Shown here: positions 1 through 12,248 of the stretch, piece after piece
Layout: every line of letters begins with the position of its first letter
How positions within the stretch are numbered: position 1 is the stretch's first letter
Source of the DNA: a virus
DNA: 12,248 nt
Direction: 5' to 3' (one strand)
Virus genome (UHGV): UHGV-0192790
Notes under the pieces: generated by a model
Database searches by the model: none
What the model saw: the letters and a program-made list of their open reading frames with translations, nothing else
Told to the model about the DNA's origin: nothing
Position numbers and translations under genes: made by a program

Positions 1-20
1 CAATAAACCACAATAACCAA

Positions 21-90
21 CATTTTTGTTGTCCCATTTTTGCCCCTTTTACGGCGTTTTGCCCCATTTTTGCCACCACAAAAAATCCTA
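21..90. repeat. Phased T-tract region with a 12 bp direct repeat (CCCATTTTTGCC at 33-44 and 63-74)
   Basis: T-runs centred near 24, 39, 48, 58 and 69 (about 10 bp periodicity) followed by an A6 run at 81-86, plus the repeated 12-mer. Lies downstream of the last tail gene on the minus strand. Confidence 0.5.
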
Positions 91-238
91 AACCACACAA
101 ATCTAAAACCTACAAATTGCCCCCTTGGATACTTTTCAATAGAATCTGTTCCGGCTGGAAATCATTCAATATTCGCACTATCGAAAGTTATCCAGCCAGC
201 CGCGGTACGTTCTTGCATACGACGTGCCGCGGCTTCTG

Positions 239-802
239 TTATTCTGGTACGAAATCCCTAACCGACTTCAAATCCTCCAGACTACTCAGCTCCTCTTTCA
301 TCTCACGCTGACGACGATAAATCTCGGCGTTGCGATCGACCTGCGCCTGCGCCATCGCGGCTGCCAGTTCTTCCAGTTCCGGCATCGACAGTTTCACCTG
401 TTGATTATCAGCGTCGCCCCACGCAAGGGCGGTTCGTGCCGTATCAGATTTTGCAGCCATTACCACCGGATAAAGACGAGCCATTGAGTCGGGGCCAGCG
501 TTCCAGGTGCGACCATTCCATTCGAACGTGAACGGCAGTGCCTCCTGTTCTGTGCGCCACGCCTCGATTTCCATCTTTTTGGCATCTTTTGCCGCTGCGA
601 TAAGTTCAGGCGTGACTGTAAACGGGGCGATTTCACCCCATTTGCCACTTTGCAGTTCCTGCCAGATTTGCTGGCCCGTCGGTGCGGTATCGTCTGCTGT
701 CGCTGTATACGGCAGGGCCTCGTCCATCCCCTCAAACAATACGTCGCAGTCAATCGCGCCGCTTTCCAGCCAGCGCGCATTTTCGATTTTTTTTACTTCC
801 AT
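239..802 (-). CDS. Putative tail-fibre accessory/chaperone protein (non-canonical; function uncertain)
   Basis: 187 aa ORF starting 8 nt after the stop of the 973 aa fibre gene. ATG at 802 preceded by AGGTGA about 4 nt upstream. Lacks the C-terminal EWP motif of classical Tfa, so the call rests mainly on position. Confidence 0.4.
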   Translation of the reverse strand: MEVKKIENARWLESGAIDCDVLFEGMDEALPYTATADDTAPTGQQIWQELQSGKWGEIAPFTVTPELIAAAKDAKKMEIEAWRTEQEALPFTFEWNGRTWNAGPDSMARLYPVVMAAKSDTARTALAWGDADNQQVKLSMPELEELAAAMAQAQVDRNAEIYRRQREMKEELSSLEDLKSVRDFVPE

Positions 803-809
803 AAATCAC

Positions 810-3731
810 CTACGCAACTCGTATAAACAGACCAATCATGACGCTGGCGGAACCGGCAGACCCCAGTCCATTCCCCGACAATGCCCGGTATGTGCCTGGC
901 ATTCCGCCACCGGAACCCTGAACATACACAGAAACACTGCCGTTGTATTTAACCCCGGTCCCGGTCGTACCGTAACACATCAATTCAACCGCACTCAGAC
1001 GTGACCCAGGATAGCTGTAACCTCGCTTTATTCTGCGGTCCGGGTCTGCGTTTCCCTGGCCGTTATATGCCGCCAGTATCAGGCTGCCAGTGCCGTACCA
1101 GGTATCTGTAGTTCCGGGAGCAAGGCCGGACAGAAGAGCAATAATGTCCTGCGAGGTTACCTTCAGTGATTCCCAGTCAATGAGATAACCATTTCCTGTG
1201 GTCCAGTAGCGGTTGTAATAAATGTGGCCATTAACACCATAGAAAATAATCGCCTTTGCTGTATTTATCGGACTCGGTGTGGCATATCTGGACTCAATCC
1301 ACCGAATACTGACAATCCCGCTGAACAGCACATTGGGTATAATTTTATTGCCACCCTCAACAAAATATTCTCCTGGCGTGACCTGTTTTACCCACACCAG
1401 AAAATCATTTTCTGAGTCAAAGCGGACAGTTTCGTTTGTGTTGAATATACGCCCAAAACCGAAGGCATCGGGAAGTGCCAGCCTGCCTTCCGTCCTGTCG
1501 CGAATATCACTCTGTGGCTCCATTGTGGCCGCCGCGCCCAGCGTGATATCGCCCCCTCCGAGCACGGAATGCCCGTTGATGCGCATAAAATCACAGGCAC
1601 GAAACTGTGGGATTTTTCCCCAGGCTGTAACGGATATGGCGGCGGCAACGTCGGCCACCGTGACGGCAGATGTCGCCCGGATTTGCAGGCGTCTGATGGC
1701 AGCCGTGGCTGCCGTCTGAGAAGTGGTGACCTTTGCCACAAAAGCAAAAAAATCACTCATGGCAAACGTATCAATGCCGTCGTAATTTGCCGTGAACAGG
1801 TCCGGGTAAGCACTCTGTATGGCGTCCAGAACCTGCCTGCCGTACCGTTCCACTTCTTCCTGTGTTTCCAGCACCCCAAAGCGCCACGGGGCCACAGAAA
1901 AACGGTCCTTATCAACAAAACGCCCTTCACCAGGCTCTGCCGGGTAATCCGTCTCGTTGTAATACGTCAGGAACCGTTTTTGTTCAGGTACAAACAACGC
2001 AAGCAGGCCAGCCCTGATGGTTTTCATGGCAGCGGTATATTCAGTTGCAGCAGTGGTATCTCCGGCAAGGTCAGCCAGTGTTTTCAGTGCACGTAAACCA
2101 GCATAAACCTCTGCGTTATCCTGACAAAAACACTGTGCATAAGCCCGGTCACCGGGTGCAAGATTGTGCTGGAATACGTTTACCAGACTGGCCACCGGAT
2201 TTATTTCAGCAACGATATTGAACTTTGCCACCTGTTTTATGATTTCCCAGCGGCTGGACCCGCCGATTCCGGCTGGCTCCTGTAACCAGGCACTGTCCGC
2301 AAATTCAGCAATGCAGGCGAACCAGAGCGCCGGGTAGCTGTCCGTGGAGTCCGGCGCAACGGGGGTATACAAATCCGGAGCCACATCCAGAAAAAAATAC
2401 TGCCATGCAGCCGGGATTCGGTTTGAGGGGCTTTTCAGGCACTCCAGCACAGCGGAGCCGGTCCGGACAAAATCTCCGGGGGCTACAGAGCTGATATCAG
2501 GCAACGTTTCCCCGGTGGTGCCCGCGATATTAACAAAAAAAAGCGTGCCGTTTATTGTCAGGCGCTGCCCGGCTTCATAACGGCAACCGGTCATAAACGG
2601 AACCACAAGCCCCAGTCTTAACGCCTTTTCGCAAATTGTCATACGGTCACTGAGGGAAAAGCATTTTCCTTCGCTTTCATACACGGCAAGAAACAGAAAA
2701 TACCAGTTGATACCACCGTTCGCATTCAGGTAGCGCCACAGCCCCTCGTAGCGCCCGCTGTTTATTCTCAACGCCTGTAGCTGAAGGTTCGCCTCTGTTA
2801 CCGAATAACGGGTTGATACTGAAAGGTGGTCATGAATGAATCCCTGCACATGCCCGGCCGCGTCTTTCGCCTCCTGAGCACTTATGGCGGCCGCGGCGGC
2901 ATTCTGACCGGTTTGTTTCGCATCCTCCGCAGTGGATTCCCTGTCCGCAGCCGTTGCAACCGCATTCTTTCTGGCTTCATCAGCAAAACGCTCTGCATCA
3001 TCACGCGCCGCTGCGGTTGCCTTCACATCCTGTGCGGTCTGCTGTGCACTTCCGGCAGCATTATCAGCGCAACTTTTCGCATTCTGCTCGCTCAGGGCGG
3101 CGTTATCCGCATTGTTTTTTGATTCCTCTGCGCTGGATGCTGAGTCATCTGCTGCCTGTTGAGCCTGCTTTACTGCATCTGTAACACTCTGCACACCCTG
3201 CTGTACCTGCCCGGCGTTCTGCTCAACTTCTGAGGCCAGCTGTGCAACGCGCTGTTTATCTTCGGCAACGGCTTCTGCATTCTGCTGTACGTTATCCGCC
3301 AGCATCTGGCAATCATCCTTAATCTTCTGCGCATCAGCTGCGTGTTGCCCGGACTGTCGTTCGCTTTCCGCTGCCGCTTCCGCGCTCTGCTGCGCCTGCG
3401 CCAACATTTCTTCGAAGCGTTTCACCACGTCGGGTTTGAGGTCGCCTTCATCAAGGGCAGTCAGAAAGTCGTTCAGCGTGCCGGGCTTTGAATCGTCGTA
3501 TACGGCAATGTCGCCAACACAGTACTCGTCGCGCCAGTCCTGTTTCAGATATACGCAGTATTTTCCGGTCTGCGCCTTAAAACAGTACTCGCCACAGTTT
3601 CCTGTCACCACATCAGCAACTGTGCGCATCACCACTTCTGACGTGTTTACCCGGGATTTCAGAATTATGTGGCATCCGGACATGGGGATGCCTGCGCCAT
3701 CAATCAGCGCACCTGATATCACTACAGACAT
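810..3731 (-). CDS. Tail fibre protein with lambda Stf-like N-terminal domain, long coiled-coil stalk and large C-terminal globular region
   Basis: 973 aa ORF. N-terminus MSVVISGALIDGAGIPMSGCHIILKSR...IAVYDDSKPGTLNDFL closely parallels the lambda side-tail-fibre N-terminus (MAVKISGVLKDGTGKP...ITVYEDSQPGTLNDFL). Residues about 110-300 are Ala/Gln/Glu/Asp-rich, typical of a fibre shaft. ATG at 3731, TAG at 810-812. Confidence 0.85.
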   Translation of the reverse strand: MSVVISGALIDGAGIPMSGCHIILKSRVNTSEVVMRTVADVVTGNCGEYCFKAQTGKYCVYLKQDWRDEYCVGDIAVYDDSKPGTLNDFLTALDEGDLKPDVVKRFEEMLAQAQQSAEAAAESERQSGQHAADAQKIKDDCQMLADNVQQNAEAVAEDKQRVAQLASEVEQNAGQVQQGVQSVTDAVKQAQQAADDSASSAEESKNNADNAALSEQNAKSCADNAAGSAQQTAQDVKATAAARDDAERFADEARKNAVATAADRESTAEDAKQTGQNAAAAAISAQEAKDAAGHVQGFIHDHLSVSTRYSVTEANLQLQALRINSGRYEGLWRYLNANGGINWYFLFLAVYESEGKCFSLSDRMTICEKALRLGLVVPFMTGCRYEAGQRLTINGTLFFVNIAGTTGETLPDISSVAPGDFVRTGSAVLECLKSPSNRIPAAWQYFFLDVAPDLYTPVAPDSTDSYPALWFACIAEFADSAWLQEPAGIGGSSRWEIIKQVAKFNIVAEINPVASLVNVFQHNLAPGDRAYAQCFCQDNAEVYAGLRALKTLADLAGDTTAATEYTAAMKTIRAGLLALFVPEQKRFLTYYNETDYPAEPGEGRFVDKDRFSVAPWRFGVLETQEEVERYGRQVLDAIQSAYPDLFTANYDGIDTFAMSDFFAFVAKVTTSQTAATAAIRRLQIRATSAVTVADVAAAISVTAWGKIPQFRACDFMRINGHSVLGGGDITLGAAATMEPQSDIRDRTEGRLALPDAFGFGRIFNTNETVRFDSENDFLVWVKQVTPGEYFVEGGNKIIPNVLFSGIVSIRWIESRYATPSPINTAKAIIFYGVNGHIYYNRYWTTGNGYLIDWESLKVTSQDIIALLSGLAPGTTDTWYGTGSLILAAYNGQGNADPDRRIKRGYSYPGSRLSAVELMCYGTTGTGVKYNGSVSVYVQGSGGGMPGTYRALSGNGLGSAGSASVMIGLFIRVA

Positions 3732-3754
3732 AGTTTTTCTCGCAATAAATTAAA

Positions 3755-4285
3755 TCAGGAAGAGGCTTCCGGAGAGACGGGCCATTCAATGGCGTTATAT
3801 GAGCTTTTATCAGCGATGGTGCTGAAATCCATCGCCTGCAGCGATTTCGCGTAAATGCGCCAGGCTGTCAGCTTTTCTTTTTCTTCATCACTGATGATTC
3901 CCAGAAGTAAATCCGTCTTCTTATCGGATATTTCCCGTTCGGCAATCGCAGTAAGACGTGCACGCTCCGACTCTGCCTGCTGCCGGTAGTCAACAGGGAC
4001 CGGCAGCACTTCACCGTCTTTATAATACCAGCGGGCTTCAATGCAAAATCCTTCCGGTAGTTCATCCACTTCCACAATGGTAAAACCAACGGGATAAAGA
4101 CGGGATGCATCTTCCGCCATGGAATAAATAACGCCGGTTTCAGGATGCGTGCACAGCTTGTATTTCTTCGTGAATTTATCCAGTGATTCATAAAAATCCT
4201 GCCCGTCTTCACTACGGAAATACTGAATGCCTTCACCATAAGGCATATCTTCAGGGTAGTAACGCGTAACGTTTACGAGTTCCAT
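3755..4285 (-). CDS. Tail fibre assembly protein (Tfa / P2 gpG / Mu U family)
   Basis: C-terminus ...YNAIEWPVSPE and internal ...EDGQDFYE..., ...DASRLYPVGFTIVEV..., ...RQQAESERARL... match the Tfa family pattern. The ATG at 4285 has a strong SD (AAGGAG, 6 nt spacer). The track ORF extends to 4321 but that extension overlaps the upstream gene and has no RBS. Stop TGA at 3755-3757. Confidence 0.85.
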   Translation of the reverse strand: MELVNVTRYYPEDMPYGEGIQYFRSEDGQDFYESLDKFTKKYKLCTHPETGVIYSMAEDASRLYPVGFTIVEVDELPEGFCIEARWYYKDGEVLPVPVDYRQQAESERARLTAIAEREISDKKTDLLLGIISDEEKEKLTAWRIYAKSLQAMDFSTIADKSSYNAIEWPVSPEASS

Positions 4286-4299
4286 TATTTTCTCCTTAA

Positions 4300-5682
4300 T
4301 TAACCTGATACGGATCGCCATGCACCATTAATATAAATCTGAGCCTGTTTGTAATACACGCCACCGATATTATCTGCAGAGTTACTGCCAGTGTCCTGAA
4401 CATTAATGCCTGACAAAACACAACCAGAAGGTGCCCGAAACGTCCAGCTGCGCTCATTCCCACCAGGGTTGTAAAACACCTCACTGGTGTACTGAAAATT
4501 CTGCACGCCCCCTGATTTGGTCTGGTAACGGGCATCAAAGTTTCCGTAGTCTGACGGTGTTACCCGCCCGGTAACGTTTACAGGTTTATTACTCTGGATA
4601 CTGCCAGCCTGAAAACGCAACACATGCACGCTATTGGCATAAACATCCAGCAGGCCATCACCATTCTGTTTCAGGCCGGTATCGTTATCCCCGAAAGCAA
4701 TTGAGTTTCCACCCAGCGCGTTCTGAACGCCGATACCCAGCGCACCATTGACCTGAGAACCGCCGCCAACAGACACTTTATGCGACATGGATATTTCACC
4801 CGTCCGCAGGTTAATAGTGAACGGACGAAGTGGACCAATATCGCCATTCTCGCCCTGACCTTCACTGGTAGGAATAAGGTGCAGGCACTCTTCCGAACGA
4901 CGAAAAATCAGACCAAAGGCTTCGTTGAAAATCCTCAGCGCATTAACTCCACGGATTTTCAGCCCCCCGGTCATCAAATCACCAGATTTTTTTACATATC
5001 GCAGATCAAAATCTGAATAGATATTGCCAGGGTTTATCACGCTGAAATAGCTTTTCTCGCTATCAAGAAGGCAAATCAAAGGAATACCCTTAATGATATC
5101 ATTCGCCACCAGCTCGGACTTGTTCCCCTTATAAAGTGGAAACGTACCAAGAACCTTTCCGCCCAGTGTCAATTGAAGCGTTGCGGCGTTGGTATTGTTC
5201 TGAACGGGGAAAACGATAATCGGGGTTCGTAGCGTCCAGTCCGAACCTCCATTAACAAAAAACGTCGCGGGAAGTTCCAGCGTCAGCGCGTTTGCAGTGC
5301 CACCAGCAACACCCGCAATATAATGACCGCTCTGAAGCTGCGCTATCTGTACGAAATAGTTTTCCGATCCACGCGTGGCAAAGTTAGCCACAACGTCATT
5401 AAGGGACCAACCTTTCGCGGTTGTTCCTTCCTGCCCACGAATGACTCTCAACACATCACCGCTTACCGATACCAGGTGACAAATCTCAAATGCAGACTCT
5501 TTATTATCGGTAAGCGTAATTTTTGCATAGACGCGTTGCCCGTTTGATTTATTTTCAAAATCAGCAGAAAGCAATTTTGCAAATTTAGCCCCTGTACCGG
5601 GCATTACCGGAATATCAGTCTGAATCGTGGTGATATCACCAGCCAGTGCTGAAACAACGTTATTGCCGAATCCAAGAATCAT
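4300..5682 (-). CDS. Tail fibre protein with P2 gpH / Mu S-type C-terminal receptor-binding region
   Basis: 460 aa. The segment NALGGNSIAFGDNDTGLKQNGDGLLDVYANS matches the conserved C-terminal region of P2 gpH-type fibres (as I recall it). Also contains an FDLRYVKKSGDLMTGGL motif typical of fibre proteins. Start ATG at 5682 overlaps the upstream stop as ATGA. Immediately followed by Tfa. Confidence 0.75.
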   Translation of the reverse strand: MILGFGNNVVSALAGDITTIQTDIPVMPGTGAKFAKLLSADFENKSNGQRVYAKITLTDNKESAFEICHLVSVSGDVLRVIRGQEGTTAKGWSLNDVVANFATRGSENYFVQIAQLQSGHYIAGVAGGTANALTLELPATFFVNGGSDWTLRTPIIVFPVQNNTNAATLQLTLGGKVLGTFPLYKGNKSELVANDIIKGIPLICLLDSEKSYFSVINPGNIYSDFDLRYVKKSGDLMTGGLKIRGVNALRIFNEAFGLIFRRSEECLHLIPTSEGQGENGDIGPLRPFTINLRTGEISMSHKVSVGGGSQVNGALGIGVQNALGGNSIAFGDNDTGLKQNGDGLLDVYANSVHVLRFQAGSIQSNKPVNVTGRVTPSDYGNFDARYQTKSGGVQNFQYTSEVFYNPGGNERSWTFRAPSGCVLSGINVQDTGSNSADNIGGVYYKQAQIYINGAWRSVSG

Positions 5683-6305
5683 TTTTGAATCACCGTTGTT
5701 GCATAGGAATAAATAAAAGGGAGTTTTACATACTTCTGGTCAATGGCATCTTTCAGAAAATAGCCTATACCATCACCATATTCTGGTATCTGAATAGAAA
5801 AAACACTGTCCGATACAGTCACGCTCACATCAAAAGTATGCTGCAACGGCGGGTCTATTCCGTTTTTCCCATGAATGAACCGCGCCACACGGCGCTTTAA
5901 CCAGTCAATGCAGAAATGCGAACCGTCAGCCTTATAAAAATTCCACGTTAATATTCGTTTGAAATAATCATCAGGGACATACGATGCCTGCCCCGGAACG
6001 TAATTCCGCATTGCTGCGTACGGGATCGTATTGTATTCAATGGTATCGTATGCACCGCGCGCAATAGCCTCCTCTGAAACCTGTAGTAAAGGTCTTTCAA
6101 CACCGTAAATACCAAGTGCTATCCAGTCCAGCAACTGCCCGGTTATTGATTCCGATGTCCAGCATGGCAATGCCAGATTGTTGAGTGAATCGAGGTATTC
6201 CTGAGCAATTTCATTGTATGCATCAAAGAACGCAACAACATTCGGATCATCTCTGTACTGCACAAACGGATAAGCAGGAAGTATTTTCTCAGTCAGATAT
6301 TGCAT
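5679..6305 (-). CDS. Putative baseplate wedge / tail-fibre connector protein (gpI/gp48-like by position)
   Basis: ORF between the J-like gene and the first fibre gene; stop TGA overlaps the fibre start (ATGA). The track start at 6362 would overlap the J-like gene by 74 nt and gives an odd N-terminus (MAIPIPIFRRWHHRFRSIS), so I prefer the in-frame ATG at 6305 (MQYLTEKILPAYPF...). Neither start has a strong SD. Family call is positional only. Confidence 0.4.
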   Translation of the reverse strand: MQYLTEKILPAYPFVQYRDDPNVVAFFDAYNEIAQEYLDSLNNLALPCWTSESITGQLLDWIALGIYGVERPLLQVSEEAIARGAYDTIEYNTIPYAAMRNYVPGQASYVPDDYFKRILTWNFYKADGSHFCIDWLKRRVARFIHGKNGIDPPLQHTFDVSVTVSDSVFSIQIPEYGDGIGYFLKDAIDQKYVKLPFIYSYATTVIQK

Positions 6306-7515
6306 ACTTATTGACCTGAACCTGTGATGCCACCGTCGAAAAATAGGAATAGGTATCGCCATAAACTAGGCTTGTGTCTTTTGCCGGAAGAACAATATGA
6401 CCGTTAATACCAATGCTCACACTGATTGTTGAGATCAACGTCGCATCAACCAGCAATTTTACGGAGCTGGTAAAAATATCCTGGATTCGCAGCAGATTTA
6501 TCGGGTGTCCGACTTCAATAGAATTGATGTAATCAGCAACGTTTTGCTGCACAGCCATAGCAATACCCGCCGGATCAACATAATCATCAGATACAGTGTT
6601 CCAGGTGATTAGCACCATGACGTTTTGTGATGACGGGATAACGAACGGCACCTGATAAACATCTGGCGAAACGGTTATTGAAACCGTGCGTTTTTCCACT
6701 GCCGCACCAGATGGATTGCTAACATCGTTGGTCAGTTTCGAAATATCCGGTACAGATTTGTAAATAGCATAAGCCACATCATACGGATCACCGCCACCAA
6801 CAACCGCAACCCATTTCCCCAGCGACGACTGCCGGAAAGAAATCAGGTTTTCTCGCACACCGCTTACTGATTTGAGCATCGCTTTAAAGCAATCCGGTGT
6901 TCCCTGCACACCAAACATGCCGGACTCCATGACTTCGGCGCGGTAAGATGCCCACGTTTGCGCCTCCTGACCTGGCATCCCTGCGGTAAGGTTCGTGCAT
7001 TTTACAGGCTGATCTTTGGGTACCGATGTAATGACCTGCGTTACGGTTCCTTCCGGTACAGCCCATGAGCCTGACGTTGTGGCCACACAGTAGACTGGCT
7101 CAGTCTGCCCGCTTTCCGGCACCACCGTATCGCGGGAAACTGCATACTGGTAGTTGCCGTCACCGACAACAAATCCTTTAGGGATACCAAACCCCGGCAA
7201 CGCCTCAAACACCACGTATACCGCCGTATTTGTACTTAATCCCTTCTGTGCTCCATAAATGTTTCCGAGTTGCATCAGTAACGGAATATTTGCGCCGTAT
7301 GGGCTTACGGAGTTAATAAGGTCCACCCGCGCCTGGTCTATTAATGCCAGCGCCCCGACTGCCGTGCTGGCAAGGTCAGTAATAAGCCCCGCCGGAAGGT
7401 TGGCTGTATATCCAGGTACTTTTTCAGCAACTCTGATGATAAGATTTGCAAGCAAATCATTGGGTGGCGTAGGCTGCGCCCCCGCACTGGTCATAGTAAT
7501 TGGTATTTCTGACAT
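6289..7515 (-). CDS. Baseplate J-like protein (P2 gpJ / Mu gp47 / T4 gp6 family), tentative
   Basis: 408 aa. Position upstream of the gpI-position and fibre genes. Internal pattern ...YCVATTSGSWAVPEGTVTQVITSVP... resembles the baseplate J family signature. ATG at 7515 preceded by GGAG with a 5 nt spacer. Confidence 0.5.
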   Translation of the reverse strand: MSEIPITMTSAGAQPTPPNDLLANLIIRVAEKVPGYTANLPAGLITDLASTAVGALALIDQARVDLINSVSPYGANIPLLMQLGNIYGAQKGLSTNTAVYVVFEALPGFGIPKGFVVGDGNYQYAVSRDTVVPESGQTEPVYCVATTSGSWAVPEGTVTQVITSVPKDQPVKCTNLTAGMPGQEAQTWASYRAEVMESGMFGVQGTPDCFKAMLKSVSGVRENLISFRQSSLGKWVAVVGGGDPYDVAYAIYKSVPDISKLTNDVSNPSGAAVEKRTVSITVSPDVYQVPFVIPSSQNVMVLITWNTVSDDYVDPAGIAMAVQQNVADYINSIEVGHPINLLRIQDIFTSSVKLLVDATLISTISVSIGINGHIVLPAKDTSLVYGDTYSYFSTVASQVQVNKYAISD

Positions 7516-7527
7516 ATTTACTCCATT

Positions 7528-7553
7528 AAAAAACCCGCTTTCGCGGGTTTTTT
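7528..7553 (-). terminator. Rho-independent (bidirectional) terminator downstream of the inserted nuclease gene
   Basis: AAAAAACCCGC-TTTC-GCGGGTTTTTT: GC stem 7534-7538 / 7543-7547 with a 4 nt loop, flanked by an A6 run (7528-7533) and a T6 run (7548-7553). It reads as hairpin plus U-run on both strands. Lies 2 nt after the TAA stop (7556-7558) of the inserted gene and directly abuts the RBS of the J-like gene. Confidence 0.8.
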
Positions 7554-7555
7554 AC

Positions 7556-8716
7556 TTATTCAACCTCTTCTAAACTGCTCGCTCTGGACCCTCGGCGGAA
7601 ATTATCATCATTTTTAACATACTCGTATGAATCCAGAATCAAACCAGATATGCGAAGTATATCTTCCGGATTAGTTATATGTATCCTTTTACCATCCGTA
7701 TCAAGTCGAGCTCGTCTTATTTCATTCAACTGAACTTCACTAAGCGAAATAGGTAAAGTTATAAATGAAGATTTTTTATCATAAAATCTTAACAGCCATC
7801 TATTAGTTTTACCATTCAATAGTATACCAAAATATGACTCAGTATCTTTATATTCTATATTATCTTCTGTTTGTATGATTTGTTTTACCCTTTCAAATAG
7901 CTCCAATTCTTTGGCTGTGGTTATTATGTTGGGGTTTTCTTCATCAACAATGGCGTTATTAACTTGTGTATCCGTTGCATCATTTTCTTTAGTTTGCTCT
8001 ACCGGTTGTGTAGATAGCCCGGAAACCACCATTGCGCTAACAGCGCGCTCAACGGCCTGTTTAACTAATGGAGTCACGAACTCAAGAAATCTCTGATTAA
8101 GTTGTCTCTCAATATTTGAACGACTAGCAACATATCGAACAAACTCCAGATCAACTTCACGAAGACTAGAACTGATTGTTTTAGTAAATGAATTCAAATA
8201 AACACTTTCTTCAGCCAGTGTCCGTAAAGCCTCTGGTTTGAATTTATCATAACGAAAACGAAATAATTGTGTAATATCGGAGTGAGTTAGAGAATCCATT
8301 CTTATTTTTAAAAACGGCGTTGAAGCCATTATGTTTTTTTGTTTCAAATCCGTAAAAAAACGCCATTCAACACCATTTGTAATGGCTGATATAGTAACTT
8401 CCGGTGTTGAATTAAAATATCTTGATAGCTGTGGGCAGTGATTATCAATTTGTTCTGAAAACGATTTCGCCTCAATGAACATCACAGGAACATCATGACA
8501 AAATAAAGCGTAATCAACCCGTTCATTAGCCTTAACCCCGGGGAAGTCAGCACTATACTCAGCTTTGACTTTTCTTGGATCATACGGAGTAAAACCAAGA
8601 ATATCTAGTAATGGCATAATGAGTGCTTGTTTTGTCGTTTCTTCAGTTGTACAAAACACCCCCATTTTTGCAACATGCTCTGTGTGTATTTTTAACTTAT
8701 TTGCAAAATTTTCCAT
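7556..8716 (-). CDS. PD-(D/E)xK nuclease-family protein with HsdR-N-like N-terminal domain plus unknown C-terminal domain; candidate moron (defence or homing-type endonuclease)
   Basis: AT-rich ORF. N-terminal region ...QALIMPLLDILGF...ERVDYALFCHDVPVMFIEAKSF...CPQLSRYF...ISAITNGVEWRFF carries the hallmark D / E-x-K / Q...Y / TNG..W motifs of the type I restriction enzyme HsdR N-terminal nuclease fold. Preferred start is the ATG at 8716, preceded by GGAGG with an 8 nt spacer. The track start at 8731 has no SD and adds only MEETS. Stop TAA at 7556-7558. Confidence 0.7.
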   Translation of the reverse strand: MENFANKLKIHTEHVAKMGVFCTTEETTKQALIMPLLDILGFTPYDPRKVKAEYSADFPGVKANERVDYALFCHDVPVMFIEAKSFSEQIDNHCPQLSRYFNSTPEVTISAITNGVEWRFFTDLKQKNIMASTPFLKIRMDSLTHSDITQLFRFRYDKFKPEALRTLAEESVYLNSFTKTISSSLREVDLEFVRYVASRSNIERQLNQRFLEFVTPLVKQAVERAVSAMVVSGLSTQPVEQTKENDATDTQVNNAIVDEENPNIITTAKELELFERVKQIIQTEDNIEYKDTESYFGILLNGKTNRWLLRFYDKKSSFITLPISLSEVQLNEIRRARLDTDGKRIHITNPEDILRISGLILDSYEYVKNDDNFRRGSRASSLEEVE

Positions 8717-8744
8717 GCTTGTCTCCTCCATGGTAACAATATGT

Positions 8745-8774
8745 ATTTTGCAAATCCGAAATAATATATGTCAA
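8745..8774 (-). promoter_or_regulatory. Putative sigma70-type promoter for the inserted nuclease gene
   Basis: Perfect -35 hexamer TTGACA (minus strand, 8774-8769), then an 18 nt AT-rich spacer, then CAAAAT (8750-8745; 4/6 match to TATAAT). Sits about 30-60 nt upstream of the SD-preceded ATG at 8716. The -10 assignment is ambiguous. Confidence 0.4.
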
Positions 8775-8844
8775 TATGCTCCAGCTTAGAAAATTACTCG
8801 CCCCCCCTAAAATATCTCTCTACAGCACTCCAAACCAAGGTAAA

Positions 8845-8861
8845 AGTTTTATCATAAAACT
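8845..8861. promoter_or_regulatory. 17 bp perfect palindrome AGTTTTAT-C-ATAAAACT (candidate operator/protein-binding site)
   Basis: 8 bp arms are exact reverse complements around a single central base. Located between the stop of the 115 aa gene (8867-8869) and the promoter-like region of the inserted gene. Confidence 0.35.
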
Positions 8862-8866
8862 GTGAT

Positions 8867-9214
8867 TCATACCGGCACCTGCGTCCGGTAACTGGTCCCA
8901 TTAAAAAACACAACATCGATGTTATAGGTGGGGTTATCTGCTCCATCTACCTTTGAAATTGCCAGTGATGCAAAATACCCAGCAAACTGTTGCTGAACCA
9001 TGTTCACATAGTAGTCTGGGTAAATCTGCTGCACGATGCACTGCTGTGCAGGAATACCGTAATTCGCGTAAAACGGCGACTCCCCCAATCCCAGCTTTAA
9101 CGTCTGAATGAGCGTCGTCAGCCAGCCATAGGAGAAATCACCGTTGGCGTCAGATTCTACTGCAACCCATTTTTTGTTGCCGTTCGCGTCGGTGACGCGG
9201 CCCCATGTTCTCAT
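8867..9214 (-). CDS. Hypothetical protein; possibly baseplate wedge (gpW/gp25-like) by position and weak motif resemblance
   Basis: 115 aa (the same length as P2 gpW). Segment LIQTLKLGLGESPFYANYG loosely resembles the gp25/gpW G-x-R-x-x-x-x-x-F/Y-G region, but the EPR motif is not evident. ATG at 9214 overlaps the upstream stop (ATGA); GGGGG 5 nt upstream. Confidence 0.35.
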   Translation of the reverse strand: MRTWGRVTDANGNKKWVAVESDANGDFSYGWLTTLIQTLKLGLGESPFYANYGIPAQQCIVQQIYPDYYVNMVQQQFAGYFASLAISKVDGADNPTYNIDVVFFNGTSYRTQVPV

Positions 9215-9399
9215 CGTGCCCCCATCACTTTAACTAACTCTGTCAGTACTGGTGAAAAGGCAAATGCTAAAGCTACGAGTGCAGCGGTGTAATACATGCG
9301 TCGTAAGGTATTGCTTTTTGCCACTAATTTTAAGGCTTTCACAATCCAGTCTCCTCCGCTAAAATTAATCACGGAAGGCTTCCAAACATACGTAATCAT
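9211..9399 (-). CDS. Small predicted membrane protein (one C-terminal hydrophobic helix), function unknown
   Basis: The track ORF starts at a TTG (9414); the first ATG is at 9399. Hydrophobic stretch MYYTAALVALAFAFSPVLTELV. Stop overlaps the next start as ATGA, suggesting translational coupling. No convincing SD, so whether it is a real gene is uncertain. Confidence 0.3.
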   Translation of the reverse strand: MITYVWKPSVINFSGGDWIVKALKLVAKSNTLRRMYYTAALVALAFAFSPVLTELVKVMGAR

Positions 9400-9430
9400 C
9401 CCTTGCGTATTCAAGGTGAGAAACAGAAAA

Positions 9431-9458
9431 CCCCGACTGGGCCAACAGTCGGGGTTTT
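9431..9458 (-). terminator. Rho-independent terminator-like hairpin (bidirectional) after the spike gene
   Basis: CCCCGACTG-GGCCAA-CAGTCGGGG: 9 bp GC-rich stem (9431-9439 / 9446-9454) with a 6 nt loop, preceded by AAAA and followed by TTTT (9455-9458). On the minus-strand transcript the hairpin is followed by UUUUCUGUUU. Confidence 0.65.
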
Positions 9459-9496
9459 CGTTTTATGGTTAGAATTTAAAGTGAAATGAACCGGTA

Positions 9497-10210
9497 TTAA
9501 CCAGGATTTGGTTTCTTCGTCGTAATCGTGCTGCTGCCGCTTTGAACACCAGTCACATCGTGGCTGTGGCCGCTGACGCTCACGCCGTTGATAACTGCAT
9601 CCATCTCGACATTAAGAGGACCAATCAGCGAAGCGGTTGTATCCTTCATCTGGGCTTTGTCCTGGACGATCGGTCCGTTGAGGTGAATTTTCCCGTTCAG
9701 GAAAATATCTTCGGCCTCGAGGTAAACAGCTTTCGACTTTTGCCTGATTTCTTCCAGAGCCACCATTACCGAGCTACTGCCGTCCTCTGTTTTGAGGATC
9801 GCGCCATCCGGACCGTACAAAACGATTTTTTGCGGATCTTCGTCGGACCACTCCTTGTTTGCCAGTGGCACGAAAAACAGGGGAGTGAGCGACATCGAGT
9901 AAGAAAGCGTTGCCATACCGGTTCCCAATCCGGACACACCGCGCAGTGATACATCAGCGGCAATTGTTACTCCTCGATCGCCCGGCTGTATCGGGTAACG
10001 GATATACGGGAATGTGGCGACAGGGATTGTTATCTGCGGGAAGTTGATCCCCTCCGGCAGCATATCAAACTGAACTGTCACTATTTGCCCGCAGATATCG
10101 ACAACATGGCAGGGCAATTCGCGGCCTTTAAGCTCGGCTTGCTGGTTACCAGAACTGGTCATCATCTCTGACAGCGTTCGGAGAAACGGTATTTTTTGAG
10201 CGTTTGACAT
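9497..10210 (-). CDS. Baseplate central spike protein (P2 gpV-like), tentative
   Basis: 237 aa. C-terminal ...SGHSHDVTGVQSGSSTITT... resembles the H-x-H plus Gly/Ser-rich apex of gpV-type spikes. N-terminal ...LPCHVVDICGQIVTVQFD...PIQPGDRGVTIAADVSL is beta-rich and OB-like. Start ATG overlaps the upstream stop (TAATG); GAGGGTG SD about 5 nt upstream. Confidence 0.5.
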   Translation of the reverse strand: MSNAQKIPFLRTLSEMMTSSGNQQAELKGRELPCHVVDICGQIVTVQFDMLPEGINFPQITIPVATFPYIRYPIQPGDRGVTIAADVSLRGVSGLGTGMATLSYSMSLTPLFFVPLANKEWSDEDPQKIVLYGPDGAILKTEDGSSSVMVALEEIRQKSKAVYLEAEDIFLNGKIHLNGPIVQDKAQMKDTTASLIGPLNVEMDAVINGVSVSGHSHDVTGVQSGSSTITTKKPNPG

Positions 10211-11217
10211 TACACCCTCGCCCAGTTCTCAACATATGCCTCGAATACCGTCACCCAGGCATCGCCATCGGCTGTCAGATACGAACCAATGTGTCTGACC
10301 GATTTCACAAGAAATTTCCCGGTGAACGTGGTCGAATTTTTTGCGATAACGCTGGGTGCCGTTGTATTAGCCATCACAATCGACGCTGCGCCAGAATATA
10401 GCCCCTCCGGGAGTTTAACCACATCACCACATCTGATATCGCCCCTCATAGGGCATTTGAAGCTGACGGTAAACGGCGCTATCCATGTCGGCTGCCCGAC
10501 CAGTTCATGGGCATGAATTGTTTTTGGCTCACCCCACTTTGCCGATGTGTTATCGTAGATTCGTATTCTGTCGGAAAGAATGCTGATGGCGATTCCGCTA
10601 TACCTTTCATTACGCATCATCGCAATAGAGGCGTTTTTTACGACCATAGCCAGAGAACCAATCTCCGTATATTTGCCTGTCCACGGCTCTGGCAAAACAA
10701 GGTTGTCGCTGACTGTGCAATCAATCAATTTATTGGGATATGCTTTTTGCAAAGCGCGGACTAAAACATCGCCCACCCTTTCGCCTGCTTCCCCCAGCCC
10801 CTCAATTGAAAAAGGTTTACCGTCATCGGTTTTGCGTATGCCTGGATTTATTACCAGGTTTAAAGTCTGGTTCGTGCCGATCCAGTTGGCATAGGCCAGA
10901 TAAATTTCACCATAGATTACCTCCCCTTGTTGATCCTTATTTGCCAGTGGTAACCCCTGAACAAAGCCTGCTTTCATACGGACCAGACACCCCTGCAAGC
11001 TTACGCTTTGCTTCAGCATATCAATTGGTAATCCATAGATCGTCAGCATCGTGCCCGAACAGACTACATCCAGGCCGGTTACTTCAAAGTCAAATTCAAC
11101 ATGCAACCCACATCCTGGTGTTTCACTGGTATCAAAAGGTCCAATGGATTTTCCATTGCTATCCACTGGCGGCTTGCCTGTTTTAGGATTAATAATTTCC
11201 AGTCGGTAATAACGCAT
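10210..11217 (-). CDS. Tail/baseplate module protein, family unassigned (possibly hub-like by position)
   Basis: 335 aa ORF, translationally coupled on both sides (TAATG overlaps). GAGGT SD 8 nt upstream of ATG 11217. No motif I can confidently assign. Confidence 0.35.
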   Translation of the reverse strand: MRYYRLEIINPKTGKPPVDSNGKSIGPFDTSETPGCGLHVEFDFEVTGLDVVCSGTMLTIYGLPIDMLKQSVSLQGCLVRMKAGFVQGLPLANKDQQGEVIYGEIYLAYANWIGTNQTLNLVINPGIRKTDDGKPFSIEGLGEAGERVGDVLVRALQKAYPNKLIDCTVSDNLVLPEPWTGKYTEIGSLAMVVKNASIAMMRNERYSGIAISILSDRIRIYDNTSAKWGEPKTIHAHELVGQPTWIAPFTVSFKCPMRGDIRCGDVVKLPEGLYSGAASIVMANTTAPSVIAKNSTTFTGKFLVKSVRHIGSYLTADGDAWVTVFEAYVENWARV

Positions 11218-11483
11218 TACGAAACCTCAAACTGATTCGTACTTTCGCGAAAAACAAGTTTCCCCGGTGAGCAAGGCAGCGCCAGATTGATGTCGTAACT
11301 GTCAGGTGACGCGATCAACGGCATGTACACAATCACGTCGCCAGAACTGTCTTTCAGTTCCAGGTAGTAACGATTTGCATACAGATTAAACGGAACGCGG
11401 GCGAATGTTTCATATTCTCCAATTCTGGCCGTGAACTGAAACGGGCCTCGCCCGTCAGGTTTAAAAGGAATTAACGTTGTCAT
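11217..11483 (-). CDS. Hypothetical tail-module protein (88 aa)
   Basis: ORF coupled to both neighbours (ATGA upstream, TAATG downstream). No recognisable motif. Confidence 0.4.
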   Translation of the reverse strand: MTTLIPFKPDGRGPFQFTARIGEYETFARVPFNLYANRYYLELKDSSGDVIVYMPLIASPDSYDINLALPCSPGKLVFRESTNQFEVS

Positions 11484-12148
11484 AAGCCAATACCAAACTC
11501 CTGCACGACCTGGTTCTTAATGCCTGACCACGATAGCGGCCCGTCTGACGGCATCCCTTTATCAAATTTATCCAGAACACTCGCCAGCGTCTTTACTGTT
11601 TGTTCGACAGACGACAATGGTTGCTCAAACTCAATCTGCCAGGTGTGCTGCACTTGCTTGTTCTGCTCAGAGAAACCAGATGTATCGATAAACGACCGCA
11701 TCAGACAGCGCGTGTAGATAAACGAGGGAGTCATAACGGTATAACAACCGCCATACTGGTTATGCATATCAAGCGCCATTTTCAGCGCCGTAAACGTCAT
11801 CCCCTTCGTGGTGTAGCCACCGTCCTCCGTTGATGCCGGACGGATCATCTGCATGACTACCCGGTTAGGCTTCCTGACGGTCGCATTCGCTGCCGTTACC
11901 TGGTTATAGAAATTCAGGTTGCAAATATCCTGCTGGACCAGCGTTGTCCCGGCCATTGGCGTGAATGCCGCCATCGAGCGTGTATGAATCTCTCCATGCA
12001 GCAGACCGTTCGCGATACTTAGTCCTTCGGTCAGAACAGCAATCGGCATCACCCCGCCGGGAATTTTCGACGCTATGCCATCAACTAAAAGAATGGGCGA
12101 AACTTCAAACGCCAGTTTGAAAGCTTGTCCAAAGTAATTAAGTGACAT
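11480..12148 (-). CDS. Hypothetical tail-module protein (222 aa)
   Basis: ATG at 12148 with GGGGT about 6 nt upstream. First gene of a four-gene translationally coupled set. No recognisable family motif. Confidence 0.4.
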   Translation of the reverse strand: MSLNYFGQAFKLAFEVSPILLVDGIASKIPGGVMPIAVLTEGLSIANGLLHGEIHTRSMAAFTPMAGTTLVQQDICNLNFYNQVTAANATVRKPNRVVMQMIRPASTEDGGYTTKGMTFTALKMALDMHNQYGGCYTVMTPSFIYTRCLMRSFIDTSGFSEQNKQVQHTWQIEFEQPLSSVEQTVKTLASVLDKFDKGMPSDGPLSWSGIKNQVVQEFGIGL

Positions 12149-12248
12149 CTTTTACCCCGGTATTTGTTGCGTTCCGGCGAGTTGTGCCAGTATGTCGGAA
12201 CCCGGCGATTGTCGCACCTGAAGCTCAATTATTGCGCGGACATTTTTG

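What the first reader, a model, noticed from the sequence alone, without database searches (positions are those of the whole stretch)
239..5682. Two complete fibre-chaperone cassettes in tandem, same orientation
A P2 gpH-type fibre with a canonical Tfa is followed directly by a second, Stf-type fibre and a 187 aa non-canonical accessory gene. Unlike Mu/P1-type invertible fibre segments, both cassettes are co-oriented and no invertase is present. This suggests either simultaneous display of two fibre types (dual receptor specificity) or a recent cassette acquisition. The 187 aa protein lacks the Tfa C-terminal signature and may be a different kind of chaperone.
Basis: partly seen in the sequence, partly recalled or inferred. 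Interest (0 to 1): 0.45.

Follow-up and report, generated by a model that had tools for sequence, protein, structure and literature searches.

The report
Add-on enzymatic side-fibre cassette in prophage
An E. coli prophage with a contractile tail encodes its normal tail fibre and helper protein, followed by a portable second fibre that carries a sugar-cutting-enzyme-like domain and its own, different helper; the layout is common in gut-bacterial prophages, and only the enzyme-like domain is unusual.

Summary
Four co-oriented minus-strand genes fill 239-5682: fibre 1 (460 aa), a Caudo_TAP Tfa (188/176 aa), fibre 2 (973 aa) and a 187-aa protein. There is no invertase and there are no flanking inverted repeats; the prophage ends just beyond the 187-aa gene.

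The labels need correcting:
- Fibre 1 is not P2 gpH-type. It has no DUF3751 domain and no P2-like hit.
- Fibre 2 is Stf-like only in its N-terminal collar domain (PF08400; lambda Stf, XM1 gp40).
- The 187-aa protein is a DUF4376 protein, a class shown by experiment to chaperone tail fibres in Alteromonas V22 and Campylobacter CJIE1.

The tandem layout is not new. It is in phiP27 (L54-L57) and Rac-SA53, and the Tfa-fibre 2 junction is in 107 of 5426 complete E. coli genomes. The fibre 2 + DUF4376 pair is a portable unit, also found in Mu-like and P2-like prophages and next to lambdoid-type Stf fibres.

Display of both fibres on one virion is plausible but untested.

The parts
4300..5682 (-). 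Fibre 1 (460 aa), the phage's own baseplate fibre. The N-terminal ~230 aa are specific to the Rac-SA53-type tail. The C-terminal half is a gp37/S/H-type region that needs a chaperone to fold.
   Evidence: PHROG 25419 (residues 1-254) and 6859 (residues 226-459); PF20744 gp37_trimer at its cut-off. PDB matches: 8jov tail fibre at the N-terminus, S16 gp37, and the phiTE short-fibre tip. 94% identical to Rac-SA53 tail1; only residues 230-459 match phiP27 L54. No DUF3751 domain and no P2-like hit.
3755..4321 (-). Canonical tail-fibre assembly protein (Caudo_TAP). The longest ORF is 188 aa; the likely start is at 4285, giving 176 aa.
   Evidence: PF02413 6.4e-23 and PHROG 136 4e-56. Gene callers use the 176-aa form.
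810..3731 (-). Fibre 2 (973 aa), an accessory collar-anchored side fibre with an inserted enzyme-like module.
   Evidence: The ORF is intact. The identical protein is on at least 10 contigs. The domains are listed in the next four rows.
3330..3731 (-). Fibre 2 residues 1-134: collar (anchor) domain, PF08400.
   Evidence: PF08400 2e-61. PDB 9e7m (lambda Stf N-terminus) 1.4e-16 and 7kjk (XM1 collar spike gp40) 2e-7. 95.5-97.8% aa identity to Rac-SA53 and phiP27, but below 60% to 266 other phage records, those listed being mostly lambdoid or Stx-converting phages.
2808..3329 (-). Fibre 2 residues ~135-308: Ala/Gln-rich helical shaft. It contains the recombination joint.
   Evidence: Nucleotide identity switches here. 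Positions 288-2909 are 98.6% identical to the Mu-like prophage L009, while 3231-6500 are 91% identical to Rac-SA53. The flanking region is helical in the AF2 models.
1608..2807 (-). Fibre 2 residues ~309-708: (alpha/alpha)6-barrel glycoside-hydrolase-like module with a small beta insertion.
813..1607 (-). Fibre 2 residues ~709-973: conserved distal tip domain of the L56 type, the presumed client of the DUF4376 protein.
   Evidence: 33-36% identical to the C-termini of phiP27 L56, Rac-SA53 tail3 and the C7 and PEC422 fibres, with 53 invariant positions. No Pfam or PDB relative.
239..802 (-). 187-aa DUF4376 protein, the presumed trans-acting chaperone or cap for the fibre 2 tip.
   Evidence: PF14301 6.2e-16 (59 bits against a cut-off of 25) and PHROG 1141 1e-88. 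1818 protein clusters match at E <= 0.001 in the public protein collection; those listed come mainly from E. coli and Salmonella. It lies directly after a fibre gene in phiP27, Rac-SA53, SerU-LTIIb, Av-05 and PhiR5_2. It travels with the fibre tip in one 2.6-kb block at 98.6% identity.
1..238 (.). Non-coding end of the prophage; the host genes uspF and ompN follow just beyond.

Best explanation
The region is the distal end of the late operon of a temperate, contractile-tailed E. coli prophage of the Rac-SA53 type. It holds two units of different kinds.

Unit 1 is the phage's own baseplate fibre. Its N-terminus is specific to this tail type. Its gp37/S/H-like C-terminal half is folded with the help of a canonical Caudo_TAP Tfa.

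Unit 2 is a self-contained, horizontally mobile accessory side-fibre cassette. The fibre starts with the Ig-like collar domain that anchors lambda Stf around the tail tube and Vibrio phage XM1 gp40 at the neck. A helical shaft follows, then a rare (alpha/alpha)6 glycosidase-like module, then a conserved tip domain. The following 187-aa DUF4376 protein most likely trimerises at the fibre's C-terminus. There it would nucleate folding in trans, like an intramolecular chaperone domain supplied as a separate protein, and might stay on transiently as a cap.

What is shown: the gene structure, the domain identities, the fold of the central module, the portability of the cassette, the conservation of the cassette, and the absence of an inversion system.

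What is inferred: that both fibres are mounted on one virion at different sites, giving two surface specificities; that the glycosidase-like module is catalytically active on a host surface glycan; and where the collar docks on a sheathed tail.
For: - Gene order, intact ORFs and tight spacing with no internal promoter or terminator signal.
- Domain assignments.
- The Rac-SA53 relative has a tail sheath, so the tail is contractile.
- The same four-gene order occurs in phiP27 and Rac-SA53 and in strain C7. The Tfa-to-collar junction is present at 80% coverage or more in 107 of 5426 complete E. coli genomes.
- Fibre 2 + DUF4376 also lies in Mu-like transposable prophages in front of com/mom, directly after gene D in P2-like prophages and away from any fibre gene in the 5 kb shown, and next to lower-identity Stf-type fibres with no fibre 1 or Tfa found upstream in Shigella/E. 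coli. It is therefore an autonomous module.
- The two fibres have unrelated N-terminal anchors: no BLASTP hit between fibre 1 and fibre 2. Fibre 1's anchor changes with the baseplate, while fibre 2's does not.
- DUF4376 proteins were shown to be needed for fibre function in V22 and CJIE1, and are modelled as IMC-like trimers capping the fibre tip (PMC7289586, PMC10579305, PMC7882524).
- In Salmonella diarizonae, DUF4376 proteins occupy the Tfa positions of a real invertible fibre segment, and one of them is a Caudo_TAP-N + DUF4376 hybrid.
- The fibre tip and the DUF4376 gene moved together as one 2.6-kb block at 98.6% identity.
- The central module has an (alpha/alpha)6 glycosidase fold with conserved acidic residues. 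It also occurs on fibres with other N-terminal adaptors, including T7-type ones.
Against: - There are no virion proteomics or imaging data for this phage or its close relatives, so co-display is not shown.
- A collar that rings the tail tube, as in lambda, cannot do so under a sheath. The docking site is unknown.
- The collar is 95-98% identical in phages with no other detectable shared structural protein. That is odd for a specific protein-protein anchor.
- Sequence support for glycosidase family membership is borderline (PF22422 at about its cut-off; only 6 of 40 family representatives hit it). The catalytic residues were not mapped.
- One set of E. coli genomes, several of them from humans, has deleted fibre 2, so it is dispensable at least for the lysogen.
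- The chaperone is far more conserved (70-91%) than its presumed client tip (33-36%), unlike classical Tfa-tip covariation.
Confidence: 0.6

Rival explanations
1. Branched fibre. Fibre 2 does not dock on the tail or neck. Instead it docks through its collar domain on the fibre 1-Tfa complex, so that each baseplate fibre carries a second, enzymatic branch, as in the DT57C LtfA/LtfB or G7C gp63.1/gp66 adaptor systems.
For: Between Rac-SA53 and phiP27, the only structural proteins with any BLASTP similarity are the C-terminal half of fibre 1 (74%), Tfa (43%), fibre 2 and DUF4376. Yet the collar is 95.5-97.8% identical. The Tfa 3' end and the collar form one conserved DNA block, 93% identical to phiP27 over window 3214-3907. 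Mu Tfa is reported to stay bound to its fibre (North et al. 2019, as cited in PMC7882524).
Against: P2-like prophages place the cassette after gene D, not next to any fibre or Tfa gene in the 5 kb shown upstream. Some Shigella/E. coli loci have PF08400 fibres with no fibre 1 or Tfa found upstream. Both solved structures show the collar binding rings of tail or neck proteins, not fibres (PMC12617516, PMC10457771). Tfa is only 43% identical where the collar is more than 95% identical.
Confidence: 0.15
2. Spare or silent cassette. Only one fibre is assembled on particles. The second cassette is a recently acquired or decaying passenger at the prophage end, which serves as raw material for recombination rather than as a displayed fibre.
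For: The cassette sits at the extreme end of the prophage, a typical moron position. Its distal half was exchanged recently. It is deleted in one set of E. coli genomes and frameshifted in Shigella prophage remnants.
Against: Both ORFs are intact here and on at least 10 independent contigs. The arrangement is kept across at least four tail lineages and about 2% of complete E. coli genomes. Fibre 2 has a complete anchor, shaft, tip and chaperone. The spacing suggests co-transcription with the late genes. The active-site-like residues of the enzyme-like module are conserved.
Confidence: 0.12
3. The 187-aa DUF4376 protein is a structural distal tip or adhesin that stays on fibre 2 and makes the receptor contact, like gp38 of T2 and T6, rather than a folding chaperone.
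For: PHROG 1141 and several GenBank records call it 'tail fiber protein'. The A5 and V22 DUF4376 proteins co-elute with their fibres and were proposed to act as 'caps'.
Against: It is among the most conserved proteins of the cassette, 70-91% identical across phages whose fibre 2 ranges from 477 to 1061 aa and whose tips are only 33-36% identical. That is the opposite of what is expected for a receptor-contacting adhesin. V22 gp27 separates easily from the fibre, and the fibre binds cells after maturation. DUF4376 proteins sit in the Tfa slots of an invertible segment.
Confidence: 0.1

Closest known systems
Enterobacteria phage phiP27 L54-L57 and Escherichia phage Rac-SA53 tail1-tail4
   Same: The same four-gene order at the prophage end: fibre, Caudo_TAP Tfa, PF08400 fibre, DUF4376 protein. 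Collar 95.5-97.8% identical, DUF4376 protein 84% identical. Rac-SA53 also shares the whole baseplate module at about 91-92% nucleotide identity.
   Different: Their fibre 2 lacks the (alpha/alpha)6 module. phiP27 L56 is 490 aa (anchor plus tip), and Rac-SA53 tail3 is 1061 aa with repeated tip-like segments. The tips are only 32-36% identical to the one here. phiP27 has a Mu-like baseplate with no detectable similarity to this one.
Lambda (Ur-lambda) Stf-Tfa side tail fibres
   Same: Homologous N-terminal collar domain (PDB 9e7m, E 1.4e-16; 45% identity). An accessory fibre encoded at the end of the tail genes, followed by its own helper gene.
   Different: Lambda is a siphovirus; 12 collar domains ring the gpV-gpM junction of the tail tube. 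Lambda Stf has a gp37-like tip and a Caudo_TAP Tfa. Here the tail is sheathed, the tip belongs to a different family, the fibre carries an enzyme-like module, and the helper is a DUF4376 protein.
Vibrio myophage XM1 collar spike gp40 (PDB 7kjk)
   Same: A contractile-tailed phage whose extra fibre starts with a homologous Ig-like N-terminal domain plus a helical stalk (E 2e-7 over residues 1-201). Six trimers attach to the neck proteins gp4 and gp5.
   Different: The sequence relationship is distant. None of the four window tail proteins searched has a detectable PDB/XM1 relative. Attachment at the neck is only an analogy here.
Alteromonas phage V22 gp26/gp27 and A5 gp8/gp9; Campylobacter CJIE1 H-fibre plus downstream gene
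   Same: A DUF4376 protein encoded directly after a tail-fibre gene. It was shown by experiment to be required (V22, CJIE1) or to bind the fibre (A5). It is modelled as a trimeric cap resembling an intramolecular chaperone domain.
   Different: Different fibres and hosts. The N-terminal halves of the chaperones are unrelated. No experiment exists for the enterobacterial subfamily, which is unusually conserved relative to its client tips.
Mu G segment and P1 C segment (S-U / S'-U' with Gin or Cin)
   Same: Two alternative fibre-tip-plus-chaperone units at the end of the tail operon. In Mu-like prophages L009 and L010, this very fibre 2 + DUF4376 cassette lies between Tfa and com/mom, the position that the G segment and gin occupy in Mu as I recall it.
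   Different: No invertase, no inverted repeats, both units co-oriented, and fibre 2 has its own complete N-terminal anchor instead of sharing a constant part. A true invertible segment with DUF4376 chaperones does exist elsewhere (L030).
GH15-type and related (alpha/alpha)6 glycosidases (glucoamylase, glucodextranase, dextran dextrinase, MmpH)
   Different: Only 9-12% identity. No significant sequence hit to any PDB chain. Pfam MGH1-like_GH is only at its threshold. The module is embedded in a phage fibre and carries a small beta insertion that weakly resembles a CBM5/12 chitin-binding domain (E 0.037).

Membership tests
Caudo_TAP tail fibre assembly proteins (Pfam PF02413; lambda Tfa, Mu U, P2 G) | The 188-aa protein matches the family profile above the curated cut-off and lies directly after a fibre gene. 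| tested here: met
   81.8 bits against a cut-off of 22.1, E 6.4e-23; PHROG 136 4e-56; the gene starts within or just after the fibre 1 stop.
Caudo_TAP tail fibre assembly proteins (Pfam PF02413) | The 187-aa protein matches the family profile or a profile of the neighbouring Tfa family. | tested here: not met
   No PF02413 hit at E <= 0.01. hhalign of a 7-sequence DUF4376 alignment against a 5-sequence Tfa alignment gives probability 0.65%. Both profiles are shallow.
DUF4376 (PF14301) tail-fibre chaperones (V22 gp27 type) | DUF4376 domain in the C-terminal half of a ~190-240-aa protein. | tested here: met
   59.2 bits against a cut-off of 25; residues 70-174.
DUF4376 (PF14301) tail-fibre chaperones (V22 gp27 type) | Encoded immediately downstream of, and co-inherited with, a tail-fibre gene. 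| tested here: met
   7-nt gap after fibre 2. The same adjacency occurs in phiP27, Rac-SA53, C7, SerU-LTIIb, Av-05, PhiR5_2 and P2-like and Mu-like prophages. Tip and chaperone transferred together in one block.
DUF4376 (PF14301) tail-fibre chaperones (V22 gp27 type) | Required for folding, trimerisation or activity of the cognate fibre. | not testable with these tools
   Needs co-expression experiments. Shown only for V22 and CJIE1 (PMC7289586, PMC7882524).
P2 gpH-type tail fibres | N-terminal DUF3751 / gpH baseplate-attachment domain. | tested here: not met
   No such Pfam hit for fibre 1. tblastn of its N-terminal 230 aa against 50,697 phage records gave 30 hits, none from a P2-like phage.
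P2 gpH-type tail fibres | C-terminal gp37/S/H-like region followed by a Caudo_TAP chaperone. | tested here: met
   PF20744 at its cut-off (21.7 bits). S16 gp37 1.3e-5 and phiTE short-fibre tip 1.3e-14. Tfa lies downstream.
Lambda Stf-type side tail fibres | N-terminal PF08400 collar domain. | tested here: met
   206 bits, full-length match over residues 1-134; PDB 9e7m 1.4e-16.
Lambda Stf-type side tail fibres | gp37-like distal part folded by a Caudo_TAP Tfa. | tested here: not met
   Fibre 2 has no gp37-type hit, the tip family has no Pfam or PDB relative, and the helper is a DUF4376 protein.
Invertible fibre segments (Mu G, P1 C, e14 P) | Serine invertase gene, flanking inverted crossover sites, and opposed alternative tip and chaperone genes. 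| tested here: not met
   No Resolvase domain in any window ORF scanned. The best inverted repeat is 28 nt at 71%. All genes are co-oriented. Host genes follow.
Six-hairpin (alpha/alpha)6 glycoside hydrolases (GH15/GH63-like) | (alpha/alpha)6 barrel fold. | tested here: met
Six-hairpin (alpha/alpha)6 glycoside hydrolases (GH15/GH63-like) | Sequence membership of a curated GH family. | tested here: inconclusive
   PF22422 scores 25.2 bits in the whole protein and 27.5 bits for the isolated domain, against a cut-off of 27. Only 6 of 40 family representatives hit it. The PDB profile search found nothing significant.
Six-hairpin (alpha/alpha)6 glycoside hydrolases (GH15/GH63-like) | A catalytic acid/base pair in the barrel centre, and hydrolytic activity. 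| not testable with these tools
   D161, D173, D176, D250 and E253 (domain numbering; add 288 for fibre 2 numbering) are conserved in at least 90% of 40 representatives. They were not superposed on known active sites, and there is no assay.
Neck-attached collar spikes (XM1 gp40) | Attachment of the N-terminal domain to the connector and tail-terminator proteins. | not testable with these tools
   Only N-terminal homology was shown. The docking partner is unknown.

The most novel reading that the evidence does not exclude
The PF08400 fibre + DUF4376 pair is a universal 'plug-in' side-fibre cassette. Its nearly invariant collar can mount on contractile tails of unrelated lineages (Rac-SA53-type, phiP27/Mu-like, P2-like) as well as on lambdoid siphoviruses, through a generic ring-binding or fibre-binding mode that has not been described for myoviruses. 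In this phage it would deliver a GH15-like (alpha/alpha)6 glycosidase. That fold was not mentioned in a 129-enzyme catalogue of phage depolymerases, and no predicted viral structure in BFVD matched it well. It would act on a host surface glycan.
Probability: 0.3. Interest if true: 0.6.

Novelty: new variant of a known kind. Interest (0 to 1): 0.4.

Why it matters
Temperate coliphages carrying toxin genes (Stx2e in phiP27, LT-IIa in Rac-SA53) use this tail-end module, so its fibres help decide which strains can be converted.

If both fibres are displayed, a small swappable cassette gives contractile-tailed prophages a second, enzyme-bearing specificity. Its conserved anchor and chaperone would make it an attractive chassis for retargeting phages or tailocins.

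Two observations are cheap to test: a collar that is almost identical on unrelated tails, and a glycosidase-like fold that is unusual for phage fibres.

The tandem layout itself is ordinary and already present in public annotations.

Tried and rejected
- An AF2 model of fibre 2 residues 285-973 from an 8-sequence alignment was unusable (pLDDT 40.7). It was replaced by a central-domain model built on 40 representatives.
- phmmer of baseplate J and of the 227-aa and 335-aa proteins against the PDB found nothing, so an XM1-like tail could not be shown by sequence.
- Profile searches of the central module and of the tip domain against the PDB were not significant.
- BFVD Foldseek gave no whole-domain viral match.
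- hhalign between the DUF4376 and Tfa families was negative, so the claim in PMC7882524 that DUF4376 equals the TfaMu C-terminus was not reproduced.
- PADLOC and NCBIfam added nothing.
- The genome-contig scan returned only 16 loci from three genomes and was of limited use as a census.
- Paper searches on the PDB codes 8JOV and 9CUY, on phiP27/pPE4 and on PF08400 gave no functional data on dual fibres in these phages.
- An invertible segment was considered and rejected (no invertase, no inverted repeats).
- fibre 2 as a pseudogene was considered and rejected. PGAP marks it so in five genomes; in L009, the one checked, the 874-aa ORF is intact.
Full report
OBSERVATION

The window is read entirely on the minus strand as a phage tail and baseplate operon. 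Within 239-5682 there are four tightly packed, co-oriented genes:
- Fibre 1: 5682-4300, 460 aa.
- A tail-fibre assembly protein: 4321-3755, 188 aa. Gene callers on identical contigs start it at 4285, giving 176 aa.
- Fibre 2: 3731-810, 973 aa.
- A 187-aa gene: 802-239.

The gaps are 23 nt and 7 nt. Promoter- and terminator-like sites are no more frequent than in shuffled sequence, which fits co-transcription. The profile hits are unambiguous.

No ORF in the window has a recombinase domain. The best inverted repeat is 28 nt at 71% complementarity. On contigs carrying the identical 973-aa protein, the next genes are the host genes uspF and ompN, and Rac-SA53 annotates attB about 80 nt beyond window position 1. 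The described arrangement is therefore real, complete, and not part of an inversion system.

WHAT THE PARTS ARE

Fibre 1 is not 'P2 gpH-type'. It has no DUF3751 domain. Its N-terminal 230 aa hit only Rac-SA53 and PP818812 (98%) plus distant fibre N-termini from Yersinia, Klebsiella and Burkholderia phages, and no P2-like phage. Its C-terminal half belongs to the broad gp37/S/H family (gp37_trimer at its cut-off, S16 gp37, phiTE short-fibre tip). It is followed by a canonical Caudo_TAP protein (E 6e-23).

Fibre 2 is modular.
- Residues 1-134 are the PF08400 domain (2e-61). This domain is homologous to the lambda Stf N-terminus solved in Ur-lambda (9e7m, 1.4e-16) and to the collar spike gp40 of Vibrio myophage XM1 (7kjk, 2e-7). 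In lambda, twelve such domains ring the gpV-gpM junction. In XM1, six trimers bind the neck proteins gp4 and gp5.
- A helical Ala/Gln-rich shaft follows.
- Residues ~309-708 are an insertion relative to phiP27 L56.
- Residues ~709-973 are a tip domain, 33-36% identical to the C-termini of L56, Rac-SA53 tail3 and other such fibres, with many invariant positions.

THE 187-AA PROTEIN

It is a DUF4376 protein (59 bits against a cut-off of 25; PHROG 1141, 1e-88). It has no Caudo_TAP signal, and hhalign against the local Tfa family is negative.

The class is known:
- V22 gp27 (DUF4376) is essential for active gp26 fibres.
- A5 gp9 binds its fibre.
- Both are modelled as trimeric caps resembling the intramolecular chaperone domains of K1F and T5 fibres (PMC7289586, PMC10579305).
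- The Campylobacter CJIE1 H-fibre needs its DUF4376 neighbour (PMC7882524).

Independent context found here supports the same role. In Salmonella diarizonae (L030), a real invertible segment contains a resolvase, a fibre C-terminal fragment and two opposed DUF4376 genes in the Tfa positions. One of these is a Caudo_TAP-N/DUF4376 hybrid. PHROG 11571 likewise matches both the Tfa N-terminal half and the DUF4376 half.

Against an adhesin role, the protein is 70-91% identical across phages whose fibre 2 tips are only about a third identical.

THE CENTRAL MODULE

The word-indexed protein search found only 7 clusters among 5.8 billion. The exhaustive profile search found 146 representatives among 1.84 billion, of which 32 had E <= 1e-30. 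Members sit on fibres with different N-terminal adaptors: PF08400, T7-type, and a third kind seen in P0002 and P0003.

Sequence evidence is only borderline (PF22422 at about its cut-off). Several Asp/Glu residues are conserved in at least 90% of the 40 representatives. No whole-domain match exists among predicted viral structures, and a 129-enzyme depolymerase catalogue does not mention such folds.

The fold assignment is shown. Catalysis and substrate are inferred.

HOW COMMON, AND HOW MOBILE

The same four-gene order is in phiP27 (L54-L57), Rac-SA53 (tail1-4) and strain C7. The Tfa-to-collar junction is present in 107 of 5426 complete E. coli genomes, and the collar in 142.

The fibre 2 + DUF4376 pair also occurs in other settings:
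- In Mu-like transposable prophages, just before com/mom, with intact ORFs despite PGAP pseudogene flags.
- Directly after gene D in P2-like prophages, with no fibre or Tfa gene in the 5 kb shown upstream.
- Next to lower-identity Stf-type fibres in Shigella/E. coli, with no fibre 1 or Tfa found upstream.

Window 288-2909 covers most of the DUF4376 gene, the tip and the enzyme-like module. It is 98.6% identical to the Mu-like prophage. From 3231 onward the window instead follows Rac-SA53 at 91%. The distal fibre and its helper therefore moved recently as one block, with the joint in the shaft.

One set of E. coli genomes, several from humans, has deleted fibre 2. Shigella copies are frameshifted. 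The GH-bearing version is rare, in 5 of 5426 genomes.

MECHANISM

The best-supported reading has two parts. Unit 1 is the phage's own baseplate fibre with its Tfa. Unit 2 is an autonomous accessory side-fibre cassette added at the end of the late operon.

The two fibres have unrelated anchors, so they should not compete for one site, and co-display is the natural expectation. It is still an inference. The tail is contractile, since the relative has a sheath protein (phrog_205). A lambda-style ring around the tube is therefore unlikely, and neck attachment as in XM1 is the closest precedent.

A puzzle remains. Rac-SA53 and phiP27 share no BLASTP-detectable structural protein outside the four cassette genes, yet their collars are 95.5-97.8% identical to this one. 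The other 266 phage records with a collar match, those listed being mostly lambdoid or Stx-converting phages, are all below 60%. Fibre 1's anchor, by contrast, changes with the baseplate. Either the collar binds a generic ring feature, or it docks on fibre 1 or Tfa to form a branched fibre. The position of the cassette in P2-like prophages argues against the second option but does not exclude it.

COMPARISON AND NOVELTY

The tandem layout has been present in public records since the phiP27 genome record, and it is common. DUF4376 chaperones and dual-RBP phages are both known. What is new in degree is threefold:
- an (alpha/alpha)6 glycosidase-like module embedded in a collar-anchored fibre;
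- the evidence that this cassette plugs into at least four unrelated tail lineages with an almost unchanged anchor;
- a chaperone much more conserved than its client tip.

I rate this a new variant of a known kind, of moderate interest (0.4). The decisive tests are virion proteomics and cryo-EM, co-expression of fibre 2 with and without the helper, and glycan assays.

Noticed in passing
window 7556-8731 (-): A 391-aa ORF with HSDR_N and HSDR_N_2 domains ('type I restriction endonuclease' N-terminus; PHROG 4225 'endonuclease'). Its GC is 0.33-0.37 against about 0.5 around it. It sits inside the baseplate module, between the 115-aa gene and Baseplate_J. Rac-SA53 and contig L004 carry an AntA antirepressor plus two hypothetical genes in the same slot, so this is a variable moron site. 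No PADLOC hit.
   Followed up: partly
L030 7354-10082 (Salmonella enterica subsp. diarizonae NZ_VXJV01000003): A genuine invertible fibre segment in which DUF4376 proteins take the Tfa positions: a resolvase, a fibre C-terminal fragment with gp37_trimer, a hybrid Caudo_TAP-N + DUF4376 protein, and an opposed second DUF4376 gene.
   Followed up: partly
L009 and L010 6427-11125 (E. coli XJ34 and RM11911): Mu-like transposable prophages, inserted in mdtO and gspE, carry the same GH-bearing fibre 2 and DUF4376 gene before com/mom. PGAP annotates fibre 1 and fibre 2 as truncated pseudogenes. In L009, the locus checked, intact ORFs of 331 aa and 874 aa are present, so this is a likely annotation artefact.
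   Followed up: partly
L032-L034 (E. coli PEC422, Sx181-0-1, OkiPb01703): P2-like prophages carry a PF08400 fibre + DUF4376 cassette directly after late gene D, with no fibre or Tfa gene in the 5 kb shown upstream. In Sx181-0-1 the cassette is disrupted.
   Followed up: partly
L014 4883-5011 (E. coli AST19) and hits H168-H174: A set of E. coli genomes, including AST19, B7A and several other human isolates, matches only the first ~40 nt of fibre 2, inside a gene annotated as DUF4376. In AST19 the second fibre is gone and a DUF4376 3' remnant lies directly after Tfa.
   Followed up: partly
PP818812.1 (hit H2): 'Actinobacillus phage vB_Apl-pPE4' is about 93% identical in nucleotides to this E. 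coli prophage over 60% of the window. The stated host looks doubtful.
   Followed up: no
L015-L029 (Shigella flexneri SFBU1023 and E. coli ECMA0423): Each of these genomes carries 7-8 copies of the DUF4376 gene in prophage remnants, several next to frameshifted PF08400 fibres.
   Followed up: partly
window 2433-2606 (-), fibre 2 residues ~376-433: A small beta insertion in the (alpha/alpha)6 module ('YEAGQRLTINGTLFFVN') weakly resembles the CBM12 chitin-binding domain of chitinase A1 (E 0.037). It may also explain the many short Foldseek matches to phage fibre proteins in BFVD.
   Followed up: no
L008 6467-10629 (Rac-SA53): The closest characterised relative carries heat-labile enterotoxin IIa genes and a pertussis-like toxin pair upstream of the structural genes. 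phiP27, which shares the fibre cassettes, carries Stx2e.
   Followed up: no

Follow-up and report, generated by a model that had tools for sequence, protein, structure and literature searches.

The stretch of DNA analysed here, 12,248 nt in full and referred to below as the window, falls among the Rac-SA53-like lambdoid prophages of E. coli, and all of its long open reading frames lie on the minus strand. Read along that strand, it carries a baseplate hub-like gene (10210-11217), a gene with weak likeness to the P2 V baseplate gene (9497-10210), a 115-aa gene of the tail/baseplate cluster (8867-9214; rac59-like, phrog_7986, placed by PHROGs and by relatives), a variable segment of 1351 nt (7516-8866), a 408-aa baseplate J/gp47-like gene, hereafter J (6289-7515), and fibre genes past J. 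The hub-like, V-like and fibre genes were assigned by Pfam and PHROGs; J was assigned by Pfam (Baseplate_J, 7e-8), by PHROGs (phrog_6, baseplate wedge subunit) and by RefSeq annotation in relatives. The variable segment holds a gene for a 386-aa standalone nuclease-domain protein (7556-8716), and the gap between this gene and J is exactly the 40 nt of 7516-7555.

Matches to the query were found in 100 of 5426 complete E. coli genomes, 25 of the 100 having the same cargo. The window is 97.4% identical to, and over 7.7 kb colinear with, a prophage of strain OkiPb01675 (NZ_AP042478; locus L065), and is 92–94% identical to Rac-SA53. A search of genome contigs with the J protein returned only one distant locus. 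The distal tail-fibre region (window 1-4531) is mosaic, being not colinear with the NZ_AP042478 prophage and matching it only in short patches of 83–92% identity. The baseplate region (65% of the query) of the E. coli prophage family is also 94.7% identical to Actinobacillus phage vB_Apl-pPE4 (PP818812.1), a host assignment that is unexpected for an E. coli Rac-SA53-like phage.

On the minus strand the end of the nuclease gene, GAA TAA (7558-7556), is followed by GU, by A6-CCCGC-GAAA-GCGGG-U6 (7553-7528, with the GC core at 7534-7547), by AAU, by the Shine–Dalgarno sequence GGAG of J (7524-7521), and by UAAAU and the AUG of J (7515). The hairpin begins 2 nt past the TAA of the nuclease gene, that is, at the 3′ end of the predicted transcription unit, and the U6 tract follows the stem immediately. 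Three nucleotides separate the end of the T-run from the GGAG, which itself lies 5 nt before the ATG, and 12 nt separate it from the ATG. The initial annotation had placed a hairpin with T6/A6 runs at 7528-7553, about 12 nt before the start of J, and both its coordinates and its distances proved correct.

The 26-mer is predicted to fold on the minus strand with a ΔG of −15.3 kcal/mol (z −3.97; 0/200 shuffles equally stable), the 5-bp all-GC core contributing −9.1 kcal/mol when folded by itself. When 101 nt of context were folded, the hairpin was the main element, and both the Shine–Dalgarno sequence and the ATG of J were left unpaired. The A6/T6 symmetry means that the site also reads as a terminator on the plus strand, where the fold has −14.4 kcal/mol and the loop is UUUC; it is the late-gene strand that has the hyperstable GNRA loop, GAAA. 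In a custom scan of both strands of the 12.2-kb window (perfect core of ≥5 bp including ≥4 GC pairs, loop of 3–8, ≥5 T in the six positions directly after), 7528-7553 was the sole match, with 0.18 expected; its strict form, with five of five GC pairs and T6, was found in 1/300 dinucleotide-preserving shuffles. A generic terminator scan of the window did not list 7528-7553, probably because it counted the A-U pairs into the stem and was left with no T tail. A d'Aubenton-Carafa-type score for the site was +26.

By its sequence, then, 7528-7553 is a canonical Rho-independent terminator. It shares with the canonical bidirectional terminators of E. coli a GC stem, a stable tetraloop, a 3′ U6, a 5′ A-tract and a position directly after a stop codon, and differs from them in the shortness of its G-C stem (5 bp), in the 40-nt gap in which it sits and in abutting the Shine–Dalgarno sequence of the next gene. 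That the terminator is a strong one, as the initial annotation called it, we infer from its sequence. With the stop codon only 2 nt from the A-tract and a stem of just five G-C pairs, a ribosome stopping at the end of the nuclease gene could lower the efficiency of termination. Rfam gave no match at its gathering threshold. The sub-threshold matches (rsmX, STnc370, the Trp and Leu leaders, isrK) all come from models that end in a terminator, and the rsmX match, which scores 29 bits where gathering requires 56, is on the plus strand and ends on the hairpin. Identity as an sRNA or a leader was rejected, since the matches fall far below gathering and the models are merely terminator-ended.

The segment between the 115-aa gene and J was compared across 60 loci (55 IMG/VR contigs together with GenBank/RefSeq records) and the window. 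Its length ranges from 587 to 3135 nt and its content falls into 15 sequence classes, with further configurations seen in E. coli chromosomes; the cargo includes Ant antirepressors, small secreted proteins, LprI-like proteins and the nuclease. Across 7500-8850 of the window the GC content is 0.31–0.40, as against 0.45–0.56 in the flanks. Homology between classes restarts exactly at the ATG of J, which places the Shine–Dalgarno sequence of J in the variable, cargo-side segment; classes with cargo on the opposite strand carry CCTTGAGATTAACT at the Shine–Dalgarno position. In distant relatives, whose J proteins are 34–47% identical, the open reading frame at the place of the 115-aa gene either runs 4 or 1 nt into J or stops 10 nt short of its start. 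Homologues of the 115-aa protein were confirmed in two of the three distant relatives (L062 and L064, 46–50% identity), and the third (L063) has an open reading frame in the same position. The slot therefore interrupts a gene pair that is ancestrally tight. The low GC, the alternative cargos and the closeness of the flanking genes in distant relatives all favour the earlier view of the segment as an insert. It thus shows two of the properties by which morons are defined (PMC3594210), namely variable presence at a position, here in 15 classes and with near-contiguous flanks in distant relatives, and deviant base composition.

Between the V-like and 115-aa genes is another variable slot (window 9215-9496; 4269-5106 in locus L075; 3523-4625 in L077). 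It contains one to several small hydrophobic open reading frames, in the window one of 67 aa at 9211-9414. Some relatives have a co-directional Rha gene there, which ends in GGGGGGC-GUUU-GCCCCC and AGUC-UUUUU, followed by the GGAG of the 115-aa gene. Some 37 nt past the stop codon of the V-like gene, at 9426-9459, both strands of the window can form a perfect 14-bp hairpin (ΔG −24 to −27) followed by UUUUCUGUUUC. Relatives retain a hairpin at this position with an altered stem (in L077, CCCCGGTCTG...CAGCCGGGG), so that it looks like a conserved terminator-like element within the baseplate cluster. A sub-threshold Rfam match to sar RNA (21.8 bits against 43), at 9425-9479, overlaps this hairpin. 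A piece of about 64 nt (window about 9314-9392) has counterparts of 86–91% identity in other E. coli chromosomes, where they lie at different places in unannotated DNA; it could be a short repeated or mobile sequence or else the remnant of a prophage.

The cargo gene of the window encodes an HsdR-N-terminal, PD-(D/E)xK nuclease domain (Pfam HSDR_N, 5.7e-14; phrog_4225, endonuclease, 1e-147). The longest open reading frame begins at 8731; the ATG that is conserved in homologues and used by RefSeq is at 8716 and is preceded by GGAGGAG. There are 1373 homologues of about 385 aa, named as type I restriction endonucleases or HsdR N-terminal domain proteins, and searches of NCBIfam and of PDB sequences found nothing beyond the HsdR-N domain. 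An AF2 model built from the single sequence was useless (pLDDT 31.6), and one based on a multiple alignment was of moderate quality (69.7). Foldseek of the nuclease model against the PDB gave no match at ≤1e-3; weak likenesses, which were not significant, were to the HsdR nuclease domain and to a C-terminal domain of the YdhG/DUF1801 type. No family of PADLOC-DB 2.0.0 matched the protein at E ≤0.01, which makes the nuclease family a candidate for an undescribed prophage defence or exclusion gene; for the protein of the window, a defence or exclusion role is plausible.

Homologues of 65–87% amino acid identity occur in unrelated prophages. Those in Citrobacter lambdoid prophages (L069-L071, 4001-5152) lie directly 3′ of a cI-like HTH+S24 repressor gene and are co-oriented with it, and those in Mu-like Salmonella prophages (L072-L074, 4001-5167) likewise lie directly 3′ of, and co-oriented with, a Mu-like repressor gene. 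In another lambdoid prophage (L066, 3959-5116) the homologue adjoins Q on the opposite strand, and a further homologue is in a Salmonella prophage (L067). The position after cI is that of rexAB in lambda, and the placement of homologues behind repressor genes fits expression of the nuclease in the lysogen.

Upstream of the cargo gene, at 8774-8745, is a σ70-like promoter candidate, TTGACA-18 nt-CAAAAT. It has the joint top score, 10/12, among the promoter-like hits of the window and the only perfect −35, though the window as a whole has 18 such hits where shuffles predict 16.9, which is not above chance. We aligned the upstream regions from three unrelated contexts, the slot of the window, the prophage with the homologue beside Q (L066) and the Salmonella prophage (L067). 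Blocks of TTGAC and AAAAT occur at matching positions upstream of the homologues in both of the other prophages, in surrounding sequence that has diverged. It therefore seems that promoter and nuclease gene travel together, and the promoter that the initial annotation had assigned to the insert gains support from the recurrence of its hexamers in two further contexts, even if the window-wide count of such sites is at the level of chance.

The terminator does not travel in this way. The 3′ flanks of the homologues in L066, L067, L069-L071 and L072-L074 are unrelated to that of the window, and the idea that the terminator is a passenger of the nuclease gene was rejected on this ground. Within the nuclease class itself the hairpin is unchanged in 24 of 24 same-cargo sequences, an invariance that is uninformative because the class is about 98% identical and only 30 of 1352 columns vary. 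Over the last ~55 nt before J, the nuclease class aligns with the class that carries an LprI-like gene, with a score reached by none of 1000 mononucleotide shuffles, a significance that the A/T runs inflate. Between the two junctions an extra C:G pair is compensated, and the loop on the late strand is GAAA in one and UUCG in the other, both of them hyperstable tetraloops. A compensated change in the stem, together with alternative extra-stable loops, indicates selection on the hairpin. By sequence comparison, the terminator and the Shine–Dalgarno sequence are a junction module of the slot, common to the co-directional LprI-like cargo, and the nuclease gene, while ending in a terminator as a moron is expected to, shares that module with cargo of the LprI type.

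The same arrangement recurs with unrelated sequences. All four co-directional cargo units in the slot, namely the nuclease, the LprI-like gene (in several variants), a pair of 190 and 138 aa and a 129-aa open reading frame, end in a hairpin and T-run within a few nucleotides of the stop codon, as does the co-directional Rha gene in the neighbouring slot. In classes in which the J-adjacent cargo is on the opposite strand, no terminator was found at the J border; there the cargo gene starts 14–37 nt from the ATG of J, the distance being mostly about 20 nt. A promoter for it would thus need to lie inside the conserved 5′ coding region of J, where, for such cargo (e.g. 2816-3060 in L001, Rac-SA53), a consensus scan found none. 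The orientation pattern, terminators behind co-directional cargo and none beside opposite-strand cargo, speaks for the late genes being insulated from cargo promoters, although the independent cargo classes are few. It agrees with the earlier proposal that the insert is insulated from the late genes.

These comparisons also bear on whether the palindrome terminates transcription at all. It might instead have little or no terminator function and be a recombination scar, a site that stabilizes or processes RNA 3′ ends, or an antisense terminator for the plus strand. The symmetry of the site, which is terminator-like on both strands, would suit such roles, as would the plus-strand rsmX match that ends on it, and a junction module shared by two cargo classes marks a point at which cassettes are joined. 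Several observations speak against this. No promoter-like site was found on the plus strand between 5324 and 7834, and a plus-strand transcription unit ending at the hairpin was rejected for want of one upstream; the Rfam matches are far under their gathering scores and derive from terminator-ended models. In both classes it is the late strand that has the GAAA or UUCG tetraloop, with the stem difference compensated, and the other co-directional units bear unrelated hairpins and T-runs at the equivalent position. A function other than termination on the late strand therefore appears very unlikely.

For J to be expressed past a hairpin that ends transcription, the initial annotation had offered three routes: read-through, antitermination, or a promoter within the 3′ end of the insert. 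The gene for Q lies outside the window and is seen in relatives. It is annotated in Rac-SA53, where all genes from Q to the fibres are co-oriented, and the nearest same-cargo prophage, that of NZ_AP042478, has a homologue that matches DUF1133 (PF06576) at 2e-106 and PF06530, the Q21 family (PMC9388147), at 28.6 bits against a cutoff of 26. Just 3′ of this gene is, at the sequence level, a PR′-tR′-like cassette, with TTGATA-18-TATATT at 9825-9854 of locus L065 and a hairpin with U7 at 9949-9971, about 95 nt apart. The relatives thus have the elements of a Q-antiterminated operon in order, with Q upstream and a PR′-like promoter followed by a tR′-like terminator. They resemble the lambdoid Q-PR′-tR′ cassette in having a gene in the position of Q, a promoter-like site, a terminator and a long co-oriented late region. 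They differ from it in that the protein is mainly of the DUF1133 family and only weakly of PF06530, and in the location of the cassette outside the window; a QBE or pause element was not identified in the relatives' cassette.

RNA polymerase loaded with Q reads processively through terminators over tens of kb (PMC9388147). On the late strand of the same-cargo prophage, about seven further sites from the Q gene to the terminator before J have terminator-like hairpins, so that Q-dependent read-through would explain the expression of J, too. An IS21-family element (ISSso4) occupies 11644-13951 of L065, between the Q/tRNA region and the lysis genes; the NZ_AP042478 prophage may for this reason be defective, with its late operon possibly broken.

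On the embedded-promoter route, J and the fibre genes would have a promoter of their own, situated in the junction or the 3′-terminal part of the insert, and the terminator would end all upstream transcription, lysogenic and lytic alike. The 3′ half of the insert is AT-rich (GC about 0.31–0.36), and weak or activator-dependent promoters would evade a consensus scan. Nevertheless, a scan for σ70-like sites (at least 9/12) found none on the late strand from 8246 to 4397, and just 12 nt lie between the U-run and the ATG. Moreover, the sequence upstream of J is wholly different in other cargo classes, and is often the 5′ end of a divergent gene, so that a promoter for J would have had to be invented anew in each class. 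We regard a dedicated promoter at this place as highly improbable. Antitermination is the best-supported route for J, given Q and the PR′-tR′-like cassette in relatives and the lack of a promoter-like site in the 3′ part of the insert; of the three routes first offered it is the one with support, an embedded promoter being improbable.

A further possibility is that Q-modified polymerase sometimes stops at the hairpin, which would then act as a partial attenuator, lowering the dose of J and the fibre genes relative to the upstream tail genes, with insulation a secondary effect. The ‘ant moron’ of P22-like phages, situated just 5′ of the tailspike gene, is considered to affect how frequently late transcription gets as far as that gene (PMC2629481), and the slot occupies an analogous boundary, ahead of J and the fibre genes, where ant is often present; the second conserved hairpin, after the V-like baseplate gene, could be read in the same sense. 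By position, the ant moron appears to be the closest parallel to the slot that we have found. Both are a single hypervariable site in a conserved morphogenetic operon, ahead of the host-recognition genes, and both often hold antirepressor and superinfection-exclusion-type genes, with a possible effect on downstream read-through (PMC2629481). They differ in tail type and in their flanking genes, which are unrelated; the window has a nuclease in place of ant, and control of the Mnt/Arc/sar type is not evident there, the only sar match being the sub-threshold one mentioned above. Against attenuation stand the prophages with opposite-strand cargo, which have no terminator before J and in which dose control at this point cannot therefore be a conserved requirement. 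Q-loaded complexes are, furthermore, described as essentially termination-proof at standard hairpin and U-tract terminators (PMC9388147). Attenuation as the main role of the site thus seems unlikely to us.

The reading that we consider probable is that the terminator closes an autonomous moron unit, inserted in a hotspot that splits a pair of baseplate genes, and that Q takes transcription through it after induction. The unit would consist of the promoter near 8774-8745, the nuclease gene (8716-7556) and the hairpin with its U-run (7553-7528). Host RNA polymerase that initiates at the cargo promoter in the lysogen would make nuclease mRNA and halt at the hairpin, and J and the tail-fibre genes would stay silent because cargo transcription stops there. 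After induction, polymerase modified by Q at PR′, some 28 kb upstream, would pass this hairpin and the other late terminators and transcribe J, which, to judge from the architecture and the known mechanism of Q, would be translated from the GGAG just past the U-run. Overall, what the initial annotation observed is confirmed and its interpretation is supported, with its statements about function read, like ours, from sequence.

As a kind of element, the unit is an ordinary moron design. Lambdoid phages have morons of this type, for instance gene 15 in the tail operon of HK97: extra genes among the late genes, of deviant GC and ending in a terminator, with a promoter of their own, for which the window has the candidate at 8774-8745. 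They are presumed to be expressed from the repressed prophage and to be read through in Q-driven late transcription (PMC3594210); we presume the same of the unit in the window. Three things set it apart from the HK97-type morons: it is flanked by the 115-aa gene and by J, in a lambdoid genome with a myovirus-type tail; its cargo is an HsdR-N nuclease; and its terminator and Shine–Dalgarno sequence are common to another type of cargo and not the private part of its gene.

Among lambdoid morons are also bor and lom of lambda. A terminator-closed moron in a Q-antiterminated late operon has belonged to textbook phage biology since the comparisons of HK97 with HK022, and the element itself matters little. 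Mildly new are the hotspot, the shared junction of terminator and Shine–Dalgarno sequence with its compensated stem, the orientation pattern and the uncharacterized nuclease. For annotation, the terminator is a useful landmark: the cargo hotspot that it delimits, flanked by J and the 115-aa gene, occurs in a prophage family that is common in E. coli and that in Rac-SA53 carries LT-II toxin genes. At the same time it draws attention to a widespread standalone HsdR-N nuclease, a candidate for a defence gene expressed in the lysogen. It also suggests a small, testable rule of orientation, which concerns how cargo is kept compatible with essential late genes.

More tentatively, and with rather more doubt than confidence, the terminator and Shine–Dalgarno stretch can be seen as a reusable adaptor of about 40 nt, made up of hairpin, U-run and GGAG, which would accompany any cargo in the late orientation, insulating the essential downstream genes in the lysogen and replacing the lost close linkage between the 115-aa gene and J, while opposite-strand cargo comes with a terminator-free allele of the junction; the nuclease, which has a rexAB-like position in other prophages and no match in PADLOC, would then be an undescribed defence gene expressed in the lysogen. 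If this is true, the slot would illustrate an orientation-dependent design rule for cargo hotspots in prophages.

What the first reader, a model, noticed from the sequence alone, without database searches (positions are those of the whole stretch)
7556..8866. AT-rich single-gene insertion encoding an HsdR-N-like PD-(D/E)xK nuclease inside the baseplate operon
The segment from about 7556 to 8866 is visibly more AT-rich than the flanking tail genes. It carries its own promoter-like TTGACA, a strong GGAGG RBS, and a terminator immediately downstream, which is the organisation of a phage moron. The N-terminal domain of the encoded protein has the D73 / E87-x-K89 / Q101 / TNG-x-x-W signature of the type I restriction enzyme HsdR N-terminal nuclease fold, fused to an unrecognised C-terminal domain. 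A nuclease inserted between structural genes, with autonomous expression signals, is a strong candidate for a single-gene anti-phage defence or superinfection-exclusion factor. The alternative is a free-standing homing-type endonuclease, which also tend to be AT-rich and intergenic in phage structural clusters. I cannot tell from sequence alone whether this architecture is already catalogued.
Basis: partly seen in the sequence, partly recalled or inferred. Interest (0 to 1): 0.85.

Follow-up and report, generated by a model that had tools for sequence, protein, structure and literature searches.

The report
Prophage cargo gene encoding solitary nuclease
A foreign, AT-rich gene with its own promoter-like site and terminator sits between two baseplate genes of an E. 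coli prophage; it encodes a stand-alone restriction-type nuclease from a large, uncharacterised family that temperate phages of many phyla keep next to their repressor, so it is probably an anti-phage weapon, though this is untested.

Summary
Window 7524-8855 is a 1.33-kb cassette with 35.8% GC (GC3 25.6%), against 49.7% for the rest of the window. It lies between a 115-aa baseplate-region gene and baseplate J of a Rac-like E. coli prophage.

The protein has three parts:
- an HsdR-type PD-(D/E)xK nuclease domain whose catalytic residues are conserved family-wide;
- a helical module and an acidic linker;
- a C-terminal "double-wing" domain (YdhG/YjbR/T4-MotA-like).

It has no helicase motor and no methyltransferase partner, so the RefSeq name "type I restriction endonuclease" is a misnomer.

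The slot is a cargo hotspot. 25 of about 88-100 E. coli genomes with this tail module carry the nuclease. All seven other alleles inspected carry unknown genes plus an Ant antirepressor. No empty site was found.

Homologs (3280 representative clusters) sit in lysogeny modules of temperate phages of several phyla, often 10 nt behind the CI repressor (the lambda rexAB position). PADLOC v2 and the literature searched do not describe the family.

Best reading: a lysogen-expressed, restriction-like defence nuclease. Function is untested. Homing endonuclease is disfavoured.

The parts
7524..8855 (.). Variable cargo cassette (about 1.33 kb), AT-rich
   Evidence: Homology to alternative alleles L002-L004 ends at 7523-7535 and resumes at 8856. 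GC is 35.8% against 49.7% for the rest of the window.
7556..8716 (-). Nuclease gene, 386 aa (WP_000426901.1).
   Evidence: RBS position read. Homolog N-termini. Full-length match to PHROG 4225 'endonuclease', E 1.3e-147.
8297..8716 (-). N-terminal HsdR-type PD-(D/E)xK nuclease domain (aa 1-140). Catalytic codons: D68 = 8513-8515, E82 = 8471-8473, K84 = 8465-8467.
8012..8296 (-). Helical middle module (aa 141-235)
   Evidence: AlphaFold2 model with mean pLDDT 92.0. Found together with the nuclease domain in 138 of 150 family representatives.
7931..8011 (-). Disordered acidic linker (aa 236-262, net charge -6)
   Evidence: pLDDT below 50 for residues 236-252. 11% identity among distant members.
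7592..7930 (-). C-terminal double-wing (CyaY/YdhG/YjbR/MotA-CTD-like) domain (aa 263-375)
8723..8729 (-). Ribosome-binding site GGAGGAG, 6 nt upstream of ATG 8716
   Evidence: Read.
8745..8774 (-). Sigma-70 promoter-like site TTGACA-18 nt-CAAAAT
   Evidence: 10 of 12 matches. A consensus match only; not shown to be active.
7527..7554 (-). Intrinsic terminator (symmetrical, A-run/T-run on both sides) at the 3' end of the cassette, directly upstream of the RBS of baseplate J
   Evidence: dG -18.3 kcal/mol, z -4.93; inverted repeat I1, 12 nt, 100% complementary.
8867..9214 (-). Upstream flank: 115-aa baseplate-region gene (phrog_7986, unknown function; in the position of a gpW/gp25-type wedge gene)
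   Evidence: Conserved in all alleles.
6289..7515 (-). Downstream flank: baseplate J/gp47-family gene
   Evidence: Pfam Baseplate_J E 7.1e-8. PHROG 6 baseplate wedge subunit, E 2.3e-37.

Best explanation
The cassette is a moron-type cargo gene in a variable accessory slot of a Rac-like E. coli prophage tail module. It encodes a stand-alone, restriction-like DNA endonuclease that the prophage expresses during lysogeny to attack incoming foreign DNA (other phages or mobile elements). Proposed mechanism: the sigma-70-type promoter drives transcription in the lysogen, and the cassette's terminator stops that transcript from running into baseplate J. During lytic growth the late tail transcript must read through. 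The protein is bipartite, like FokI, DpnI or PvuRts1I: the C-terminal double-wing domain selects the target and the N-terminal HsdR-type PD-(D/E)xK domain cuts. There is no methyltransferase and no immunity partner, so the host genome must be spared through target specificity, most likely a DNA modification or other feature absent from host DNA (type IV-like logic). Less likely, the nuclease is kept inactive until infection. What is shown: foreign composition, cassette limits, hotspot polymorphism, nuclease fold with an intact and conserved catalytic motif, the double-wing fold, absence of a helicase motor and of a conserved methyltransferase neighbour, and the lysogeny-module context of homologs. 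What is inferred: expression in lysogens, nuclease activity, DNA binding by the C-terminal domain, the nature of the target, and the anti-phage role.
Against: There are no functional data at all. The family is absent from PADLOC-DB v2.0, and no paper in the searchable library describes it. The promoter is only a consensus match in AT-rich DNA, where such matches are frequent. The C-terminal domain has net charge -1 and is not obviously basic. Its best structural match is a YdhG/frataxin-like protein rather than a proven DNA binder, so it may sense a protein or small molecule instead of DNA. The family is unusually well conserved for a defence gene (52-71% identity across Gamma- and Betaproteobacteria). 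Some copies lie among housekeeping genes with no phage context. The relative orientation of the two domains is uncertain (pTM 0.61).
Confidence: 0.6

Rival explanations
1. Abortive-infection or sensor-gated nuclease. The protein is held inactive in the lysogen, for example by the acidic linker or by the C-terminal domain acting as a sensor. A phage protein or metabolite bound by the C-terminal domain switches it on, and it then degrades DNA indiscriminately and kills the infected cell.
For: The gene is solitary, with no methyltransferase or immunity gene. The C-terminal domain best matches ligand- or protein-binding YdhG/frataxin-like folds and is not basic. The acidic disordered linker (net charge -6) could mimic DNA. 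The position behind cI matches lambda RexAB and BstA, which are abortive-infection systems (own knowledge; BstA in PMC8585504, listed).
Against: Relatives replace the C-terminal domain with DUF4357/RAMA and possibly SeqA-C-type domains. These are associated with restriction enzymes, methylases and methylated DNA, which points to direct DNA reading rather than protein sensing. There is no evidence of toxicity.
Confidence: 0.17
2. The nuclease serves the phage's own life cycle or counter-defence, not exclusion of competitors. Examples: degrading host DNA, processing phage DNA at induction, or destroying a host or rival element's nucleic acid.
For: It is consistently linked to the repressor/integrase/antirepressor regulatory modules. 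In E. coli it alternates with Ant antirepressor cargo. Sequence conservation is high across orders.
Against: It is dispensable: about three quarters of the E. coli genomes with this tail module lack it at this slot. It occupies unrelated slots in different phages and persists as an isolated gene in chromosomes without phage genes. Co-transcription with cI implies expression when the phage is dormant.
Confidence: 0.1
3. Free-standing homing endonuclease that cuts cassette-free alleles of the W-J junction and spreads by repair.
For: It is AT-rich and intergenic within a conserved structural cluster. The cassette is nearly identical (at least 99.4%) in carriers whose flanks differ by up to 3%, as expected for a recently spreading element. 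PD-(D/E)xK homing enzymes do exist (own knowledge).
Against: No empty site was found in 88 genomes; the slot always held other cargo of more than about 880 bp. Homologs lie at unrelated positions (behind cI, after Q, next to integrase, solitary), not next to one conserved target gene. The arrangement implying co-transcription with the repressor in lysogeny does not fit a homing life style.
Confidence: 0.04
4. Decaying or neutral passenger gene with no current function.
For: One E. coli homolog is interrupted by IS1 (H140). Many database entries are fragments.
Against: The reading frame is intact and at least 99.4% conserved in all 25 carriers. The catalytic motif is invariant across a very large family. 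The full three-module architecture is kept in 121 of 150 representatives.
Confidence: 0.04

Closest known systems
HsdR subunit of type I restriction-modification enzymes (e.g. EcoR124I; Vibrio vulnificus HsdR fragment 3h1t)
   Different: No SF2 translocase motor, no C-terminal methylase-binding domain, and no hsdM/hsdS genes. 386 aa instead of about 800-1100. NCBIfam HsdR model scores 19 bits against a cut-off of 729. The RefSeq name 'type I restriction endonuclease' is therefore misleading.
Bipartite single-chain restriction enzymes with separate cleavage and reader domains: type IIS FokI, type IIM DpnI, type IV PvuRts1I/AbaSI; nuclease domains of type IIG/IIL BpuSI and DrdV
   Different: The reader domain is a double-wing/CyaY-like fold, not SRA, winged helix or the FokI recognition domain. 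Target and activity are unknown. There is an extra helical module and an acidic linker.
Double-wing DNA-binding domains: T4 MotA C-terminal domain, E. coli YjbR/MmcQ (PF04237), DUF1801/YdhG; more distantly McrB-N
   Different: No sequence-level match to those Pfam families. Net charge -1. DNA binding has not been shown.
Lysogen-expressed exclusion or defence genes next to the prophage repressor or in late-operon accessory regions: lambda rexAB, P22 sieA/sieB and the immI (ant) region, BTP1 bstA
   Same: Genomic logic. Homologs lie directly behind cI on the same strand. In E. coli the slot alternates with an Ant antirepressor inside the structural gene cluster, which recalls P22 immI, where ant and sieA lie next to the tailspike gene (own knowledge).
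   Different: No sequence or fold relationship. Those proteins are membrane, ion-channel or DNA-binding abortive-infection factors, not PD-(D/E)xK nucleases.
Classical phage morons (HK97/lambda; Juhala, Hendrix and colleagues)
   Same: A single gene with promoter-like and terminator signals and deviant base composition, sitting between late structural genes.
   Different: No related genome shows the two flanking genes directly adjacent. The site is a multi-allelic cargo hotspot rather than a simple presence/absence insertion.

Membership tests
Type I restriction enzyme HsdR subunit (the RefSeq product name) | N-terminal PD-(D/E)xK nuclease domain of the HSDR_N type | tested here: met
Type I restriction enzyme HsdR subunit (the RefSeq product name) | SF2 ATP-dependent translocase motor (ResIII/DEAD plus helicase C) and overall length of about 800-1100 aa | tested here: not met
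   386 aa. No helicase family in Pfam. NCBIfam HsdR equivalog scores 19 bits against a cut-off of 729. The model shows only nuclease, helical and double-wing modules.
Type I restriction enzyme HsdR subunit (the RefSeq product name) | Encoded with hsdM and hsdS | tested here: not met
   The window holds only tail genes. No conserved partner and no methyltransferase-motif ORF within 2.5 kb in 80 loci (the motif scan is crude).
Phage moron | Base composition different from the surrounding phage genes | tested here: met
   GC 35.8% against 49.7%; GC3 25.6% against 48-58%.
Phage moron | Own promoter upstream and terminator downstream | tested here: inconclusive
   The terminator is strong (z -4.93). 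The promoter is a 10-of-12 consensus match in a region where matches are frequent (10 found, 5.2 expected). No transcript data.
Phage moron | Absent from related phages, in which the two flanking genes are adjacent | tested here: not met
   The gene is absent from about three quarters of related prophages, but other cargo always replaces it. No place among 88 genomes joins the two flanks within about 880 bp.
Phage moron | Expressed from the repressed prophage | not testable with these tools
   Only indirect evidence: homologs lie 10 nt behind cI on the same strand.
Type IV / modification-dependent restriction endonuclease | Nuclease without a cognate methyltransferase | tested here: met
   (80 loci), and the window itself.
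Type IV / modification-dependent restriction endonuclease | A domain that reads modified DNA | tested here: inconclusive
   The C-terminal domain has the double-wing fold. Some relatives carry DUF4357 (one also weakly RAMA) or a weak SeqA-C match in its place. No direct evidence of binding.
Type IV / modification-dependent restriction endonuclease | Cleavage that depends on a base modification | not testable with these tools
   Needs biochemistry.
Free-standing homing endonuclease | Presence/absence polymorphism with an intact, cleavable empty site | tested here: not met
   No empty site in 88 genomes.
Free-standing homing endonuclease | Homologs associated with one conserved target gene | tested here: not met
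   Homologs lie behind cI, after Q, beside integrase, in another tail module, or alone.
Any defence family catalogued in PADLOC-DB v2.0.0 (2023) | Profile match to a catalogued defence protein | tested here: not met
   No hit at E up to 1 for the window protein. Distant members give only weak nuclease-domain cross-hits to type IIG REase-MTase, Cas4 and mad2. Later catalogues could not be searched.
PHROG 4225 ('endonuclease') | Full-length profile match | tested here: met
   E 1.3e-147, residues 6-375 on profile positions 1-357 of 357. The family name is an annotation, not a tested function.

The most novel reading that the evidence does not exclude
This is the E. coli representative of a very large, multi-phylum family of single-protein immune nucleases that no defence catalogue I could search lists. 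Temperate phages would place it under repressor-linked, lysogenic transcription. It is built as a fixed HsdR-type nuclease-plus-helical chassis with an exchangeable C-terminal reader (double-wing, DUF4357/RAMA, possibly SeqA-C-like). If so, it would be a new class of type IV-like restriction enzyme, with the double-wing fold as a new DNA (or modification) reader. The W-J slot of Rac-like prophages would then be an immI-like hotspot where defence and antirepressor cargo alternate.
Probability: 0.4. Interest if true: 0.65.

Novelty: new variant of a known kind. Interest (0 to 1): 0.5.

Why it matters
If the inference holds, a family present in thousands of sequence clusters would become an experimentally tractable, one-gene defence system. 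The family spans temperate phages of Proteobacteria, Firmicutes, Bacteroidota, Actinobacteria and Fusobacteria. It is currently mislabelled 'type I restriction endonuclease' and is absent from PADLOC v2. The domain logic (constant nuclease chassis, swappable reader) makes a testable prediction about how solitary nucleases avoid self-DNA. The double-wing reader could be a new DNA-recognition module for enzyme engineering. The locus also documents a cargo hotspot inside a baseplate operon where a nuclease and an antirepressor alternate. This is useful for prophage annotation and for mining the other unknown genes in that slot. Single-gene PD-(D/E)xK defence nucleases are now found frequently, so the advance would be incremental rather than conceptual.

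Tried and rejected
- A first AlphaFold2 run with a shallow alignment (35 sequences, at least 62% identity) gave pLDDT 60.6, and its Foldseek hits were not usable (E at least 0.09). It was replaced by a 94-sequence alignment (pLDDT 92.0).
- Sequence searches of the PDB with both profiles found nothing meaningful.
The viral structure library returned only one family member.
- Literature: searches for HsdR_N/PF04313/DUF450 with prophage or defence terms, and for the RefSeq accession, found no description.
- The DefensePredictor paper reports 14 new PD-(D/E)xK defence proteins from E. coli. Neither the accessions nor four invariant peptides of this protein occur in its stored supplementary text, but those files are truncated. 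Two other discovery papers do not mention HsdR_N; one has no stored supplements. Brenes & Laub 2025 is not held. Prior experimental description therefore cannot be excluded.
- Empty-site search with an artificial J|115-aa-gene junction: none found.
- Flanking repeats that might mark a site-specific insertion: only a 12-nt direct repeat whose right copy is 42 nt inside the 115-aa gene. Judged probably chance.
- Rfam and tRNA scans of the window were empty.
- The upstream spacer 8775-8875 has no significant RNA structure (z +0.64).
- Pfam gave no hit for the putative Mu-like transposase. PHROGs confirmed it (phrog_310).
- The 115-aa flank could not be shown to be a gpW/gp25 homolog (no Pfam hit; PHROG of unknown function). 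Its 'wedge-like' label rests on synteny only.
Full report
**1. The observation**

The window is a run of minus-strand phage tail genes. They include a tail-fibre protein with a prophage tail-fibre N-terminal domain, a tail-fibre assembly protein and baseplate J.

Base composition drops to 0.31-0.40 GC across 7501-8850, against 0.45-0.56 on either side. The cassette 7524-8855 is 35.8% GC and the rest of the window 49.7%. Third-codon-position GC is 25.6% for the gene, against 48-58% for its neighbours.

Three things show that translation starts at the second ATG (8716, 386 aa):
- the GGAGGAG at 8729-8723 overlaps the first ATG and lies 6 nt before the second;
- RefSeq annotates that start;
- all homologs begin there.

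Residue numbers below use the 386-aa protein.

The TTGACA-18-CAAAAT site at 8774..8745 is the best promoter-like match in the region, at 10 of 12. It is still only a consensus match in AT-rich DNA: 10 sites were found against 5.2 expected.

The terminator at 7527-7554 is convincing. It is a perfect 12-bp stem flanked by A and T runs, with dG -18.3 kcal/mol, z = -4.9 and 0 of 200 shuffles folding as well. It abuts the GGAG and ATG of baseplate J.

**2. A cargo hotspot, not a simple insertion**

The window matches prophages in 100 of 5426 complete E. coli genomes. 25 of them carry this gene at this place. The tail module resembles Escherichia phage Rac-SA53.

Against the other alleles, similarity stops at 7523-7535 and resumes at 8856. 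The foreign segment is therefore 7524-8855.

In every other allele I inspected, the slot holds different genes, most of them on the opposite strand. These were an AntA/AntB antirepressor, or a fragment of one, together with one of the following:
- an unknown 179-182-aa protein;
- that protein plus a 154-aa protein;
- 163-aa and 227-aa proteins;
- an LprI-like protein.

None of these matches PADLOC.

A search with an artificial junction of the two flanks found no genome among 88 in which they lie within about 880 bp of each other. No empty site exists in this collection.

The cassette is at least 99.4% identical in all 25 carriers. The first 400 nt of J differ by up to 3% in the same genomes. 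This points to recent spread by recombination.

**3. The protein**

Family scans gave the following:
- Pfam: HSDR_N (E 5.7e-14) and HSDR_N_2 (E 2.5e-9) over residues 25-133, and nothing else.
- PHROGs: full-length match to family 4225, 'endonuclease' (E 1.3e-147).
- NCBIfam: the HsdR equivalog reaches 19 bits against a cut-off of 729.
- PADLOC-DB v2: no hit.

An exhaustive search found 3280 representative clusters (50% identity level) at E up to 0.001, and 257 at E up to 1e-30. Of the best 150, 121 have all three modules.

In an alignment of 94 members at 25-74% identity, E25, D68, K84, Y100 and G115 are invariant. E82, Q96, T113 and N114 are at least 90% conserved. The E...D...E-x-K...Q catalytic signature is thus under selection across the family.

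With that alignment AlphaFold2 gives mean pLDDT 92.0. The model has these parts:
- nuclease domain, residues 1-140;
- helical module, 141-235;
- disordered acidic linker, 236-262 (net charge -6);
- compact alpha/beta domain, 263-375.

About eight of the 150 representatives keep the nuclease and helical modules but have a different C-terminal domain of at least 138 residues. Two of these carry DUF4357 (63.8 and 70.4 bits, cut-off 38.4), one of them also with a weak RAMA match. A third has a weak match to the SeqA C-terminal domain that falls below the Pfam threshold.

I read this as a constant cutting chassis with an exchangeable target reader. Two cautions apply. The double-wing domain here has net charge -1. 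Its conserved residues (T266, T267, E270, D291, Y295, R310) could equally form a pocket for a base, a metabolite or a protein.

**4. Where the family lives**

Among 80 species-level loci from Gamma- and Betaproteobacteria (52-71% identity), the only recurrent neighbours are phage regulatory genes.

- In 22 loci an HTH_3 + Peptidase_S24 repressor lies upstream, in most of them 10-45 nt away on the same strand. In Kluyvera, Providencia, an Orbaceae bacterium and Haemophilus, cro and the replication genes diverge from it. This is the arrangement of lambda cI-rexAB.
- In ten transposable-phage prophages the gene lies on the strand opposite the early genes. In the two examined closely it follows a repressor-type HTH gene or an unidentified ORF.
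- In ten Pasteurellaceae loci a Bro-N/P22-antirepressor gene follows it. In Mannheimia the pair lies between a Q-like gene and the lysis genes. In Avibacterium it lies inside a tail/baseplate module. The Avibacterium case is an independent parallel to the window.
- In E. coli a 78%-identical copy lies just after antiterminator Q, in the opposite orientation.

Deposited temperate phages carry homologs at 30-67% identity. They are from Klebsiella, Clostridium, Enterococcus, Lacticaseibacillus, Streptococcus, Porphyromonas, Corynebacterium, Fusobacterium and Pseudomonas. Three were examined:
- pneumococcal phage IPP25: repressor, ImmA-like M78 protease, this gene, integrase;
- Klebsiella KpF5: 'Rac prophage repressor', then this gene;
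- a Clostridium phage: HTH regulators, then this gene.

Some copies stand alone among housekeeping genes, or with only a short XRE-type HTH gene. No methyltransferase-like ORF lies within 2.5 kb in any of the 80 loci, though the motif scan was crude. In E. coli the gene is rare: 33 of 5426 genomes.

**5. How it most likely works**

The evidence fits a lysogen-expressed, solitary, restriction-like nuclease that protects the lysogen, and so the prophage, from incoming DNA. The pieces are a sporadic, horizontally moving, compositionally foreign gene, its placement where prophages put genes read together with the repressor, an intact nuclease site, a swappable second domain, and no methylase or immunity partner.

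In the window the gene has lost the link to cI. It carries its own promoter-like site and a terminator that insulates baseplate J. Late transcription must read through that terminator.

How host DNA is spared is unknown. I favour target selection by the C-terminal domain, as in type IV or type IIM enzymes. A sensor-gated, abortive-infection mode is the main rival. Roles in the phage's own cycle, homing, or decay are less likely, for the reasons given under the rivals.

I put 0.6 on the defence-nuclease reading as a whole. The specific 'reader of a DNA modification' step gets about 0.25-0.3.

**6. Comparison with known systems**

It is not a type I HsdR: there is no motor, no HsdM/S, and it is 386 aa long. 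It resembles bipartite single-chain enzymes (FokI, DpnI, PvuRts1I) in design, and BpuSI and DrdV in its nuclease domain. Its reader domain is of a kind not known in restriction enzymes.

It shares genomic logic, but no homology, with rexAB, sieA/sieB, bstA and the P22 immI region.

It meets the compositional criterion of a moron, and the signal criteria at sequence level. It fails the 'flanks adjacent elsewhere' criterion, because the slot was never found empty.

**7. Novelty and verdict**

Databases know the family only as a domain hit and a generic name. I found no functional description, but my literature and catalogue coverage is incomplete (see the section on what was tried).

I rate it a new variant of a known kind: prophage-borne single-gene nuclease defence, type IV-like. 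It is a solid, testable candidate of moderate interest, because such nucleases are now discovered often.

Four corrections apply: the start codon, the nature of the slot, the identity of the C-terminal domain, and the rejection of the homing alternative.

Noticed in passing
window 9215-9400: A second, smaller variable spot lies between the 115-aa gene and the 237-aa baseplate gene. Similarity to other alleles breaks at 9214-9228 and resumes at 9326-9401, and the spacer length differs among alleles. It contains a 67-aa TTG-start ORF (9211-9414) with a hydrophobic C-terminal stretch.
   Followed up: no
window 7523-7534 and 8898-8909: An exact 12-nt direct repeat, CCATTAAAAAAC. The left copy coincides with the left breakpoint of the cassette. 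The right copy lies 42 nt inside the 115-aa gene, not at the right breakpoint. Possibly a recombination footprint, possibly chance.
   Followed up: partly
window 8699-8709 and 8745-8755: A perfect 11-nt inverted repeat, ATTTGCAAAAT / ATTTTGCAAAT, brackets the -10 box and the start codon of the nuclease gene. It could be an operator for a repressor.
   Followed up: no
L002 3538-4077, L006 4414-5445, L008 4407-5617, L003 3559-4305 (same slot in other E. coli prophages): The alternative cargo genes have no Pfam or PADLOC match. They are proteins of 179-182, 154, 163 and 227 aa and an LprI-like protein of 248 aa, always found with an AntA antirepressor or a fragment of one. They are further uncharacterised accessory genes in the same hotspot.
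   Followed up: partly
window 7556-8716 compared with 7124-7523, across the 25 carrier genomes: The nuclease gene is at least 99.4% identical in all carriers, while the adjacent J 5' end is only 97-100% identical in the same genomes. The cassette seems to have spread recently among already diverged prophages.
   Followed up: partly
window 810-3731: The 973-aa tail-fibre protein has a prophage tail-fibre N-terminal domain and a sub-threshold match to an MGH1-like glycoside hydrolase domain (25.2 bits, cut-off 27). The closest cassette-carrying genome (L001) matches the window only in short patches between 270 and 3907 and carries other genes there, so the distal tail-fibre region is mosaic.
   Followed up: no
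PP818812.1 (H31); CP026085.1 and CM135829.1 (H80, H82; L007): A record named 'Actinobacillus phage vB_Apl-pPE4' is 94.5% identical to this E. coli tail module. Two 4.83-Mb assemblies labelled 'DH5alpha' carry an apparently complete tail module of this prophage. The host or strain labels look doubtful.
   Followed up: no
NZ_OZ547461.1 4421875-4423354 (H140): A divergent E. coli homolog (about 72% nt identity) is split by an IS1A element.
   Followed up: no
L049 (Avibacterium paragallinarum) 5986-8243: An independent case of the same nuclease gene, followed by a Bro-N antirepressor, inserted inside a tail/baseplate module between tail genes and a baseplate wedge gene. This suggests that nuclease and Ant cargo travel together into structural operons.
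   Followed up: partly
L021 5582-7164 and L028 5578-7164 (Raoultella, Klebsiella): A two-gene islet, a short XRE-type HTH (124-130 aa) followed by the nuclease, sits among non-phage genes. The HTH may be a dedicated regulator that moves with the nuclease, not only a prophage repressor.
   Followed up: partly

Follow-up and report, generated by a model that had tools for sequence, protein, structure and literature searches.

A prophage-borne HsdR-type nuclease with a double-wing-like C-terminal domain as a candidate stand-alone restriction-like enzyme

A low-GC gene on the minus strand of the UHGV virus genome UHGV-0192790 appears in databases under no other label than 'type I restriction endonuclease' or, in PHROG 4225, 'endonuclease'. 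What does a protein with such a name do in the tail operon of a prophage, and what does its C-terminal part contribute? The stretch of DNA that was analyzed is 12,248 nucleotides long and is called the window here. It comes from an E. coli prophage with Rac-SA53 and phiP27 as relatives and covers the module for the baseplate and tail fibres. A sequence-only reading of the window had proposed a nuclease domain joined by an acidic linker to an uncharacterized C-terminal domain. That domain was thought to be either a degenerate duplicate of the nuclease or a distinct sensor or DNA-binding domain, and the whole protein was compared to the effector-plus-sensor fusions of single-protein defence systems. 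Sequence profiles, structural models and the genomic positions of homologues were used to examine these proposals.

A self-contained cassette in a prophage tail operon

The minus-strand open reading frame at 7556..8731 encodes 391 aa when translated from the upstream in-frame ATG at 8731. Translation more likely starts at the next ATG in the same frame, at 8716. A Shine-Dalgarno sequence, GGAGGAG, was read at 8723..8729 on the minus strand, 6 nt before this ATG and at ideal spacing. RefSeq protein WP_000426902.1, named 'type I restriction endonuclease', is annotated from the ATG at 8716 in identical E. coli genes, and homologues are 383-388 aa in length, which fits a 386-aa product. The coding sequence therefore probably occupies 7556..8716 on the minus strand (386 aa plus stop). 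These are the coordinates originally given to the gene. The residue numbers assigned at that time follow the 391-aa frame, and this numbering is kept throughout. The protein matches PHROG 4225 'endonuclease' over its full length with E = 1.3e-147.

The GC content of the gene is 35.8% compared to 49-50% in both flanks. A blastn alignment with phage Rac-SA53 has 94% identity up to window position 7520 and resumes from position 8856. Between these two points lies a cargo cassette of 1,335 bp (7521..8855; ~35-36% GC), which has the baseplate-J gene on one side and the phrog_7986 gene on the other. The same slot in Rac-SA53 is 1,850 bp long and contains three other genes, all on the opposite strand, one of which encodes an AntA antirepressor. 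Antirepressor-containing cargo fills the place of the cassette in both Rac-SA53 and pPE4, and the genes at this position differ once more in a third relative. The low-GC gene is thus a swapped-in cassette within the prophage tail operon, and these comparisons show that Rac-SA53/phiP27-like prophages have a slot for exchangeable cargo in this operon.

The cassette carries candidate expression signals at both ends. A sigma-70 promoter-like site, TTGACA-18 nt-CAAAAT, is located just upstream of the coding sequence at 8745..8774 on the minus strand. The assignment is a consensus match only, with 10/12 consensus positions and the top score between 7300 and 9300. An intrinsic terminator, AAAAAA-CCCGC-GAAA-GCGGG-TTTTTT, was found by direct reading of the sequence at 7528..7553 on the minus strand, 2 nt past the stop codon and 13 nt ahead of the baseplate-J start. 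A pattern scan did not report this terminator. The combination of promoter-like site, Shine-Dalgarno sequence, coding sequence and terminator makes the cassette look like an autonomous transcription unit without a partner gene.

A sharply bounded cassette with its own expression signals, placed between conserved phage genes, would also suit a selfish or homing-type endonuclease that is free-standing. In that case, the protein layout would spread the cassette among related phage genomes rather than defend the host. I-TevI has a comparable layout with a catalytic domain, a flexible linker and a DNA-binding domain. However, the unrelated opposite-strand cargo held in the slot by related phages points to a general swap site and not a homing site. 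A homing function is considered improbable on this evidence together with the distribution of homologues described below.

A nuclease module and a separable C-terminal domain

A full-length AlphaFold2 model was built on a 67-sequence alignment consisting of two clades that are ~37% identical to each other. The model has a mean pLDDT of 85.5 and a pTM of 0.53. The pLDDT is >90 for residues 1-165, 58-76 for residues 166-239, <50 for residues 239-257 and ~96 for residues 265-375, and is low in the tail. Low pTM combined with high local confidence indicates two rigid modules with an undefined mutual orientation. The model agrees with the two-module layout claimed from the sequence. The nuclease spans residues 1-165 and is followed by a helical middle region up to residue 238, a linker without order at 239-264 and the C-terminal domain at 265-378.

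The HsdR-type PD-(D/E)xK nuclease domain (residues 6-165; 8237..8716, minus strand) is supported by Pfam, Foldseek, sequence motifs and a pLDDT of >90. Pfam HSDR_N (PF04313) matches residues 68-133 with 52.9 bits against a cut-off of 25.1 (E = 5.7e-14), and HSDR_N_2 (PF13588) matches residues 30-132 with 37.6 bits against a cut-off of 25. These matches cover the nuclease core that had been placed at about residues 30-128. The best PDB matches to the full-length model found by Foldseek are the HsdR structures 3h1t (probability 0.99) and 2w00. The motif residues of the domain are E30/E31, D73, E87-A-K89 and Q101-LSR-Y105. Residues E30, D73, E87, K89, Q101, Y105 and G120 are 99-100% conserved in 124 sequences that extend to ~30% identity, and the motif residues are likewise invariant or at least 99% conserved in the 67-sequence alignment. 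By sequence, D73, E87-x-K89 and Q101xxxY105 constitute a complete PD-(D/E)xK plus QxxxY signature. The QxxxY motif is typical of HsdR and RecB-family nucleases, and EcoR124I requires this motif for DNA cleavage (PMC2475608). The nuclease appears to be active based on the invariant PD-(D/E)xK triad and QxxxY motif.

The D...ExK core followed by the RecB-family QxxxY is shared with the EcoR124I and EcoKI HsdR subunits, but the remainder of the protein is different. It has neither an SF2 translocase motor nor an HsdM-contacting helical domain, the gene lacks adjacent HsdM/HsdS genes, and a linker and double-wing-like C-terminal domain are present instead. HSDR_N and HSDR_N_2 are the only Pfam matches in the 386-aa protein; no SF2 motor family (ResIII, Helicase_C) was matched. 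The NCBIfam equivalog for type I endonucleases gives 19 bits compared to a cut-off of 729. Genes for hsdM and hsdS are absent from the window and are not adjacent to the gene in 13 other contexts inspected. The missing helicase motor and HsdM/HsdS partners show that databases misname the protein as a 'type I restriction endonuclease'. The HSDR_N domain and database entries that read 'type I restriction endonuclease (subunit R)' are what would be expected if the gene were an orphaned piece of a type I R subunit, which could be dead or could work with host HsdM/HsdS. This explanation is very improbable given the absence of a motor domain, the NCBIfam score and the lack of adjacent hsdM/hsdS. The sole HsdM-like match in the loci inspected is a partial open reading frame at the margin of an Edwardsiella locus, ~7.6 kb from the gene. 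The conservation of a 350-400-aa architecture with its own C-terminal domain down to ~30% identity also argues against decay.

The helical middle region (residues 166-238; 8018..8236, minus strand) consists of three long helices (residues 166-191, 195-204 and 213-239) in the AlphaFold2 model, which agrees with the helical character predicted for it. Among close relatives, its conservation is similar to that of the nuclease, and the region may be a dimerization or connector element. The disordered linker follows (residues 239-264; 7940..8017, minus strand). The polar/acidic segment that had been noticed at residues 236-268 (VSGLS...EENPN) has a net charge of -6 and contains residues 239-257, where the pLDDT is <50. 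A linker is present throughout the family and varies in both sequence and length (4-78 aa, median 33). No other segment of the protein evolves as fast, and the mean identities of the linker are 40%, 34% and 12% in three sequence sets. The protein ends in an unstructured tail (residues 379-391; 7559..7597, minus strand; pLDDT ~45). This acidic tail is confined to close enterobacterial relatives and is missing from most family members.

The C-terminal alpha/beta domain (residues 265-378; 7598..7939, minus strand) has a double-wing or YdhG-YjbR-MotA-CTD-like fold in the models. The C-terminal 130 residues modelled alone yield a pLDDT of 89.7 and a pTM of 0.80, indicating a confident autonomous fold. 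The highest-scoring structural match is the YdhG-like 9t2w with a score of 8.7 (99 residues, 2.8 Å). Next are the DUF419/YjbR family structures 2a1v, 2fki and 2kfp (6.7, 6.4 and 5.7), and the T4 MotA C-terminal DNA-binding domain represented by 5jlt and 6k4y (6.0 and 5.1). DUF1054 structures 3mqz and 2a8e score 5.0 and 4.9, and the CyaY frataxins 4jpd and 4hs5 score 4.9 and 4.7. The alpha-beta sandwich of the 'double wing' fold is common to this domain, YjbR/DUF419 (PF04237), DUF1801 (PF08818) and the MotA C-terminal domain. The domain thus belongs to the fold neighborhood of double-wing and CyaY-like proteins (MotA-CTD, YjbR, YdhG), which is also the neighborhood of McrB-N. The descriptions of the 60 structural matches listed for the C-terminal domain name neither a tail protein nor a restriction-endonuclease fold. 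Foldseek with the full-length model independently retrieves 2oc6 and 9t2w. A BFVD fold search returns weak matches only, among them several proteins of Bacillus phage G and a MotA homologue with a probability of 0.72. The top match, 9t2w, is labelled frataxin-like and not DNA-binding.

Sequence searches did not assign the C-terminal domain to a known family. Pfam has no YjbR, DUF1801 or MotA match for this domain at E ≤ 10, and none of 49 homologous domains gives one at E ≤ 1. A profile of the C-terminal domain has no sequence match in the PDB. The full-length profile retrieves only weak chemoreceptor-helix noise from the PDB, and a single-sequence search retrieves weak haemagglutinin noise. 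The 'echo' of the N-terminal motif that had suggested a degenerate nuclease duplication does not hold up, with a BLASTP E value of 14 and a profile-profile hhalign probability of 0.3%. Comparisons of the N- and C-terminal parts by sequence, profile and fold rule out an internal duplication of the nuclease fold. Of the two earlier interpretations, the duplication is rejected, and a distinct C-terminal domain is supported by the models.

[quoted passage not shown] Fusions of GIY-YIG and PLD nucleases to YjbR occur in defence contexts and are interpreted as DNA-targeting (PMC7641849). The separate, double-wing-like fold of the model is consistent with the proposed sensor or DNA-binding domain, and the C-terminal domain may bind DNA. 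Residues T271, T272, E275, D296, Y300 and R315 are conserved in this domain across the deep family, and K295 and W312 are conserved within closer relatives. The mean identity of the C-terminal domain is lower than that of the nuclease in each of three sequence sets (64% versus 86%, 55% versus 76% and 26% versus 47%). The C-terminal domain therefore evolves faster than the nuclease, which is the pattern expected of a specificity or sensor module.

Other properties of the C-terminal domain would fit a trigger-sensing abortive-infection nuclease. In this mechanism, the C-terminal domain would bind a phage protein or small ligand or would mask the nuclease, perhaps through its conserved acidic helix (TTxEEL), and infection would free a non-specific nuclease that destroys both phage and host DNA. 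The domain is not basic overall, with a near-neutral net charge of ~-2 in this protein and a family median of 0. Residue E275 is 94% conserved and an acidic residue is preferred at position 274, both on helix 1. The fold class also contains proteins that do not bind DNA, namely the YdhG-like protein labelled frataxin, CyaY and PsiB. However, AlphaFold2 shows no confident contact between the domains, as seen in the low pTM and disordered linker, and the DNA-targeting interpretation of the nuclease-YjbR fusions points in another direction. There is also no known trigger. An abortive mechanism is judged unlikely.

A widespread family linked to prophage repressors

An exhaustive search found 3,289 clusters at 50% identity with E ≤ 1e-3, and 256 of these clusters reach E ≤ 1e-30. 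The full-length members are mostly 345-400 aa long, with alignments that extend over both modules, and the two-module architecture is retained at 350-400 aa down to ~30% identity. The two-module family is large and old. Members are found in Enterobacterales, Clostridia, lactic acid bacteria, Porphyromonas, Corynebacterium, Fusobacterium and a Methanococcus, and IMG/VR contains at least 527 viral-contig loci. A scan of longer family members for extra domains found only one partial TerD fusion. The gene is present in only 28 of 5,426 complete E. coli genomes and is missing from close phage relatives.

Genomic position is the most informative feature of the family. Several types of prophage repressor have a co-oriented homologue 8-170 bp downstream. 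Such loci occur in the chromosomes of Citrobacter, Providencia, Enterobacter and Xenorhabdus and, next to an annotated repressor, in Klebsiella phage KpF5. The homologue in Streptococcus phage IPP25 is between an annotated repressor and the integrase, and the homologue in Clostridium phage CWou-2020a is downstream of HTH regulators in the lysogeny module and co-oriented with them. Lacticaseibacillus phage P7.1 has the same gene layout with unannotated neighbors. The upstream open reading frame was co-oriented in 74 of the 77 IMG/VR loci with upstream sequence. It was RacR in 16 loci (NCBIfam equivalog, 4.3e-76), a CI-type repressor with HTH_3 and Peptidase_S24 domains in ~18 loci (four clusters), and weakly DicA-like in two. 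A repressor is thus upstream in ~36/77 loci, a count that includes near-identical prophages, and the diversity of repressor types carries more weight than the raw number. Decayed prophage remnants in Citrobacter koseri and Xenorhabdus retain just the repressor and the nuclease gene.

Homologues also occur at other positions. These include tail-module slots such as the one in the window and sites beside the Q antiterminator, one of them in a Stx2 prophage. In Porphyromonas phages the homologue belongs to a cargo block that also contains HicAB, and in Clostridium one locus is an integrase-bounded island with Schlafen-type helicases and MazG-like and nSTAND3 genes. Solitary members are located amid housekeeping genes in Methanococcus and C. 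perfringens. No conserved partner was found in the IMG/VR loci; the 77 downstream open reading frames fall into 45 clusters, and no upstream gene is recurrent except the repressors. None of the loci inspected has a DNA methyltransferase gene next to it. One E. coli Stx2-prophage variant of the gene is ~0.8 kb from a phage DNA methyltransferase.

The many genomic positions and the occurrence in distant phyla, an archaeon included, are compatible with the homing-type endonuclease described above. However, the commonest position is a repressor operon that is expressed in the lysogen, and this position recurs with several repressor types. The gene is also kept with the repressor in decayed prophage remnants of many Citrobacter contigs, which suggests a benefit to the host. 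A nuclease for the life cycle of the phage itself is similarly improbable. It would act in recombination, processing of replication intermediates or degradation of host DNA, with the C-terminal domain as an adaptor for DNA or a partner. PHROG places the family in the category 'DNA, RNA and nucleotide metabolism', and the recombination genes RecT, RdgC and RecE are near some family loci. The patchy occurrence in E. coli and among close phage relatives shows that the gene is dispensable, its co-orientation is with repressors and not early lytic operons, and the family is also found outside prophages. All three observations argue against such a function.

The position next to repressors resembles that of lambda rexAB, which are lysogen-expressed exclusion genes downstream of cI. 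Many family members likewise follow the repressor gene immediately and in the same orientation. The proteins and the presumed mechanism are unrelated to those of rexAB, and the gene in the window occupies a tail-operon slot instead of a position beside a repressor.

A candidate restriction-like enzyme without a methyltransferase

The explanation that best accounts for these findings is a stand-alone restriction-like endonuclease, carried as prophage cargo, that reads DNA through its C-terminal domain and defends the lysogen. The chance that this is correct is put at about even. The rival explanations rank in weight from the trigger-sensing abortive nuclease through the homing-type endonuclease and the phage's own DNA metabolism to the orphan type I fragment. 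The domain anatomy with its intact catalytic motifs and C-terminal fold class, together with the cassette nature of the gene, is demonstrated. It is also demonstrated that the architecture is conserved across the family, that the gene is linked to repressors and that no partner is conserved. Nuclease activity, DNA binding by the C-terminal domain, discrimination between self and non-self and a defence phenotype are inferred.

The proposed mechanism would start with expression in the lysogen, from the cassette's own promoter in this prophage and from the repressor operon in many others. The double-wing-like domain would recognize target DNA, possibly through a DNA modification or another mark of foreignness. 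The HsdR-type nuclease, tethered by the helical connector and flexible linker, would then cut the recognized DNA, and the helical region would probably join two copies of the protein into a dimer for this step. Neither a methyltransferase nor another partner would be needed. Cleavage of incoming phage or mobile DNA would result in superinfection exclusion or defence of the lysogen. The lack of a methyltransferase implies that self-DNA is spared either by a target feature that is absent from the host, as for type IV enzymes and END nucleases (PMC12191111), or by gated activity. The need to restrain activity without a methyltransferase applies equally to the abortive-infection nuclease, and the genomic context is identical for both.

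A more specific proposal is that the family is a new, methyltransferase-less class of restriction enzyme that senses modified or foreign DNA. Its double wing, from the fold neighborhood of McrB-N, would read, and perhaps flip, non-canonical bases. The conserved cluster of K295, D296, Y300, W312 and R315 would serve this purpose, and the tethered HsdR-type nuclease would be guided to the DNA in this way. Prophages of Proteobacteria, Firmicutes, Bacteroidetes and Actinobacteria would deploy the enzyme out of their repressor operons, and it would be a widespread counterpart of rexAB. This version is speculative, and the chance that it is right is put at about one in four.

The pairing of a nuclease and a reader without a methyltransferase on mobile DNA is a well-known principle. 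END nucleases such as END-PaCF1 combine a type IIS-like nuclease with an inactive EndoIII and have no cognate methyltransferase (PMC12191111). Type IV enzymes and END nucleases resemble the present protein in having separable cleavage and putative DNA-sensing modules, no cognate methyltransferase and an association with mobile or defence DNA. The difference from END nucleases is in the parts, which are an HsdR-type nuclease and a double-wing-like domain in this family. The HsdR-type/double-wing pairing, the unannotated C-terminal domain and the recurrent position in repressor operons are undescribed in the literature as far as could be found.

The earlier idea of an effector-plus-sensor defence fusion is partly supported, with two separable modules and a mobile context but no match to catalogued systems. 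No PADLOC-DB v2.0.0 family was matched even at E ≤ 1, which argues against membership in a known anti-phage defence system. The family is invisible to PADLOC at present. No functional study of the family was found in the literature, including the DefensePredictor and domain-centric defence-discovery papers.

The analysis corrects a systematic misannotation. If the preferred explanation of a DNA-reading, lysogen-protecting endonuclease is true, thousands of genes named 'type I restriction endonuclease' would be a distinct single-gene immunity module, which temperate phages of several phyla would express from their lysogeny operons. The HsdR-type nuclease with a double-wing fold would be a new pairing in the restriction-like defence repertoire, and a C-terminal domain without a Pfam family would acquire its first function. 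The proposal is easy to test with a self-contained 1.3-kb cassette, clear catalytic residues and a cleanly separable C-terminal domain. The literature searched has passing genome-annotation mentions only, for example of a phage-resistant Campylobacter strain that has a gene of the same annotation.

Cargo exchange within the tail operon

Cargo genes are swapped at a slot between the baseplate-J and phrog_7986 genes. In the window this slot lies at 7516-8866 and holds the nuclease cassette. The corresponding interval in Rac-SA53 (8178-10042) contains rac62, rac61 and the AntA antirepressor on the opposite strand, and the slot in pPE4 (6779-7830) is occupied by ORF64 and an antirepressor. The pPE4 genome (PP818812.1) is recorded as 'Actinobacillus phage vB_Apl-pPE4' with Actinobacillus pleuropneumoniae as its host. 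It shares 93.5% DNA identity with the E. coli prophage tail module across 60% of the window, which is unexpected for a phage of this host and may reflect a problem of host assignment or contamination.

A symmetric terminator with an A6-stem-loop-T6 structure is located at 7528-7553, leaving 13 nt to the start codon of baseplate-J, and is absent from the pattern-scanner output. It lies within the late tail operon. Late transcription would require read-through at this site, presumably through antitermination. Elsewhere in the window, the minus strand encodes a 973-aa tail fibre (810-3731) with a prophage tail-fibre N-terminal domain. Residues 539-637 of the fibre match an MGH1-like glycoside hydrolase domain at 25.2 bits, slightly below the cut-off of 27, and based on this sub-threshold match the protein may be a depolymerase-type fibre.

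Genomic settings of the nuclease homologues

The nuclease gene and the prophage repressor gene just upstream of it remain intact as a co-oriented pair in decayed prophages of Citrobacter koseri (L008-L011, between purB and phoPQ) and Xenorhabdus (L027). The remaining phage genes in these remnants are mostly fragmentary or lost. Persistence of the repressor-nuclease pair in decayed prophages suggests that it is retained for the benefit of the host. In the Stx2 prophage of E. coli JNEC-KY177 (L016), the opposite strand carries a version of the gene with 78% identity, flanked by the Q antiterminator on one side and a methyltransferase/tRNA/stx2 block on the other. In Clostridium (L012-L015), the homologue is followed, at downstream distances of ~400 bp to 8 kb, by three helicase genes of the Schlafen-group-3 type, one MazG-like gene and one gene with nSTAND3 matches, immediately ahead of an integrase. 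This gene group looks like a defence island carried by an integrative element.

Names and domains of distant members

NCBI lists several family proteins from Clostridium and Caloramator (P0143, P0166, P0185 and P0191) as 'DNA polymerase III subunit epsilon'. HSDR_N is the only domain in these proteins, and the name therefore appears to be a propagated misannotation, judging from domain content. Among the longer family members scanned for extra domains, the distant member P0283 (509 aa) is the only one with a partial TerD domain N-terminal to the nuclease. This candidate TerD-nuclease fusion may be real or a gene-calling artefact.
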